DNA of 64,000 bases from Thermoplasmata archaeon (GTDB taxonomy: Archaea > Thermoplasmatota > Thermoplasmata > Halarchaeoplasmatales > Halarchaeoplasmataceae): assembly GCA_003552585.1 (NCBI GenBank), contig PUNK01000057.1:720-64719 (forward strand). The letters are read 5' to 3'. Positions 1 to 64,000 of the stretch are shown in pieces (the first letter of the stretch is position 1; the number at the start of each line of letters is the position of its first letter). Made by a program: the position numbers and the translations under genes. The notes below the pieces were generated by a model, which worked only from the letters and a program-made list of their open reading frames with translations, was not told the origin of the DNA and did not search any database.

Positions 1-47
1 ACCGTAACCTATATATCTTCATTCTCATATTGTATGAATGGATAAAA

Positions 48-323
48 ATGATCCGTAAGCATGTGTACTTCTCTGGTAAGGTGCAGGGAGTCTATTTCAG
101 GTACAATACCAAAAAAAAGGCTGAAAAAGAAGGTGTAACTGGTTGGGTGAAAAACCTAAGAGATGGAAGGGTTGAAGCCATCTTTGAAGGTCCAAAAGAT
201 AAGGTAAACGAAGTGATAAGATGGTGTTGTGAGGAACAGCCTCATGCCCTCGTGGATGATGTTGAAGTAAAAGAGGAGGAATATGCCAAAGAATTCGATA
301 GATTCCGAATAAAACATGTATGA
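48..323 (+). CDS. acyP: acylphosphatase (ORF track starts at TTG 30; ATG at 48 gives MIRKHVYFSGKVQGV)
   Basis: VxGxVQGVxFR and GWVxNxxDGxV acylphosphatase signature motifs; ~90 aa. Confidence 0.8.
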   Translation: MIRKHVYFSGKVQGVYFRYNTKKKAEKEGVTGWVKNLRDGRVEAIFEGPKDKVNEVIRWCCEEQPHALVDDVEVKEEEYAKEFDRFRIKHV

Positions 324-332
324 GAAGGGGTT

Positions 333-626
333 TTAGGAGACTTCCACGGTTTTGTCTCCAAGTTTTTCTTTGAACTCAATCTCGATCTCCAGTTCTTTTT
401 CTCCATAGCCTTCATATTCGATCTCTAGTTCTATAGGTTCTCTAAATTTGAATGGGATCTCCCAGTCTTTCGTTTTCACAGTGATCTCGTCTCCTTTTTT
501 CATCTGTTCTGCAAGTGCTATCAGGAAGTCAGCCACCTGCTCCTTACTGAGATATGTTTCCCATTCCAAGTCTCCTTCTTTTATTATCCTTTTTTCTTTT
601 TTTTCTTCGCTCGGTATTTCAGGCAT
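333..626 (-). CDS. amphi-Trp domain-like small acidic protein
   Basis: EQVADFLIALAEQMKKGDEITVKTKDWEIPFKF...ELEIEIEF pattern typical of amphi-Trp domain proteins. Confidence 0.45.
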   Translation of the reverse strand: MPEIPSEEKKEKRIIKEGDLEWETYLSKEQVADFLIALAEQMKKGDEITVKTKDWEIPFKFREPIELEIEYEGYGEKELEIEIEFKEKLGDKTVEVS

Positions 627-684
627 GATATCACCAAAAAATCAATATACCTGTAAGATATAAACTTTCTTAGGAATTTTATAC

Positions 685-999
685 GTGATAAAAATGGACC
701 CTCTAGATATATTAGGATCAAAATCTAGGCTTAAAATCCTTAGGATGCTCTCCCGGGAAGATATGTATGTATCGGAACTGATGGAAAAAGTAAAGATGGA
801 TGGTAAAACATGTAAACATCATTTAGAGTGCTTAGAAAATGTAGGATTGATATCTTCAAGGTTTGAAGGAAGGAGAAAGTATTATTCTTTAGATAAAGAA
901 GTGTACTTGCACATATCTCCTTCACCAAATAGACGATATGAGCTTCAGTTTTCTAAAGATCGTGATGATTACTCTAAAGGTCCATATTCATCAGGATGA
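685..999 (+). CDS. ArsR-family winged-helix transcriptional regulator
   Basis: SKSRLKILRMLSREDMYVSELMEKV...KHHLECLENVGLISSRFEGRRKYYSL HTH pattern; hairpin plus T-run downstream. Confidence 0.6.
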   Translation: MIKMDPLDILGSKSRLKILRMLSREDMYVSELMEKVKMDGKTCKHHLECLENVGLISSRFEGRRKYYSLDKEVYLHISPSPNRRYELQFSKDRDDYSKGPYSSG

Positions 1000-1084
1000 T
1001 GCTGTCATCCTCTTTTAACTTGTGGGCCTTAGGTTTTTTTCATCTTTTCCTTAAAGAAGGCAGCTAAAGCTATTATTACCAAGA

Positions 1085-2473
1085 TCAATTTTTCCCTTTA
1101 ATAGGCTTGAATTCAGCCATAAAGTGTCCTAACAATTCTGGAGCATAAACCCTTTCGAGACCAGAAATTTTTTCTCTATTCTTGTAAAGTTCTATTACGG
1201 ATTCAGCAACATACTTTAATTGATTTAAACTGTAAACCCTTCTTGGGATGGCAAGGCGCATATGTTCGAACGGGGCAGGGATGATGTTTCCATCCTCATC
1301 CGTTTCACCAAAAGCACTACTTCCTAATTCTACCCCTCTGATCCCTGATTTTATATAAAGCTGCGTAGTCAATGCCTGTGCAGGGAATTCTTCTTGAGGT
1401 ATATGTGGCAAAAATCTTTTTGCATCTATGAAGACTGCATGCCCTCCTACTGGTCGAGTTATCGGAACTCCCTCTTTGTGGAGTAAATCACCTAGATATT
1501 CGACTTGTTTACACCTGTATTTTAAATAGTCAAAATCCGTCGCTTCTCTCAACCCTTGGGCTATTGACGCTAGTTCTCTACATGCCATGCCCCCATAGGT
1601 TGGAAATCCTTCTATTATTATGCCTAATTCAGTACATGTTCTATGAAGTTCTTCGTCATGCATACCTATTAAACCACCGATGTTAGAGAGTCCATCCTTC
1701 TTTGCACTAAAGGTAAATCCATCCACGTGTGAGAACATTTCTTTAACGATCTCCTGTATCGTTTTATTTTTATAACCTTCTTCCCTAACTTTGATGAAGT
1801 ATGCGTTTTCAGCGAATCTACATGCGTCAAAAAAGAAGGGTATATCGTGATCTTTTGCTATTTTACTAACTTTCTTTATATTATTCATAGAAACCGGTTG
1901 TGCTCCTGCGGTGTTATTAGTGACTGTCATCATAATCAACGGTATCTTTTCGACACCTTTTTCATCGATGAAATTTTCAAGTTTTTTGATATCCATATTT
2001 CCTTTAAAGTCTACTTTTTTCCTTGTGTCGTAGGCATCTTCAATCACCAGGTTAACTGGTGTGCCTCCCTTGTGTTTAACATTGGCATAGGTTGTATCAA
2101 AATGCATGTTATTGACAACGAAATCTCCTTCATTTACAACATTTGAAAACAGTATATTTTCAGCAGCCCGCCCTTGGTGAACTGGAACGAATTTATCAAA
2201 ACCGAATATGTCTGATACGGCCGAAGAAAGCATTTCATAGGAATCACTTCCAGCATAGGCTTGATCGGTCGTGATCATCCGTGCCCATTGCTCATCGCTC
2301 AATGCAGACATCCCTGAATCGGTGAGTAAGTCTATGAAAACTTCTCTGGATTTGAGCTTGAAAACGTTGTAACCCTTTTTTTCGATCCTATCACGTCTTT
2401 CAGCTTCGGTAAGCCTATTTAATTGTTCGACCATCTTAATTCTGAAAGGTTCCGGTTGTGTCATGTTGTTCAC
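1085..2473 (-). CDS. tryptophanase / tyrosine phenol-lyase family (beta-eliminating lyase, PLP-dependent)
   Basis: 462 aa; strong family-wide similarity including PLP-lysine region FSAKKDGLSNIGG and the N-terminal FRIKMVEQL...RDRIEKKGYNVF. Confidence 0.8.
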   Translation of the reverse strand: MNNMTQPEPFRIKMVEQLNRLTEAERRDRIEKKGYNVFKLKSREVFIDLLTDSGMSALSDEQWARMITTDQAYAGSDSYEMLSSAVSDIFGFDKFVPVHQGRAAENILFSNVVNEGDFVVNNMHFDTTYANVKHKGGTPVNLVIEDAYDTRKKVDFKGNMDIKKLENFIDEKGVEKIPLIMMTVTNNTAGAQPVSMNNIKKVSKIAKDHDIPFFFDACRFAENAYFIKVREEGYKNKTIQEIVKEMFSHVDGFTFSAKKDGLSNIGGLIGMHDEELHRTCTELGIIIEGFPTYGGMACRELASIAQGLREATDFDYLKYRCKQVEYLGDLLHKEGVPITRPVGGHAVFIDAKRFLPHIPQEEFPAQALTTQLYIKSGIRGVELGSSAFGETDEDGNIIPAPFEHMRLAIPRRVYSLNQLKYVAESVIELYKNREKISGLERVYAPELLGHFMAEFKPIKGKN

Positions 2474-2691
2474 TTCTAAAACCGGATTCGCACCCCCTTA
2501 TTTAAGTTTAGAGGAAAAGCGGGTTGCAAGGCCAAGGATTTGAGGAGGAGTAAAAACATCGGGCCCTGCAACCCTCCAACTGGGCGGAGCAAGCCTACTT
2601 ATAAATAATTTGCGCTTTTAAATGCGGATAAAATTACCGTTCTTTTTCAAGATAAATTATAAAAGAAAGTTATCAGATATAGTCCTTAACC

Positions 2692-4335
2692 ATGAAAGAT
2701 AAGGGAAAGGGCAAAATTAAGAGAATACAAGAGATAACCACTATATTGATCGAACACGGATTAGTGGAGTTTATAAAAGAAATCGGACTTTCTAGTTTCT
2801 TATCTCGCAAAAAGTTAGAGGACCGCCTTGAGAAACAAATGCAAGAGGCAAAAGCTGAAGATCTGAGGAGGCTTCTTGAGGATTTAGGACCCACCTTCAT
2901 CAAACTTGGGCAATTTTTAGCATTGAGGCCTGATCTGGTTCCGATGGAATTTGCAAACGAATTGAGGAAATTGTACGAACACGTAAGCCCTTATCCTCCG
3001 GAAAAAGCCCGCAAGATAATCGAAAAGGAGCTTAAAAAGCCATTATGTGATATTTTTGAGGAGTTTTACAACACTCCACTTGCAGCTGCATCTATCGGAC
3101 AGGTTCATGAAGCAACATTAAAAACGGGGGAGGAAGTGGTTGTAAAAGTCCAGAGACCGAACATAACTAATAGAATTAGAGCGGATATGGAACTCATAAA
3201 GAAGATTGCACAACTTATTGAAAAATGGGTTCCTGAAAGCGAAATTTATCATCCTCAAGATACTATTGAAGAATTTAAAAAGATGCTTGAAAAAGAGATA
3301 AATTATACCATCGAAGCTAGACATGGTCAGCGTTTTTATGATTCATTCAAAGACGATCCTACTGTTATCATACCAAAAATTCATTGGGAATACGTGACCA
3401 GGAAGGTTTTGGTCATGGAGAATATTGAAGGGAAAAGCATGAGAATAGCCATGGATGGAAATCTACCGACCAAGTTCCGCAAGGAACTAGCAACGAATTT
3501 TGCCCGTTCCATGCTACGACAATTTTTTATACACGGTTTTTTCCATGCCGATCCATCTCCCGGTAATATTTATTATACCCCAGAAGGAGAGATAATCCTT
3601 TTTGATTTTGGAGCTGTTGGGCGTTTGACAGAAGAAAGAAAAAACAAGGTAATAGATCTGTTTATGGCCATGGCTGACGAAGACACAGAGAAGACAGTAG
3701 ATATCTTGCTGGATCTGAGCGTAAAGCATGGCGAATTCAATAGAGATGAACTAGCTTGGGATATAGATGATGTTTTAGATCTCTATCGACATAAAGGAGA
3801 TATATTATTCAGAGAAGGGGCAGAAGATGAGATAATGACGATAGTAAATAAGCACAATATCTCTCTCCCCCCTGATTTCCTTTTGATGCAGCGTGCTCTT
3901 GTAGAAACCGAAGGTATCTGTACAACTTTAGACCCAGATTTTGATTTTTTCAAGGCGGCAGAACCTGTAATACTCGATGTTATCAAAATGAGATACGGAC
4001 CGAGGGCACAGGTCGATAAATTTGTAGGAAGTATACGAAGTTACGGGTCTTTATTTCATGACTTGCCCAAAAAGGCAAATAATATTCTCGAGCGTTTTGA
4101 AGAAAGGGATTTTGCAGTGACGATTGAACACAAAGGATTAAAAGAACTAGAGGAAAGATTAGACCAAATTTCTAATCTGTTAAGCTTTACGGTAATAACT
4201 GCAGCTATCATCATCGGATCAGCACTCTTAGTTCTATCTGGAGAAGAAGCTTTCTTTGGACCTTACATCTTTCTAGTGTCTGTTCTTATAGGAATATGGT
4301 TGTTATCTATTATTGTAAGAAGAGGAAGTTATTGA
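2692..4335 (+). CDS. ABC1/UbiB-family atypical kinase with C-terminal TM helices
   Basis: RPDLVPMEFANELRKL, IGQVHEATL, DPSPGNI and DFGAVG motifs of the ABC1/AarF family; hydrophobic C-terminus. Confidence 0.8.
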   Translation: MKDKGKGKIKRIQEITTILIEHGLVEFIKEIGLSSFLSRKKLEDRLEKQMQEAKAEDLRRLLEDLGPTFIKLGQFLALRPDLVPMEFANELRKLYEHVSPYPPEKARKIIEKELKKPLCDIFEEFYNTPLAAASIGQVHEATLKTGEEVVVKVQRPNITNRIRADMELIKKIAQLIEKWVPESEIYHPQDTIEEFKKMLEKEINYTIEARHGQRFYDSFKDDPTVIIPKIHWEYVTRKVLVMENIEGKSMRIAMDGNLPTKFRKELATNFARSMLRQFFIHGFFHADPSPGNIYYTPEGEIILFDFGAVGRLTEERKNKVIDLFMAMADEDTEKTVDILLDLSVKHGEFNRDELAWDIDDVLDLYRHKGDILFREGAEDEIMTIVNKHNISLPPDFLLMQRALVETEGICTTLDPDFDFFKAAEPVILDVIKMRYGPRAQVDKFVGSIRSYGSLFHDLPKKANNILERFEERDFAVTIEHKGLKELEERLDQISNLLSFTVITAAIIIGSALLVLSGEEAFFGPYIFLVSVLIGIWLLSIIVRRGSY

Positions 4336-4349
4336 TAAGAAGTTTGAAA

Positions 4350-4407
4350 CGAGATAATGGCGATATCAGTACCTATTGATCTCGGCAATTATCTCGTCGA
4401 TTTTTTT
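4350..4407 (+). terminator. hairpin plus oligo-T downstream of the ABC1 kinase gene
   Basis: perfect 9-bp inverted repeat cgagataat ... attatctcg followed by ttttttt. Confidence 0.4.
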
Positions 4408-4624
4408 GATTACTTTCTCCTTCTTTTTACACATCTTATCACTTGAGACCGTGGGAAAAATTAACTCTATATATATTTTTTGCTATCTCCGCTTTTAATC
4501 TTTTGTTAAAATTGGAATAAGATTAGCTAGCGAGCTTGATAAGGCTGCCGAAAGACTTATAAAGTGCATCCATATAGGATAAATTGAATCCATATCTGAT
4601 AAATTACTGGACAGTGCTGGAAAC

Positions 4625-5494
4625 ATGACTGAACTTCTTGAGGAATTGGAAGAAAAAAGAAAGCGTGCAAATTCTAAAGCAGAAAAATACAAAAGACTCA
4701 GGGATAAACTGAATAGTGAGGCCAAATCCTGGGTACAGAAGAGAGACGAGTTGAACGCCCAGGTAAGAGAGCTAATAGATCAAGGGAATGAACTCAAGGA
4801 AGAGCGAGACCGATTAAATAAGGAAGTTCAGAAAGCCAAAAAGAAGCGCAATGAAATGAATAACTTAGTTAGAGATTGTGATCACAAACTGAAAAAGAAA
4901 AAAAATGAGCTTTTACCTAAAGAGGGCCCAACCGTACCACAGCTTGAAAAAGATATCAGAAGGTTAGAGTTTAAACAACAAACAGAGGTCCTAAAGAAGG
5001 AAAAAGAACAAGAGCTTATCGATAAGATATCATCCATAAAACAAGAGATCAACGAAAGAAAAAGGGTTCTCGAGGAGAACGAAGAGATTCAAAAACTTAA
5101 AAAGGGTCTGAAGGAAGCAAAAGCTAAAGCAGAAGAAGCACACGCAACCGTGGAGGAAAAGGCAGCTAAAGCTCAAGAAAAGCATGAAAAGATGCTTAAG
5201 GTCTTCGATGAAGCTGACAAGATGAGAAAGAAGGCAGACGAGGCACAAAGAAAATTTGTAGAAGCAAAGGTTGAGGCAGACGAGTACCATCAGAATCATA
5301 TAGAGGCCGTCAACGAGGTGCAGGACTACAACAAAATACTCTTCGGTCTAAAGAAAAAGAAACGGATGGCTAAGAAGAGAAAGGATGAAGAAGATACAAA
5401 GGATCGAGCTGAAATTTTGTACGAAGAATTTAAGAAAGGAGAGAAACTAGCCACCGAAGACATAATGGTTCTTCAAAAAGCAGGACTACTTTGA
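4625..5494 (+). CDS. archaeal coiled-coil protein (COG1340-like)
   Basis: 289 aa, almost entirely K/E-rich heptad coiled coil. Confidence 0.45.
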   Translation: MTELLEELEEKRKRANSKAEKYKRLRDKLNSEAKSWVQKRDELNAQVRELIDQGNELKEERDRLNKEVQKAKKKRNEMNNLVRDCDHKLKKKKNELLPKEGPTVPQLEKDIRRLEFKQQTEVLKKEKEQELIDKISSIKQEINERKRVLEENEEIQKLKKGLKEAKAKAEEAHATVEEKAAKAQEKHEKMLKVFDEADKMRKKADEAQRKFVEAKVEADEYHQNHIEAVNEVQDYNKILFGLKKKKRMAKKRKDEEDTKDRAEILYEEFKKGEKLATEDIMVLQKAGLL

Positions 5495-5553
5495 ACTAAT
5501 TTTTTAGAAAGACAATCCAAAATCTAATAACCATCCTTTTCTATTCCAAATCG

Positions 5554-6492
5554 ATGTCAAAAGACGCTGTATTTGAAAAGAAACATGTGGTATCGGTAAG
5601 AGATTTTTCGACTAGTGATATAGAAATAGTCCTTGACAGGGCTGAGGAGATGCTCCCCATCCTTGGAGGGAAAAAGGAGGGCAATTCCCTCGAAGGAAAG
5701 ATCTTAGCCAACCTCTTTTTTGAGCCTAGTACTAGGACCATGCTTTCATTCGAAGCAGCCATGAAAAGGCTTTCGGGGCAGACAATTGGTTTTGCAAATC
5801 CAGAAGTTTCTTCAGTAAAAAAGGGTGAAACACTGGCTGACACGATCCGTGTTGCTTCAAGTTATGCTGATATTGTAGTGCTAAGACATCCACAAGAGGG
5901 AGCTGCAACCCTTGCATCTAAATTCTCCACCACACCTGTGATTAATGCAGGCGATGGAGCAGGTCAGCACCCCACACAAACTTTATTGGACCTATTCACT
6001 ATCAGAAAAGAGAGAGGGGATATATCTGATAACCACATTGGAATAGCAGGGGATTTGAAGTATGGACGAACAGTTCATTCACTAACTCAAGCACTGGCCA
6101 TGTACGATACTGAACTGACCTTTTTGGCACCTTCTTCCCTGCAGATGCCCAGGGAAATACTTCGCAAACTGGACGAAGGAGGTATCCAATATTGGTTGAA
6201 GGATGACATAGGTGATGCTATAAGTGAACTTGATGTATTATACGTTACAAGGATCCAAAGAGAGAGGTTCCCCAACGAAGAGGAGTATTTGCATGTCGCT
6301 AGCAGCTATAACATCAACCTAGAAACAGTAGAGAATGCAAAAGAAAGTCTTGTCATAATGCACCCACTTCCGAGGGTGGATGAAATCTCACCGGAAGTTG
6401 ACAACACTGATTATGCAAGATATTTTGAACAAGCCGCTAATGGCATACCGATCCGTATGGCACTTCTTGAGTTGCTCTTGGGGGTGAACTGA
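5554..6492 (+). CDS. pyrB: aspartate carbamoyltransferase catalytic subunit
   Basis: [29 protein letters not shown] and HPLP motifs. Confidence 0.9.
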
Positions 6493-6965
6493 TGGTCGAC
6501 GATGAGAAATCCATCAAAATCACTCCGATCAAAAATGGAACAGTAATAGATCATATAAGCAGTGGACAGGCGATCAAGGTTATGAGGATACTCAGCATGA
6601 CTGAGGGAGATGTGGAGAATATAGTTAGTATCGCCATGAATGTTGATAGTAGCAAAGGAAAAAAGGACATTGTAAAAGTTGAGGACCGTGAAATAGGAAG
6701 CGATGAATTGAATAAGATATCACTCATCGCTCCTGAAGCGACTATAAATATTATCCGCAATTATGGAGTAGTGGAAAAGAAACGGGTTAATCTTCCTGAT
6801 AGGGTTAAAGAGATAGTAAGATGTAAAAATCGCAACTGTATCAGCAATAAAAATGAGCCAGTTTCTCCAGAATTCATCGTCGAAGCAGGGAGAAAAGTGA
6901 CATTAAGGTGCATCTATTGTAACCGGGAGATGCGTGGGGGTGAGATCTCTGACAACCTCATGTGA
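6492..6965 (+). CDS. pyrI: aspartate carbamoyltransferase regulatory subunit
   Basis: abuts pyrB with a 1-nt overlap; C-terminal Zn domain CKNRNC...CIYCNRE. Confidence 0.85.
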
Positions 6966-6966
6966 A

Positions 6967-7950
6967 TTAAATGAAGCTGGCCAAAACTAAGGGAAGTAAT
7001 ACTGTAGCGTCTCCTTCAACAGTGATCCTGTCTGCGTCTCCTTTGACCTTTCCCCACGAAACAGCTTCTCTGATGCGGGCGCCCGATAAAGAACCGTCAT
7101 ATTCCACGGCCGTGGTGATGTAAACAGCATATTCCAAGCCACCCCTGAACTGGTTCCACCAGATGGTATGATGTTTGGATATGCCTCCTCCTATCATAAG
7201 TGCTCCTGTTTTTTCACAAGGAAATATGATATCTGCTATCTCTTGCTGATCTTTCAACAGATTCAATGAGAAGTTTTTGTCGTTCTGCCAATACATCCAA
7301 AGTTGTGAGCCAAATGCCCCATCCAAGATGCCTGGAACGAAGATAGGTATTTCGTTTTTATAGGCCCAGTATAACAAGGAATCTTTATCATCTACACGTT
7401 TACCGAATTCCCATATAAGTTCACTTGGGCTAAGATTGTAACCTTTCTCTTCGATTATGTCTGTTAGTATGGGTTGCATGTTTTTTTCTAGAGTCTCCCC
7501 GTAAGAAGAGTTAGGTATGAAAATATTACCCAGTCTGTTAACTCCTTTTTTATGTAAATCATCATCATCAGCATCGAAGGCACCGTGATAATAATCTTCC
7601 CAAACCCGTGCAAGATCATGGTCTAATGTACCGCAAGTTGTGATAACTACATCAAATAATTCCTTCCTTAGAGCGTCCTTTATCACTCCCCTAGTACCTG
7701 TTGAAACTATACATGCTGGAAATGATAAGAAGTTAACACAATCATCGTTGAACATATTTTTTAGTACATCTCTAGCCAAGCCCACCTTCTTAGAGACGAA
7801 ACCCCCTGAATTCCAATATTGATCTATCAAATCTCTTACGTTAGTGGAACCTGATAATTCCATATCTTCTACTTTTCTTTTCTTCATTGTCTTTCCAGGA
7901 AACGATGGCATAATAAAAAGGTAAGGGTTTAGCTCACCTCGATTTTGCAA
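6967..7950 (-). CDS. dys: deoxyhypusine synthase
   Basis: MIGGGISKHH and other DHS family motifs; ~320 aa. Confidence 0.8.
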   Translation of the reverse strand: MQNRGELNPYLFIMPSFPGKTMKKRKVEDMELSGSTNVRDLIDQYWNSGGFVSKKVGLARDVLKNMFNDDCVNFLSFPACIVSTGTRGVIKDALRKELFDVVITTCGTLDHDLARVWEDYYHGAFDADDDDLHKKGVNRLGNIFIPNSSYGETLEKNMQPILTDIIEEKGYNLSPSELIWEFGKRVDDKDSLLYWAYKNEIPIFVPGILDGAFGSQLWMYWQNDKNFSLNLLKDQQEIADIIFPCEKTGALMIGGGISKHHTIWWNQFRGGLEYAVYITTAVEYDGSLSGARIREAVSWGKVKGDADRITVEGDATVLLPLVLASFI

Positions 7951-7972
7951 AGAATTAGATTTTTGTATTTGG

Positions 7973-8002
7973 CGTCCGACAGTTTAAAAAAATACGTCCG
8001 AC
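7973..8002. promoter_or_regulatory. TATA element tttaaaaaaata flanked by the direct repeat cgtccgac, in the divergent dys/ftsZ region
   Basis: seen directly; positioned ~35 nt upstream of the dys start on the minus strand. Confidence 0.3.
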
Positions 8003-8124
8003 GTTGAATATTGACATTATAGCCTCTGGGTTGCTTACTTTGGATGGCTAGTACTGTGCAAAGATATGACAAATAATAGAAAATGCTTAAATAGTTAAAG
8101 TCGATACTACATACACCAGAATGG

Positions 8125-9258
8125 ATGGGATTCGTCATGGAATCTATAATTAATGAAGCTCTAAAAAAGCATAAGAAGGAAGAAAAAATTGGGAAAGAAG
8201 ACAAACGAATAGAGAGTATGGAATCTGCACCAGAAGATGAAGAACTTAGAAAACTTGTAGATACACTAGAAGTTAAGATAAGGATTTTCGGTTGTGGAGG
8301 AGGAGGATCCAACACCATCGATCGTCTGACAGAGGAAGGTATCACTGGCGCGGAGTTGATAGCCTGTAATACCGATGCCAATCATCTTCTTCATACACAT
8401 GCTCAAAAGAAGGTTCTCATCGGAAAGAACCAGACAAGAGGATTGGGCGCTGGAGCTAGACCTGAGGTAGGAGAACAGTCTGCACTGGAGGCTAAAGAGG
8501 AACTTCAGAGATACGTGGACGGTTCAGATATTGTATTTATCACCGCAGGAATGGGCGGTGGCACAGGGACAGGTTGTGCTCCCGTGATAGCAGATATGGC
8601 CAAAGAAGAAGGTGCCTTGGTGATGTCAATAGTTACCATGCCGTTCGAAGGCGAAGGCCGGGAAAGGATGAACAACGCTCAACGAGGGCTGATGAAACTG
8701 GAAAGACATTGTGATACAACGGTTGTCATACCCAATGATAGACTTCTTGAATTGGTACCGAACTTACCTTTGGAAGCTGCCTTCAAGGTCGCAGATGAGA
8801 TACTGATGGAATCGATAAAAGGCATCACTGAAATCATCACCAAACCTGGATTGGTGAACCTAGACTACAATGACGTAAGAACGGTTATGGATGAGGGTGG
8901 TTTGGCAATGATAGGAATCGGCGATTCTGATGATCCGAATACCAGAGTAGAGGATGCAGTGTCTCAGGCAATAAATTCACCACTGTTAGGTGATATCGAT
9001 GTTAGCGAAGCCAAGGGAGCACTCATCAGAGTCATAGGTGGACAGGATATGACGGTAACCGAGGCACAAAGGGCAGCAGATCTAGTTAATGAAAAGATAT
9101 CGAAAGAAGCTAGAATAATCTGGGGTTGCAATGTTGAAGATGACATGCAAAATACGATCAAGATCATGTTAGTGATCACTAACGTGCATTCGGATACTGA
9201 AGAATTCGCAAAGATGTCTATGGGTTCTCTGGGTGACGATATAGACTTAGTCGGATGA
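8125..9258 (+). CDS. ftsZ: cell division GTPase FtsZ
   Basis: GGGGSN, GGGTGTG tubulin signature and T7 loop; ~45-aa charged N-terminal extension. Confidence 0.9.
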
Positions 9259-9307
9259 TGATACCACCAAAAATATAACACCCTTCTTTCCTTTTCTTTA
9301 CATATCT

Positions 9308-9904
9308 ATGATAGCTAAAGGAGCAGGTATCCCGCTTTCACTTGTTATATTATCCAGTATATGTGCAATGCTGCTCTATCTGATGTATGGTGGATTTTTT
9401 GTCTATCTCTCTTTGGCTTTTGTTTTGTTGACACTTTTTTTCATAATATTTTTTAGAGATCCTGAGAGAACAAATGCTGAAGGGATATTATCTCCAGCTG
9501 ATGGTCGGGTAGACGAATTAAAGAAAAAAAGGATTGAGGTATTCATGAATATAACGGATGTTCATGTAAATCGTTCCCCGGTATCAGGTAAGATCGCCAG
9601 TATTAAGTATATTCCTGGCAAGCATAGACCTGCTTTTTCCAGTTCAACGGGTTCAAATGAACGTCTGAAGATTAAGATAGAATCGGAAGATAAAGAGATC
9701 GTATTGACCCAAGTGGCGGGAGTATTCGCAAGACGTATCGTACCCTATGTAAAAGAAGGAGATTTTGTACAAAAGGGTGATAGGATAGGTATGATCCGTT
9801 TTGGCTCTAGGGTGATCTTGGAGTTTTCGCTTGATGTAGACTTTTCTGTTGAAAGAGGTCAAAAAGTCAAAGCTGCTGAAACATCTTTGGGGGTATGGAA
9901 GTGA
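9308..9904 (+). CDS. psd: archaetidylserine (phosphatidylserine) decarboxylase proenzyme
   Basis: FGS self-cleavage motif (MIRFGSRV) and N-terminal TM segment; operon with pssA. Confidence 0.75.
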   Translation: MIAKGAGIPLSLVILSSICAMLLYLMYGGFFVYLSLAFVLLTLFFIIFFRDPERTNAEGILSPADGRVDELKKKRIEVFMNITDVHVNRSPVSGKIASIKYIPGKHRPAFSSSTGSNERLKIKIESEDKEIVLTQVAGVFARRIVPYVKEGDFVQKGDRIGMIRFGSRVILEFSLDVDFSVERGQKVKAAETSLGVWK

Positions 9905-10632
9905 ATAGTCTTAAAAGATTATCTTTAGCAGATGTTGTAACTTTGACCAACGGTCTTTTAGGTTTTTTAGCTATAACATACATAGTCGATAAAAGGTATT
10001 TTGAGGCCTCTGCCTTGATAATTGCTTGTATCGCTGTCGATGGTTTGGATGGAATCGTTGCTAGATGGCGGGGCACCGAACACAAGGTTGGAGCCTATCT
10101 AGATCTATTTTCGGATACGGTATCTTTTTCATTCGCACCTGCACTATTACTTTATTCGCTTTATTATGATCCATTATTAGGTAGAGCTTGGGAATCGATT
10201 AATAATGCCATAGCAACCTTAGTTCCATGCGTTATAGTGTTTTTAGCAGTTTTAAGACTGTCTAGATTTGCAGATGTTGAATCCGATTTATCATATTATA
10301 GAGGATTACCGACACCATTGTTTGCTCTATTAATCATAGTGATTTCTTGGTTATTTGGAGGCATGTATCATCTTTATTTTTCATCATATTTTGTTCTATT
10401 GGGCATTCTAATTGCTTCTTCACTTCTTTACTCAAAGACACGTTATCCTAAGTTGAGGAAACCTTTGTACTTGACTGCAGGTTCGATCCTTCTTGTTATA
10501 TCATTTATCGGTGTTTTCCTTTCGAAAAATAGTTATTACTTTGGTACAATATTGCTTTACACTGCACTCGCAGGATGCTTGATATATATGATTGCAGGAC
10601 CATTCATGGTGGCTAAAGATGATAGAAGATGA
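9895..10632 (+). CDS. pssA: CDP-alcohol phosphatidyltransferase (archaetidylserine synthase)
   Basis: DGxDGxxARxxxxxxxxGxxxDxxxD motif (DGLDGIVARWRG...DLFSD); polytopic membrane protein. Confidence 0.8.
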   Translation: MEVNSLKRLSLADVVTLTNGLLGFLAITYIVDKRYFEASALIIACIAVDGLDGIVARWRGTEHKVGAYLDLFSDTVSFSFAPALLLYSLYYDPLLGRAWESINNAIATLVPCVIVFLAVLRLSRFADVESDLSYYRGLPTPLFALLIIVISWLFGGMYHLYFSSYFVLLGILIASSLLYSKTRYPKLRKPLYLTAGSILLVISFIGVFLSKNSYYFGTILLYTALAGCLIYMIAGPFMVAKDDRR

Positions 10633-11002
10633 AATAAAAGCTGAGAAATACTTTAAATGTACAGACAAGGAGCGAGCTTCTTTCGAGCTTGGTATTAAAC
10701 TCGGTGCGCTTTTTCACCAGTTTGTAGGTGCACCTGTTAGCAGCAAAAACATAAACATTTTAGAGAAGGCTATTGAAAAAACAACCGAAAGACAGATTTT
10801 TGTCAAAAAGGCAGAGGTGCGAATTATACCTAAAGGACTTGATAAAAGAAAAGAATCTGTATTCCATGATTATACCACTTTGACAGGTGAGATGTTAGAT
10901 GCAAAGGTTGAAGTGGATTACAAGGGGATAAAGGCGGTAGGACGTTTAAAATATATCGAGGAGCTTGATTATCCGCTCATGTTTCTAGAGTCGATAGACT
11001 GA
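10619..11002 (+). CDS. small conserved archaeal protein, possibly dihydroneopterin aldolase MptD family
   Basis: ~125 aa; ERASFELGIKLGALFHQFVGAPVS block; family assignment from memory only. Confidence 0.35.
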   Translation: MIEDEIKAEKYFKCTDKERASFELGIKLGALFHQFVGAPVSSKNINILEKAIEKTTERQIFVKKAEVRIIPKGLDKRKESVFHDYTTLTGEMLDAKVEVDYKGIKAVGRLKYIEELDYPLMFLESID

Positions 11003-11055
11003 AAAATTTGGCAAAGTATTTCTATTAGAAGGTAGTATCACTGGAGAGAGATAAG

Positions 11056-11604
11056 ATGGCTAGAAGTTTGAAAATAGGCATTAGTGGAACAATGGGTCTC
11101 GGAAAGACCGATACCCTGAAGAATATCATAGATATGCTAAATGACGAAGGTATCTCTGTTGGGGGGATGCTGACAGACCCTATATTCGAAGATAATAGAC
11201 AGGTAGGGTTTCAAGTGATGGACTGGAAGACAAAAGAGAAGGCGGTTTATGCACATCTGTATATGGATTCTCCCCTTGAGGTTAATGGATATCATGTTGA
11301 TCTGAATGTCATAGAGCAGGTGGGTGTAAAGGCTATTGAAAGGGCAGCAGCTAACGATGATGTAGTATTAGTGGATGAGGCGAGTAAGATAATAGTAAAG
11401 AGTGATAGTTTTAACAAGGTTGTCAAAGCAGCTTTGAATATGGATAAACCGATGATATTGACATTCCATAAAAAATCCCGTAATCCTCTTTTACAAGATG
11501 TGAGGAGGAGAGACGATATTCGAATACTAGAGCTTACAGAGATAAACAAGGATCTTTTACCTTACAAAGTCGTAGACCTGATCAAAGGTGAATTAAAGGG
11601 ATGA
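11056..11604 (+). CDS. THEP1-type nucleoside triphosphatase (COG1618)
   Basis: P-loop GTMGLGKTDT, Walker B VVLVDEASKI, ~180 aa. Confidence 0.65.
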   Translation: MARSLKIGISGTMGLGKTDTLKNIIDMLNDEGISVGGMLTDPIFEDNRQVGFQVMDWKTKEKAVYAHLYMDSPLEVNGYHVDLNVIEQVGVKAIERAAANDDVVLVDEASKIIVKSDSFNKVVKAALNMDKPMILTFHKKSRNPLLQDVRRRDDIRILELTEINKDLLPYKVVDLIKGELKG

Positions 11605-12668
11605 ACTTCGTGAAACTGATCACGGTCAGTGAAGGTGAAACAAAATTTAGAGTTCCAGAGCATGAAAAAGGAGCAGGACCGAAATCCGTTGGTAAATCAG
11701 TATTTTATAACCCTGCTATGGAATTGAACAGGGATATCTCTATATCACTTTTAAAGGCATGGCCAGAGAAAAAAAAACGTGTACTAGATGGCATGACAGC
11801 TACTGGGGCTAGAGGGGTGAGAATAGCTAACGAAGTAGATCTAGATGATTTAGCCATGATCGATAAATCGACGAAAGCAGTAAAACTTGCCAAAGAAAAT
11901 ATAGAATCTATAGGTTTACAAGCGAAAGTTATACATGACACGATCCAAAGCCATCTATCTAAAAGCAATCGTTATTACAATTTTATAGATATTGACCCAT
12001 TCGGCACTCCTGTGCCTTTTATCCCCTCAGCCTTTTGCAACATTTCTCATGGGGGGATCGTTGCAGTGACAGCCACCGATACTGCAGTTTTGTGTGGAAC
12101 ATACCCTGTCAAATGTAGGCGTATATACTCGTCCGATCCTAAAAATAACTGGTGTCGGCATGAAATCGGTCTGAGGATATTGATTTCTCATTGTGTTAGA
12201 GAATCTGCTAGGTATGACAGGGCTATACGTCCCCTTTTATCTTACTACCAAGGACATCATTTTCGGACTTACCTTGAGGTGAAAGATGGGGCAAGGAGGG
12301 CTAACTCTTGTCTAGATAAGCTTTCCTTATACGAATTTGACGAATTCTCGTGGTCCGAAGATGGTCCTACTGGACCACTTTGGTCTGGTAAACTCCACGA
12401 TGGAAATATTTTAGACCTGATGAATCCCGTCGGAAGAATGAGCAAAGATATGATCGAACTCTGGAAAAAGGAAAGTTCTTTTCCCCCTTTCTTTTACGAC
12501 ACGAATATAATGGGAAGCGTTTTTGGTAGATCCCCACCCTCTTTGGATCAGATGATAGTTGGATTGAAAGATCAAGGCTATGGAGCAATAAAGACACATT
12601 TCTCCCCAACTGGACTGAAGACTAAGGCTCCTGCAGAAAAGGTAAGAGAGGTTTTCAACGGACTCTAG
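11601..12668 (+). CDS. trm1: tRNA (guanine26-N2)-dimethyltransferase
   Basis: FYNPAMELNRD Trm1 signature plus the SAM-binding LDGMTATGARGVR. Confidence 0.85.
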   Translation: MNFVKLITVSEGETKFRVPEHEKGAGPKSVGKSVFYNPAMELNRDISISLLKAWPEKKKRVLDGMTATGARGVRIANEVDLDDLAMIDKSTKAVKLAKENIESIGLQAKVIHDTIQSHLSKSNRYYNFIDIDPFGTPVPFIPSAFCNISHGGIVAVTATDTAVLCGTYPVKCRRIYSSDPKNNWCRHEIGLRILISHCVRESARYDRAIRPLLSYYQGHHFRTYLEVKDGARRANSCLDKLSLYEFDEFSWSEDGPTGPLWSGKLHDGNILDLMNPVGRMSKDMIELWKKESSFPPFFYDTNIMGSVFGRSPPSLDQMIVGLKDQGYGAIKTHFSPTGLKTKAPAEKVREVFNGL

Positions 12669-14382
12669 AATCGAACTCAATTATAGGACATTTTTGTAAA
12701 CATTTTTGACACTGAATACATCTCTCTTCATGTAATCTTATCCCGTCTTCAAGGTAAAGAGCATTTTTTGGACAAGCTGCAACACATACTCCACACGAGG
12801 TACAATGTTCGATTCTACGGTAGATATTTTGAATAGTCCTCTCTTTTGGTTCGTCTTTAAATATGTTCATCATCTCTTTGACTCTGTTTGTCATTATGTA
12901 TTCGTAATTAATTTCTTCATCTTTTTCTGGATTTTCAATAGAATCATCTACTAATTTTTCCACTTCATCAGGTATATCGAGCCATCGCCATAGTCCGAAT
13001 TCGATCCACTCATCAGGCAGTTCGAGTTCTTCTTTGTATTCTATCAATTTTTCTTTGAAAATATGAAAATCGTCGAGTTTTTCTTCTAAAATTTCGAGTT
13101 CAGCCAGATCAGATGCTGGACACACCCAGCAACCGATCCTTTCAAATCCTTTTTCATACCAAGGGTTATAGTCTGCATCTTTCATGAACAAATATAGCCA
13201 AACATGTAATGCTGTCCAATTCTGTATAGGGGAAGCTCCTATCTGATCTGGCACCCATGGATTCGTCCACGTATCTCCATGAAACATTCGGTTCTCCGAT
13301 TCGTACCTCCTTTGTCCTATGAATGATAGTAATCCATCAGGATATCTTTCCTTAATCAATAGTGCTGTGGGACCTAACTTGCATGTTTTGCAACACCATC
13401 TGTAGTCACGGGCAGAAGGGCCAAAATAATCTACATTGTCCCAATACCCTGTTTTAGCGTCCTTTGTGATCACATTGAGACCGTATCTTTCGGCAGTTTG
13501 TTTAACATTTTTTATCGTTTCTGGCAATTCGATACCTGTATCGATAAATATCATATCTGGTTTGAGATCAGCATCCAGTACCAATAGAAGAGTAGCCAAA
13601 GAATCTTTTCCTCCACTGTATGAAACAGCCATAGGCACCTGGTGTTCTTTTACAGTTTCTTCAATGAACTCTACTGACTCGGAAACCAAATCATCTACTA
13701 TATGGCGGTTCCCTCTGATGGCTTTTTTCCAATCACAAGGACTTAACATTTCGGGTTTATTTTTTGACCGCCATCTTACCTTTACACCTTTACCTTTGGA
13801 TCTGTTAACGAGTTCTTCGCCGGATAGATGAGACCGTCCAGCACCGATGACATTTCCCTCAGGAGATGTTATTATGACCTCGTCTCCTTCGGCTATCTTT
13901 TGATCAGCATCTATTATCCCTGGCGCCAACGCACTAGCACCATTTTTTATCGGATCAACGGCACCTTTATCAACAACTGCATATCCCTTCGTAGGTCTAG
14001 GCATCTCACCGTGAGGCCTTAAAATGAAGGAATAAGGCTCTTTATTTTTGATCCGATCTTCTACTACATATCTAATAATTCCTCTGACTTTCCCATCTAC
14101 TATCACCTCATCCATCCTATCCTCTGCCGGACAGCTATTCAGTAGAACTAACTTGTTTTCAGGGATTATGTTTTTCCAATATCCTTCACCCCACTGCCTG
14201 TCGATCGTGTTCCTTATCAAATCAAGATCATGTTCAAAAGCAGGCCTTACATCACCAGGAGGTGTGATCTTAACGGGCTCACCTTCCTCTGAGCATATTC
14301 CACAGTTTGACTTTTCAACAAGAGGTATATTGCAATTGAAGCACCAATGAAGATGTACCTTACCTAGGTAAACCGCAGGCAT
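12655..14382 (-). CDS. PAPS reductase-family (PP-loop) protein with N-terminal Cys-rich/PUA-like region and C-terminal 2x[4Fe-4S] ferredoxin domain
   Basis: SYSGGKDS PP-loop; C-terminal CTSCGVCVAACP and CIQCQKCLQKCP. Confidence 0.65.
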   Translation of the reverse strand: MPAVYLGKVHLHWCFNCNIPLVEKSNCGICSEEGEPVKITPPGDVRPAFEHDLDLIRNTIDRQWGEGYWKNIIPENKLVLLNSCPAEDRMDEVIVDGKVRGIIRYVVEDRIKNKEPYSFILRPHGEMPRPTKGYAVVDKGAVDPIKNGASALAPGIIDADQKIAEGDEVIITSPEGNVIGAGRSHLSGEELVNRSKGKGVKVRWRSKNKPEMLSPCDWKKAIRGNRHIVDDLVSESVEFIEETVKEHQVPMAVSYSGGKDSLATLLLVLDADLKPDMIFIDTGIELPETIKNVKQTAERYGLNVITKDAKTGYWDNVDYFGPSARDYRWCCKTCKLGPTALLIKERYPDGLLSFIGQRRYESENRMFHGDTWTNPWVPDQIGASPIQNWTALHVWLYLFMKDADYNPWYEKGFERIGCWVCPASDLAELEILEEKLDDFHIFKEKLIEYKEELELPDEWIEFGLWRWLDIPDEVEKLVDDSIENPEKDEEINYEYIMTNRVKEMMNIFKDEPKERTIQNIYRRIEHCTSCGVCVAACPKNALYLEDGIRLHEERCIQCQKCLQKCPIIEFDSRVR

Positions 14383-14427
14383 AGATTACTCAACCTTTGT
14401 AAGAGGGATAAAACATTTTGCATAGAT

Positions 14428-14901
14428 TCAATCGTCCAAAGCAGAGTTTGCTGTGTTTAGTATCGATTTTAACTTTCCCTCTAATATATTTACTTTGGTA
14501 CGAAGACGTGCGTTTTCTTTCTTTAGTTCATCAAATCTTTTCCTTAATTGAGCATTTGGTCCAGAAAATATATGTTTATTTTCTGTTGTTTTTGTCTCTA
14601 TGGTTGATTGGTCCACACCTTTTAGGTGATATGCCAACTTGATTTGAACTTCGATCAAATTGTTCTTTTGTATGCTAAAGTACACACTATTCTTATTCAA
14701 TTTTTTGTAGTTTCGGTGAAGTTCGAGGTCCCCGGTGACTAGGATATCATCATCTTCCATCAGCTCATATATCTCCATATCCAATAGGCTTGTGTGATCC
14801 CTGCCTATATCCACGAATTTTCCTTCTCTATGAAAATCTTTTATCTCTCTTTTTATATTGGCTGGAAGATTTTCATCCAATATTATTCGCATGTTATCCA
14901 T
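14428..14901 (-). CDS. PIN-like DUF5615-type domain protein with C-terminal coiled coil (ORF track start 15018 probably too early)
   Basis: MRIILDENLPANIKREI...ILVTGDLEL matches the MxxLLDENL start of DUF5615; coiled-coil tail. Confidence 0.45.
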   Translation of the reverse strand: MDNMRIILDENLPANIKREIKDFHREGKFVDIGRDHTSLLDMEIYELMEDDDILVTGDLELHRNYKKLNKNSVYFSIQKNNLIEVQIKLAYHLKGVDQSTIETKTTENKHIFSGPNAQLRKRFDELKKENARLRTKVNILEGKLKSILNTANSALDD

Positions 14902-15005
14902 CGATGTAAACCGGATGGATATATTTTTTGGTCCGATGTTCTTTTTTCCAAAACAGTAATATATGTGTCCGTAGGTTATTTTGTCTAGTAAATATAGGGA
15001 GACAT

Positions 15006-16298
15006 ATGCTGAAAGCAAAGATAGTGTCCATGTTTACATTACTGCTCGTGGCGTTATTAGTTACTTCTAGTTTGACCCATGCAGTTTCTTCAGAAGAATT
15101 CAAATGGGATTTAGATGACGTTTGGTCCGCAGGCTTTGAAGATGAAATAAAAAATTTTAATTTTCCTGGAGTTGAGCTTGATATTGAAGAGTCCATGAAA
15201 CATTTTGAAGAGATACAGTATGAGATTGATGGTGAGGGTGGTTATTACACCGTGATGGAAGTGTTAGAAAAAGACGAGGATCATTTTCAGTTGAATATCA
15301 AAGGGGGTGGTGGGGTACATGTGACTATGTCAACATATATTGAGGGGGAGTTTATCACGGAAGGAACCTATCATCAACCTTTTGATCCCCCCGTAGAGGA
15401 TATGATCATAGATGTTAAAGGCAACATACATCTAGTTAATTCATTCAGTGGGACCATGGTCGTTGAAAAAAGAAATCTTACCATAGAGTCCTTTGACTAT
15501 TATTCCCACTGGAGGATGAGGGGTAGATTGGAGGGAGAAAATATTACCTTTCACAACTTTACTGATGATATTCAGACTTACAGATACGAGGATGTTGACA
15601 TCACTTTTCAGAACAGCTCGATTCATTCGATCAATGTCGACTTCTTAGCTCCACTGAATCTAATTGACATTCCGCCGGAAACAGATCAGAATTGGAGCAT
15701 GGAGGTTCCCGTTGATATCGAAGGAGCTTATGGTGGTCGATTATATTATTTGGGACTACCAGAACACAGAGCTGAAGAGATACTGGGTGATCATGGAGCA
15801 GATAAGTTTCCGATATATTTTGATGAGGTGGAAACGGGTAGAGAATATGCCCATGATGGAGTTATAGAACAGGTGGAGAAGGTTTTGTATCTCCGGGGCG
15901 CGGAAAGTGATCCGAATATTACAACTCCCCATGAAGAAGATATTTTCGTGATCAATTGCAGTGTAGATATGGGTTATGATCCAGAAATGACATTCAAACT
16001 ATATTTGGATGAAGAGGCAAATACTATCTTAGCTCATGAGTGGTTAACTTTTCCATACCACGAATTTGTAAAGGAAGGTATGAGCATGGAGTCTTTTCAT
16101 CTAAGACCCGTTCCTGAAGAAATAGCTAGGGAAAGGATGGATGAATTGAATAAATTGCCATACACTCCTGTCGAAATGCTTATCAACCCTCCTTATGCAT
16201 ATTATCTCATGTTTACTCTTTTAGGTATAGCTATAGCTATTTATGCTTATAAAAAATTATATAGGGACCCGAAAAAGATAATGAGGCATGAAAAATAA
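15006..16298 (+). CDS. secreted protein with signal peptide and C-terminal TM anchor, function unknown
   Basis: MLKAKIVSMFTLLLVALLVTSSLTHA signal peptide; C-terminal YYLMFTLLGIAIAIYAYKKLYRDPKK. Confidence 0.5.
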   Translation: MLKAKIVSMFTLLLVALLVTSSLTHAVSSEEFKWDLDDVWSAGFEDEIKNFNFPGVELDIEESMKHFEEIQYEIDGEGGYYTVMEVLEKDEDHFQLNIKGGGGVHVTMSTYIEGEFITEGTYHQPFDPPVEDMIIDVKGNIHLVNSFSGTMVVEKRNLTIESFDYYSHWRMRGRLEGENITFHNFTDDIQTYRYEDVDITFQNSSIHSINVDFLAPLNLIDIPPETDQNWSMEVPVDIEGAYGGRLYYLGLPEHRAEEILGDHGADKFPIYFDEVETGREYAHDGVIEQVEKVLYLRGAESDPNITTPHEEDIFVINCSVDMGYDPEMTFKLYLDEEANTILAHEWLTFPYHEFVKEGMSMESFHLRPVPEEIARERMDELNKLPYTPVEMLINPPYAYYLMFTLLGIAIAIYAYKKLYRDPKKIMRHEK

Positions 16299-16325
16299 TT
16301 TATATAATATCAACATTTAACATCC

Positions 16326-16493
16326 ATGGTCGTTAAAATAGACGAGGAAACCTGTATAGCTTGTGGATTATGTGTCGAAGCATGTCCTGTAGATGCCTTG
16401 GCCGTTGAAGATGTAGCTAAAGTGGATGAATCAAAATGTGAGGATATAGGAGACTGCGTGGCTGTCTGTCCCGTAGATGCATTATCTCTATAG
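16326..16493 (+). CDS. ferredoxin, 55 aa, 7-Cys type (CxxCxxCxxxCP plus CxxxxxCxxxCP)
   Basis: translation [55 protein letters not shown]; absent from the ORF track (<60 aa). Confidence 0.75.
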   Translation: MVVKIDEETCIACGLCVEACPVDALAVEDVAKVDESKCEDIGDCVAVCPVDALSL

Positions 16494-16544
16494 AACATGC
16501 GAAAAAGATTTATATGAATTATACTTCCTCCATCCTGTGATATC

Positions 16545-16712
16545 ATGGTAGTAGAAGTTGACGAAGAAGCGTGCATTGCCTGCGGCCAGTGTGAACCTGA
16601 GTGTCCTGTAGATGCCATAATCATGGAGGATGTAGCCATCATCGACGAGGACACATGTATAGACTGTGGAAACTGTATTGAAGTTTGCCCAGTAGATGCA
16701 CTGAGCTTATAA
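16545..16712 (+). CDS. ferredoxin, 55 aa, 8-Cys 2x[4Fe-4S] type
   Basis: translation [55 protein letters not shown]; tandem paralog of the gene 52 nt upstream. Confidence 0.75.
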
Positions 16713-16739
16713 TCCAAACACTATTCTCTAAACCCTTTT

Positions 16740-17201
16740 TTATTTGTAATAGTCTTTTCCATGAAATTTTTCAATGATCATATCACTCTCTTCCAACATT
16801 TCTTGAGCAAGGTCATCAGGATAACCTTCTTTGTAAACTATTTTATCTAAATTGGCATTGATCATTATTTTAACGCAAAGTACGCATGGATGATGAGTAG
16901 TGTACAGTGTCCCTCCTTTCACACTTACACCGAAAACAGCCGCTTGAATCACCGCATTTTGTTCAGCATGAACCCCTCTACACAACTCATGCCGTGTACC
17001 AGATCGAATTTTCATCTCTTTCCTCCGACAACCCACTTCTGAACAGTGGGGTGAATCTTTTGGAGCTCCGTTGTATCCTGTGCTTATAACCTGTTTGTCT
17101 TTGACTATCACCGCACCAACTTTTCTTCTGAGACAGGTAGATCTTTCTGCAGCTAACTTTGCCATCGCCATAAAATATTCGTCTACGTTAGGTCGTATCA
17201 T
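16740..17201 (-). CDS. dCMP deaminase (CMP/dCMP deaminase zinc-binding family)
   Basis: HAEQNA ... PCVLCVKIMINANLDKIVY zinc-binding motifs. Confidence 0.8.
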   Translation of the reverse strand: MIRPNVDEYFMAMAKLAAERSTCLRRKVGAVIVKDKQVISTGYNGAPKDSPHCSEVGCRRKEMKIRSGTRHELCRGVHAEQNAVIQAAVFGVSVKGGTLYTTHHPCVLCVKIMINANLDKIVYKEGYPDDLAQEMLEESDMIIEKFHGKDYYK

Positions 17202-17351
17202 TGAAATCCGTATTGTTTATGTGCTTATGATTTTTTCGTAAAGTAAGAGAACCTTTATAAATGGTTAATCGATAGCCCTTTTGTTGAAAACAGAAGCAAA
17301 AGGTCCTTATATGAAAATAAGGGTCTAAAAAATCCCCTCGGAGGGAAAAAT

Positions 17352-17918
17352 ATGGCGGATATAAATGTAGAAAACGTGGTGGCATCGGCCACCCTCGGAA
17401 AATCGTTCGACCTTGATGAGGTACACGAGATATTGGAAGGCTCAGAATATGATCCAGAAAAGTTCAGAGGTGTTATTTACAGGGTTAGGACACCTGAATT
17501 GAGGACATCTGTTCTAATATTCAGGAGTGGTAAGATGGTCTGTACTGGGGCCACTAAAGTTGATGAGATATATTCTACAGTAGATTATCTCAAAGAAATA
17601 TTGATGGAGCATGAACTTTTAGTGTTGGAGAAACCCGAGGTTCAGGTACAGAATATCGTAGCTACAACTGATCTAGGCCACCCCTTGAATCTTAACTCTG
17701 TAGCGATATCATTGGGGCTCGAAAGAATAGAATATGAACCGGAACAATTTCCTGGACTTGTATTCAGGATGGACGATCCCAGACTGGTGATGTTGTTTTT
17801 CGGCTCTGGAAAGGTGGTATGCACTGGTGGAAAGAAGATCGAAGATATTGAAAAAGGGATCGAGAAGATATCCCTCGAGTTGATCAGAACCGGCTTCCTG
17901 CCCGAGGATAGTACCTGA
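17352..17918 (+). CDS. tbp: TATA-box binding protein
   Basis: two direct TBP repeats; GGAGGG SD 7 nt upstream. Confidence 0.95.
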   Translation: MADINVENVVASATLGKSFDLDEVHEILEGSEYDPEKFRGVIYRVRTPELRTSVLIFRSGKMVCTGATKVDEIYSTVDYLKEILMEHELLVLEKPEVQVQNIVATTDLGHPLNLNSVAISLGLERIEYEPEQFPGLVFRMDDPRLVMLFFGSGKVVCTGGKKIEDIEKGIEKISLELIRTGFLPEDST

Positions 17919-17948
17919 TCTTAAAAATGGGTTTTATGAGATGTTCTC

Positions 17949-18863
17949 ATGGAAGAAATCAGTATTGAAATACCGGAACTTGTTAAAGATGTACTGATTT
18001 CTCTATTAATACTTGCTATAATTTTAAGCTCTCTGTATGTGTACACCGGTAGATGGCCACCTATGGTCGTGGTTGAATCAGGAAGCATGAGCCACTTTGA
18101 GGGAGAGAGCAGGATAGGTGTGATAGATGCAGGGGATATTGTTTTAGTGAGACATCGTGAAAAGGTCGAAATTGTTAGCTATGTAGAAGGAAAAGCGATC
18201 GGGCATGAAAGATATGGACAATATGGTGATGTGATCATATTTAGACCCGATGGTGATAAACAACGCACACCTATAATCCATCGTCCAGTAGTATGGCTTG
18301 AATTTAATGAAACTACCGGAGACTCTTTTGATGTACCATCCCTTCGATACCTTGAACATAGTGTGGAATGGAATACGACCCAAGGTGAAAGATATTTCGA
18401 TTTAAATGGTACGGTTTATATTTACGATTATGGACATCGGGGTGTAACATTAGAGATCAATCTTGACAGTTTGATAAATCGTGGTTCGCGGTCAGGATAT
18501 ATCACCATGGGTGATAATAATATCCGTAGAGACCGAGGACGTTATGACCAGGCTGCTCGTATAGCGGATCACCCTATCCGTGAAGAATGGATCGTCGGAA
18601 AAGCTCGCGGTGAGTTGCCATGGTATGGTATAATCAAATTGCTTTATCTTGGCAATATTGATGATATACCTACGAACAGCTGGTATTACTTTTTTTCGTC
18701 TATTTTTCTGATAGTATTAATCCCCTTCATCATAGAAATTATTTTAGATAGATATAAGAAAGACGATGAGAGGAAAAAAAGAGAAGATAAGAAATTTCAA
18801 AAAGATAAAAATCTGCCTGTATTGAAGAAAAAATCTTCAAAAGGGGATCAACCCTTTAAATGA
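17949..18863 (+). CDS. signal peptidase I (archaeal/ER type, S26)
   Basis: SGSM box B, GDIVLV box C, GDNN box E; Lys-rich C-terminal tail. Confidence 0.75.
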   Translation: MEEISIEIPELVKDVLISLLILAIILSSLYVYTGRWPPMVVVESGSMSHFEGESRIGVIDAGDIVLVRHREKVEIVSYVEGKAIGHERYGQYGDVIIFRPDGDKQRTPIIHRPVVWLEFNETTGDSFDVPSLRYLEHSVEWNTTQGERYFDLNGTVYIYDYGHRGVTLEINLDSLINRGSRSGYITMGDNNIRRDRGRYDQAARIADHPIREEWIVGKARGELPWYGIIKLLYLGNIDDIPTNSWYYFFSSIFLIVLIPFIIEIILDRYKKDDERKKREDKKFQKDKNLPVLKKKSSKGDQPFK

Positions 18864-20142
18864 GGCGTGTTTGTTTTGATTCCATAGTTTTTAACTTATC
18901 GACAGGGGTTATACTTTCGTCTTCTTCTATAGTCAAGATTGTATCTCTCTCAGGGACGCTGAGTTGTATCTCTTTAGTTCTCCCCCTCCTCCCGAATGAT
19001 TTTACCCGTGCGTTTACCAGGCCTAGCATATCCAGCTCGGAGATGATATCGGTGATCCTTCTTTGTGTGAGGGAGTCCATACCAGAGTGAGCACACAGTT
19101 CTTTATATCCCGCATAAACTTCTCCCGTGGTCAACTTATCATGTCCGTTTTTGTGACTCAATAATATGGAATATAATACTAACTTTGAGTGAGTGGGAAG
19201 TGTGATAACCGCTTCTCTTACACAGTCCTGCTCGATCTTGTTCTTCGCTTTGTAGACATGATTTGGGTCAACTTTACTACATCTTTCCCTCTCTGCTATC
19301 TCGGTTGAAACTCTTAAAAGATCTAGAGCCCGTCTTGCGTCTCCGTGTTCTTGAGCAGCTAAAGCAGCACAAAGAGCCACCACTTCTTCGTCCATGATCT
19401 GTTCCGCATCGAATGCCTTTTTCACTCTTTCATTGAGTATGTCTTTTAACTGTTCTGCATTGTATGGTGGAAAGATCACTTTTTCCTCACCCAACCTGCT
19501 TCTTACTCTAGGATCTAAAAATTCGGTAAACCTTAAATTATTCGATATACCTATTAAACTGACCTTGCTATTTTTCAATTCCGAATTTATTTTCGATAGG
19601 TGGTAAAGTACAGTATCCCCGCTTTTAGCTACGAGCTTATCGAGTTCATCCAATATTATTACGACCACTTTTGGTTTTTTATCGATCCTTTGTTTCAAGG
19701 ATTCGTAAACCTTTTCCATCGGCCAACCAGTGAAAGGTATCTGTTCACTCCAAGATTCCATGAATTTATTACCTATGTTCTTCATGACTCCATAATGAGT
19801 ATCAACGACTTCACAATTGATGTAAACATACTCAACCCTGTCAACATCAAATTCGCTTAACTCGCCGTTCAATTCGCTTTTTGTGTTCTCTCTTTTAAGT
19901 CTACCCACTTCCCTTTCTAGATATCTCACCACTGCGGTTTTCCCCGTACCGGTTTTTCCAAAGATGAGAACATTAGACGGGCGGTTTCCTCGAAGGGCGG
20001 TGACTAAAATAGATGCTAATTCGTTTATATACTCTTCTCTGTGAGGTAAGACCTCTGGGATATAGGAAGGACGTAAGATATCTTTGTCCCCTTTAAACAC
20101 CGTTTTGGAGTGCATATATGATGTGAATATATTCTCTTGCAT
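18856..20142 (-). CDS. cdc6: Orc1/Cdc6 replication initiator
   Basis: AAA+ GKTGTGKT plus C-terminal winged helix; 428 aa. Confidence 0.95.
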   Translation of the reverse strand: MQENIFTSYMHSKTVFKGDKDILRPSYIPEVLPHREEYINELASILVTALRGNRPSNVLIFGKTGTGKTAVVRYLEREVGRLKRENTKSELNGELSEFDVDRVEYVYINCEVVDTHYGVMKNIGNKFMESWSEQIPFTGWPMEKVYESLKQRIDKKPKVVVIILDELDKLVAKSGDTVLYHLSKINSELKNSKVSLIGISNNLRFTEFLDPRVRSRLGEEKVIFPPYNAEQLKDILNERVKKAFDAEQIMDEEVVALCAALAAQEHGDARRALDLLRVSTEIAERERCSKVDPNHVYKAKNKIEQDCVREAVITLPTHSKLVLYSILLSHKNGHDKLTTGEVYAGYKELCAHSGMDSLTQRRITDIISELDMLGLVNARVKSFGRRGRTKEIQLSVPERDTILTIEEDESITPVDKLKTMESKQTRLI

Positions 20143-20474
20143 GTTATTATCATCCTGGATGTGAAATTTTTTTATATCTCCTGTTTAAGACCCCTTCGTT
20201 TCAAGTGGAAATCTTATTTACACTTATAGATGGAAGCTTGCTTTGTAATGCTTTCTTTTGTCGCTAATCACTTGCACCTTACAGGAAATGAGGGATAAAG
20301 GACACTATAAAAAAAGCTTTCGTCAGACGTTTACTGAGGAAGTTGTTATAGGTTATTTATACACGTTGTATGACGCTTTATAAAGGTATTTATAGTAATA
20401 ATGTAAACGTTATATATAATTACTGCAGTATCAAAAGAAATATCTGTTTCTCGCTATCCGTTTAAGCCGGAAGA
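20143..20474. other. candidate replication origin (oriC): AT-rich DUE with ORB-like elements
   Basis: TTTCAAGTGGAAAT at ~20199-20212 resembles the mini-ORB consensus TTCCAGTGGAAAC; related copies at ~20491-20504 and ~20530-20539; immediately upstream of orc1/cdc6. Confidence 0.5.
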
Positions 20475-20984
20475 TCATCCGGTAGTGCAGGATTTCAAGT
20501 GTAGTTTTTTCGCTTCTTTCATCCATGTCGGTGGAAATCGATCATTTTCTATCAGCTGGATGATATGATCTAAAGTTTCTAGAGCTCTTTTTTTGTAATC
20601 GCTTCTTAATGTGGATTCTTTGAATTCGTCCATATCTAAGATCATGTAATCAAGATCTGGTTCCGTCCAAACGTCTAGTAAGAGGTCTAGAGCCTTGTAA
20701 CCACCTTCTATCCTTTTCAAAGGAGTACGTATGTCAGAGTAATATCCTTTCAAATTTTTTTCTTTATCATATACTTCAACCACATTGTACCATGAGTCCA
20801 TAGGATCGTATAATATGCCAGAAAAACCATCATCTATCAGAGTGGTATCATTATGGGTAAAAGGTTTTTTTAGGTCGAATTTAAAAGATGAGATGATCAC
20901 ATCCCCTGTATCAGCTACTAGTTCATGCACCCATTCCCTTTCATCTTGTTTTACACGTTCATATCTTACTTTTATCATCTTCAC
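20475..20984 (-). CDS. DUF402 family protein
   Basis: YYSDIRTP ... DLLLDVW...PD...LDMDEF matches the DUF402 pattern. Confidence 0.5.
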
Positions 20985-21538
20985 TCAACCGGACCGAGTG
21001 GAAAGATAACCTTTCCACTATATTCGTTTGTTATCTCAGCCATGGCTACGTAAATAGCGCTAAAGCCACACAGGATACCTTCGTACCCTGCGATCGTTGC
21101 TATCGTTGGATTGTACTCTCCGATTGCTAACAAAAAGAAAAGTATTGTTAATGTTCCAAAAACCACTTGCAATCCTCTATTCATCTTCAAAGTGGAGAGA
21201 AACATCCAACCAGTAAAAAGACCCCACATCGAGAAGTAGACTGCCATAGAATCATTAGAGGGGGAAAAATTGGGAAATATCTCAGGGATCAGTACCAGGC
21301 CAACTAAACTGAACCAAAACAAACCATAGGAGCTGAAGGCTACACCTGCAAAGGTGTTACCTTGTTTTATCTCCCACCATCCTGCGATCAATTGTGCTAT
21401 GCCACCATAAAAAATACCCATGGCTAGTATCATGCTGCTCATCTCTATAAAACCAGCGTTGTGGATATTCAGTAAAACCGTTGTCATACCAAAACCCATC
21501 AACCCCAGTGGTGCTGGATTTGCGATCGTTTTTTTCAC
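20981..21538 (-). CDS. satP: GPR1/FUN34/YaaH-family acetate/succinate transporter
   Basis: [14 protein letters not shown] signature; 6 TM. Confidence 0.85.
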
Positions 21539-21571
21539 AATACTTTATCCCCCCTACTTTGATATATTTGA

Positions 21572-21913
21572 TCAGTTGGACTTTGCTTTCTTTTTAGCCC
21601 TATCCCTTCTTTTTTTTGCATCGAATCCTGTGGCTTTAAGAAGAAAATCGTTCCAGATCGAAATCGTTTCTGAGGCAACCTTGTTGTCAACATCATCATC
21701 CATCTCGATGTCGACCCATAAGTTGGTCTTCCCCTCAGTCCAAATCTCTAGATGAGCTATCGCTCCGAAGGATGTGATCAGTCGGTCGCCTTCTTTTTTA
21801 ACGCTCCCAAAGCATTCTTCCATCATATTTTCAAGCTTATCTCCTTCGATATTCTTGAAGTGCCCTCTTTTTATATCATATTTGTTCTTTCCCATGTTAC
21901 CAAAATAGTACAA
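21572..21913 (-). CDS. hypothetical protein with basic C-terminal tail
   Basis: ORF only. Confidence 0.3.
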   Translation of the reverse strand: MYYFGNMGKNKYDIKRGHFKNIEGDKLENMMEECFGSVKKEGDRLITSFGAIAHLEIWTEGKTNLWVDIEMDDDVDNKVASETISIWNDFLLKATGFDAKKRRDRAKKKAKSN

Positions 21914-22004
21914 ACGATGAAGTAATTTATTTTTTTTGCTAAGGTCCGTGTTTGTATCATCTTCTTTGTTAAGGTTTTTATACTTAAACCATCAATCCCA
22001 ATTC

Positions 22005-23321
22005 ATGAAACGTATACATTCAACTGATGTTATTGAACTGCAGGATGGTGAAAAGTGTAAATTAGCTGGTTGGCTTCAGGAGACTAAAAATCTTGGCGGT
22101 ATAGCTTTTCTCAAGGTGAGGGACCGTGAAGGTATATTTCAGGTAGTGCTTGTCAAAAAGGAAATCGGGGAGGCATTCGATGATCTTGTTAATATCCCAA
22201 GAGAAAGCGTAATAGAGATCGAGGGTAAGAAACAGGAAACGGATCAAACCACTCTCGGTTACGAAATAATACCAATTTCCATAAAGGTTGAAAGTAAAGC
22301 TGAAAAACCTCTTCCTTTAGGCATAGTAGATAAGGTTAATGCTGACATGGATACTCGTTTTGATAACCGTTTTTTGGATCTGAGAAAAAAGGAAAAGATG
22401 GCGATATTTGAACTCAGGCATATTTTGTTGGAAGGGCTAAGAGATTTTTTTAGCCAGGAAAAATTTATAGAGATAAATACACCTAAGATAGTCGCTGCGG
22501 GGGCGGAAGGTGGTGCCACTCTGTTTGAGGTAGATTATTATGGGGAGGGAGCGTACCTTGCCCAGAGTCCTCAATTGTTTAAACAAATGCTGATGGGAGC
22601 TGGATTTGAAAGGGTTTATGAGATCGCTCCCGCTTACAGAGCGGAAGACTTCGATACCGTTCGACACACATCCGAGTTTACCTCACTAGACTTTGAGATA
22701 TCTTTTATAGACAGTTCCGATGATATAATGAGCATGACCAGTTACATGATCGAACATTCTTTGAATTATGTAGTTGAAGAGGGCGAAAGATATCTCGATA
22801 TCTTAGATGTGGAAGTCACAGTTCCAGAGCACCCTATCAGAAAATTACCTCACAGGGAATGTATAGAGATATTGGATGATTTGGGTAAAGAATGGGAGGG
22901 GGAAAAAGAAGTAGATACTGAGGGGGAAAAGATGCTCGGAGAATATATGAAGGAAAATTATGACGCTGAATTCTTTTTCATAACCGAGTTCCCCACCAAG
23001 ATGAAGCAGAGCACCTTTTACGCGATGAGGAAGGATTACGATCCATCTCTAACTACTTATTTTGATCTTGAATATAAAGGTCAAGAATTGGTGTCGGGAG
23101 GCCAGCGAGAACACAGGTACGATATACTCATGAAACAAATGGAAGAGATAGATTTGGCTCCCTCTTCTTTTAGATCATACCTGGACACCTTTAAATATGG
23201 GATGCCACCTCATGGTGGAATAGGCCTGGGAGTAGACAGATTCGTTCAAAAGATGCTAGATCTAGATAACATCCGGGAAGCGATACTTTTCCCAAGAGAC
23301 ACAAGCAGGCTTAAACCTTGA
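22005..23321 (+). CDS. aspS: aspartyl-tRNA synthetase, archaeal type (ORF track start 21936 likely too early)
   Basis: FLKVRDREG anticodon-binding OB fold, QSPQLFKQ motif, class II motifs incl. GGIGLGVDR. Confidence 0.9.
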   Translation: MKRIHSTDVIELQDGEKCKLAGWLQETKNLGGIAFLKVRDREGIFQVVLVKKEIGEAFDDLVNIPRESVIEIEGKKQETDQTTLGYEIIPISIKVESKAEKPLPLGIVDKVNADMDTRFDNRFLDLRKKEKMAIFELRHILLEGLRDFFSQEKFIEINTPKIVAAGAEGGATLFEVDYYGEGAYLAQSPQLFKQMLMGAGFERVYEIAPAYRAEDFDTVRHTSEFTSLDFEISFIDSSDDIMSMTSYMIEHSLNYVVEEGERYLDILDVEVTVPEHPIRKLPHRECIEILDDLGKEWEGEKEVDTEGEKMLGEYMKENYDAEFFFITEFPTKMKQSTFYAMRKDYDPSLTTYFDLEYKGQELVSGGQREHRYDILMKQMEEIDLAPSSFRSYLDTFKYGMPPHGGIGLGVDRFVQKMLDLDNIREAILFPRDTSRLKP

Positions 23322-23354
23322 ACATATTGACGATAATCTAAGGAGATCAACTGC

Positions 23355-23873
23355 ATGGTAACAGGAAAATATGAAAGAGAATTGAGAGGGATATTATCCG
23401 CTGATGAAGAGGTTCTATCAGAGGTAACAAAGACATGTTCCAAAAAAGAACATGAAGGATATTATTCAATAAAAGATATACCTTTTCTCGTCGTCAGAGC
23501 AGGTGCTAGTCTTGGTATAGATTTGATTGCCGTAAGAGGAGAGATATCCTTTCCTATCGAGGTAAAATCATCTAAAAAAGATGTTATATATTTTAGCGAT
23601 GAGGATAGATTGACAGAGCAGGCAGAACGGATGACCGAGATGTGCAATAAAAGTGGAGTTATGCCTTTATACGCCTATCGTATCAAAGGAAAAAGAGGTG
23701 AAAGATGGAGTATGTATACTATGGAACTCGAAGGTCTCAAGAAAAAACATAGAGTACTCCAACGTAAGGTACCCTATATAGGTAGAACCACACATGGTAA
23801 TTACACAATGAGATGGGAGGAAGGTATGCCTTTGAACAAACTTTTGGCTTATTTGAAGTATCTTATCAAATGA
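23355..23873 (+). CDS. hjc: Holliday junction resolvase Hjc with ~35-aa C-terminal extension
   Basis: ERELRGIL ... VVRAGASLGIDLIAV ... IEVKSSK catalytic pattern. Confidence 0.7.
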   Translation: MVTGKYERELRGILSADEEVLSEVTKTCSKKEHEGYYSIKDIPFLVVRAGASLGIDLIAVRGEISFPIEVKSSKKDVIYFSDEDRLTEQAERMTEMCNKSGVMPLYAYRIKGKRGERWSMYTMELEGLKKKHRVLQRKVPYIGRTTHGNYTMRWEEGMPLNKLLAYLKYLIK

Positions 23874-23913
23874 GATAAAAAACCTGGGAATATTTTATAA
23901 GGAAAACTACCTA

Positions 23914-24576
23914 TTGAATATCATTATGGAAATCATTCCATCAGTGTCTTTCAAGAACGGATATCTAGTCGTGGTCCAAGACGGTAAGTATAGATACTAT
24001 AAAGAGGAGGGGGAAAAGGTGCCCCCTTCTTCGCTTTTAAATATTCTTACAGGTTATGAAAAATTATATCTTTTAGATCTAGATGGGATAGAGCACAACA
24101 GCCCCCAGATGGAAGTTATAAGGGTATTGAGTAGTCGCAGAGAACTTTGGGCTGATCCAGGCGTTAACGATATCGAAACGGTCACGGACGTTTATGTGGC
24201 AGGTTCTCATAGAGTAGTACTCTCCACTAAAAGTATGGATAATATTGAACTGTTGGAACAGGCTGTTGAGATTAGTAGAGATATGGTTTTATGTGTTGAT
24301 ACTGACAGCGGTATAATTTCAAGATCCACTGAAATATGTTCGAAGGGGATAAGAAAGATGATCGAAGAAGCGGTAGATATGGGCATAGAAAAGATCGTAT
24401 TGACTAACCTATCAGGAACAAAATTTAGCACCTCCCATATCCGTGAGGTTCCTGAAGGAGATTTCGAACTTTATATCGGGGGTGGTATAGAGAACCAGGG
24501 GGATGACTTGACGGATAGAGTAGATGGTGTTCTATTGGGATTTGAGGAGGCGTTAAAATACCAGAAGAAGAATTGA
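23914..24576 (+). CDS. HisA/HisF-related TIM-barrel protein (COG1411-like)
   Basis: IIPSVSFKNG start and LYLLDLDG resemble HisA IIPAIDLKDG / VVDLDGA. Confidence 0.4.
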   Translation: MNIIMEIIPSVSFKNGYLVVVQDGKYRYYKEEGEKVPPSSLLNILTGYEKLYLLDLDGIEHNSPQMEVIRVLSSRRELWADPGVNDIETVTDVYVAGSHRVVLSTKSMDNIELLEQAVEISRDMVLCVDTDSGIISRSTEICSKGIRKMIEEAVDMGIEKIVLTNLSGTKFSTSHIREVPEGDFELYIGGGIENQGDDLTDRVDGVLLGFEEALKYQKKN

Positions 24577-25037
24577 TGAAAACAATCGCGTTTTTATTCC
24601 AAAGGAAAGGAACTGATGAAATGGATGTCGAGGATTTCATATATGATCCAGCTGCAGAATTGGGCTGGTTCAGTACAGAGCAGGCAAGGGATTTACTGAA
24701 GGTAGCAGAGGAACAAGGACTAGTCGTCGTAGAAGGGGACATTGTCAGGACTTCGTTCAATCATGGGTCGATAGAACTACCCTTTGGATTCAAACCTACA
24801 GAAGAAGTATTATCCACCTGCGAGCCAAAACCCCTTTTTCCTGAAATCCTAGATGTTGTATGTACTTATAGTGGAAAAAGCAGATCCGAGATAATGGCTA
24901 AAGTCAACAAAAAGCAGGATGAAATGAACCTTAGGATTGAAGTGGCTTTACTTTTAGTGGCAGATGAATTAGGCCTTGAGTTATCAAAAAGGGATGAGTA
25001 TATCAAAAGGATAAGAGATGATATTTTGAACAGATGA
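24573..25037 (+). CDS. conserved hypothetical protein
   Basis: ORF, 4-nt overlap with upstream gene. Confidence 0.3.
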   Translation: MMKTIAFLFQRKGTDEMDVEDFIYDPAAELGWFSTEQARDLLKVAEEQGLVVVEGDIVRTSFNHGSIELPFGFKPTEEVLSTCEPKPLFPEILDVVCTYSGKSRSEIMAKVNKKQDEMNLRIEVALLLVADELGLELSKRDEYIKRIRDDILNR

Positions 25038-25148
25038 AACGGATCTCATTCTTACCTTCTATTACCTTCTATTATAATCAGTTAACAGTCACTTTTAAGT
25101 ATGAGGACCTGTATTGAAAATCCCTTCGATAATACTGGAGATAATATC

Positions 25149-25604
25149 ATGGCAAGGATGCATGCAAGGAAGCGAGGAAAATCCGGCTCTACTCGACCTC
25201 TAGTAGAGGAGAACCCAGAATGGGTCAGCATGGAAGAGGACAAAGTAGTTGATAAGATCATATCACTCGCAAAACAAGGAAAAAATTCGGGCGAGATAGG
25301 TGTAATCCTAAGAGATCAATACGGAGTACCAGATGTAAAACTTCTTACTGGTAAGGGCATAACGGATATAATGAAGGAGAACGAAGTTTATCCTGAACTG
25401 CCTGAAGATCTCCTTCATCTCATGGAGAAAGCTGTAAATCTTTATGAACATCTCGATGAAAATCACAAAGACCTTCATAATCGAAGAGGATTACAGGAGG
25501 TCGAAGCAAAGATCCGCCGACTTTCAAAGTATTATAAGAAGCAAGGAGTTCTTCCTGAAAACTGGCGATACAATAGAGATTTAGCGGAGATGCTAACGCA
25601 GTAA
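25149..25604 (+). CDS. rps15: 30S ribosomal protein S15 (uS15/S13e)
   Basis: MARMHARKRGKSGSTRP N-terminus typical of archaeal S15. Confidence 0.9.
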   Translation: MARMHARKRGKSGSTRPLVEENPEWVSMEEDKVVDKIISLAKQGKNSGEIGVILRDQYGVPDVKLLTGKGITDIMKENEVYPELPEDLLHLMEKAVNLYEHLDENHKDLHNRRGLQEVEAKIRRLSKYYKKQGVLPENWRYNRDLAEMLTQ

Positions 25605-25619
25605 ACTAAATAGATTTCC

Positions 25620-26957
25620 GTGGGAGGCGATCCTCTGGAACTGCCTGAAGATATACGAGATGGATTTGAAGCAGCCGCTTCTATATTAGATGAATACGAC
25701 AAATTTAGAATATATACCCATTACGACGCCGATGGGATATCTTCAGCCGCCGTGCTGAGCAGAGCTTTGATGCGATCACAAAAAGGTTTCCACACTAGTT
25801 TTTTGTCCTCTTTTCCCGAAAAATTGTCTAGTGATCTACCTCTCATTTTTACAGATTTCGGCAACAGTCATCTTGACAGATTGAATCAGCTTGACCAGCC
25901 CGTTATCGTTTTAGATCATCACAATACAGATATCGGTGTCGAGGCTGGAAAAGAGAAAATCTTCATAAACCCTCACGACTTCGGAATAAACGGGGCTAAG
26001 GAAGTGAGTGGGGGGACATTATCTTTCCTCCTTGCCATTGCTTTTGATGAAAAAAACTGGTCTCAATCTGTATATGGATTAGCTGGAGCCGCTGCCGATA
26101 AACAAAATATAGGTGGTTTTACTGGACTTAATAATAAAATCGTTGAAGAGGCTGTCAAAAGAGGAAAGCTCGAAGTTCGAAACCGATTGTACTTGGATGG
26201 AGAGGGAATAGAAGATTCTTTGATGAAAGCGTGCGATCCATATTTTCCAGGAATATCTGGAAGGAAAGCCACGATCAAAAAAATCCTCAAAGAGATCGGG
26301 TTAGATTCCTCCACACCGGTTAATGAAATTTCGTCGGATAAAGATAGAGAACTAACATCTATTCTTGTGCTCTCTCTTATGGAAAATAACATTCCTACTC
26401 ACATCGTTGAAAGCATAAAAGGTAAAGATTTTATCGATGATGAGAACGGCCTGAGTGTTGAAATATTATATAAACTACTTAATTCGTGTGCACGGGTTTC
26501 AAAGCCGGGATTAGGATTATCATTATGTTTAGGTGACCCTTCAGCAAAGGAGAAGGCTGAAAAATTAAGAGATGATTACAGAGAGCAAATGATTCGCAGA
26601 TTACGGGTTATAGAAGAAGAGGGCATAGAACAAATGGATCATATACAATATTTCTATGAAGAGAAACGAACTAGAAAAGGTGAATTGGCTGGATTGGGAA
26701 TGCTTTACATCCTCTCACAAGAAAAACCGACGATTGGGTTGACCAAAATCGATGATAGAGTTGATATATCCTGTAGAGCTACAAAGAAATTGGTAAAAAG
26801 CGGGATTGATCTTGGTCTTTTTTGTAGAGAAATAGCTCGCAAGCTAGATGGCAGTGGGGGTGGACACGACATCGCTGCCGGAGCAACGATACCCCTAAAC
26901 AAGGATAAAAAATTTCTAGAATTGATGGATGAACACGTGGGTAAGATACTGGGATGA
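25620..26957 (+). CDS. DHH/DHHA1 phosphoesterase, RecJ/GAN-like nuclease; GTG start
   Basis: DHH motifs (HYDADGISSAAVL, DHHN) and DHHA1 GGGH; conserved archaeal S15-RecJ-like neighbourhood. Confidence 0.7.
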   Translation: MGGDPLELPEDIRDGFEAAASILDEYDKFRIYTHYDADGISSAAVLSRALMRSQKGFHTSFLSSFPEKLSSDLPLIFTDFGNSHLDRLNQLDQPVIVLDHHNTDIGVEAGKEKIFINPHDFGINGAKEVSGGTLSFLLAIAFDEKNWSQSVYGLAGAAADKQNIGGFTGLNNKIVEEAVKRGKLEVRNRLYLDGEGIEDSLMKACDPYFPGISGRKATIKKILKEIGLDSSTPVNEISSDKDRELTSILVLSLMENNIPTHIVESIKGKDFIDDENGLSVEILYKLLNSCARVSKPGLGLSLCLGDPSAKEKAEKLRDDYREQMIRRLRVIEEEGIEQMDHIQYFYEEKRTRKGELAGLGMLYILSQEKPTIGLTKIDDRVDISCRATKKLVKSGIDLGLFCREIARKLDGSGGGHDIAAGATIPLNKDKKFLELMDEHVGKILG

Positions 26958-27182
26958 TCATCTTCTTTTTTTGTCAAAGATTGCCATAAGCAGTGCAACG
27001 ACAATAAAGGATATAAGCGCCAGAAAGAGATCACCTAGAAAAAGGAAGACAAGAACTGCAACCAATGTTGCGGGTAAAAACGCTATCAAAACTTTTAATA
27101 CAAAAACTAAAACTATTATCACGATCGCTACCAATAATATCCCTAGACATATTAGGACACTTAAGCCGAGCAAAGGTACCAT
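26958..27182 (-). CDS. small 2-TM membrane protein
   Basis: 74 aa, two hydrophobic helices, KKRR tail. Confidence 0.35.
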   Translation of the reverse strand: MVPLLGLSVLICLGILLVAIVIIVLVFVLKVLIAFLPATLVAVLVFLFLGDLFLALISFIVVALLMAIFDKKRR

Positions 27183-27279
27183 GAATGAAGATACAACACA
27201 GTGTAATTAAAATTTCCTATTGTGTCTATTTATAGTGGAAGATGCAACTTATTTGTATTTCGTTGCGTCATCCACAACT

Positions 27280-27323
27280 AGTCAAGGACATTAAAAAATC
27301 AAAGAAAAGTCGTGTCCTTGACT
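27280..27323. promoter_or_regulatory. perfect 11-bp inverted repeat AGTCAAGGACA-N22-TGTCCTTGACT adjacent to TATAAA, upstream of the TPR/zinc-finger gene
   Basis: seen directly; a second GGGGG...CCCCC hairpin follows at ~27329-27353. Confidence 0.4.
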
Positions 27324-27374
27324 ATAAAGGGGGAAAATTGTTTTTAACCCCCCTCCATCTTTAGTCAGAGTTCT

Positions 27375-28550
27375 ATGAACGAGAGCCTGGCAGAAAAAAT
27401 TGAGCGAAAACTTAGTGAAGTAAATTTAGAGACTCTTTCGACAGATGAAAAAGATAGATTAAAAGAAGAGATGTTTCCTCTTATAGAGGAAGTGGAGAAG
27501 GAAGACGGACCGTATATATTATCTCTTAAAAATCCAGTTCTTTATCTCAAGATATCATATCTTTTACTTGACAGCCATCCCAAAAAGGCTGACGAATTCG
27601 CAAAGAAGAGTTTGAAGTTGGAGAAATCTTATGGAGGATATTTTATATCTGGTAAAGCTCTTTTTGACCTGGGTGACTTTAAAGGGGCCTTGGGCAACTT
27701 CGATGAAGCACTAAAATACAAGAAAACAGCAGAGGTATACAGGCTGAAGGCTTTAGCACTGAAAAAAAGAGGAAAGACGGACAGGGCACTTCGAACAATA
27801 GAAAAGGCACTAGAAGTTGAGGAATCGAAAGAGATCTTTGCACTGTATGCGGATACGTTAGTCAATTCGGGAGATATAGAAAAAGCGAAAGAGTACTACT
27901 CAAAGATTGAAACTTTTGAGAAAAATACATACCTCTACGATAAGAAAGTAAAAGATTTACTCGATGACGCAAAAAAACAATCTTTGCCTCAAAACTTCGA
28001 TGATGTTCTTAAGCTAGATGAAAAGTGTGTAGATGCATGGATCGGTAAGGCTGAAAGATATTGGAACATCGGTGAAAAAGAAGAAGCGTTGAGTGTTTTG
28101 GAGGAGTCAGAGAACCATCTTGAAGATGAAAGGATAAAAGATAAAAAGAGTGAATATAAGCGTGATTTCGTAGAAGAAGAGCTGTGTAAAAATTGTTCGG
28201 GTACAGGGAACTGTATAAAATGCTCGGGCTCTGGTGATTGTCAAAATTGTGATGGGTCTGGAGATTGTATAAAATGCTCAGGGAGTGGGTACTGTTTTAA
28301 TTGTGAAGGTAGTGCTAATTGCCCAAATTGTGATGGTAAGGGTAAAACTGGTTGGATTACAAAATGTGAGATATGTGGGGGAAATGGTGTTTGTATGGAA
28401 TGTGAGGGAGAATTGCTCTGTGATAAATGTAAAGGGCTTGGTAATTGTATAATCTGCAAAGGCAATGGTAACTGCGAAGGTTGTCAGGGAAGTGGAGGAT
28501 GTCCAGATTGCAAAGGAAGAGGTGTTGTTAAAACTGTGGAGAGGTATTAA
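27375..28550 (+). CDS. TPR-repeat protein with a C-terminal array of ~12 DnaJ-type CxxCxGxG zinc-finger repeats
   Basis: N-terminal TPR-like helices; C-terminal CKNCSGTGNC, CIKCSGSGDC, CQNCDGSGDC ... CPDCKGRG. Confidence 0.55.
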   Translation: MNESLAEKIERKLSEVNLETLSTDEKDRLKEEMFPLIEEVEKEDGPYILSLKNPVLYLKISYLLLDSHPKKADEFAKKSLKLEKSYGGYFISGKALFDLGDFKGALGNFDEALKYKKTAEVYRLKALALKKRGKTDRALRTIEKALEVEESKEIFALYADTLVNSGDIEKAKEYYSKIETFEKNTYLYDKKVKDLLDDAKKQSLPQNFDDVLKLDEKCVDAWIGKAERYWNIGEKEEALSVLEESENHLEDERIKDKKSEYKRDFVEEELCKNCSGTGNCIKCSGSGDCQNCDGSGDCIKCSGSGYCFNCEGSANCPNCDGKGKTGWITKCEICGGNGVCMECEGELLCDKCKGLGNCIICKGNGNCEGCQGSGGCPDCKGRGVVKTVERY

Positions 28551-28608
28551 GCATGATTTTGTTAGATTGACGAAAAACAATATATTCCCCCCAAATCATA
28601 GTGGTAAT

Positions 28609-29784
28609 ATGCATCCTTCAAAACATATCAAAGGCTCAAAAGGAGATGACCTCAAAGGTAAACACATAGTATTAGGTGTTACTGGAAGCATCGGAGCTGT
28701 TGAATGCATCAAACTTATACGGGAATTGATAAGAGAAGGTGCAGAAGTATCGTGTATAATGACGGAATGGGCTCAAAAAATAGTTCATCCTTATTCATTG
28801 GAGTTCGCTTCTGGAAAGTCCGTTATCACCGAACTCACCGGTCAAGTTGAACACGTAGACCTGTGTGGAGAAGTTCCTGATAAGGCAGATCTGTATCTTA
28901 TAGCTCCTGCAACAGCAAACACCATATCAAAAATAGCTTGCGGTATAGATGATACACCTGTAACTACATTCGCAACTACTAGCATAGGATCAGGAATACC
29001 GGTCGTTATCGTACCAGCGATGCACAAGAGCATGTATCAGCATCCTATCGTTATTCAGAATATGAATAAGTTAAAAGAGATCGGCATCGAATTTATAGGG
29101 CCAAATATGGACGAGGGTACTGCTAAAGTAGCGGGCAGAGCTCAAATAGTCGATCAGGTGATAAGGAAACTTGATCATTCGTTGAATGGTAAGAAAATTA
29201 CGATTATTACTGGACGCACTCAAGAACCAATCGATTCTATGCGAGTCCTTTCAAATAGGGCTACAGGAAAGAGTGGAATCATCATGGCTGAACGAGCCTA
29301 TAGAAAAGGTGCTGATGTGGAACTTTGGTATGCAAATGTTCAGGCTAAAGTACCTGATTGGATACCTTCTAAGGAATTTGATAGTTTGAACGATCTTATC
29401 GAGATGAAAGATGAGGTATCCGACATAGTCATCGTTCCTGCTGCTCTTTCAGATTTCGGAACAAAAGAGGTGTCTAAGGATAAGATATCTTCTGATGAGG
29501 AGCTCATAATGGAATTAAAACCTCTTCCCAAATTTATAGATCTTATAAAGGAAAAAACCGATCTTCTTGTTGCTTACAAAGCAACAGATACTAAAGAGAT
29601 GGCAGAGAAGGAAGGTAAACTGATGCTTGAAAACGGGAGAGCAGATATCGTTGTAGCAAATTCACTAAGTGATGTTAAAGAAGATGAAAATATTGTGTAT
29701 TTGCCCAGCATAGATTCCTGGATAGAAGGGGATAAGAGATACATAGCTGATAAGATTCTCGAACTGGTGGAGAAGCACACATGA
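28609..29784 (+). CDS. coaBC: bifunctional phosphopantothenoylcysteine decarboxylase / phosphopantothenate-cysteine ligase (ORF track start 28465 likely too early)
   Basis: flavoprotein N-domain (GVTGSIGA, PATANTISKIA) and CoaB C-domain. Confidence 0.85.
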   Translation: MHPSKHIKGSKGDDLKGKHIVLGVTGSIGAVECIKLIRELIREGAEVSCIMTEWAQKIVHPYSLEFASGKSVITELTGQVEHVDLCGEVPDKADLYLIAPATANTISKIACGIDDTPVTTFATTSIGSGIPVVIVPAMHKSMYQHPIVIQNMNKLKEIGIEFIGPNMDEGTAKVAGRAQIVDQVIRKLDHSLNGKKITIITGRTQEPIDSMRVLSNRATGKSGIIMAERAYRKGADVELWYANVQAKVPDWIPSKEFDSLNDLIEMKDEVSDIVIVPAALSDFGTKEVSKDKISSDEELIMELKPLPKFIDLIKEKTDLLVAYKATDTKEMAEKEGKLMLENGRADIVVANSLSDVKEDENIVYLPSIDSWIEGDKRYIADKILELVEKHT

Positions 29785-30635
29785 GCACTAGAGCATTCTG
29801 CCCTGGCCATATAACCGGTTTTTTTTTGCCATCAGGATTTGATACAAAGATAGAGCATATCGGTTCTAGAGGTGCTGGTTTTTCGATAGAACTCGGAGTT
29901 ACAGCTGATGTCCATGTGGGTGGGAAAGATTGGAAGATAGCTATAGATGGTAAAAGACAATCGATAACCGTGGTTGAAAAAACTGTAAGTAACTTTGCAA
30001 AAGGTGGCACGGTTGATCTACAAACTAAAATACCTTTCAGCCAAGGTTTTGGCATGAGCGGGGCTTGTGCTTTGTCTGCAGGGCTGGCTGCAGCAGAAGA
30101 GGTGGGTAGGGAGAGAAAAGATGCAGTCAAAGCCGCTCATATGGCAGAAATATTTTGCAGAACCGGTCTGGGTGACGTCGTAGCACAATCGATCGGTGGG
30201 TTCGAAACAAGGATTAAAGAAGGTCTACCTCCTTTTGGAGAAATAAAAAAGACAGAAATAGATATGGAAGTGGTCATCGGTATAATGGGTTCTGTTCTCA
30301 TTACTCCTGATGTGCTCAGAGATCCATCGATGTCAGAATGGATAAAGATCATAGGAGAAGAGTGCATGGATGAGTTCCTGCCTGATGATGGTTTCGATGA
30401 ATTTCTTGACCTTTCCTATAAATTTGCTACAGAAACAAGATTCCTGCGTGATGATATGATACACTTTTTCAGCGAAACGAAAGACATAGGTAAAGGTAGT
30501 ATGTCAATGATAGGTAATTCAATTTTTATGGTCGGCAATATTAAAGAAATTGAAAATTTGTTAGTAAATAGGGTTGGAGAAAATAATGTATTTGTTACCA
30601 AAATAGACAATCAAGGTGCCAGGTTGATGGATTAA
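29781..30635 (+). CDS. GHMP-family kinase, probable archaeal pantoate kinase (PoK)
   Basis: APGHITGFF N-terminus and GHMP glycine motif; 4-nt overlap with coaBC. Confidence 0.55.
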   Translation: MSTRAFCPGHITGFFLPSGFDTKIEHIGSRGAGFSIELGVTADVHVGGKDWKIAIDGKRQSITVVEKTVSNFAKGGTVDLQTKIPFSQGFGMSGACALSAGLAAAEEVGRERKDAVKAAHMAEIFCRTGLGDVVAQSIGGFETRIKEGLPPFGEIKKTEIDMEVVIGIMGSVLITPDVLRDPSMSEWIKIIGEECMDEFLPDDGFDEFLDLSYKFATETRFLRDDMIHFFSETKDIGKGSMSMIGNSIFMVGNIKEIENLLVNRVGENNVFVTKIDNQGARLMD

Positions 30636-30638
30636 AAA

Positions 30639-30923
30639 TCATTCTGCAAGAGTAAATAATACGTCGTCTTCCTTTACATCGAAAAGCCCTAGTCGCGCAC
30701 CGGCGTCCAACCAACCGTGGGCATAATTAATGCAAGCAAACGCATCGTCTAGTTTTCCATTTTCCAAGAAATGGATGGCATCAGAAAGGTAGCTTTCAGC
30801 CATCTCCAAAAAATCCTCGGATATTTTTTTAAGATGTGAACGTTTTGGTGAGGAGATTTCAAGTTTCTCCAATGCCTTCTCTGTTTTGTTTATATATTCC
30901 TCAACCCTTTTTCTGGTCACCAT
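30639..30923 (-). CDS. small conserved protein, possibly DUF357
   Basis: YAHGWLDAGARLGL block. Confidence 0.3.
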   Translation of the reverse strand: MVTRKRVEEYINKTEKALEKLEISSPKRSHLKKISEDFLEMAESYLSDAIHFLENGKLDDAFACINYAHGWLDAGARLGLFDVKEDDVLFTLAE

Positions 30924-30925
30924 AT

Positions 30926-32464
30926 CTATCCAACAACCTTGATAGATTCTCCACCGTCCTGGGTCTCTCTTGGCCTAACTTCAAGAAAGAGCGGCTCAGA
31001 TAAGCCTCCACCGGAAACGATAGCCTCTCCTATGGCTAACCGCTGTATCTCATCAGCAAGTCCTTTTCCAAGTCCTTCCACCGAGGACTCTATGGCTTTG
31101 AGGTCATTTGGGTTGGTTACTTTCAAGATCATTTGTGTATTACATTGGCTCAGAACATTTTTATCGACTTTTGCTGGCCTTTGAGTGACAATTGCTAAAC
31201 CTAGTCCAAACTTCCTTCCTTCACTGGCTATTGTTTGGAATATCTCTGAAGATTCAGTTTTGCCTCTCTGGGGACAGAAGTTATGTGCCTCTTCTGCAAA
31301 CATCATCAAAGGAGGTATCTTATTTCGTTTACGCAATTCAAAAATAGCGGTGGATATCCTCTCCACCACGAAAGCTTGGATGTCAGGATCAGTACCCTTC
31401 AAATTTATTATCGATGTTTTATTTTCCCTCACAATTTCGTCCATCCTTGTACCCTTTGCTGAGAATACATTTTTTGATCCAAGTCTCTCCAGTCCTGAGA
31501 TCACCGATGAGCTGTTTCCCTCTTCATTTTGTTTTAAAATCCTTATAACATCTTCAATATTGTAGAAACCCTTGGCCTCTTCAAGTCTTGACATAGCTCC
31601 CTCAAGGGCACCAACGTTAGACTGAGTTTTATTTACGCCTGTCATATCTAATATCTTTCTCGGTTTCATATTTTTAAAAGTGAACTTTAAGGGCTTAGAA
31701 CCTGGGTTGATCTCAGGGGAGGGGGAGAACTCAGTGATTATATCTCCATAACCTCTTGATTCGACATCGAAATAATTATCTGCTTTTACATCACCAGCTT
31801 TGGCTAACGAAGAGTATTCACCATGAGGGTCTAAAATTATCGTAGTGACTTCATGTTTCATCATCTCTTCAATTATAACTCCCGTAGTGTAACTTTTACC
31901 TGATCCTGTTTTTGCCAGTACAGAAAGATGTTTTTGAGCTATAGAATTAATATTAAGATGTACATTTATATCATGTCCTCTCAATTTGCCAACATATGCT
32001 CCGTTCTCTTCCTCCTTCAAACCTAGCACATCTCTGATCAGTTTGCTATCTGCAAGAAAGATTTTTTCTCCTGCCCTGAATGGATTACCAGGCAATTTTA
32101 GTAAACCTCTTCTGTCTCGGTATCCGATCACCTTTATATTTGCGATCATGGTCTCTTCGATATCCACCTCTTCACCTTGAGAGATCTCTACCGCTTTCTC
32201 GACTGATAAGTTAGTTTTCCGCTCTACACTTTCGATCTGGCCCAATACCCAACCCACTGAAGGATGTTCCATTTTTACATATTCACCTTTATCTACAGCA
32301 TTACACAGATTACATTCTAGATTGGTGATGCCCACATCTCCAAAGGTTACACCGATCAATTTCTCATCAATCCTCTCTTTTTTACTTTCTATTATATCCT
32401 CTTTTGTTAGAGTGCGTTCCTCCTGCATCTCCTGCTCTAGTTCCGTCAGACAGATCCCATCCAT
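30926..32464 (-). CDS. HerA-like (DUF87) hexameric ATPase / helicase
   Basis: Walker A KTGSGKSYTTG, IILDPHGEY, Walker B; N-terminal HAS-barrel-like region; no nurA/mre11/rad50 neighbours. Confidence 0.6.
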   Translation of the reverse strand: MDGICLTELEQEMQEERTLTKEDIIESKKERIDEKLIGVTFGDVGITNLECNLCNAVDKGEYVKMEHPSVGWVLGQIESVERKTNLSVEKAVEISQGEEVDIEETMIANIKVIGYRDRRGLLKLPGNPFRAGEKIFLADSKLIRDVLGLKEEENGAYVGKLRGHDINVHLNINSIAQKHLSVLAKTGSGKSYTTGVIIEEMMKHEVTTIILDPHGEYSSLAKAGDVKADNYFDVESRGYGDIITEFSPSPEINPGSKPLKFTFKNMKPRKILDMTGVNKTQSNVGALEGAMSRLEEAKGFYNIEDVIRILKQNEEGNSSSVISGLERLGSKNVFSAKGTRMDEIVRENKTSIINLKGTDPDIQAFVVERISTAIFELRKRNKIPPLMMFAEEAHNFCPQRGKTESSEIFQTIASEGRKFGLGLAIVTQRPAKVDKNVLSQCNTQMILKVTNPNDLKAIESSVEGLGKGLADEIQRLAIGEAIVSGGGLSEPLFLEVRPRETQDGGESIKVVG

Positions 32465-32566
32465 AATTACTAAACAGCTTCATAATTTAAAAGATTTCCC
32501 CTTAAAAAGGGGATAAAGGGGTTTTTGAAAGACATTTCGTCAGACAATTTATTCTTCATCCAGAGC

Positions 32567-33094
32567 CTATGCCAAGTCGTAATCTTCATCGTCCATAACT
32601 TCTTCCTCTTCTAAGAATTCATCTTCCTCGTCTTCAAAATACTCTTCATCCTCTAGGTACTCATCTTCATCGATGACTTCCTCAGCCTCTTTTGTATCTT
32701 TATACCATAGGTATATAATTATCACACCTATCAGGGTGACTATGGCACCACTAGCACCGACCATCTGGTCTATAGGCCCATAACCGGGATAACCTCCTAT
32801 GCCAGCATCATGGAAGATACCAATTACGTTATGAAACCATGACATGAAGGTTAATCCGATACTCCCGAAAAGGATAATGAATATTCCTAGGTATAGTTTG
32901 GTCTTACTAGGTTCTACATCCATCCATTCTTCGGTTTCCCATTCCTCTTCCTCCTCTTCTTCATCCCAAAGTTCTTCCTCTTCTTCGAACAATTGTCCAC
33001 ATTCCGGACACTCTTCAGCTTCTAGAGGGATAATTGCACCACAGGTTGGACATTCAGCTTCTTCAACATCAAAATCGTCATCTTCTGGGACCAT
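32567..33094 (-). CDS. zinc-ribbon membrane protein with extremely acidic N- and C-terminal tails
   Basis: CPTCG...CPECG ribbon, 2 TM, poly-E/D tracts. Confidence 0.4.
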   Translation of the reverse strand: MVPEDDDFDVEEAECPTCGAIIPLEAEECPECGQLFEEEEELWDEEEEEEEWETEEWMDVEPSKTKLYLGIFIILFGSIGLTFMSWFHNVIGIFHDAGIGGYPGYGPIDQMVGASGAIVTLIGVIIIYLWYKDTKEAEEVIDEDEYLEDEEYFEDEEDEFLEEEEVMDDEDYDLA

Positions 33095-33152
33095 GATTAC
33101 CAGCTACTGTAAGTTGGATAGAACTATATAAAAATTTTCATCAGAAACTATA

Positions 33153-34436
33153 CTATACAGATAAAATTTCTTTGCAGGCGGATTCACCTATCTCATTTTT
33201 GAGCTCTTTTGGACAGGATACCATCAGTCCCCAAGAATGAGATTGTCTTTTTTGAAGAGCTCTGCACAATGGACTAAAATTTGAAAGCTCGTATAGTTTA
33301 TTATCATCTAACACTTTCACATTAGTACGTTCTAAACGAGGCTCCGATAATTTTAACTCCTCTCCAGGAACATCTACTATCACCTTTTGAGGTGAAATGT
33401 GTCGCCTGTAAGCGATCCTCTTTTCCAGCCTCCTGACACCTTGAATATTCGTCAAATCCTTGATATCAACTCCATCTGCTTCGTGAAGTTCATCGCGTGA
33501 AATAGCCATACACCGTTTGTAGAGTTTTCTGTATTTTAATAGATCAACTATCTCTTTTTGAAATCCACCCTTAGAACAGAGATACGAGAAGAGTTCCCAA
33601 TCTGTCATACGGTAGATCTGCTCGTAATCTTCTATGTATGGATGTACTGCCTTTGCTAGCATCAATTCGGCAATACGGGCAGTTTTGTGCAAATAAACCG
33701 ATGAAAACATCAGACTTCGTGCAACTAGAACACCTTCTAAAGCGGGTATCCCTCCTTTAGTGATCACGAGGTTCCCATTATGTATCTCTAACGTCTGAAG
33801 TAATCTTTCTAAGTCTATGACTCCGTGGGCTGCCCCTGTGTAATGCGAGTCTCTTAAAAGATAATCCATCTGGTCAGCATCCACTGGCCCGTGTATCATC
33901 TGATAAAGATAGCGCTCTTCGCCAAAGTACAATTGTCCTTCATGTTTATTGAACTCGGTTATGTGTTTTGCTGTGTCTTTTCCTTTGATCAGTTCGGAGA
34001 CCTTTTTTGGTGAGATGCCATGGTCTTCCAAAATCTCTGGAATTGTACAGGTGTCACCATCGTTTTCTACCATATTCCCCAATATGAGTTCCTTGGTTAT
34101 GTCCATGTGGTCTTTTCCACATCCACTTGCTAGATGTGATTCAAGAGTATGACTGAATGGAGCATGGCCTATATCATGTAAAAGAGCCGCAGCCATAACG
34201 ATATCCTTTTCTTCATCGGGCAATTCCAAACTCTCGGCCATCCTCTCAGCTACCCAGTATGCACCGAGTGAGTGTTCGAGTCTTGTATGGTTAGCACCTG
34301 GGAATATCAATTTGGTCAACCCTAACTGAGTTATGTTGTGAAGTCTTTGTACCTCTGGAGTTTCGAGCAGCTTTAGGAAAGGTCCATAAACCTTTATACT
34401 TCCATGTATGGTGTCTTGGATCGTTTTATATTCCAT
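33153..34436 (-). CDS. HD-domain phosphohydrolase (dGTPase/SAMHD1-like, COG1078)
   Basis: HSLGAY ... LLHDIGHAPFSH HD motif. Confidence 0.7.
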   Translation of the reverse strand: MEYKTIQDTIHGSIKVYGPFLKLLETPEVQRLHNITQLGLTKLIFPGANHTRLEHSLGAYWVAERMAESLELPDEEKDIVMAAALLHDIGHAPFSHTLESHLASGCGKDHMDITKELILGNMVENDGDTCTIPEILEDHGISPKKVSELIKGKDTAKHITEFNKHEGQLYFGEERYLYQMIHGPVDADQMDYLLRDSHYTGAAHGVIDLERLLQTLEIHNGNLVITKGGIPALEGVLVARSLMFSSVYLHKTARIAELMLAKAVHPYIEDYEQIYRMTDWELFSYLCSKGGFQKEIVDLLKYRKLYKRCMAISRDELHEADGVDIKDLTNIQGVRRLEKRIAYRRHISPQKVIVDVPGEELKLSEPRLERTNVKVLDDNKLYELSNFSPLCRALQKRQSHSWGLMVSCPKELKNEIGESACKEILSV

Positions 34437-34471
34437 TATATTTGACCGAAGTAGTATAGATTATATAAAAC

Positions 34472-35341
34472 ATGTGTCACGAAAAAACAATATATCCTTA
34501 TTTGGGATGTGCTATTGTGTTTCAAGATGCCCATGAATTGTTAAAAAGCAGGCAGACGATCTTTCAAGAAAGAGAGGTTCATGCTGTATCATACAGATGG
34601 AATGGATTTGTACCTAGTTTGAAAGTTTATGATGATGGTAAGATCGAAGAAATAGACCTTGGTCTGATAGATTTCAATATATCTCAAAATAAGTACTGTG
34701 TTGGAAGTTTTGAAGATGGTTACTCTCCCTGTCACGGATCAAGAAAGGTAAATAAATTCATGCAATGCTCTCGGTGTGCTCCTTCTGACATACCCCGCTT
34801 AGAATGCATCTATGAACCTGGTGATTGCACTGATTGTCCTGGTGGTTTTTGTAAAGAAGAGCATGCAGTCTATGTTGCCTTCCATAGTATACTTCCCAAA
34901 ATAGGCATGACCGTAAAAAAAAGGTTGAGAGAAAGGCTGATAGAACAAGGAGCTGATGCCTTTGCTTTACTAGCAACAGAGAAAAACAGGAAGGAAGCTA
35001 GGCAGGCAGAGAAAGAACTCAGCGATTCTTTAAAAATCCCTCAAAAAATTGGCAGAAATACCAGGCTGAAAAGATTCGCAAAAAAAGTCGATCGCAGCAT
35101 AATAGAGAGAAAATATAGGGGAATCAGAAATCGTGTGTCTGTGGGAAAACTGAAGTATCTAAAGGATTATCCGATTTCACTTCCTTTGAGGGCTGAACCG
35201 AGATTGAGAGCAACACCAGGAATTCACAGAGGCACTCAAAAAGGGATCAAAGGTCCTTTTCTGATCTATGAAAATGGAGGATTGCAGGCTTTGACCCTTT
35301 CTGACTTACCGGGGAGAAAAATACGTATAAGGGAATATTGA
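34472..35341 (+). CDS. Cys-rich hypothetical protein with basic C-terminal half
   Basis: ORF only. Confidence 0.3.
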   Translation: MCHEKTIYPYLGCAIVFQDAHELLKSRQTIFQEREVHAVSYRWNGFVPSLKVYDDGKIEEIDLGLIDFNISQNKYCVGSFEDGYSPCHGSRKVNKFMQCSRCAPSDIPRLECIYEPGDCTDCPGGFCKEEHAVYVAFHSILPKIGMTVKKRLRERLIEQGADAFALLATEKNRKEARQAEKELSDSLKIPQKIGRNTRLKRFAKKVDRSIIERKYRGIRNRVSVGKLKYLKDYPISLPLRAEPRLRATPGIHRGTQKGIKGPFLIYENGGLQALTLSDLPGRKIRIREY

Positions 35342-35346
35342 TTTAT

Positions 35347-36681
35347 TTACATCAATGAGGCTATTCCTCTCCCCGCTAGTACCCCTGTTGCGGCTGCATT
35401 AACAATATCATGTGATAATCCAGCACCATCTCCTGCGGCGTGGAGATGGGAAATAGAGGTCTCCATATTCTCATCAACTTTCAATCTGCGTGCGTAAAAT
35501 TTTATCTCAGGTCCATAAAGTAAGGTGCTGCTAGAGTTCAGCCCTGGGATAATTTTATCCAACTTTTCTAGTCCCTCAATTATATCTATAACGATCCTGT
35601 AAGGCAAGGCCATGGAGATATCTCCTGGAGTAATATCCTTCAAAGTCCCCTGTAACGGATTTCTTCTAAGTCTCCCCCTCGTTGAACGTCGCCCTGAACG
35701 CAGGTCGCCCATACGTTGAACTATTGGGTCGCCTCCTCCTATAGTGGTAGCTAGCTGTGCGATGGCCATACCATAACGGGTGGTATCCTCAAGAGGTTCT
35801 GTTAGGTGAGTTCTTACAAGGAAGGCGAAGTTGGTGTTATCAGTCTCAATGTCCTTCCTTGAATAACCATTCACTCCGATGAACCCATCATAGGATTCCT
35901 TGACCACGAATCCTCTATGATTAGTACAGAAAGTACGAATAAAATCATCATAACTTCGGGTATAAAGATGAAATTTAGGGTCTCGGTTAACCTCATATAC
36001 TGGATCCATGATGATGCTGGGGACCTCAACACGAACACCTATATCGATAGGCGCGAACTCAGCCTTTAGTTTATTTTTTGAGATCATATCCTGCATCCAA
36101 TCGGTACCCACTCTTCCTGGAGCGATGAGAATTCTTTTTGCTTCTTCGATCCTATTACCAGATAGCTCAACTCCTACGCATTTGCCTTTATCGATCGATA
36201 TATCTCGAGCTGCAGTTTCAACGAGGAACTCAACACCTCTTGATTCTAGTTTACTTTTTAACGATTTTATAAGATTGGGTGCATGGTCCGAACCTATGTG
36301 TGCTTGAACGATAGGATGGAATCTGGCACCGACGGAGGCAGCCCTTCTCTTTAATTGTTCTTCTTTTTTTGCGTCCCCTCTTTGGGGAGAAGGCATACCA
36401 TGTTCTGAGAGAACATCTGACACGATGTCAACCAATTTCCACGCTTCTTCCTCGTTTCCAGTGTAATCCATCAGATTTCCACCTATATCCGGTCGGAGGT
36501 TAACGGTTCCATCAGAAAAAGCTCCTGCGCCACCTACTCCGCTCATTATATCTGACTCCTTCCGATCGTTGATATCCTTTCCTTTCTCTACCACGAGAAC
36601 CTTCATACCATGAAAGCTCAATTCGTGAGCTGCAAACAAACCCGCTGGTCCAGAACCGACTATGATCACATCGTAACTCAT
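35347..36681 (-). CDS. FAD-dependent oxidoreductase (COG2509-like)
   Basis: N-terminal VIIVGSGPAGLFAA dinucleotide-binding motif. Confidence 0.65.
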   Translation of the reverse strand: MSYDVIIVGSGPAGLFAAHELSFHGMKVLVVEKGKDINDRKESDIMSGVGGAGAFSDGTVNLRPDIGGNLMDYTGNEEEAWKLVDIVSDVLSEHGMPSPQRGDAKKEEQLKRRAASVGARFHPIVQAHIGSDHAPNLIKSLKSKLESRGVEFLVETAARDISIDKGKCVGVELSGNRIEEAKRILIAPGRVGTDWMQDMISKNKLKAEFAPIDIGVRVEVPSIIMDPVYEVNRDPKFHLYTRSYDDFIRTFCTNHRGFVVKESYDGFIGVNGYSRKDIETDNTNFAFLVRTHLTEPLEDTTRYGMAIAQLATTIGGGDPIVQRMGDLRSGRRSTRGRLRRNPLQGTLKDITPGDISMALPYRIVIDIIEGLEKLDKIIPGLNSSSTLLYGPEIKFYARRLKVDENMETSISHLHAAGDGAGLSHDIVNAAATGVLAGRGIASLM

Positions 36682-36837
36682 ATGGTCAACACACCAATGT
36701 AAGGATAGTTTGTTTTACTTATTTATCAGTTTGGTAGGCTTTTAAAGATGTGAAAGTATGTGGGATCTTATAACCACAGTATAATTACTTATTTAAGGGG
36801 AAAAATTTATTAAAATCAAATAGTTGAACACTTTACC

Positions 36838-37209
36838 ATGCAAAGGGATATAACCATTAAAGTAGGAGATCTAGTGCTCAAAGGAGAACTTCATGATACC
36901 TATTGTGCAAAAAAGATATGGGAGTCTTTACCATTTGAGTCTGAATTCGACACATGGGGAGACGAAATCTATTTCCCTATCGGACTCCAGATGACCTTAG
37001 ACGACACAGCTCGAAAAGAAGTTGAAGTGGGGACAATTGGTTACTGGCCTGCAGGTGCTGCGATTGCGATATTTTTTGGTCCAACACCAGCTTCAACAGG
37101 AGAAAAACCCATAGCTGCCAGCGATGTTAATATCGTTGGGAAGGTAAAGGATCCAACGAAGTTAAGGGAGGTAAAAGAGGATAGTACTATAAGGGTTGAA
37201 AAACTATGA
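36838..37209 (+). CDS. cyclophilin-like fold protein
   Basis: IGYWPAGAAIAIFFGPTP block typical of the cyclophilin-like (TM1367) family. Confidence 0.5.
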   Translation: MQRDITIKVGDLVLKGELHDTYCAKKIWESLPFESEFDTWGDEIYFPIGLQMTLDDTARKEVEVGTIGYWPAGAAIAIFFGPTPASTGEKPIAASDVNIVGKVKDPTKLREVKEDSTIRVEKL

Positions 37210-37247
37210 CCATAAAAATAATATCCCCATAAACATTCCCTAGACCT

Positions 37248-38045
37248 ATGGAAGATACGATGGACGAATACATAAAGGTCATACAGAAGTTTATCGCTGA
37301 TAAAGTTGAGAAGGTAGGTGCCGATAAAGTAATATTAGGATTGAGTGGTGGACTCGATTCAGCAACGATTCTTAAGTTATGTATAGATTCACTGGATGTC
37401 GAAAAGATTTATTGTATTATAATGCCAGAACGTGCATCCCCACCTGAGGATATCACTGATGCAAGGTGGCTTGTTAAGTTATGGAATGTTGAATGGGATG
37501 AGATAAACATCGATGATATATTGAAACATTTTCCTGCAGACCCTGACGAAAAACTTGCTTACGCTAATCTGAAGGCAAGGGTGAGGATGTGTATAGAATA
37601 TCATGCTGCTAATGTCAGAAACGGGATAGTGGTCGGCACATCTAACAAAAGCGAGCTTTTGCTGGGCTACACCACTAAATATGGCGATAGTGCTTCTGAC
37701 TTTTTACCTATAGGTGATGTATACAAGAGCGAGGTAAGGGAGCTAGCAGAGAGGATAGGAGTACCTGAACGGTTTCTAGAAAAGACCCCTCGTGCAGGCT
37801 TATGGGAGGGACAGACGGACGAAGACGAACTTGGATACAGTTATGATGTTCTTGACAAGGTGCTCAAAGGTATAGAAGCGATGAAACCACTGGAAGAAAT
37901 AGCTGATCAAAACGGAATATCCATGGAAGATGTACAAAATATAAAATATAGGGTCGAAAGGAATGCCCACAAAAGAAAGATACCTACTATCGTAAAATTG
38001 AGGAATAGGACGATCGGGTTAGATTGGCGGGAGTTTTCATATTGA
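37248..38045 (+). CDS. nadE: NH3-dependent NAD+ synthetase
   Basis: PP-loop LGLSGGLDSA; ~265 aa. Confidence 0.85.
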   Translation: MEDTMDEYIKVIQKFIADKVEKVGADKVILGLSGGLDSATILKLCIDSLDVEKIYCIIMPERASPPEDITDARWLVKLWNVEWDEINIDDILKHFPADPDEKLAYANLKARVRMCIEYHAANVRNGIVVGTSNKSELLLGYTTKYGDSASDFLPIGDVYKSEVRELAERIGVPERFLEKTPRAGLWEGQTDEDELGYSYDVLDKVLKGIEAMKPLEEIADQNGISMEDVQNIKYRVERNAHKRKIPTIVKLRNRTIGLDWREFSY

Positions 38046-38046
38046 G

Positions 38047-38586
38047 GTGCTTTTGGTGACTGTAATCTTGATTACTGGTATGCCTGGATGCGGTAAAGAA
38101 GAATTCGTAAAGATAGCTATGGATGAAGGATATAACGTTATCCGGATGGGTGATGTAGTTAGGGAATATGCTGGTCAAAGCAACATTGATAAAAGCGATG
38201 AATCAATAGGGAAATTTGCTAACACTGAAAGAGAACTTCATCATTCAGGGATATGGGCAGAACGAACTTTGGAAAGGTTGAGCTCAAATAAAGCTGTGAT
38301 CGACGGGGTCCGAGGGGAGGAAGAGATCGAATTGTTCAAAAAAGAATTAGGTAGAGATATGCAGATCATCGCAATACATGCATCACCCCAAACAAGATAT
38401 AGAAGACTAAAAAAAAGGGGTAGAGATGATGCACCTTTGGATAAAAAGCAGTTTGATCAGAGGGATGAGAGAGAACTCGGATGGGGATTGGGCAAGGTAA
38501 TATCTAAAGCGGACCATATGATAGTTAACGAAGGTTCTTTAGATGATTTTCGTAGAGATGTGAGGAGCCTGCTCTCGCAGTATTAA
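38047..38586 (+). CDS. P-loop nucleotide kinase-like protein (UPF0200-like); start may be GTG ~38056
   Basis: ITGMPGCGK P-loop at the N-terminus, ~175 aa. Confidence 0.45.
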   Translation: MLLVTVILITGMPGCGKEEFVKIAMDEGYNVIRMGDVVREYAGQSNIDKSDESIGKFANTERELHHSGIWAERTLERLSSNKAVIDGVRGEEEIELFKKELGRDMQIIAIHASPQTRYRRLKKRGRDDAPLDKKQFDQRDERELGWGLGKVISKADHMIVNEGSLDDFRRDVRSLLSQY

Positions 38587-38632
38587 CTGATAAGAAGATT
38601 TATAAAGACCGATTACGGATGAGGGATTCAAT

Positions 38633-39331
38633 ATGGCCAAGCGTAGAAAGAAAGAAGAGGAAGAAGATGATATCTTCGAATGGCCCGAGTTCGATGAGAT
38701 AGAATATATGAAAGAAGAGATCAAAAAGGGCAAATCGGTCCTTTTTACTATAGCTATTGCACCCATCTTTTCATATTTATCGATGCAGGTTTTTCTACTG
38801 ACTGAAGATTGGACCTATGGATTTTTAGTTGGAATATTCGGCATGTTGATAACTTTCAAACTTTTCGAGTATGTTCGGATCGATATCTCTGATTTTGGAA
38901 AAAAAGAATGGGCTCTAGATGGAGCGATGTATTTGTTCACCTGGATAGCAATATGGATAGTTCTTATGAACCCGCCCTTTCATGACTTTGCAGCACCTAC
39001 CTTGAACGACTTTGAAATTGAGGTAGACTTAGATGGAGATGGAAACTATACCTTACTTGAAGATGCCCAGAAAGATGGGACTATAGAGAATGGAGAGGAT
39101 TACGATATACGGGTAATAGCAACGGTAACTGATAATGTAGAAGTGAGTAGTGTAGAGATAATGTTCAATACCCAACAAACTCAGATGGATAGGATAGATG
39201 AGCACCAGTTTATGAAAGAATTTGAAGGAGTAACTGCAGGAGCATCAGAGCGTGAATTTATTTTGTTCATGGAAGATGTTAATGGCAATAGCAGTCAGGA
39301 AACTGTAGAAGTGATAATAGGGGAAAGGTGA
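38633..39331 (+). CDS. membrane protein, function unknown
   Basis: 2-3 TM helices then acidic extracellular-type domain. Confidence 0.35.
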   Translation: MAKRRKKEEEEDDIFEWPEFDEIEYMKEEIKKGKSVLFTIAIAPIFSYLSMQVFLLTEDWTYGFLVGIFGMLITFKLFEYVRIDISDFGKKEWALDGAMYLFTWIAIWIVLMNPPFHDFAAPTLNDFEIEVDLDGDGNYTLLEDAQKDGTIENGEDYDIRVIATVTDNVEVSSVEIMFNTQQTQMDRIDEHQFMKEFEGVTAGASEREFILFMEDVNGNSSQETVEVIIGER

Positions 39332-39337
39332 TTTGCC

Positions 39338-41545
39338 ATGGCTGAAAATGTGATATTAACTGTAAAAGAAGCCCCTCAAGAAGATGTAGGTAGGAACAGA
39401 GCAAGATTAGGGCCAAATACCAGGATGGCTTTGAAAGTAGAAGTGGGAGACTATATCAAAATCAAGGGTGAAAGAGAAACAGTCTCAAAGGTATTTAGGT
39501 TATCTTCTGAGGATGAGGGTAAAAGTATAATTCGTATAGATGGTTTGGTTCGTAAGAATGCTAGAGTATCCGTTGGAGATAGGGTCGAGGTGAAGAAAGT
39601 AAAGGTTAAACCTGCTAAAAAAGTGGTCATAGCTCCAGCCATAGAGGAAGGAGAAAGCACGCTTCGATTTGGAGAGGGTATCGAATCTTATGTTAAAAAA
39701 AGATTGGCAAAAAGACCGGTCATAGCAGGGGATGCAATCGTCATCCCTGGAATATCTTTGATGGGCGGTAATGTACCTTTCATAGTGATGACCACTAGTC
39801 CCTTGGAGCCTGTAGAGGTTGTCAGTTCCACCGTTGTCTCTGTTCGTGAGGAACCTGTAGATGAAGAGGAACTCCTTAGTACCACGACTGTTACCTATGA
39901 AGATGTCGGTGGTCTGTCACAACAACTTAAGAGAGTTAGGGAAATGATCGAACTTCCCCTTAAACATCCAGACCTTTTCGAAAGATTAGGGATAGAACCG
40001 CCCAAAGGTGTTCTTTTACATGGTCCGCCTGGTACTGGAAAAACATGGATAGCTAGGGCAGTTGCTGGTGAGTCAGGAGCAAACTTCTTCTCCGTTCAAG
40101 GACCTGAAATAATGTCAAAGTATTATGGACAAAGTGAGGGAAAACTTAGAGAGAAATTCGAGGAGGCTAAAGAACAATCACCTTCAATAATATTCATTGA
40201 TGAACTAGATTCGATCGCCCCGAGAAGGGACGATGTGAAAGGAGAGGTAGAGAGAAGAGTTGTTGCACAGCTGCTCACTCTGATGGACGGATTGAACCAG
40301 CGAGGAGAGATCATCGTTATCGCTGCAACGAATAGAGTGGAAGCGATAGACCCTGCTTTGAGAAGACCTGGAAGATTTGATAGAGAGATCGAGATAAGCT
40401 TGCCTGACAGAGATGGGAGAAAGGAGATACTACAGATCCATACCCGTGGTATGCCCGTGTCTGAGGATGTGGATTTGGAAGACCTAGCGATGCTAACCCA
40501 TGGTTTTGCAGGAGCTGACTTAGAATCTCTTGCTAAAGAAGCTGCAATGCTTGCATTAAGACGCTACATGCCAGAATTCGATCTTGATGAACCTCTGCCT
40601 AGGCATATAATAGAGAAGATGAATGTAAATGAAAAAGACTTCATGAACGCTTTTAGAGAGATTGAACCTAGCAGTATGAGAGAGATAATGGTAGAGATCC
40701 CTGAAGTTAATTGGGAAGACGTAGGCGGTTTAGAAGAAATAAAAGAAAAATTGATCGACTCCGTCCAGCGTCCCCTATCTGAACCGGAGGCATTCGAAAA
40801 TATGGGGATCACTCCTCCAAAAGGAGTATTACTGTATGGACCACCAGGGACTGGAAAAACTCTTTTGGGAAAAGCGGTAGCCAATGAATGTGATGCAAAC
40901 TTTATATCAGTGAAAGGGCCGGAGTTACTCTCAAAATGGGTAGGAGAGAGTGAAAAAGCGGTGAGGGAAATTTTTAAGAAAGCTAGACAGACCGCTCCAT
41001 CAATAGTCTTTTTGGACGAACTAGATGCCCTTGCACCTGAAAGGGGAAGGAATGAGCAAAACTCAGTTATAGACCGGGTGGTGAACCAGCTCCTAACAAG
41101 TTTGGATGGGATCGACACAACTACGGGGATAATCGTTCTAGCCGCTACCAATAGACCGGATAGGGTAGATCCAGCACTTTTAAGAGCAGGGAGATTCGAC
41201 CTCAGGTTATTGGTACCGATCCCTGATTTCGAGTCAAGAAAAGCTATTTTAAAGATACACACAAAAGAAATGCCCCTTTCTAAAGATATTAACCTCTCCT
41301 CTTTGGCTGCAGAAACCGAATCATTTGTGGGTGCTGACCTTCGTTCTTTATGCAGGGAAGCAGGACTGTGTACCATGAAAAAAGGAAAAAAACGTGTTAC
41401 CATGCAGGAGTTTTTTGACGGCCTTTCTTCGATCTCCCCCTCAGTCGATGAGGATATCATAGCTTTGTATGAAGAACTCGAGAAGGAGATGGAAAAAGGT
41501 TTTAGAAAGAAGAAAGATTATAATGGGGTCGGTTTATACAGGTGA
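39338..41545 (+). CDS. cdc48: CDC48/VCP-like AAA+ ATPase
   Basis: N-domain plus two AAA modules (GPPGTGKT twice). Confidence 0.9.
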
Positions 41546-41585
41546 TGAATTCAAAAGATAAAAAATAAATAAGGAGGACTATAAA

Positions 41586-41834
41586 ATGAAGATGTTCGTG
41601 ACCGAATTGCGAGGTAAAACGGTGATGACCAATGATGGGCAGATACTGGGGATGATAGATAATTTTGTCGTGGATACAAAAACAGGTGAGATTAAACATG
41701 TCTTAGTGACTCCAGCCGAGGATATTGAAACCAGGCTTTTTGATACCGATGCTGAGGGACGTATCGTACTACCCTTCAAAGGCATGAAGGCAGTAAGAGA
41801 TGTAGTAGTAATGGAGAATATCACCCTAGAATGA
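41586..41834 (+). CDS. PRC-barrel domain protein
   Basis: LRGKTVMTNDGQILGMIDNFVVDTKTGEIKHVLV; AAGGAGG SD upstream. Confidence 0.6.
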   Translation: MKMFVTELRGKTVMTNDGQILGMIDNFVVDTKTGEIKHVLVTPAEDIETRLFDTDAEGRIVLPFKGMKAVRDVVVMENITLE

Positions 41835-41884
41835 TGATTTAGGTCCTATTACTAAATGGCATACTAATCAAAAGGTTTGGATTC

Positions 41885-42676
41885 ATGGTCAAGGGAATCA
41901 AAAGAAGGTTAGAAGCTTTAGGCATCAAACCTTCTAAAAGGCTTGGTCAGAATTTTTTATCAAATATTGATATAGCGAAGCGTCAGGTACAGTCTGCAAA
42001 CATCACGTCCGATGATACAGTATTGGAGATAGGTCCTGGGCTAGGTATTTTAACTGAAGAGATCGTTCAAAGAGCCGGGAAGGTATTCCTGATAGAGAAA
42101 GAAAAGGTTTTTGCAGATTACCTGCAAGAAATCTTTGCAAGAAATAACTTAGAGGTAATCATAGGAGACGCACTCGAAGTAGAATTTCCAGAATTTGATA
42201 AGGTGGTTTCAAACATCCCTTTCAAGATATCTTCACCATTAACCTTCAAATTACTCGATTACGATTTTAAGATCGGTGTGTTGATGTACCAGAAGGAGTT
42301 TGCACAACGATTGTTCTCCAAGCCTTCAGGAAGTGATTACAGTCGCCTTTCGGTCATGGCTTCAACGAAGGCCGAAATCAGTGAACTTTTTCAAGTTTCG
42401 AGGAGAAATTTTTATCCTACCCCTCGAGTGGATGCTTCAGTAGTAAAAATTGTACCCCGCCCACCTGATTTTGATATAACGAATCTAGAAGCTTTTGAAG
42501 ATGTTGTAAAAGAATTGTTTAATTATCGCCGTAAAAAGATCCGCAATTCTCTCAAGTATGCATATGGGATTGAAGATAGTGAAGATATACCTTTCACAGA
42601 TGAACGTGTTGAAATGTTAACACCAAAAGAAATAAACATGATAGTCGACAAACTGGTGGAGAACGGATTATTTTGA
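41885..42676 (+). CDS. rsmA: 16S rRNA (adenine1518/1519-N6)-dimethyltransferase
   Basis: LGQNFL motif and SAM-binding motifs. Confidence 0.9.
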   Translation: MVKGIKRRLEALGIKPSKRLGQNFLSNIDIAKRQVQSANITSDDTVLEIGPGLGILTEEIVQRAGKVFLIEKEKVFADYLQEIFARNNLEVIIGDALEVEFPEFDKVVSNIPFKISSPLTFKLLDYDFKIGVLMYQKEFAQRLFSKPSGSDYSRLSVMASTKAEISELFQVSRRNFYPTPRVDASVVKIVPRPPDFDITNLEAFEDVVKELFNYRRKKIRNSLKYAYGIEDSEDIPFTDERVEMLTPKEINMIVDKLVENGLF

Positions 42677-42681
42677 TCTAC

Positions 42682-43674
42682 TCATTCAAATGCTGTTCCA
42701 CATCCGGGACAGAAACTAACCTCATCTTCTAGTTCTCTACCACATTCAGGACATTCGTAAACGGTCATACCTAGTTCAGTACCACATTTAGAGCAGAAAC
42801 GATCTCCGGAGTCAACCTCAGCATCACATTCGGGACATTTTCCAATCTCTGGTGCTTTTGCTCCACACATATTGCAGAAACGATCGTCCTCTCCCAACTC
42901 ATTGCCACATTCAGGGCATTCAATTATTGTGGTTTTTTGTTGAAGGTCTTCCTCCATATCTTTAACCATACTAACCGGTGAAAATTCTTCTTCCTCACTC
43001 ACTCTTTTTTTACGTCCGATCTTTTGTCCTGCAAGTAGACCCGCCTCTTCCTCGTCGATCTCTCGTTTTGTTTTGACAGCATACCTTAATGCTTCAGTAT
43101 AATCCCCTTCGGAATAGTGTTTTTCAGCCAAGCTCAATAGTCTTTTAGCCTCTTTATGTCCTCTCTCTTTGCAAAGGTCCCGGGCTACTTCAATCTCAAA
43201 TTTTGCTTCAAGATAATTTTCTGGTAGTTTTTCTATTCGTTCCTTCTGCTCTTTAAATTTCTTTACCTGTTCCTGCTCTTTAACGGGAGGTGTGGGAGGT
43301 AATTTTAGATCGCTATCTGTAGTTTTAGGAGAGGGTGCTTTCTTAGTTAGAACCTTTTTTATCGCTGTTTTCGCATCTTCAGCCAACTCTTCTGCTCGTA
43401 GATGGTTGCCAGCATCTAGGGCCAATTCTGCTCGCTCTATGATCATCTCAGCCCTATCCGTTTGATGTCCTTTCTCCCCCATAACCCTGATTATGCTTTT
43501 TGCACTCATCACAGTATTATATGCTTCGGTTTCTTTATCAAGTTCTGAATCCTTTTGTACTTTTTTGATGCGGTCAGGTTTGGATCTCTCTAGGTAAATC
43601 CAAATGATCCATATCACACCTGCGGCAACTGCCAAAACCGCAATCATCAATATAAGAAAGGTTGTTGTGTCCAT
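42682..43674 (-). CDS. N-terminally anchored membrane protein with C-terminal triple zinc-ribbon array
   Basis: TM helix, coiled segment, then CPECG..CNMCG, CPECD..CSKCG, CPECG..CPGCG. Confidence 0.4.
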   Translation of the reverse strand: MDTTTFLILMIAVLAVAAGVIWIIWIYLERSKPDRIKKVQKDSELDKETEAYNTVMSAKSIIRVMGEKGHQTDRAEMIIERAELALDAGNHLRAEELAEDAKTAIKKVLTKKAPSPKTTDSDLKLPPTPPVKEQEQVKKFKEQKERIEKLPENYLEAKFEIEVARDLCKERGHKEAKRLLSLAEKHYSEGDYTEALRYAVKTKREIDEEEAGLLAGQKIGRKKRVSEEEEFSPVSMVKDMEEDLQQKTTIIECPECGNELGEDDRFCNMCGAKAPEIGKCPECDAEVDSGDRFCSKCGTELGMTVYECPECGRELEDEVSFCPGCGTAFE

Positions 43675-43732
43675 TGTAGGTATATATAGAAGTCGAGGGA
43701 ATTTAACATTTTCCCCGATTTATGATATATGA

Positions 43733-45298
43733 TCAGACCAACTTAATATACCAAACTGCTAGAGTTTTATCTCCAGTAGTGCTTATATTGTATATAGATG
43801 TGTTTGGTTTCTCACAACTCATCAACAAAGAATTGTACTCTGTGAAAATGTTTATATGTATATCTGCCACATATCTGGCATCCTCAGTGAAAGTGAATCC
43901 AGGTCTCATCATAAGTACTGTCAAACCACTATTCTCTTTCATTATGTCCAATAATTCCTTTGCCAGGGTTGTTCCACGGTCCTCGCTTAACCCTGATTTA
44001 TCTATTAGATGCTCTAACCTTATCCAATCACACACAGTCAACACTGGTGAATCGGTTCTGAATTTGAGTTCTCGGTAGGTTTCTTTAAAGTTATGGACTA
44101 AATCTTCACCTTCACTGGACCGTTTTTCGGGCTCAAAAACTTTAAGACTCTTTCTTACCGACTCGTCTACGATATCTTGTGTTCCTTTTTCAAAGGAGAT
44201 CCTGTCCTTAGATGATGGGATAAAGAGAACTCCTCTTCCTTGTCTTAGGAAATTTGCCATAAGTGGTCCAAACATTATCTTTCTACCTGAAAAAGGCACT
44301 TTGGAGGTAAATTCCATCACGACCAGCCCGTTGTGGGGATAGCCACCATCTAGAATATCATCCAGCATTATGTTTCCTGAAGAAAATTTCATCTTTTTCC
44401 ATGACTCAGTTTTTGGTCCATCTTTTATGATATTTCGAGTCCCATTTACCAGTGATAGATTGGCATCGAAGGGTGGAAGATAATTAAACCTCCCCTCTTC
44501 TAGTGTATATAGATAAACTGGTCTTCCTATAGGTATTCCTCTTAACTTGTTTAATATAAGTTTCCTTATCCTGCGTCCTTCGGTTTCTTGCATCCTTAAA
44601 GTTACGACTCCATCCACTAGATAGTCCCATTTAGTGGATTCTTCCTTTTCAAGAACCAATATTAGTTTAGTACCAGAGATCTCAACCAGATCTTTTTGAA
44701 GAGCCTTTATGAGAGAAGATGTATCAACACCATACCTCTCAACAAGGGATTCAAGACTATCGATGATAATCAAGGAAGGTTCAGGTAACCTCGAATCAAC
44801 ACGACTATAAACCTCCTCTAGCTCAATTATATCCGTACCTTTCATGATCGAAGTAAGATGGGTACGGGACACATTTTCTGGTAGAATGATCTCTTCAAGA
44901 GATCCTTTTTGTTTGAATTTATCCAGGATTCTTCTAGCCTTGTCAACCTTTTCGATCTTATCCTCCCTCTCTTTAACTTTCTCTTGTTTCAAATGAGGTA
45001 AAAGTTCATCTGGACTGTAAATGGATTTTAAAAAGTCCATGCTCGCATCTATGAGGTTTTCTCTAAAATCTCTATCTTTTAGCCACGAAAATTGGCTGTA
45101 AAGTGATTGGTTAGAAACCCTTGTAGAGAAATAAAAGGAATTTTCTATTTTAGCTATTTCCTCCAGGATAGTTAGACTAAGGATAGTCTTTCCGGTACCA
45201 GCAAGACCCTTAATTATGAGTGAACGTCCTGCTTTACCTTTGAAAAATTCGTAAAGCTCCTTCGGTAGTGGTTTTATCTCCATATTACCTCCTCCCAA
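43733..45298 (-). CDS. KaiC-like tandem RecA-superfamily ATPase
   Basis: GLAGTGKTILSL Walker A in domain 1 and a second RecA-like domain; 521 aa. Confidence 0.55.
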   Translation of the reverse strand: MGGGNMEIKPLPKELYEFFKGKAGRSLIIKGLAGTGKTILSLTILEEIAKIENSFYFSTRVSNQSLYSQFSWLKDRDFRENLIDASMDFLKSIYSPDELLPHLKQEKVKEREDKIEKVDKARRILDKFKQKGSLEEIILPENVSRTHLTSIMKGTDIIELEEVYSRVDSRLPEPSLIIIDSLESLVERYGVDTSSLIKALQKDLVEISGTKLILVLEKEESTKWDYLVDGVVTLRMQETEGRRIRKLILNKLRGIPIGRPVYLYTLEEGRFNYLPPFDANLSLVNGTRNIIKDGPKTESWKKMKFSSGNIMLDDILDGGYPHNGLVVMEFTSKVPFSGRKIMFGPLMANFLRQGRGVLFIPSSKDRISFEKGTQDIVDESVRKSLKVFEPEKRSSEGEDLVHNFKETYRELKFRTDSPVLTVCDWIRLEHLIDKSGLSEDRGTTLAKELLDIMKENSGLTVLMMRPGFTFTEDARYVADIHINIFTEYNSLLMSCEKPNTSIYNISTTGDKTLAVWYIKLV

Positions 45299-45654
45299 TT
45301 ATTTAAAATAAATTCTACCTCTTCATCCATGGCATCAAGAACCGAAGAAAAGTTTTCTCTCGTACCTGTCCTGATAATCAGCACATGCTCATCATCGACC
45401 TTCTTTAAAATTGTGTCGCCATCGATTGCCCTCATAACGATCCTTTCAGGCTTATTTTTACGAAGATGCTCGTTTGCTGTGTTCGCAGCCCCAAATATAG
45501 TAGCAGTCATCAAACCAAATGTTTCCAAACTCATATCATCTTCCTTACCCGATGCAGCTACGATGTTTCCATTCTTTTTTAGAAGGATGCATAGCTCTAT
45601 CTCACTCATGCCCCCCAATTTTTTCAACGAATCTAGTACCACCGCTATGGACAT
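45274..45654 (-). CDS. Roadblock/LC7 (MglB-like) domain protein
   Basis: alpha-beta-beta-alpha-beta pattern LKKLGGMSEIELCILLKKNGNIVAASG...; 25-nt overlap with the downstream KaiC-like gene. Confidence 0.55.
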   Translation of the reverse strand: MSIAVVLDSLKKLGGMSEIELCILLKKNGNIVAASGKEDDMSLETFGLMTATIFGAANTANEHLRKNKPERIVMRAIDGDTILKKVDDEHVLIIRTGTRENFSSVLDAMDEEVEFILNNWEEVIWR

Positions 45655-45801
45655 CTCATTACCTCCATATAATACACCTTATTACTCACGACTAAAAATA
45701 ATTTTTCATTGGAAAAAGATTTTCATGTGAAAAAGATTTTAGGCAGGTACAGAGAGCGGACTTTGATAATGATTTTAAACCCCTCCCTCTATACACTTAC
45801 G

Positions 45802-47472
45802 ATGAAAAGTGATGTGACGATAGCTCAGGAAGTGGATTTAGAACCGATCATTGACGTGGCCGCTAAAATAGGATTATCTGATAATGATATAGAGCAGTGG
45901 GGAAGCCACAAAGCAAAACTGACCTTGGATGCAATCAGCAAATATTGTAAGGGTAGTGGTGGGAAACTTATCCTAGTTACAACTATGACGCCCACTTCGG
46001 GTGGTGAAGGTAAAACAACGATAACCATAGGGCTAACCCAAGCACTATGGAGAAAAGGCATAAAGGCGATGCTCGGTATACGAGAACCTTCCATAGGACC
46101 TACTATGGGGATCAAAGGAGGGGCAGCTGGAGGAGGGTATTCACAGGTACTCCCCATGGAAGACATAAATCTTCATTTTACTGGTGATCTCCATGCCATC
46201 GGAACCGCCCACAACTTACTTTCTGCGATGGTTAACAACCATCTTCATAGGGGTAACAGATTGGATATAGATCCCAGGAAGATTGTCTGGCCGAGGGTTG
46301 TAGACATGAATGACAGAGCTCTTAGGAACACAGTCGTAGGATTAGGTGGAAGGATACACGGGATGCCCATGGAGAACTCATTCGGAATAACTGCAAGTTC
46401 AGAAGTGATGGCGGTTCTTTGTTTAACAGAAGGATTAAGCGAGTTAAAGGAAAGGTTGTCCCGTATGATAGTCGGTTACACCTTTGAGGGAGATGCGATC
46501 AGAACGAATGATGTCGGCGGGGTAGGTGCGATGGCTGCTTTGATGAAACATGCCATCAAACCCAACCTTGTTCAAACACTTGAAGGAGGACCAGCCTTTA
46601 TACACGGTGGTCCTTTCGCGAATATTGCTCACGGGACCAGCAGCTTAATATCCACTAAAGTGGGGATGAATCTTGCAGATTATTTTATAACTGAAGCAGG
46701 ATTCGGTTCAGATCTGGGTGCTGAAAAGTTTTTCAACATAGTATGTAGAGAGGGAGATCTAAAACCTGATGCAGTCGTGATGGTAGCCACCGTTAGGGCA
46801 CTTAAGAGACAAGGCGGTGTTTCAAAAAAAGATCTAGATAAAGAAAATGTTGGTGCGATGAAAAAAGGTCTATCTAACCTGTCAAAACACCTTGAAAACA
46901 TTCAACTATTCGGACTCCCGGTTGTGGTTGCGATAAATCGTTTCCCATCTGACACGGATAAAGAAATAGAGTACTTATCCAAGCTGTGTGAGAAAATAGA
47001 CATACCTCATGCGGTAGTAGAGGTACATGAAAAAGGAGGCGAGGGAGGACTAGAACTAGCTGATGAGCTATTAAAGATATGCCGATCAGAATCATCTAAT
47101 TTTAGCCCATTATATTCACTCAGTGAAAATCCGAGAGATAAGATATACGATATTTCTACCAAGATCTACGGTGCTGAAGATGTGGTGTATACACAGCAGG
47201 CAGCTAGAGACCTAAGGAGGATCCAACGTCACGATCTTGAAGATTTACCTATATGCATGGTAAAAACACAGTATTCTCTCTCTGATGATAGAAAACTCAA
47301 AGGAAGGCCTTCCGGATTCGAAATCAAGATACACGAAATCGGAGTGAACGCTGGGGCAGGTTTTCTTATACCGATGGCTGGAGATATAACAACTATGCCC
47401 GGCCTCCCATCTAGACCTGCTGCGGTGGATATTGATATTGATGAAGACGGAAAAATATCGGGGTTGTTCTGA
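45802..47472 (+). CDS. fhs: formate--tetrahydrofolate ligase
   Basis: PTSGGEGKTTITIGL and full-length FTHFS similarity. Confidence 0.9.
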   Translation: MKSDVTIAQEVDLEPIIDVAAKIGLSDNDIEQWGSHKAKLTLDAISKYCKGSGGKLILVTTMTPTSGGEGKTTITIGLTQALWRKGIKAMLGIREPSIGPTMGIKGGAAGGGYSQVLPMEDINLHFTGDLHAIGTAHNLLSAMVNNHLHRGNRLDIDPRKIVWPRVVDMNDRALRNTVVGLGGRIHGMPMENSFGITASSEVMAVLCLTEGLSELKERLSRMIVGYTFEGDAIRTNDVGGVGAMAALMKHAIKPNLVQTLEGGPAFIHGGPFANIAHGTSSLISTKVGMNLADYFITEAGFGSDLGAEKFFNIVCREGDLKPDAVVMVATVRALKRQGGVSKKDLDKENVGAMKKGLSNLSKHLENIQLFGLPVVVAINRFPSDTDKEIEYLSKLCEKIDIPHAVVEVHEKGGEGGLELADELLKICRSESSNFSPLYSLSENPRDKIYDISTKIYGAEDVVYTQQAARDLRRIQRHDLEDLPICMVKTQYSLSDDRKLKGRPSGFEIKIHEIGVNAGAGFLIPMAGDITTMPGLPSRPAAVDIDIDEDGKISGLF

Positions 47473-48134
47473 TGAACGTGGAACTATTAAGGTATACTCC
47501 AGAACCGGACAAGATCGCAGCTTTTTCTGCCTTAACTTGTTATCGTGAATCATTACCGTTAGAGGATGAACTTTCCGAAGAGATGATCGAAGAGATACTA
47601 GATAAGATAAAGGAAAGCGGTCACCACAGTGTTATAGAGCATGCATCCTTCACATTCGCAGTGGAAGGTGTATCTCGATCTTTGACACACCAATTAGTTA
47701 GACATCGTTTAGCTTCTTACAGTCAGCAGAGCCAGAGGTACGTAGATATAGAAAGCTTTGACCCTATAATACCCGATTCCATAAATACGGATGAAGAAGC
47801 GAGGAAAATTTACGATGAATTTGTGGGAGAAGTAAAAAAAGTGTACAGCAAGCTTAAAGACCATGTGCCTCTGGAAGATGCTAGATACGTTTTGCCAAAT
47901 GCAACTAAGAGCAACATAATAATAACCATGAATGCCCGTGAGCTCTGGCACTTCTTTTCTCTCAGATGCTGTAAAAGAGCGCAATGGGAGATACGTGATC
48001 TAGCACACAGGATGCTCGATCTTTGTAAAGAAGTCGCTCCACTTATCTTTGAAAATGCTGGCGCACCCTGTCTGAGGGGACCTTGCCCTGAAGCACCAGA
48101 ATTTTTCTGTGGTGACCCCTACGAAAAGGACTAG
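47472..48134 (+). CDS. thyX: flavin-dependent thymidylate synthase
   Basis: RHRxxSxxxxSxRY ThyX signature (VRHRLASYSQQSQRY); TGATG stop/start overlap with fhs. Confidence 0.85.
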   Translation: MNVELLRYTPEPDKIAAFSALTCYRESLPLEDELSEEMIEEILDKIKESGHHSVIEHASFTFAVEGVSRSLTHQLVRHRLASYSQQSQRYVDIESFDPIIPDSINTDEEARKIYDEFVGEVKKVYSKLKDHVPLEDARYVLPNATKSNIIITMNARELWHFFSLRCCKRAQWEIRDLAHRMLDLCKEVAPLIFENAGAPCLRGPCPEAPEFFCGDPYEKD

Positions 48135-48219
48135 ATACTCTAGATAATTCTGTATTATTACTCGGTGTATATTGTATTAGGCGAAAGAATGTTATACCAA
48201 AAGAGTTTTAATAAATGTT

Positions 48220-48396
48220 ATGAGACGGGAATTGATGGAGATACTGCGTTGTCCAGAGTGCAAAGGAGAACTCGAATTAACTGTGGAAGAGGAGATGGAG
48301 GAAATAGAGAAGGGAGAGTTGTATTGTGATAAATGTGGTATAGTTTATCCCATAGAAGAAGGGATTCCTAACATGCTTAAGGAGTCTCAAAGGTAA
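48220..48396 (+). CDS. Trm112-like small zinc-ribbon protein (methyltransferase activator family), 58 aa
   Basis: MRRELMEILRCPECKGELEL...LYCDKCGIVYPIEEGIPNML matches the Trm112/UPF0434 signature; absent from the ORF track. Confidence 0.6.
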   Translation: MRRELMEILRCPECKGELELTVEEEMEEIEKGELYCDKCGIVYPIEEGIPNMLKESQR

Positions 48397-48890
48397 TCTC
48401 TCTGTATTTCCACCACCTCTGTACTGTTCTTTGCTCTACTGTACCTTTCCAAAGGTTCTTTATTGATCTCTAGAAATTTTTCACCCCATCTAAAGTTGGT
48501 CATGAGTGCTCTTGCTTCTTCCTTCTCACCTAGTATGTATAAAGAAGCCGAAAGAGCCTCGGCGGTGGTTAGGCGTAAAGGCTTTCCAAAATTTACTGGA
48601 TTGGTCGCTAATATATAAGGTAAAGCTCTCCCGTTCTTAGAAGAAGGTATTTTAGGTAAAGGATCAGACCAGGTGCAATCTACCGCTCTGATACCGCCCT
48701 TTTCAACTATAGTTTTGTCTTCTGGAGAGAGAGCTTTTTCTGCAAAAGGGGTTAGACATACTCCGTCGGAAATCAATTCTCTCTTTTTCAACAACCTTTT
48801 GGCCTTTCCTTTCTCAACCAATTTATTAGCAGTGCATTTCTTAGGATCGCACTCCTTATACATGTATATGTAGAGCTCCATTCGATGCAT
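48387..48890 (-). CDS. tsr3: 16S rRNA aminocarboxypropyltransferase Tsr3 (DUF367)
   Basis: CDPKKCTANKL motif and TDD-domain-like remainder. Confidence 0.75.
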   Translation of the reverse strand: MHRMELYIYMYKECDPKKCTANKLVEKGKAKRLLKKRELISDGVCLTPFAEKALSPEDKTIVEKGGIRAVDCTWSDPLPKIPSSKNGRALPYILATNPVNFGKPLRLTTAEALSASLYILGEKEEARALMTNFRWGEKFLEINKEPLERYSRAKNSTEVVEIQRDYL

Positions 48891-48977
48891 GATAGAGCTG
48901 AAAGATTATAAATAACTTACCAGAGCTGTGTGTTTTTGAAGGAAAAATATAATTAATAAATTACCTATCTTGTAATA

Positions 48978-49036
48978 GCCCGATGATGAAGAATCCAAAT
49001 CTGATCTCATGATGAGTGATGGGCAGTCTGATGGGC
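48978..49036 (+). ncRNA. C/D-box sRNA (2'-O-methylation guide)
   Basis: terminal stem GCCC/GGGC; C box ATGATGA; 11-nt guide; D' CTGA; 4-nt spacer; C' ATGATGA; 12-nt guide; D box CTGA. Confidence 0.7.
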
Positions 49037-49055
49037 ATTAAAGGTTGTTGAAACC

Positions 49056-49661
49056 ATGGTAACCGGATTTGATGTATTACACAGCAACACACCGTTGCAG
49101 AAACACTGGTTAAAAAGAGTTATAGCCTACGTCATAGACCTTTTATTTTCCTCATTTGTGGTCTATGTTATCATGATGGCCTTGGGTTTGTTAATTCCTA
49201 ACATGATCATCTACTTCTTCCCGGTCGCAGGTATGGTACAGGTGTTCTACTCTGCGGTATTTGAATATTACAAAAGGCAAACACTGGGAAAGATTATACT
49301 AGACCTGCAGGTGGAGCCCCTAAAAGCCTCACTGGAACTCAATGATTGTCTACTAAGGAATATAAGCAAAGTGCATGGGGTTTTAGTCCTTTTAGACACC
49401 CTTGTCGGTTTAGCTACTGAAGGAGACCCTAGGCAGAGATACACTGATCGTATCGCTTACACTACGGTAAGAGGTGCTGTCGAACCTCATCATTTCGACC
49501 AGTTCTTGATGGGACACAGGTACGAAAAAAAAGAGGATACCAGAGATAAGACAAGTCAGTTGGAAAAACCTGAGAAGAGATCGTGCAGAGAATGCGGCGG
49601 AAATTTAGAAGAGATAGATTTTGGACAGTCTCGATGCACAGAATGCGGTAGGATACAGTAG
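49056..49661 (+). CDS. RDD-family membrane protein with C-terminal zinc ribbon
   Basis: WLKRVIAYVIDLLF RDD pattern; CRECGG...CTECG. Confidence 0.55.
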   Translation: MVTGFDVLHSNTPLQKHWLKRVIAYVIDLLFSSFVVYVIMMALGLLIPNMIIYFFPVAGMVQVFYSAVFEYYKRQTLGKIILDLQVEPLKASLELNDCLLRNISKVHGVLVLLDTLVGLATEGDPRQRYTDRIAYTTVRGAVEPHHFDQFLMGHRYEKKEDTRDKTSQLEKPEKRSCRECGGNLEEIDFGQSRCTECGRIQ

Positions 49662-49667
49662 GTTCTT

Positions 49668-50963
49668 ATGTACATTTCAATAGATGATACGGATTCTAAG
49701 GATGGTATGTGCACCACATATCTAGCGACCGAACTGATCAAGGAGTTCAATGATCTATATCTGGTGGATCACCCAAGACTCGTGCGTTTAAATCCAAACG
49801 TACCTTGGAAAACGCGTGGGAACGGAGCAATTGTCCTTCATCTTGGTCAGGGAGGCAGAAAAAAAAGGAAGATAGGATATATCGATGAAGAGATCTATCT
49901 TTATGAAGGCGATAGTACATTTTTAAACGAAGCTTTAGAGCGAGCTACAGCAATCGTAGAAAAGTGGGCATGTGACTCTGAAGGAACGAATCCTGGCATC
50001 GTGATATCAAACCAAAGACCAGGGATCGAACTGTACAAAAAAGCTGTAAAAGATGTTGTTGAACTTACAGAGGTAATGGATATTTTAGATGGGGGAGAAT
50101 ACTCTTATAAAGGATATAAAAACAAAAGAGGTTTGATAGGTGCTACTTCTGCTCTATCTTGGGAACCTGATGACCATACATATGAACTGTTAACTTACAG
50201 AGAGGATGCGAGGTGGGGCTCTGAAAGAGATCTTAACGATGAGGATGTAAAAAGATTCGACATCGAAACATTATACACTTTTGATAGTTATGACCATGAA
50301 GAAAACATCCAGGCGATCGCCCCAAATTCTCCCTGTCCCGTTCTTTACGGAGTTAGAGGAGAAGAACCGTCAGAACTAATGAAAGCTTTGTCCATGATAG
50401 GTGGTGAACGAGTTGAGAGATGGTTGTTGTTTCTTACCAATCAGGCAACGGATGATCATGTTCAAAAACAGGTGATCGGTCGATTGAGACCATGGACCTC
50501 GTGTGATATAATTGGTGAAATTTCTCGTTCTCCATGGACCATAGAAGGAGGACACGTGTTTTTTGATGTCGATTACAACGGAAATACGGTAACCGCAGCG
50601 GCCTACGAGCCGACCAAAGGATTCAGAGACGTGGTAAAAAAACTGACCGATGGTGATAAAGTTCGAGTGATAGGCGGGGTGCGAAAAGACCCGATTACTG
50701 TCAATATTGAAAAAATCGAAATACTCGAATTGGCAGAGAAGAAGATAAAAAAAAGTAACCCAAAGTGTCCTGATTGTGGAAAGAGGATGTCTTCGATGGG
50801 AAAGGACGCTGGATATCGCTGTAAGAGATGCAGGATCAAAGCGGATGAAGACGAAGCAGAAATAGTTACGGTTGATAGGGATCTAGAGCAAAAATATTAT
50901 GAGACCCCTGTTGTGGCAAGGAGGCATCTTTCTAAACCGTTAAAGAGGGTTGAAAAGTTGTGA
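49668..50963 (+). CDS. tiaS: tRNA(Ile2) 2-agmatinylcytidine synthetase
   Basis: MYISIDDTDSKDGMCTTY TiaS N-terminal signature; C-terminal Zn ribbon CPDCG...CKRC. Confidence 0.85.
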   Translation: MYISIDDTDSKDGMCTTYLATELIKEFNDLYLVDHPRLVRLNPNVPWKTRGNGAIVLHLGQGGRKKRKIGYIDEEIYLYEGDSTFLNEALERATAIVEKWACDSEGTNPGIVISNQRPGIELYKKAVKDVVELTEVMDILDGGEYSYKGYKNKRGLIGATSALSWEPDDHTYELLTYREDARWGSERDLNDEDVKRFDIETLYTFDSYDHEENIQAIAPNSPCPVLYGVRGEEPSELMKALSMIGGERVERWLLFLTNQATDDHVQKQVIGRLRPWTSCDIIGEISRSPWTIEGGHVFFDVDYNGNTVTAAAYEPTKGFRDVVKKLTDGDKVRVIGGVRKDPITVNIEKIEILELAEKKIKKSNPKCPDCGKRMSSMGKDAGYRCKRCRIKADEDEAEIVTVDRDLEQKYYETPVVARRHLSKPLKRVEKL

Positions 50964-51010
50964 TTTATGGGCAAAAATTAATCTATAATGTATTTCCTAT
51001 CTATAGCTAG

Positions 51011-51271
51011 GTGAAATATATGGAAGAAAAGGTAGGAAGTGTATTCAAGTATTTTAGAAAACCAAAAGTTGCGGCGGTAAAAATAGAATCAGGCGAAGTA
51101 AAGATAGGAGACAAATTACGTTTTAAAGGAGAACATACTGATTTTGTTCAAGAGGTAAAATCTATGCAGATAGATATGGAGGAAGTCGATGAGGTCGCAG
51201 CTGGAGATGATGTTGGGATCAAGGTCGATCAAAGGGTGAGACCGAACGACGAAGTCTTTTTGGCAGAATAA
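51011..51271 (+). CDS. small beta-barrel protein resembling EF-Tu domain 2
   Basis: GEVKIGDKL...AAGDDVGIKV...NDEVFL pattern. Confidence 0.3.
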   Translation: MKYMEEKVGSVFKYFRKPKVAAVKIESGEVKIGDKLRFKGEHTDFVQEVKSMQIDMEEVDEVAAGDDVGIKVDQRVRPNDEVFLAE

Positions 51272-51277
51272 CTATCC

Positions 51278-52666
51278 TTATCCCGGATAATACTTCTCGA
51301 TCCATTTCTCTTCGATTCTCTTGAGTTCCCTATTTGGTATGGTAGTTAACAGTTCCCACGCTAAGTCAAGGGTTTCATCTATTGTTCTATCTTCGTCTTC
51401 CCCCTGGGCTATGAACCTCTCTTCGAATTGGTCTGCAAATTCTAGATAAGTTCTATCTCTTTCACTTAAAGCCTCTTCACCTACCACAGCAACCAGATCT
51501 CTCAATTCAAGTCCCTCGGCGTAGGTTGCGTAGAGCTGATTGCTCACGTCCATATGATCCTCCCTCGTCCTTTCTTTTCCGATCCCCTGCTGCATAAGGC
51601 GTGAAAGACTTCCGCCTGGGGTTATCGGTGGCCGTATACCCTTTCTGTGTAATTCTCTGGAAAATACTATCTGACCTTCGGTGATATACCCTGTTAGATC
51701 GGGTATAGGATGGGTGATATCATCATCGGGCATGCTCAAGATAGGGAGCATGGTTATCGAACCATCTCTACCTCGTATCCTTCCAGCTCTTTCATATATG
51801 CTTGCAAGATCGGTGTACATATATCCTGGATAACCTCTTCTTCCAGGGACCTCTTCTCTGGCCGCGGCTATTTCACGTAATGCCTCACAGTAATTCGTGA
51901 TATCCGTTAGTATCACCAGTACCTGCATCCCTTCTTCAAAGGCTAGATATTCTGCTGCAGTTAGGGCCATACGAGGAATAATGATCCTCTCAATAGCTGG
52001 ATCGTTAGCTAGGTTCAGGAACAGTACCGCTCGCTCAAGAGCCCCCGTTCTTTCGAAATCGTTGATGAAAAAGTTTGCTTCTTCCGAGGTGATACCCATA
52101 GCACAAAACACCACGGCGAACTCTTCTTCCTCTCCAAGGACTTTTGCTTGGCGGGCTATCTGAGCAGCTACACTGTTATGTGGTAGACCGCTGGCACTGA
52201 ACATGGGTAACTTTTGTCCTCTGACCAACGTGAACATACCATCTATCGTTGATATTCCTGTCTGAATAAATTCCCTTGGAAATTCTCTTGCTGATGGATT
52301 GATCGGATCTCCGTTTATGTTCCGCCTTTCTTCAGGTATGATATCCGGACTTCCATCTATCGGTTCACCGACCCCGTTGAAAACCCTGCCTAAAAGTTCT
52401 CGGGAAACCCCGAATTTCATCACTTCACCGGTGAACTGTACTGAAGTATCCTTTGTATCCAATCCACGGGTACCTGCAAAAACCTGTAAAACAGCTCTAT
52501 TGGAATCAACCTCTAATACCTGCCCAATTCTTTCTTCACCACTAGGTAGGCGAACCTTAGCGATCTCATTGAAAGCGACATCAGTCACGTCCTCGACTAC
52601 CATTAGAGGACCTGAGACCTCTACCACGTTCTTGTATTCTGTTCTCTTGGATACTTCACTTTCCAT
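51278..52666 (-). CDS. atpB: A-type ATP synthase subunit B (start ATG at 52666 with GGAGG SD; ORF track TTG/GTG start at 52693)
   Basis: full-length similarity to A/V-ATPase B; [11 protein letters not shown] start. Confidence 0.9.
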
Positions 52667-52667
52667 C

Positions 52668-55061
52668 TTAATCATCCTCCATAAACGATTCAAATCCCTC
52701 GTTCATCTTCATCTCAATGTGATCGAATCTTTCTTCCCATTTATCTGAAGGAACGTTAGACATCCTACTTAGATCTTCAACAACATCCATCGCCACTATA
52801 TCATCTACTGAAACGCCCTTTTCCACTGCATCCATCCCTCTTTCGTAGAACTCCATCATGATTTCGATCATCCTGAACTGCTTTTCAGGGTCGCAGTAGG
52901 TATCCACATCGTGGAAGGCGTTCTGCTGCAGGAAGTCTTCTCTGATGACACGTGCAGCTTGAAGGGCAAATCTATCGCTTTTAGGAAGAGCATCCGGGCC
53001 GACGAGTTGAACGATCTCCTGAAGCTCCGACTCCTTTTCCAGCAGACGCATGCTCTCTCTCCTGAGTTCATGCCATTTTTCATTAATATTCTCGTTCCAC
53101 CATCCTTTAACCGAATCTAGATATAGAGAATAAGAGCGAAGCCAGTTGACTGCTGGGAAATGACGTTTGTTTCTTAATTCTACATCCAAGGCCCAGAAAA
53201 CCTGCACGATCCTTAGGGTGTTCTGGGTCACTGGTTCTGAGAAATCTCCACCTGACGGACTGACTGCACCGATGACTGAAATCGAACCATCTTCTCCATT
53301 CAAAAGCTCACATATACCTGCTCTTTCGTAAAAAGAGGCTAAAGATGATGCTAGATATGCGGGATAACCTTCCTCACCCGGCATCTCTTCTAATCTACCT
53401 GAAATCTCTCTTAATGCCTCTGCCCATCTAGATGTTGAATCAGCCATAAGTGCAACGTTGTATCCCATATCTCTATAATACTCTGCCAACGTGATCCCAG
53501 AGTACACAGATGCTTCTCTTGCAGCTACGGGCATATTACTTGTATTTGCAATTAAAACTGTACGCTTCATAAGCGGTTCCCCAGTACGAGGGTCCTCCAA
53601 CTCAGGAAAATCCCGTAGTACTTCAGTCATCTCGTTCCCTCTTTCACCACAACCGACGTAGACGACGATATCCGCATCGCTCCACTTAGCTAATTGGTGC
53701 TGGATCACCGTATTATGTAATATCATGGGTGCATTACCGCCTACAAAATTGTGAGTTCCAGGAACGGTAAGATCGTATACATCTTTTGTTTCATCTTTCA
53801 ATTCTACAGATGTAACAGGATCTGGGAGGAAATGATCTAAGTGGTTATGCTCATCTCTTGAAATTCCCACCCTTTCTTCACTCTGTTCATCTCCTTTTGT
53901 TTTATTGATCGCATTCTTCAAAGTGTCTTCTCTAGGTGCTAATAGGGTGTCTCCACTTTGTAGCTTACCAGCCGGTTGCTCTTTGATTTGCTGATCTGAT
54001 GTTAGGACGAAGAGTTTGTGAACCGGTGTCACTTCCACTTCCCGTCCCGAATCGGTTGTGACCACTACAGTACTATCTGTTTTACCTTTATAGATGCATG
54101 TCGCATGCTTTTTAATTATCTTTCCATCATCCATCGAAAGGATGTCCAAAGGATCGTTTAATTCTATCAACTCTTCGTGATCATCAAGGTTTGAATCAAT
54201 TCTCTTGATGCCTTGATCTTTGTACTCTTCGAAAATTTCTTCGATCGCTTTTTTTGTGCCATCGGCTAAGATCACCGGAGTATCTCCGGTTATACATTTG
54301 CCGGTCCCGAACCCCCCGGGTATGGCGGCGGTACCGCCTTTAGCGAGTGGAAAGAATGTATCCAGGACACGCTGTCCGGTGATAAGTAGTTCACCCGGTG
54401 CTTTCTTTCTCCCGATCGGACGTCTTATCCTTACTGGCCACCGCTGTTTCATCTTGATCTCTTCTTCACCGGTGGAAGTTTTTACACGAGCGATAGTATC
54501 TGTTATTGTGTATTCTCCTTCATTGACTATCTCTTCGATTTTCCCGCTGATACCATGAGGCACCATAACTTTGTGTTCTACAACTTTTGTTTCAGGCACA
54601 GTCCCGATGATATCACCTGCTGAAACTTCATCACCCTCTTTAACATCAGGAATAAACTTCCAGTGCTTTTCCTCGTCTAATGGTGGTACATCAACACCAC
54701 GAAGTATGAAATCTCCTGCCTCTGATTTTATGGCCTCCAAAGGACGTTGGATACCGTCATATATCTGCTGTATGAGTCCTGGACCGAGTTCTGCGGACAA
54801 GGGGTCTCCGGTTCGTTTTACGGGTTCTCCAGGCTTCAATCCACCCGTCTCTTCGTAAACTTGGATTGTAGCTACATCTCTCTCTAAGCCTATTATCTCT
54901 CCGATCAGACCAGCTTCACCTACCTCTACTACTTCATACATCTCTGCCCCTTTTAGGTTTCCAGCCTCTACTACAGGTCCAGCGATCCTGTTTATCTCTC
55001 CGACTTGTTCTTTCTTAGGCTTAGAGATACGCTCTATCCGCTTTTCAACATCTTCTTCCAT
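52668..55061 (-). CDS. atpA: A-type ATP synthase catalytic subunit A, interrupted by an in-frame mini-intein
   Basis: 797 aa vs ~585 expected; P-loop GGFGTGK|C...HN|T split. Confidence 0.9.
53712..54296 (-). mobile_element. 195-aa mini-intein in the atpA P-loop (no homing endonuclease domain)
   Basis: starts [13 protein letters not shown] (block A), TPVH (block B), ends [23 protein letters not shown] (blocks F/G) followed by +1 Thr of GKT. Confidence 0.8.
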
Positions 55062-55062
55062 A

Positions 55063-55395
55063 TCAACTGTCCTCCTTTAATGTGATATCTATTCCAACTG
55101 CACGTTTTATTTTCTCTTCAAGTGGGTCTTCTTTTCCTTTTATCGGTCCTTTAGCATCCGGCAGCTCTACTATTATCGGGTAAAGTTCCTTACCCTCGAT
55201 GAGTTTGTTAAGTTCGAAACGTATAGACTCGGCAACGTCCTCCGAGATGAGAACAACAGCAACGTCACCAGACTCAACAAATTCCGTCAGAAGTCTGAGG
55301 GTTAAGTGCTCGTCCTCGTGAACGTGGGATTCATTAACACCTGCAAGTGAAAAACCTTCTGCGAAATACTCTCCACCTATAGCGACTATCTTCAT
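55063..55395 (-). CDS. atpF: A-type ATP synthase subunit F
   Basis: [20 protein letters not shown] typical subunit F. Confidence 0.85.
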
Positions 55396-56528
55396 ACTCT
55401 ATCCTCCATCACTAACAACGCTTCGATGCTCTCAGACGGCATCTTTTCCCTTAAACCTCGGCTCAGTATATTGAGGTTCCTAAGCTCTACTTCCTTACCC
55501 ACCAAAAAGCGAAGTAGGGGACCCACACTGAGCACGTTCTGACTCATCACTTCCGAGGCCATCTGGATCATCTTTTTATCCAGGTATTTTTCTATCTCAA
55601 ACGGTCCCATGGTAGCAGCGTCACGTCTGATCTCCGCGTAGGAAGTGCCTTCCAATTCAACCAGTGCTTCTTCTAAGCCCGATGATTCAACCATACTTTC
55701 AAGCTTCCATCGTTCCAGCTCTCTGCCCGATGGGAGTAGAGCTTTCTTTAACTGCTCCTTATCCACCCCTTCTCTGAGACCCCTTATCAATATCTTCAAG
55801 TTCTTAACGTCAACGTACCTGCCGAAGAAGTACTTGACCGGTGGTCGTTCTTCGGATTCTACATTTTTAACTGATTTTTGGATACGCTGGTAAACGTATC
55901 TATCGAAGGACACTTCCAAAGAGTACATGTCTTCAGTAGGATCTTCACCCTGCAGCGGCTCTTCGAAACCCGCCTCCTTCAAAATGTCGATGACCTCCTG
56001 GAGATCACGAGCGTTCACCAAACTATCGATCACTTTCTCGTCCACCCTCCTTACGGGGATCAATTTTTCACTCATATCTTCTCTAGAATCTCCAGTCATT
56101 TTGGACTTCAGCGCACGTTTTGCCATCCTTACGTCGAACCGAAGTAGCCATGCACCGGCGAACTCCTTGGCGGAAAGGGGACAGTTTCTGTACGCCCTCC
56201 TCATGAAGGACATGGTTTCACTTTCCAGCTCCCTTTCCAGTTCGTTCTGGTCCAGGGTAGCTTCTTTGGAAAGGTCATATCCTCTATCCTCCAGTTCCTG
56301 ATATACTTCATTAAGATTGTTTCCTTCGACCAAAGGTGAGAGTACGCTGTTACTCAAAAAGGGATTGCCGATGGCTCGGTATTTGGCGTTAGGATAAGTA
56401 AAACTAGCTATCGATAGTAACACTTTGAAATAACTCATAACCAGCAGTACGACTATAAGTAATGAGCCGCCGACTATGACCAACACGAAGTTGGTGATTC
56501 CTAGGGAATCGATAACCCCTTCTAACAC
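55392..56528 (-). CDS. atpC: A-type ATP synthase subunit C (d-like), with an unusual ~30-aa hydrophobic N-terminal extension if the operon-abutting start is used
   Basis: YPNAKYRAIG...; size and position in operon. Confidence 0.75.
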   Translation of the reverse strand: MLEGVIDSLGITNFVLVIVGGSLLIVVLLVMSYFKVLLSIASFTYPNAKYRAIGNPFLSNSVLSPLVEGNNLNEVYQELEDRGYDLSKEATLDQNELERELESETMSFMRRAYRNCPLSAKEFAGAWLLRFDVRMAKRALKSKMTGDSREDMSEKLIPVRRVDEKVIDSLVNARDLQEVIDILKEAGFEEPLQGEDPTEDMYSLEVSFDRYVYQRIQKSVKNVESEERPPVKYFFGRYVDVKNLKILIRGLREGVDKEQLKKALLPSGRELERWKLESMVESSGLEEALVELEGTSYAEIRRDAATMGPFEIEKYLDKKMIQMASEVMSQNVLSVGPLLRFLVGKEVELRNLNILSRGLREKMPSESIEALLVMEDRV

Positions 56529-57110
56529 TCAGATTTCCTCCTTAAACATCATCTCAGATATCTCTTTTCGGATATCTTTTTTCATACGTTCTAGATTGGA
56601 TTCGAAGGTAAGGTCTATGAACGAGCCGCTTTCAGAACGTGCTTTGATGCCCCCCACCGATATAAGATCGGCTTTTACTTTAACCGAAGGAGCGATCTTT
56701 TTAGCCATCTCACTCACCAGCTCTTTACTCTCTTCATTACACGATACCGTGATATCCTTTCCCAATACTTTAACGCATTTGCCTATGGCTTGTCGGATAT
56801 AAACTTTATAATCCTCCGCCTGTAGAGAACCAAGTTTTTTCAAAGCCTCTTGGAATATCTCATCTATCATCTCCTCCCTAACTTCAAGCTCACGCTTACG
56901 GGCGTCCAGCTTAGCTTGGGAGCGGATGCGGTTCTTCAACGTCCTCAGCTCTCTGTCGCTCTCTTTTTTGAGTTCGTCGAGTTTTCTCTCCTTCTCGGAG
57001 ATTATCTTCTCCTTTTCAGACTCAGCCTTATCACGGGCTCTCTTGGCGATGATCTTCGCCTTCCGTTTTGCGTCCGTTCTTATCCGCTTAACCAATTTAT
57101 CTACCGACAT
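56529..57110 (-). CDS. atpE: A-type ATP synthase subunit E
   Basis: 193 aa, charged N-terminal helix, position in operon. Confidence 0.8.
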   Translation of the reverse strand: MSVDKLVKRIRTDAKRKAKIIAKRARDKAESEKEKIISEKERKLDELKKESDRELRTLKNRIRSQAKLDARKRELEVREEMIDEIFQEALKKLGSLQAEDYKVYIRQAIGKCVKVLGKDITVSCNEESKELVSEMAKKIAPSVKVKADLISVGGIKARSESGSFIDLTFESNLERMKKDIRKEISEMMFKEEI

Positions 57111-57119
57111 CTTAAGCCC

Positions 57120-60100
57120 TCACATAAACCCAAAGAACACTATTATAAATATCGCTATCAACAGACCGAAGATAGCAAAGGTCTCCGACATAACGCTGAA
57201 TATCATGCCCTTGCCGAATACCTCCTCTCGTTTTGTCACAGCGGCTATGGCGGAACCCGAGGTTATACCCTGACCGACTCCGGATACACCGGCTATACCT
57301 ATGGCAAGCCCGGCGCCGACGGCGGCCACACCCATGCCTACGGTAAGATCAGTATCTCCACCCAGCATGCCGCTGAATACCATGAGCAGTATTCCGATCA
57401 AAAGCCCGTATATAGCCTGAGTTTCGGGAAGTACGGAGAATACCATACCCCTTCCGAACATCTTCTCGTTCTCCGTCACCGTTGCAACTCCACTGGCTGC
57501 GGCGATACCTTGGCCTATACCTGAAAGACCTGCGATGCCAACCGCTAAACCTGCACCTACGCCAACCATCCCAATTGCTAGGTCCAATGGAGGTCCTTCG
57601 CCCAATAAACCGCTGAATATCATAAGTAATATGGCGATCAACAGCCCGTATATAGCCTGAGTTTCGGGAAGTACGGAGAACACCATGCCCCTGCCGAACA
57701 ATTCTTCTTTTTCAGCCACACAACCTATACCGCTGGCTGCGGCGATACCCTGGCCTATACCGGATAGGCCGGCGATACCTACGGCTAAACCTGCACCTAT
57801 AGCTGTCAACCCTATAGCGTAGCCTGATTCACCAAGGACGACTTCAGGGAAGTCTCCTGCTAATAACCCGCTGAATACCAGTAATAGTATGGCTATCAGT
57901 AAACCATAGATGGCCTGGGTTTCCGGTAAAACGGAGAATACCATTCCTTTGCCGAACATCTTTTCATCCTCGGCCACTGTTGCGATACCACCGGAAGCGG
58001 CGATACCTTGGCCGATACCTGAAAGGCCTGCGATGCCCACGGCTAACCCGGCTCCCATACCTACTATACCCATGGATGCTTCCATGGTAACAGCATCTCC
58101 CAGCATACCTGAGAAAACCATCAACAGTATGGCCAACAGTAGTCCGTATATCGCCTGTGTTTCCGGAAGCACCGAGAATACCATACCCTTTCCGAATAGT
58201 TCCTCTTTTTCAGCCACCGTCGTAACACTGCTGGCTGCGGCGATACCTTGACCTATACTGGACAACCCTGCTAGACCTACAGCGAATCCGGCACCAACGG
58301 CCATCATGCCTATGGCTAGACCGGAATCCCCTGCCATTATGGGGTCGCCCTCACCTGCCAGTAAACCTGTAAATATCATCAAAAGTATACCTACGAGAAG
58401 TGCATAGATCGCCTGGGTTTGAGGTAGTGCCTGGAATACCAATGATTTACCGAATTTGTCCGGATCCTCGGTCACTATACCCGCACCCGCCGCACCTACT
58501 ATACCCACCCCTATGCCGGCTCCCATACCGGCTATACCTACGGCTAAACCTGCTCCCACACCGACCAATCCCAAAGATGATTCGATTGAAGTCGGGTCTC
58601 CCAACATGCCTGTGAAAATTAGTAGTAATATAGCAATAAGTAATCCGAATATAGCGAAGGTCTCTGACATCACACTAAAGATCATTCCTTTTCCGAATAC
58701 TTCACTTCGTTTTGCAACAGCGGGTATAGATGCCCCCGAAGTTATCCCCTGACCCACACCCGAGATACCAGCAATGCCTACTGCTAAACCAGCCCCTATC
58801 GCTATCATGCCCAAACCGTGACCTTGATCACCCAACAACGCAGTAGGATAATCCCCTGTCAACAGGCCTGAGAAGACCATCAAAAGGATAGCTATGAGTA
58901 AACCGTATATCGCCTGTGTCTCCGGAAGCACTGAAAAAACCATGCTCTTCCCGAACATCTTTTCGTCGTCGGTAACGGTGGCTATACCACTTGCCGCTGC
59001 GATGCCCTGGCCGATACCGGATAGCCCTGCTATCCCCACGGATAATCCTGCACCGACTCCAACCAGACCTAGGCCTATGTGTAGTGGTTCTCCATCACCC
59101 GCCAATAAACCGCTGAATATCATCAATAATATGGCGATCAACAAACCGTATATCGCCTGGGTTTCCGGAAGTACCGAGAACACCATACCTTTACCGAATA
59201 TCTCTTCATCTTCGGCCACACAGCTTATACCGCTGGCCGCAGCGATGCCTTGGCCGATACCGGATAGTCCTGCGATGCCCACCGCCAAGCCGGCACCGAT
59301 AGCTATCAAGCCCAAGGCGTAACCGGAGTCTCCAGCCATTATAGATGCCGGGTCTCCGGCTAGAAGGCCGGTGAACACCATCAGTAATATAGCTATGAGT
59401 AAACCGTAGATGGCTTGTGTTTCCGGTAGCACGGAGAATACCATGCCCTTACCGAACAGCTCCTCCTTCTCGGCTACTGAAGATATACCGCTTCCCGCTG
59501 CGACTCCTTGGCCTATGCCTGAAAGCCCGGCCACTCCGACCGCGATGCCGGCGCCTATACCTACCATGCCTAGGCCTAATCCGTATTCTCCCAGCATGAA
59601 GGCGTGAATATCTCCCCCTAGGAGACCAGTGAACACCATCAGCAATATTGCTATCAATAAACCGTATATTGCCTGTGTTTCCGGAAGTACGGAGAATACC
59701 ATACCTTTACCGAACAATTCTTCCTTCTCTGAATAAGCGGCTACACTACCGGAGGCGGCTATACCCTGCCCGACAGCGGATAGGCCAGCGATCCCCACCG
59801 CCAAACCGATACCCAACGAGATTATACCTATGGGTAGGGGAACGTAAGCTCCGTCACCGAGAACTCCGGTGAATAGTAACAGTAAAACGGCTATGAGTAA
59901 ACCGTATATAGCTTGGGTTTGAGGTAGTGCCTGGAACACCAAACATTTACCGAATTTATCCGGACTCTCGGCAACGGTACCCGCACCCGCCGCACCGGTT
60001 ATACCGACACCGATGCCTGCACCCATCCCTGCGATCCCAACGGCAAGCCCTGCCCCTATGGCAGTCAAATAAGTTCCACGCTCGTCCCTTTCAACGATTA

Positions 60101-60482
60101 TTTCGATCGAATGTGAATAAGATACATCATCATCCGTTATCTCAAGGGTAACCGTGTAATTCCCCAGCTCGTATTCACGTGTTACATTTTCGGCTATAAG
60201 CTCTTCGATATCCATCGGTCCTAGTTCATATCCCTCTCCATCTCCAAAGTCCCATGAGGCATTAAATGGACCATCAGGATATTCATCCACATCCAAATGG
60301 ATACCGAATTTTATTTCCACTGGCTCATCTTCATCAACGGTGTATATCCTGGCCCTTTCTTCCACAACATCTCCATCAACCATTATCTTTAGCTCGTTTT
60401 CTCCCTCTGCTATGACTGAAGGAAGAAGGGCAGATACGATGATAAGTAAGATGAAAACTATGATCAACCTGTGCCCCTTCAT
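57120..60482 (-). CDS. atpK: A-type ATP synthase proteolipid subunit K as a single 12-hairpin fusion, preceded by a signal peptide and PKD-like domain
   Basis: aa 1-25 signal peptide; aa ~30-135 PKD motif (WDFGDG...YTVTLEITDDD); 12 repeats of ...GxGxAxGxAGxxxxGQGIAA...FGKGMVFSVLPETQAIYGLLIAILL. Confidence 0.85.
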   Translation of the reverse strand: MKGHRLIIVFILLIIVSALLPSVIAEGENELKIMVDGDVVEERARIYTVDEDEPVEIKFGIHLDVDEYPDGPFNASWDFGDGEGYELGPMDIEELIAENVTREYELGNYTVTLEITDDDVSYSHSIEIIVERDERGTYLTAIGAGLAVGIAGMGAGIGVGITGAAGAGTVAESPDKFGKCLVFQALPQTQAIYGLLIAVLLLLFTGVLGDGAYVPLPIGIISLGIGLAVGIAGLSAVGQGIAASGSVAAYSEKEELFGKGMVFSVLPETQAIYGLLIAILLMVFTGLLGGDIHAFMLGEYGLGLGMVGIGAGIAVGVAGLSGIGQGVAAGSGISSVAEKEELFGKGMVFSVLPETQAIYGLLIAILLMVFTGLLAGDPASIMAGDSGYALGLIAIGAGLAVGIAGLSGIGQGIAAASGISCVAEDEEIFGKGMVFSVLPETQAIYGLLIAILLMIFSGLLAGDGEPLHIGLGLVGVGAGLSVGIAGLSGIGQGIAAASGIATVTDDEKMFGKSMVFSVLPETQAIYGLLIAILLMVFSGLLTGDYPTALLGDQGHGLGMIAIGAGLAVGIAGISGVGQGITSGASIPAVAKRSEVFGKGMIFSVMSETFAIFGLLIAILLLIFTGMLGDPTSIESSLGLVGVGAGLAVGIAGMGAGIGVGIVGAAGAGIVTEDPDKFGKSLVFQALPQTQAIYALLVGILLMIFTGLLAGEGDPIMAGDSGLAIGMMAVGAGFAVGLAGLSSIGQGIAAASSVTTVAEKEELFGKGMVFSVLPETQAIYGLLLAILLMVFSGMLGDAVTMEASMGIVGMGAGLAVGIAGLSGIGQGIAASGGIATVAEDEKMFGKGMVFSVLPETQAIYGLLIAILLLVFSGLLAGDFPEVVLGESGYAIGLTAIGAGLAVGIAGLSGIGQGIAAASGIGCVAEKEELFGRGMVFSVLPETQAIYGLLIAILLMIFSGLLGEGPPLDLAIGMVGVGAGLAVGIAGLSGIGQGIAAASGVATVTENEKMFGRGMVFSVLPETQAIYGLLIGILLMVFSGMLGGDTDLTVGMGVAAVGAGLAIGIAGVSGVGQGITSGSAIAAVTKREEVFGKGMIFSVMSETFAIFGLLIAIFIIVFFGFM
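57123..60062 (-). repeat. 12 tandem ~240-260-bp coding repeats (c-subunit hairpins) organised as a duplicated 6-hairpin super-repeat
   Basis: recurrent nucleotide blocks such as gtttccggaagtacggagaataccat at ~240-bp intervals; hairpins 1/7 and 6/12 are pairwise most similar. Confidence 0.8.
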
Positions 60483-62614
60483 TCACTCCCCTCCTTGCTC
60501 GTGGTGAATCTTCTTTCTGGTTTGAAAGGTTTGAATTCCGTACCACCGCCTTCATAGAAGTAACCGAAGAACTCTACGTACTGCAGCCTGAGAGAATGTA
60601 CGAAGGAACCCAAGGCCTGAAGTGAAGCATTGATGATATGTCCTCCAACCAGAACTACAAGGGAAAGTATATAGAAGGGATATACGGGATCGATAAATCC
60701 CAGTCCGCCGATCACCATAATAGAAATTCCAGCACCCATTATTTTTTTATCTTTTGAGAGTGTGGAACGTATGAGTAGAACGGAACCAATAGCTACCACT
60801 ACCAAAGCCATCATCGTTCCCATCGACCCGTCTGCTACAAGATATGCAAGCACGTTGACCGTTAAAGCGATCCCTGCCGTGGCAAGGCCGAGGGCAAGAA
60901 TCCTGGCAAAGGAGAGAAAATCACCCAAAAAACCCGTTAATGCGAAGAATGAAAGTCCTTTAGCCCTGACCACCAGAAGGCCAAGACCAACAACGCTCAT
61001 TATAGCAGCAATGGTGTAAACTGTTCCTGTGAAATCGTACCAGCCAAAGAGCATACCCGATAGGAGTATGAAGCCACCCGGCTGCAGAAGCCACCATGAA
61101 ACGTTCTCGAGTAAGACATGCCTGTAATTCTTCCGTCTTATATGTTGTATCAGGGATAGGACGAGACCTATGTTTATGTATGCCAGCCCTATCAGTAGAG
61201 ATATTATCAAGAGAATCAGCGGTCCATCACCCTCTAGGGTATCAAGAAGAAGTGGTGGATCAAGACCGAAGCGGCCCAAGAGATTAAGATATTCTTCTCT
61301 ATTTGGGCCGAGATATCCTCCCTGGAGAATCCCGAAGATGAAAGTTGATAATCCTGCCGCCAACAGTATCAAAGAAAAGTCCCTTGTACCCTTCTCTATC
61401 TTACCTATGCCGTAATATAAAACTAGAGAAACCGCTATTATCAAACCACCATAAACCGCATCGCCCAACATCAGACCAAAAAAGATAACGAAGGCAGGTG
61501 CAATTATAAGAGTTGGATCGACCTCGTCATATCTTGGAGGTGCGAACATCCTCGTGAGCAGTTCGAAGGGTTTCAAAAGCTTAGGATTATCTAAAGATAC
61601 AGGCACATAATCAGGGTCTCGAGGTTCCTCAGAAACCAATAAACCGTATCCTCTGGACTGCTTTTTTACCTCTCTCTCTACCTGTGGCACCAGGTCTTCA
61701 GGAGCCCACCCTTTGATGATCGCGGTCGTATCGGTCCGTCCGAACTGCTGGTAGGCTTCCATTTTGTTACGGAATATCTCAAGCTCTTCTTCAAGCACAA
61801 AAAAATCGAGTTGATGCTCTTTTTTTTGTTCCACCAATGAGGTGAAGAGATCCTCTTCCTCCTTCTTCATCTCCCTTATTCGCTTATCTAATTTGTCTAG
61901 TACGTCGGAAGGGATACCTTTTAATTGACCGAAGTCAAAGATTTTTACATTTGTCTCCCTCAGCACCATATCCAATCTTTTACGATCTCTTATATAAGCT
62001 CCAGCGATGGCGATGTATTCCTTTTCTTTTCTCCTTTGAAGAATAAGGTGGGAAGTATCTATTTCTGATAGTTTTCTCTTTAGTAGAGTAGTATTTTGTG
62101 TCTTTCCTACACGATATACCGTGTATGGTGAATCACCGATATAGCTGAGATCGATATCTATATCGATCATCTGTTGAACACTTCTGCGGATAGATTCAAA
62201 CTCTTCGATCTTTTCTCTCTTTTTGTTGAGTTCTCTGCTCAGTTTAAGAATATTTTTTCCCACGGAATCCATGAGATCATCTATCTCTTCTTTTAGTGCT
62301 GAAAAATCTTTCATTTCTCTTTTTACAGGTTCGATCTCCTTTGGAAATATGAGATCTTTGATGCCTTCTTCCTTGACTTCTATACTGCTAAAAACGTCTT
62401 GTACGGAGGTAAGTTTCATCTCATACTCGGTACAATCGGATAGATTTTTGTGTATAGAACCATCGTCTATTAAACTGCTCAAATCAGTATCCCTTTCTAC
62501 GTTAGATATCTCTATTTCACCCATGGAATGAAGACCTTCTACAACTTCGTCCAAGTAAGAATCGTGTACGATTATAGTGACGTCCTTCATCCTCTTGGGG
62601 AAGAGTATGTTCAT
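60479..62614 (-). CDS. atpI: A-type ATP synthase subunit I (a-subunit)
   Basis: 711 aa, N-terminal coiled cytoplasmic domain, C-terminal polytopic domain with ARILALGLA (conserved Arg). Confidence 0.85.
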   Translation of the reverse strand: MNILFPKRMKDVTIIVHDSYLDEVVEGLHSMGEIEISNVERDTDLSSLIDDGSIHKNLSDCTEYEMKLTSVQDVFSSIEVKEEGIKDLIFPKEIEPVKREMKDFSALKEEIDDLMDSVGKNILKLSRELNKKREKIEEFESIRRSVQQMIDIDIDLSYIGDSPYTVYRVGKTQNTTLLKRKLSEIDTSHLILQRRKEKEYIAIAGAYIRDRKRLDMVLRETNVKIFDFGQLKGIPSDVLDKLDKRIREMKKEEEDLFTSLVEQKKEHQLDFFVLEEELEIFRNKMEAYQQFGRTDTTAIIKGWAPEDLVPQVEREVKKQSRGYGLLVSEEPRDPDYVPVSLDNPKLLKPFELLTRMFAPPRYDEVDPTLIIAPAFVIFFGLMLGDAVYGGLIIAVSLVLYYGIGKIEKGTRDFSLILLAAGLSTFIFGILQGGYLGPNREEYLNLLGRFGLDPPLLLDTLEGDGPLILLIISLLIGLAYINIGLVLSLIQHIRRKNYRHVLLENVSWWLLQPGGFILLSGMLFGWYDFTGTVYTIAAIMSVVGLGLLVVRAKGLSFFALTGFLGDFLSFARILALGLATAGIALTVNVLAYLVADGSMGTMMALVVVAIGSVLLIRSTLSKDKKIMGAGISIMVIGGLGFIDPVYPFYILSLVVLVGGHIINASLQALGSFVHSLRLQYVEFFGYFYEGGGTEFKPFKPERRFTTSKEGSE

Positions 62615-62925
62615 ACCTCCTGAAGACGTGAGATCACGTGTTCGACAGCCTCATCCTTATGTTCATCAGTGAGCTCTTTAAGTCTTTTAGCTCTTTCTTC
62701 TCCCTCCTTACGGATCTCTTCAGCTTGCTCCTCCGCCCTTTTTTTTACTTCTTTTCTTTCCTGCTCAAGATTTTTTTTAAATGAAAATATCTCGTCTTCT
62801 TTATCCTGCTCAGCCTCTTTTTTCGTACGTTTTATCAGATCCTCACCCTTTCTTCCAGCCCTCTCGATCATCTTGAGAGCTTTCTTTTCCGTCTCTTTGA
62901 CGATTTCTATTTCTTCGATAGGCAT
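62611..62925 (-). CDS. atpH: A-type ATP synthase subunit H (ORF track extends to a TTG at 62961)
   Basis: ~104 aa, highly charged helical, first gene of the operon. Confidence 0.6.
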   Translation of the reverse strand: MPIEEIEIVKETEKKALKMIERAGRKGEDLIKRTKKEAEQDKEDEIFSFKKNLEQERKEVKKRAEEQAEEIRKEGEERAKRLKELTDEHKDEAVEHVISRLQEV

Positions 62926-63326
62926 GATGGAGCACCCCGTGGCAGGTTTGATACGTTTCAAGTTGTGATTAGTAGTTTAGATATAAGGATTTTGGTAATC
63001 GAACTAATAAATCGAAACAGGATTTTTATTGCACCCGCCGACCGTAGTGTGGAACTAGCTCCACTTTATTCTCGGGCAAAGCCCTGCGGATAGGGAGGCA
63101 ATATACCCACAGCCTTGGCCGTGGGTGCGGGAGCGAAATTGACTTCCCATCAAAAAAGTGTTGTAAATATTACCATATTCTGCCTATAGAAGGCTGACTC
63201 GAACGACATCAGCAGGAAGATAACACCAGTATCGCAAAAGGGCATGGGATATTAGTCGAGGGAGAAACCTTTTTTACACTCCTAGTTCATGGGATAAACG
63301 GAGGAGAATAATTGCCTAAATCGAAT

Positions 63327-64000
63327 GTGCGGCGGGCACGAAAGGATAAGGAGGAAAGTAGGTCGAAGTCTGTTTCCATCGTCATCGCCTCTCTGATGAT
63401 TGTAGCGATAATGCTGGGCGGTGCGATGTTGTCCGATGCTAACTACAGTTCCACCGCATCTGATTACAGGACGAGGAGTGCCGAAGGGTGGAGCGAGGAT
63501 GTGAGGATATCGTACAATTTCACCGCTGACGAATCTCCCTCAATTGCCGTTGATGGTGAAGTTGTACATATAGTCTGGAGGAGTACATGGTCTGGAGGCC
63601 AAATATTTTACACCAGATCAACTAATGCGGGAGAAACCTGGGACGAACCGGTGATGATAGGACCTTTGGAGTATTATTGTAGGAATCCAGATATCGCTGT
63701 TAGCGGTAATAATGTACACGTGGTATGGAACAACAATAATGCCTCTGCCCAAGAGATCAGGTATCTGAGGTCTGTTGACGGTGGTAACACATGGCTCCCC
63801 GAGCGGATGATCTCCAGCGACGACGGGAATAACTCGCAGGCCCCGAAGATCGCTGTGAGCGAGGACGGGATGGACGTTCATGTTGTCTGGGTGGATGAGA
63901 GGCATGCGGACGATCCATTCCAACCCACCCTCGAACTATATTACAACCGCAGTCTTGACGGAGGCGTGACATGGGAGGGGGAAGTACGGCTTACAGAGGC
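63327..64000 (+). CDS. BNR/Asp-box repeat protein (sialidase-like beta-propeller), N-terminal signal anchor, 3'-truncated by window end; GTG start 63327 or ATG ~63396
   Basis: my translation shows a positively charged N-terminus then hydrophobic segment, and repeated Asp-boxes (NAGETW, DGGNTW, DGGVTW); GC content well above the window average. Confidence 0.55.
   Translation, partial: MRRARKDKEESRSKSVSIVIASLMIVAIMLGGAMLSDANYSSTASDYRTRSAEGWSEDVRISYNFTADESPSIAVDGEVVHIVWRSTWSGGQIFYTRSTNAGETWDEPVMIGPLEYYCRNPDIAVSGNNVHVVWNNNNASAQEIRYLRSVDGGNTWLPERMISSDDGNNSQAPKIAVSEDGMDVHVVWVDERHADDPFQPTLELYYNRSLDGGVTWEGEVRLTE

Follow-up and report, generated by a model that had tools for sequence, protein, structure and literature searches.

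A 64,000-nucleotide stretch of DNA (the window) from a Thermoplasmata archaeon carries an A-type ATPase operon whose genes, identified from Pfam matches and the list of open reading frames, run in the order H-I-K-E-C-F-A-B, all on the minus strand. The gene for subunit K, the single K-type open reading frame within the 64-kb window, lies between those for subunits I and E, an order identical in loci L008 and L002, and its start codon overlaps the stop codon of subunit I (ATGA). The genes around it, assigned by Pfam, are located as follows:

60479-62614, minus strand: subunit I, the stator a subunit (V_ATPase_I), directly upstream of K
57120-60482, minus strand: subunit K, the proteolipid or rotor, with signal peptide, PKD ectodomain and 12 hairpins
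51278-57110, minus strand: the downstream operon genes E-C-F-A-B, namely
56529-57110, minus strand: subunit E
55392-56528, minus strand: subunit C
55063-55395, minus strand: subunit F
52668-55061, minus strand: subunit A, with an intein
51278-52693, minus strand: subunit B

The K open reading frame encodes 1120 amino acids without interruption, and Pfam recognizes in its product 12 ATP-synt_C stretches (PF00137; E=8e-202, 654 bits against a cut-off of 24). A further Pfam match of the same protein, to DNA_polI_exo1, was rejected as spurious, having no significant stretch. Read from its sequence, the K gene product is the predicted rotor subunit of a Na+-type A1AO ATPase/ATP synthase of this uncultured archaeon. 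The span of 57123-60062 considered in an earlier note on this DNA falls inside the gene and omits its first 140 residues, which hold the signal peptide and PKD domain. From the N- to the C-terminus, the features of the protein are:

60408-60482, minus strand: signal-peptide-like segment, aa 1-25 (MKGHR, a hydrophobic run and VIA/E, read from the sequence)
60084-60395, minus strand: PKD-type β-sandwich ectodomain, aa ~30-133, with WDFGDG (Pfam, AF2, Foldseek)
59859-60068, minus strand: hairpin 1, carboxylate-less; V159 replaces the helix-1 Gln and Q188 the Glu
58860-59828, minus strand: hairpins 2-5, Q...LPETQAIY complete in each; E268, E354, E440 and E521
58602-58811, minus strand: hairpin 6, with E607 kept; MSETFAIF, in which F609 and F612 replace the Gln and Tyr of the next site
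58359-58568, minus strand: hairpin 7, also carboxylate-less; V659 and Q688
57363-58310, minus strand: hairpins 8-11, with full sites; E774, E854, E940 and E1020; of type 4/5, not 2/3
57123-57332, minus strand: hairpin 12, C-terminal, with E1100 kept; MSETFAIF with F1102 and F1105

By hairpin alignment, the residue at the carboxylate position is Glu in 10 of the 12 hairpins (E268, E354, E440, E521 and E607 in the first half; E774, E854, E940, E1020 and E1100 in the second) and Gln in hairpins 1 and 7, the CAA codons of Q188 and Q688 occupying window positions 59919-59921 and 58419-58421. The two Gln hairpins carry LPQTQAIY, and hairpins 6 and 12 share MSETFAIF, both in agreement with the earlier note. 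In the Enterococcus-type reference, E. hirae NtpK, Na+ is liganded by L61, T64, Q65, Q110, E139 and Y68 (PMC2359735); L186/T189/Q190/Y193, Q239 and E268 of the window K align to L61/T64/Q65/Y68, Q110 and E139, respectively. Each site was scored as a set drawn from two neighbours, in which hairpin i provides a Leu carbonyl, Thr, Gln and Tyr, and hairpin i+1 the helix-1 Gln and the Glu; hairpin 1 accordingly retains T189, Q190 and Y193, which serve the site of hairpin 2. Mapped on NtpK in this manner, 10 hairpin interfaces are complete (L/T/Q/Y with Q/E), a ligand-by-ligand match that upholds the Na+-type motif proposed earlier and from which use of Na+ itself is predicted. Interfaces 6/7 and 12/1 instead present M/T/F/F with V/Q; only one of the five side-chain positions survives, the other four being F, F, V and Q, and by these residues both are dead sites, unable to bind an ion, one internal to the chain (6/7) and the other at its seam (12/1). 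SETFAIF, listed as a variant in the earlier note, is not an independent one but the upstream half of the very site whose other half is the Gln hairpin. Nor does the Gln record a recent loss of carboxylate; by its motifs it marks an old carboxylate-less type of hairpin common to hairpin 1 of Methanocaldococcus jannaschii AtpK and the N-terminal hairpin of NtpK.

Several known rotors invite comparison with this arrangement. The AtpK of M. jannaschii (P0305), with three hairpins and two carboxylates, is likewise an A1AO operon subunit, and presents the same succession of LPQTQ first, without the helix-1 Gln, LPETQAIY in the middle and PETFAIF last. It differs in that its three hairpins enter the ring in several copies and bear neither signal peptide nor PKD domain, whereas the window K holds 12 hairpins in one chain and the first-and-last pair twice; judged by its motifs, the window K is an enlargement of the hairpin plan of M. 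jannaschii, with Q first and ETF last. The AtpK of Methanopyrus kandleri (P0006, P0011; ~51% identical), from which a monomeric rotor of 13 hairpins was deduced (Lolkema and Boekema 2003, as cited in PMC2359735), shares with the window K a single polypeptide of ~1000 aa thought to form the whole ring. All 13 of its hairpins, however, possess Glu and a full site, with no dead sites and no N-terminal domain, so that the window K resembles this type of rotor in its full-ring hairpin count (12-13) and departs from it in that not every hairpin has a complete site. The best solved match is NtpK (PDB 2BL2), to residues 21-154 of which hairpins 1 and 2 align with all Na+ ligands conserved; hairpins 1 and 7 are similar to the N-terminal hairpin of NtpK, which has no carboxylate, and hairpins 6 and 12 to the C-terminal one. 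NtpK is a double hairpin with one Na+ site, ten copies of which make a 20-hairpin ring where every second site is dead, whereas only 2 of 12 sites are dead in the window K and one chain is proposed as the ring. The F/V-hybrid c ring of Acetobacterium woodii (PDB 4BEM) is composed of nine one-hairpin c2/3 chains and one two-hairpin c1, the latter a structural match to the K model. This ring has 10 Na+ sites and is mostly full, its dead site being isolated, and shows that such a rotor works, but it is F-type, with 11 hairpins in ten separate chains from three genes. The V/A-ATPase ring of Thermus thermophilus (PDB 5GAR and others; 132 chains in 11 entries) equals the window K in its 12 hairpins and its prokaryotic A/V-type affiliation, but is built from twelve separate one-hairpin chains, all with the carboxylate. 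Partial carboxylate loss is normal in multi-hairpin members of the K/c family, and bacterial K proteins of 10 hairpins are known with Glu in every hairpin.

Repeat arrays are a classic assembly hazard, and the NCBI annotation of the L002 contig calls subunit K for the last three hairpins only (P0262), observations that would also fit a tandem repeat put together wrongly or a pseudogene in decay. That the array is such an artefact is scarcely credible. The open reading frame is uninterrupted, and its hairpin DNA repeats, only 61-83% identical, are too diverged to have been collapsed or expanded in assembly; the 191-nt direct repeat relating hairpin 7 to hairpin 1, at a spacing of 1500 nt, is 75% identical. 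Matching architecture is found in assemblies from different projects, with 12-hairpin genes in four other independent assemblies, three of which show the Q/ETF pattern, and this pattern is present in the independently assembled P0002, P0003 and L003 (partial), which are 85-90% identical. Measured against the L001 gene, dN/dS is 0.02-0.04 in all hairpin blocks with estimable dS, hairpins 1 and 12 included, and in hairpins 6 and 7, where dS is saturated, dN (0.083 and 0.050) is low like that of the other blocks. With the frame intact, the repeats diverged and dN/dS at ~0.03 in the face of saturated dS, misassembly and pseudogene decay were ruled out, and the array, for which the earlier note had named misassembly as a refutation, is genuine.

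The proposal that the gene arose by duplication of a 6-hairpin unit survives in outline, and origin from such a unit is plausible, but the second half departs from a straight copy of the first. Hairpin pairs 1-7 (78% aa identity), 4-10 (93%) and 6-12 (77%) are clear best pairs, and 5-11 (87%) ties with 5-9; 2-8 (74%) and 3-9 (80%) are not best pairs, and a simple 1-7 to 6-12 duplication holds, by identity matrices and 300 bootstraps, for hairpins 1, 4, 5 and 6 only. Free-standing 6-hairpin K genes with the exact pattern Q-E-E-E-E-E(TF) predominate in sister Thermoplasmata, and hairpins 1-6 of the window K map one to one onto positions 1-6 of their products. The hairpins of the second half were classed against the same 6-hairpin proteins (300 bootstraps) as 1, 5 (weak; 4/5), 5, 4, 5 and 6, and the linker lengths, 11, 17, 17, 12 and 17 in the first half, are 17, 11, 17, 11 and 11 in the second. 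Because hairpin classes and linker lengths differ between the halves, later conversion or rearrangement must have happened. A plausible sequence of events would begin with two 6-hairpin units, each of M. jannaschii type with the Q-hairpin first and the ETF-hairpin last, fused head to tail; the signal peptide and PKD domain of the second unit would have been lost, and its inner hairpins later overwritten by copies of 4/5 type.

Relatives of the gene suggest that this remodelling extends to the dead sites. In L002, the sister of the window gene, hairpins 1-6 are 94-100% identical to those of the window, the second half reads Q-E-ETF twice, and the pairs h6/h9, h7/h10 and h8/h11 show 77-80% DNA identity; in L010 (P0004), the arrangement is Q, 10 E and ETF, with no dead site in the interior. 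The 12-hairpin genes consequently count 10 sites in the window, 9 in L002 and 11 in L010. The dead site would behave in this scheme as a module of two hairpins, which evolution can retain, remove or duplicate, giving relatives their 9 or 11 sites. Attainment of 12 hairpins twice independently from 6-hairpin ancestors is supported, by whole-unit duplication in the window, L001, L002 and L003 and by internal amplification in L010, and trees of the flanking subunits I and C support the two routes. Across the family with an N-terminal ectodomain, classed by Pfam as PKD in most members, the units consist of 3, 4, 6 or 12 hairpins, divisors of 12 that are suggestive only, ring size being variable among V/A-type enzymes (20 hairpins in the K10 ring of E. 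hirae). The Q-first/ETF-last pattern occurs in most of the 3-hairpin (about 63) and 4-hairpin (about 29) clusters found, the 4-hairpin forms having been contributed by a representative-library search that returned mostly fragments. Counting against a common size of 12 is a 9-hairpin relative (P0032) outside the PKD clade, albeit from a lineage whose near-identical repeats could collapse in assembly.

The single chain is probably the whole membrane rotor. Closed on itself, the chain would make a ring of 12 hairpins (24 helices) in which hairpin 12 lies against hairpin 1, and the defects of the N-terminal (V, Q) and C-terminal (F, F) hairpins are complementary halves of one site. Apart from a few cases (P0038, P0241), the states of the two terminal hairpins covary in the full-length proteins that were scored: E first goes with ETQ last in Methanopyrus, and Q first with ETF or ETY last in nearly all others. 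The AF2 model of the whole chain (pLDDT 89.6, pTM 0.88) has 24 transmembrane helices, and its high pTM is ring-compatible, which is not proof; AF2 may also impose a ring by analogy. A two-hairpin stretch of it superposes on 2bl2_A with a TM score of 0.89 and 1.5 Å rmsd, the PDB fold search having returned one- or two-hairpin chains only. The same complementarity of hairpins 12 and 1 would fit head-to-tail packing between chains equally well, and a 24-hairpin ring with 20 sites and ~6.7 Na+/ATP might be built from a pair of 12-hairpin chains or, in relatives, from four chains of 6 hairpins. The unit sizes of 3, 4, 6 and 12 divide 24 too, and 20-hairpin rings have been solved for E. hirae and eukaryotes. 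This larger ring is nevertheless improbable: none of the matched solved V/A-type structures exceeds 20 hairpins, single-chain K proteins of many lineages cluster at 12-13 hairpins (>40 full-length examples), the size of the T. thermophilus ring, and the two independent routes end at exactly 12. If true, it would make the enzyme a synthase of high ion/ATP ratio, fit for weak ion gradients. The reading we favour, and regard as likely, is that of a Na+-type A1AO rotor in which one chain of fused 6-hairpin units forms a closed 12-hairpin ring with 10 sites. One turn would then move 10 Na+ per 3 ATP (3.33), a ratio that follows from closure of the single chain as the whole ring, with a double-length, 60-degree step wherever a dead site meets the stator Arg.

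The N-terminal region sets this K subunit apart from the AtpK proteins of M. jannaschii and M. kandleri. Residues 1-29 are modelled by AF2 at a pLDDT of ~30, and cleavage of a signal peptide is inferred from their sequence. They are followed by a PKD-type domain that scores 23.3 in a scan of the full-length protein, below the cut-off, and 28.7 bits on PKD_4 when isolated (cut-off 27; families PF18911 and PF00801 were used), with homologues reaching 68.6 bits. The AF2 model places β-strands across aa 31-132, Foldseek matches the ectodomain to the PKD structure 4xed, and a linker of ~2 residues joins it to helix 1 of hairpin 1. The ectodomain contains 3 N-X-S/T sequons, and 168 were observed family-wide against 42 expected. 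Public annotation leaves PKD-bearing K genes mostly unnamed or mis-called. No description of a PKD ectodomain fused to a rotor, of 6- or 12-hairpin K subunits, or of the Saliniplasma/KTK 4A ATPases was found in a literature search that covered few subscription journals and is weak evidence of absence.

Close relatives of the organism are KTK 4A Thermoplasmata, predicted fermenters from hypersaline soda-lake sediments. Some archaeal enzymes with a Na+-type motif use both ions, and ion choice is not fully fixed by sequence motifs, so that the enzyme might be H+-coupled or dual-ion. We consider this unlikely, since the 10 interfaces each retain all five side-chain ligands known from the Na+ site of E. 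hirae, and the relatives inhabit settings of high pH and molar Na+, unfavourable for a proton cycle. In a fermentative haloalkaliphile, the Na+-coupled enzyme would probably serve mainly as an ATP-driven Na+ pump, the direction itself being unreadable from sequence. The link drawn earlier between carboxylate-poor rotors and pump bias represents an older view; ATP synthesis at 90-150 mV has been shown for an enzyme whose c subunit is V-type (PMC9171764). Enzymes with fewer sites can still synthesize ATP, so that the present one may work in either direction.

Whether the number of sites has been selected is a separate question. The chain may form the whole ring and the internal dead site be a frozen relic of the weld, retained only for the packing of its two hairpins, with a site number devoid of adaptive meaning: a dead seam occurs in almost every multi-hairpin K whatever the habitat, the step from 12 to 10 sites is a small change, and dN/dS reveals constraint that cannot separate packing from function. 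Against this, gene conversion among hairpins is active in this K gene family, and the absence of an interior dead site in L010 together with a third in the window's sister L002 indicates that the seam can be erased or multiplied; it is nonetheless conserved in the window, P0002, P0003 and L003, and a purely neutral relic seems to us a poor prospect. At an assumed phosphorylation potential of 50 kJ/mol, the computed equilibrium sodium-motive force is about 173, 155, 141 and 130 mV for 9, 10, 11 and 12 sites, respectively, a spread that renders single steps in site number physiologically meaningful. We tentatively propose, at somewhat less than even confidence, that this Thermoplasmata clade keeps a fixed 12-hairpin ring and shifts its ion/ATP ratio within short spans of evolution by copying or erasing the dead-site module, and that a glycosylated PKD domain on the outside of the cell turns with the ring or caps its pore.

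The ion-to-ATP ratio is set by the number of ion sites in the ring, and how and why it changes in evolution is a long-standing question, for which distantly related organisms with rings of different size are usually compared. In the present family, close relatives seem to hold 12 hairpins and vary only the number of live sites, and the family looks like a natural gearbox. If the proposal is true, single chains would offer 9, 10 or 11 sites, units of 3, 4 and 6 hairpins assembled to 12 would give 8, 9 or 10, and the PKD domain would be the equivalent, in a prokaryote, of the luminal accessory domains that sit on the V-ATPase rings of eukaryotes. A single-chain rotor with asymmetric dead sites, in which each hairpin can be mutated individually, would also be useful for structural and single-molecule stepping work.

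The proteolipid (rotor) subunit K of this archaeon is encoded by one large open reading frame with 12 ATP-synt_C hairpins (Pfam, E=8e-202), set in an operon of the archaeal A1AO ATPase type. The interval of the earlier note lies within this frame and leaves out the first 140 residues of the protein. The principal features are as follows.

57120-60482, reverse strand: subunit K, 1120 residues.
60084-60482, reverse strand: residues 1-133 of subunit K, a segment resembling a signal peptide (MKGHR, hydrophobic stretch, VIA/E) and then a PKD domain with the signature WDFGDG.
60479-62614, reverse strand: subunit I, directly upstream of K, its stop overlapping the K start.
Before subunit I: a small open reading frame of 116 residues, putatively subunit H by position, with no Pfam match.

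Downstream of K follow the genes for subunits E, C, F, A and B, and a six-frame scan with a hairpin profile found no second K-type frame in the window. No gene for subunit D follows subunit B; in the interval 49668-51278 the next gene encodes a TiaS-like tRNA-modifying enzyme on the opposite strand; this central-stalk subunit must thus be encoded elsewhere. Subunit A (52668-55061, reverse strand, 797 residues) bears an intein in its Walker A motif (GTGK / C...HN / T, residues ~263-450). The orthologue at the related locus L008, at 636 residues, is too short for an intein of this size, and that at L002, at 1125 residues, probably has either two inteins or one that is larger. A formate-tetrahydrofolate ligase gene near the operon (45709-47472, forward strand) agrees with the formate metabolism predicted for related soda-lake Thermoplasmata.

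The best solved relative is NtpK, the rotor subunit of Enterococcus hirae, residues 21-154 of which align with hairpins 1 and 2 of the K protein (E=8e-18). In NtpK, Na+ is liganded by E139, Q110, T64, Q65 and the carbonyl of L61, and Y68 lies below the ion (PMC2359735). The alignment places these residues at E268, Q239, T189, Q190, L186 and Y193, respectively, and each site therefore lies between two hairpins, with Leu, Thr, Gln and Tyr contributed by one and the helix-1 Gln and the Glu by the next. A ligand table drawn round all 12 hairpins gives L/T/Q/Y facing Q/E at ten interfaces and M/T/F/F facing V/Q at the remaining two, between hairpins 6 and 7 and between hairpins 12 and 1. The earlier note had proposed Gln at the carboxylate position of hairpins 1 and 7, ten ion-site carboxylates per 12 hairpins and SETFAIF in hairpins 6 and 12, each of which is borne out: Q188 and Q688 are present (both codons CAA), Glu occupies the position in the other ten hairpins, and hairpins 6 and 12 both carry MSETFAIF. 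Its suggestion of a Na+-type motif likewise accords with the NtpK ligand set, which is complete at ten interfaces.

As read from these residues, the Gln hairpins and the SETFAIF hairpins are a single feature, namely the two halves of dead sites (interfaces lacking the full Na+ ligand set): SETFAIF supplies the upstream half, LPQTQ together with GIGVG the downstream one. The Thr, Gln and Tyr of hairpins 1 and 7 are retained because they serve the next, live site. Matched to the two hairpins of NtpK, hairpins 1 and 7 score far better with the carboxylate-less N-terminal one (132 and 126) than with the C-terminal one (96 and 94); the preference is reversed for hairpins 6 and 12. The classical three-hairpin AtpK of M. 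jannaschii (P0305) is built of precisely these types, arranged LPQTQ, LPETQAIY, PETFAIF. This likeness to both proteins indicates that the Gln hairpin is an old type and did not arise here by recent loss.

Misassembly of the hairpin array is rejected on the divergence of its DNA repeats, on its recurrence in four further assemblies and on low dN/dS. Hairpin cores share 42-83% DNA identity, and repeat detection returned ten copies in register, 61-82% identical, and the pair of hairpins 1 and 7 at 75%, spaced by 1500 nt. Further 12-hairpin genes occur in four assemblies from different projects, namely P0002 (the same product as locus L001), P0003, L003 (partial) and L002; all of these but L002, the second half of which differs, share the arrangement of Gln and ETF hairpins seen here. 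Against the L001 gene, dN/dS is 0.02-0.04 in every hairpin block with an estimable dS, with dS saturated; for hairpins 6 and 7 the saturation precluded its computation, and dN is equally low.

We infer that one K chain forms the ring. The N- and C-terminal hairpins, distant in sequence, hold complementary halves of a dead site and should therefore touch. The states of the first and last hairpins covary, with few exceptions, across the full-length proteins scored: Methanopyrus proteins carry Glu in the first and ETQ in the last, and nearly all other multi-hairpin proteins carry Gln in the first and ETF or ETY in the last. Counts of 12 or 13 hairpins are found in over 40 full-length K proteins that consist of a single chain, from Methanopyrus, DPANN and other archaea, and the solved ring of T. 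thermophilus, with 12 chains per entry, is of this size. Unit sizes in the clade bearing an N-terminal ectodomain are 3, 4, 6 and 12 hairpins, and the 6-hairpin gene is the sole K gene of its operon. Complementary end hairpins and these unit sizes would be accommodated equally well by two chains packed head-to-tail into a ring of 24 hairpins, but this arrangement is improbable, as none of the V/A-type rings in the matched solved structures is that large. That 6-hairpin ancestors gave rise to 12-hairpin forms on two occasions, along different routes, counts for the one-chain ring. A confident AlphaFold2 model of the whole chain (pLDDT 89.6, pTM 0.88, 24 transmembrane helices) lends support in that its scores and helix count are compatible with such a ring.

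In Thermoplasmata, some 35 protein clusters and eight genome loci encode K subunits with six hairpins, a signal peptide and an ectodomain, always in the pattern Q-E-E-E-E-E(TF). Hairpins 1-6 class to positions 1-6 of these proteins (bootstrap 300, 295, 185, 270, 295 and 269 of 300), and hairpins 7 and 12 to positions 1 and 6 (298 and 300). The 6+6 duplication previously proposed holds in outline, but the second half is not a plain copy: hairpins 8-11 class as 5 (191, weak), 5 (254), 4 (294) and 5 (299), and this classing found no type-2 or type-3 hairpin in the second half. Linker lengths are 11, 17, 17, 12 and 17 in the first half and 17, 11, 17, 11 and 11 in the second; the linkers that precede hairpins 8 and 10 are each similar to the one between hairpins 3 and 4. 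The simplest reading is that two 6-hairpin units fused head-to-tail, the second signal peptide and PKD domain being lost, after which a 4-5 tract would have overwritten the 2-3 pair of the second half. Between paralogous hairpins, synonymous sites have diverged to saturation or beyond, which makes these events old.

Site number varies among close relatives. In trees built from the adjoining subunits I and C, L002 is sister to this locus, and its hairpins 1-6 are 94-100% identical to those described here. Its K gene (JAWOAU010000041.1, 5986-9339) has 12 hairpins as 6+3+3, the second half reading Q-E-ETF, Q-E-ETF, which gives three dead and 9 live sites. The pairs h6/h9, h7/h10 and h8/h11 share 77-80% DNA identity, which marks this as an old copy of the dead-site module and not an artefact. 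The gene appears mis-called in the public record, where P0262 (243 residues, "V-type ATP synthase subunit K") comprises just its last three hairpins. The next outgroup, L001 and L003, shares the present pattern, making 10 sites ancestral in the clade and 9 derived. L003 (PWFW01000126.1) is a 5-kb contig with the closest K gene (90% identical, partial) and archaeal E and C genes; filed under a bacterial Halanaerobiaceae bin, it is most likely mis-binned. A further 12-hairpin protein, P0004 of locus L010 (PULU01000158.1, 6001-9558), has one Gln hairpin and hence one dead and 11 live sites. Its nesting among other 6-hairpin lineages and its interior of mostly type-3/4 hairpins indicate an independent origin by internal amplification; its ectodomain is longer (180 residues) and poorly conserved. 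The 3- and 4-hairpin forms, some with an ectodomain, have the same first and last hairpins, and in a Thermoplasmata genome one of them, L013, adjoins subunits I, E and C.

Other single-chain proteolipids were encountered further afield. P0010 (967 residues), from a Euryarchaeota MAG lineage without the ectodomain but built on the same modular scheme, has 6+3+3 hairpins with ETH for ETF before each Gln hairpin, and its long, almost exact protein repeats mean that the count may be affected by assembly; P0032 (723 residues) is a 9-hairpin version. P0072-P0076 from Promethearchaeota (Asgard) MAGs, of ~1140 residues, have 15 hairpins, in all of which the carboxylate helix is of the VLAEAL type. P0078 and P0079 (Candidatus Vampirococcus lugosii; Gracilibacteria), from bacteria of the candidate phyla radiation and named ATP synthase subunit c at source, comprise 750 residues and 10 hairpins of two alternating types, with Glu in all hairpins of P0078, the one read.

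Many Thermoplasmata have the same ectodomain on K subunits of 3, 4, 6 or 12 hairpins. The isolated PKD domain passes the Pfam PKD_4 cut-off (28.7 versus 27 bits), and the AlphaFold2 model shows β-strands over residues 31-132, followed after about two linker residues by helix 1 of hairpin 1. It evolves rapidly (dN 0.51 versus L001). N-X-S/T sequons number 168 against 42 expected in the ectodomains of 35 family members, a four-fold enrichment, and the hairpins have next to none (15 in 17,066 residues), a distribution that fits an exposed, glycosylated domain outside the cell. Established c-ring structures have the first helix of each hairpin in the inner ring, beginning at the outer membrane face, which should place the PKD domain above the central pore and make it rotate along with the ring. 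Perhaps it caps the pore, or guides insertion of a very long multi-spanning chain; both are guesses.

Multi-hairpin archaeal K subunits with lost carboxylates (M. jannaschii) and a single-chain rotor (M. kandleri) are already known. New here are the combination of a single-chain rotor with dead sites, the 4-, 6- and 12-hairpin grades, the fusion of an ectodomain to the rotor, and a site number that changes among close relatives on a constant frame. No published description of these features was found in the literature searched, which was of limited coverage, and databases give these proteins no name or only "PKD domain-containing protein".

The enzyme is most likely a Na+-coupled rotary machine, the rotor of which would carry 10 ions per turn, or 3.33 Na+ per ATP, with its two dead sites half a turn apart. 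At a dead site the stator arginine would face an uncharged hairpin, and the ring would have to turn by 60 degrees, not 30, from one ion transfer to the next; the hybrid ring of A. woodii, with one dead and ten live sites, demonstrates that such stepping is workable. The earlier claim that fewer carboxylates signify a pump bias is no longer safe, given that an enzyme with a V-type c subunit synthesises ATP at 90-150 mV (PMC9171764). The relatives are predicted fermenters of hypersaline soda-lake sediments, which makes ATP-driven Na+ export a reasonable main role for this enzyme.
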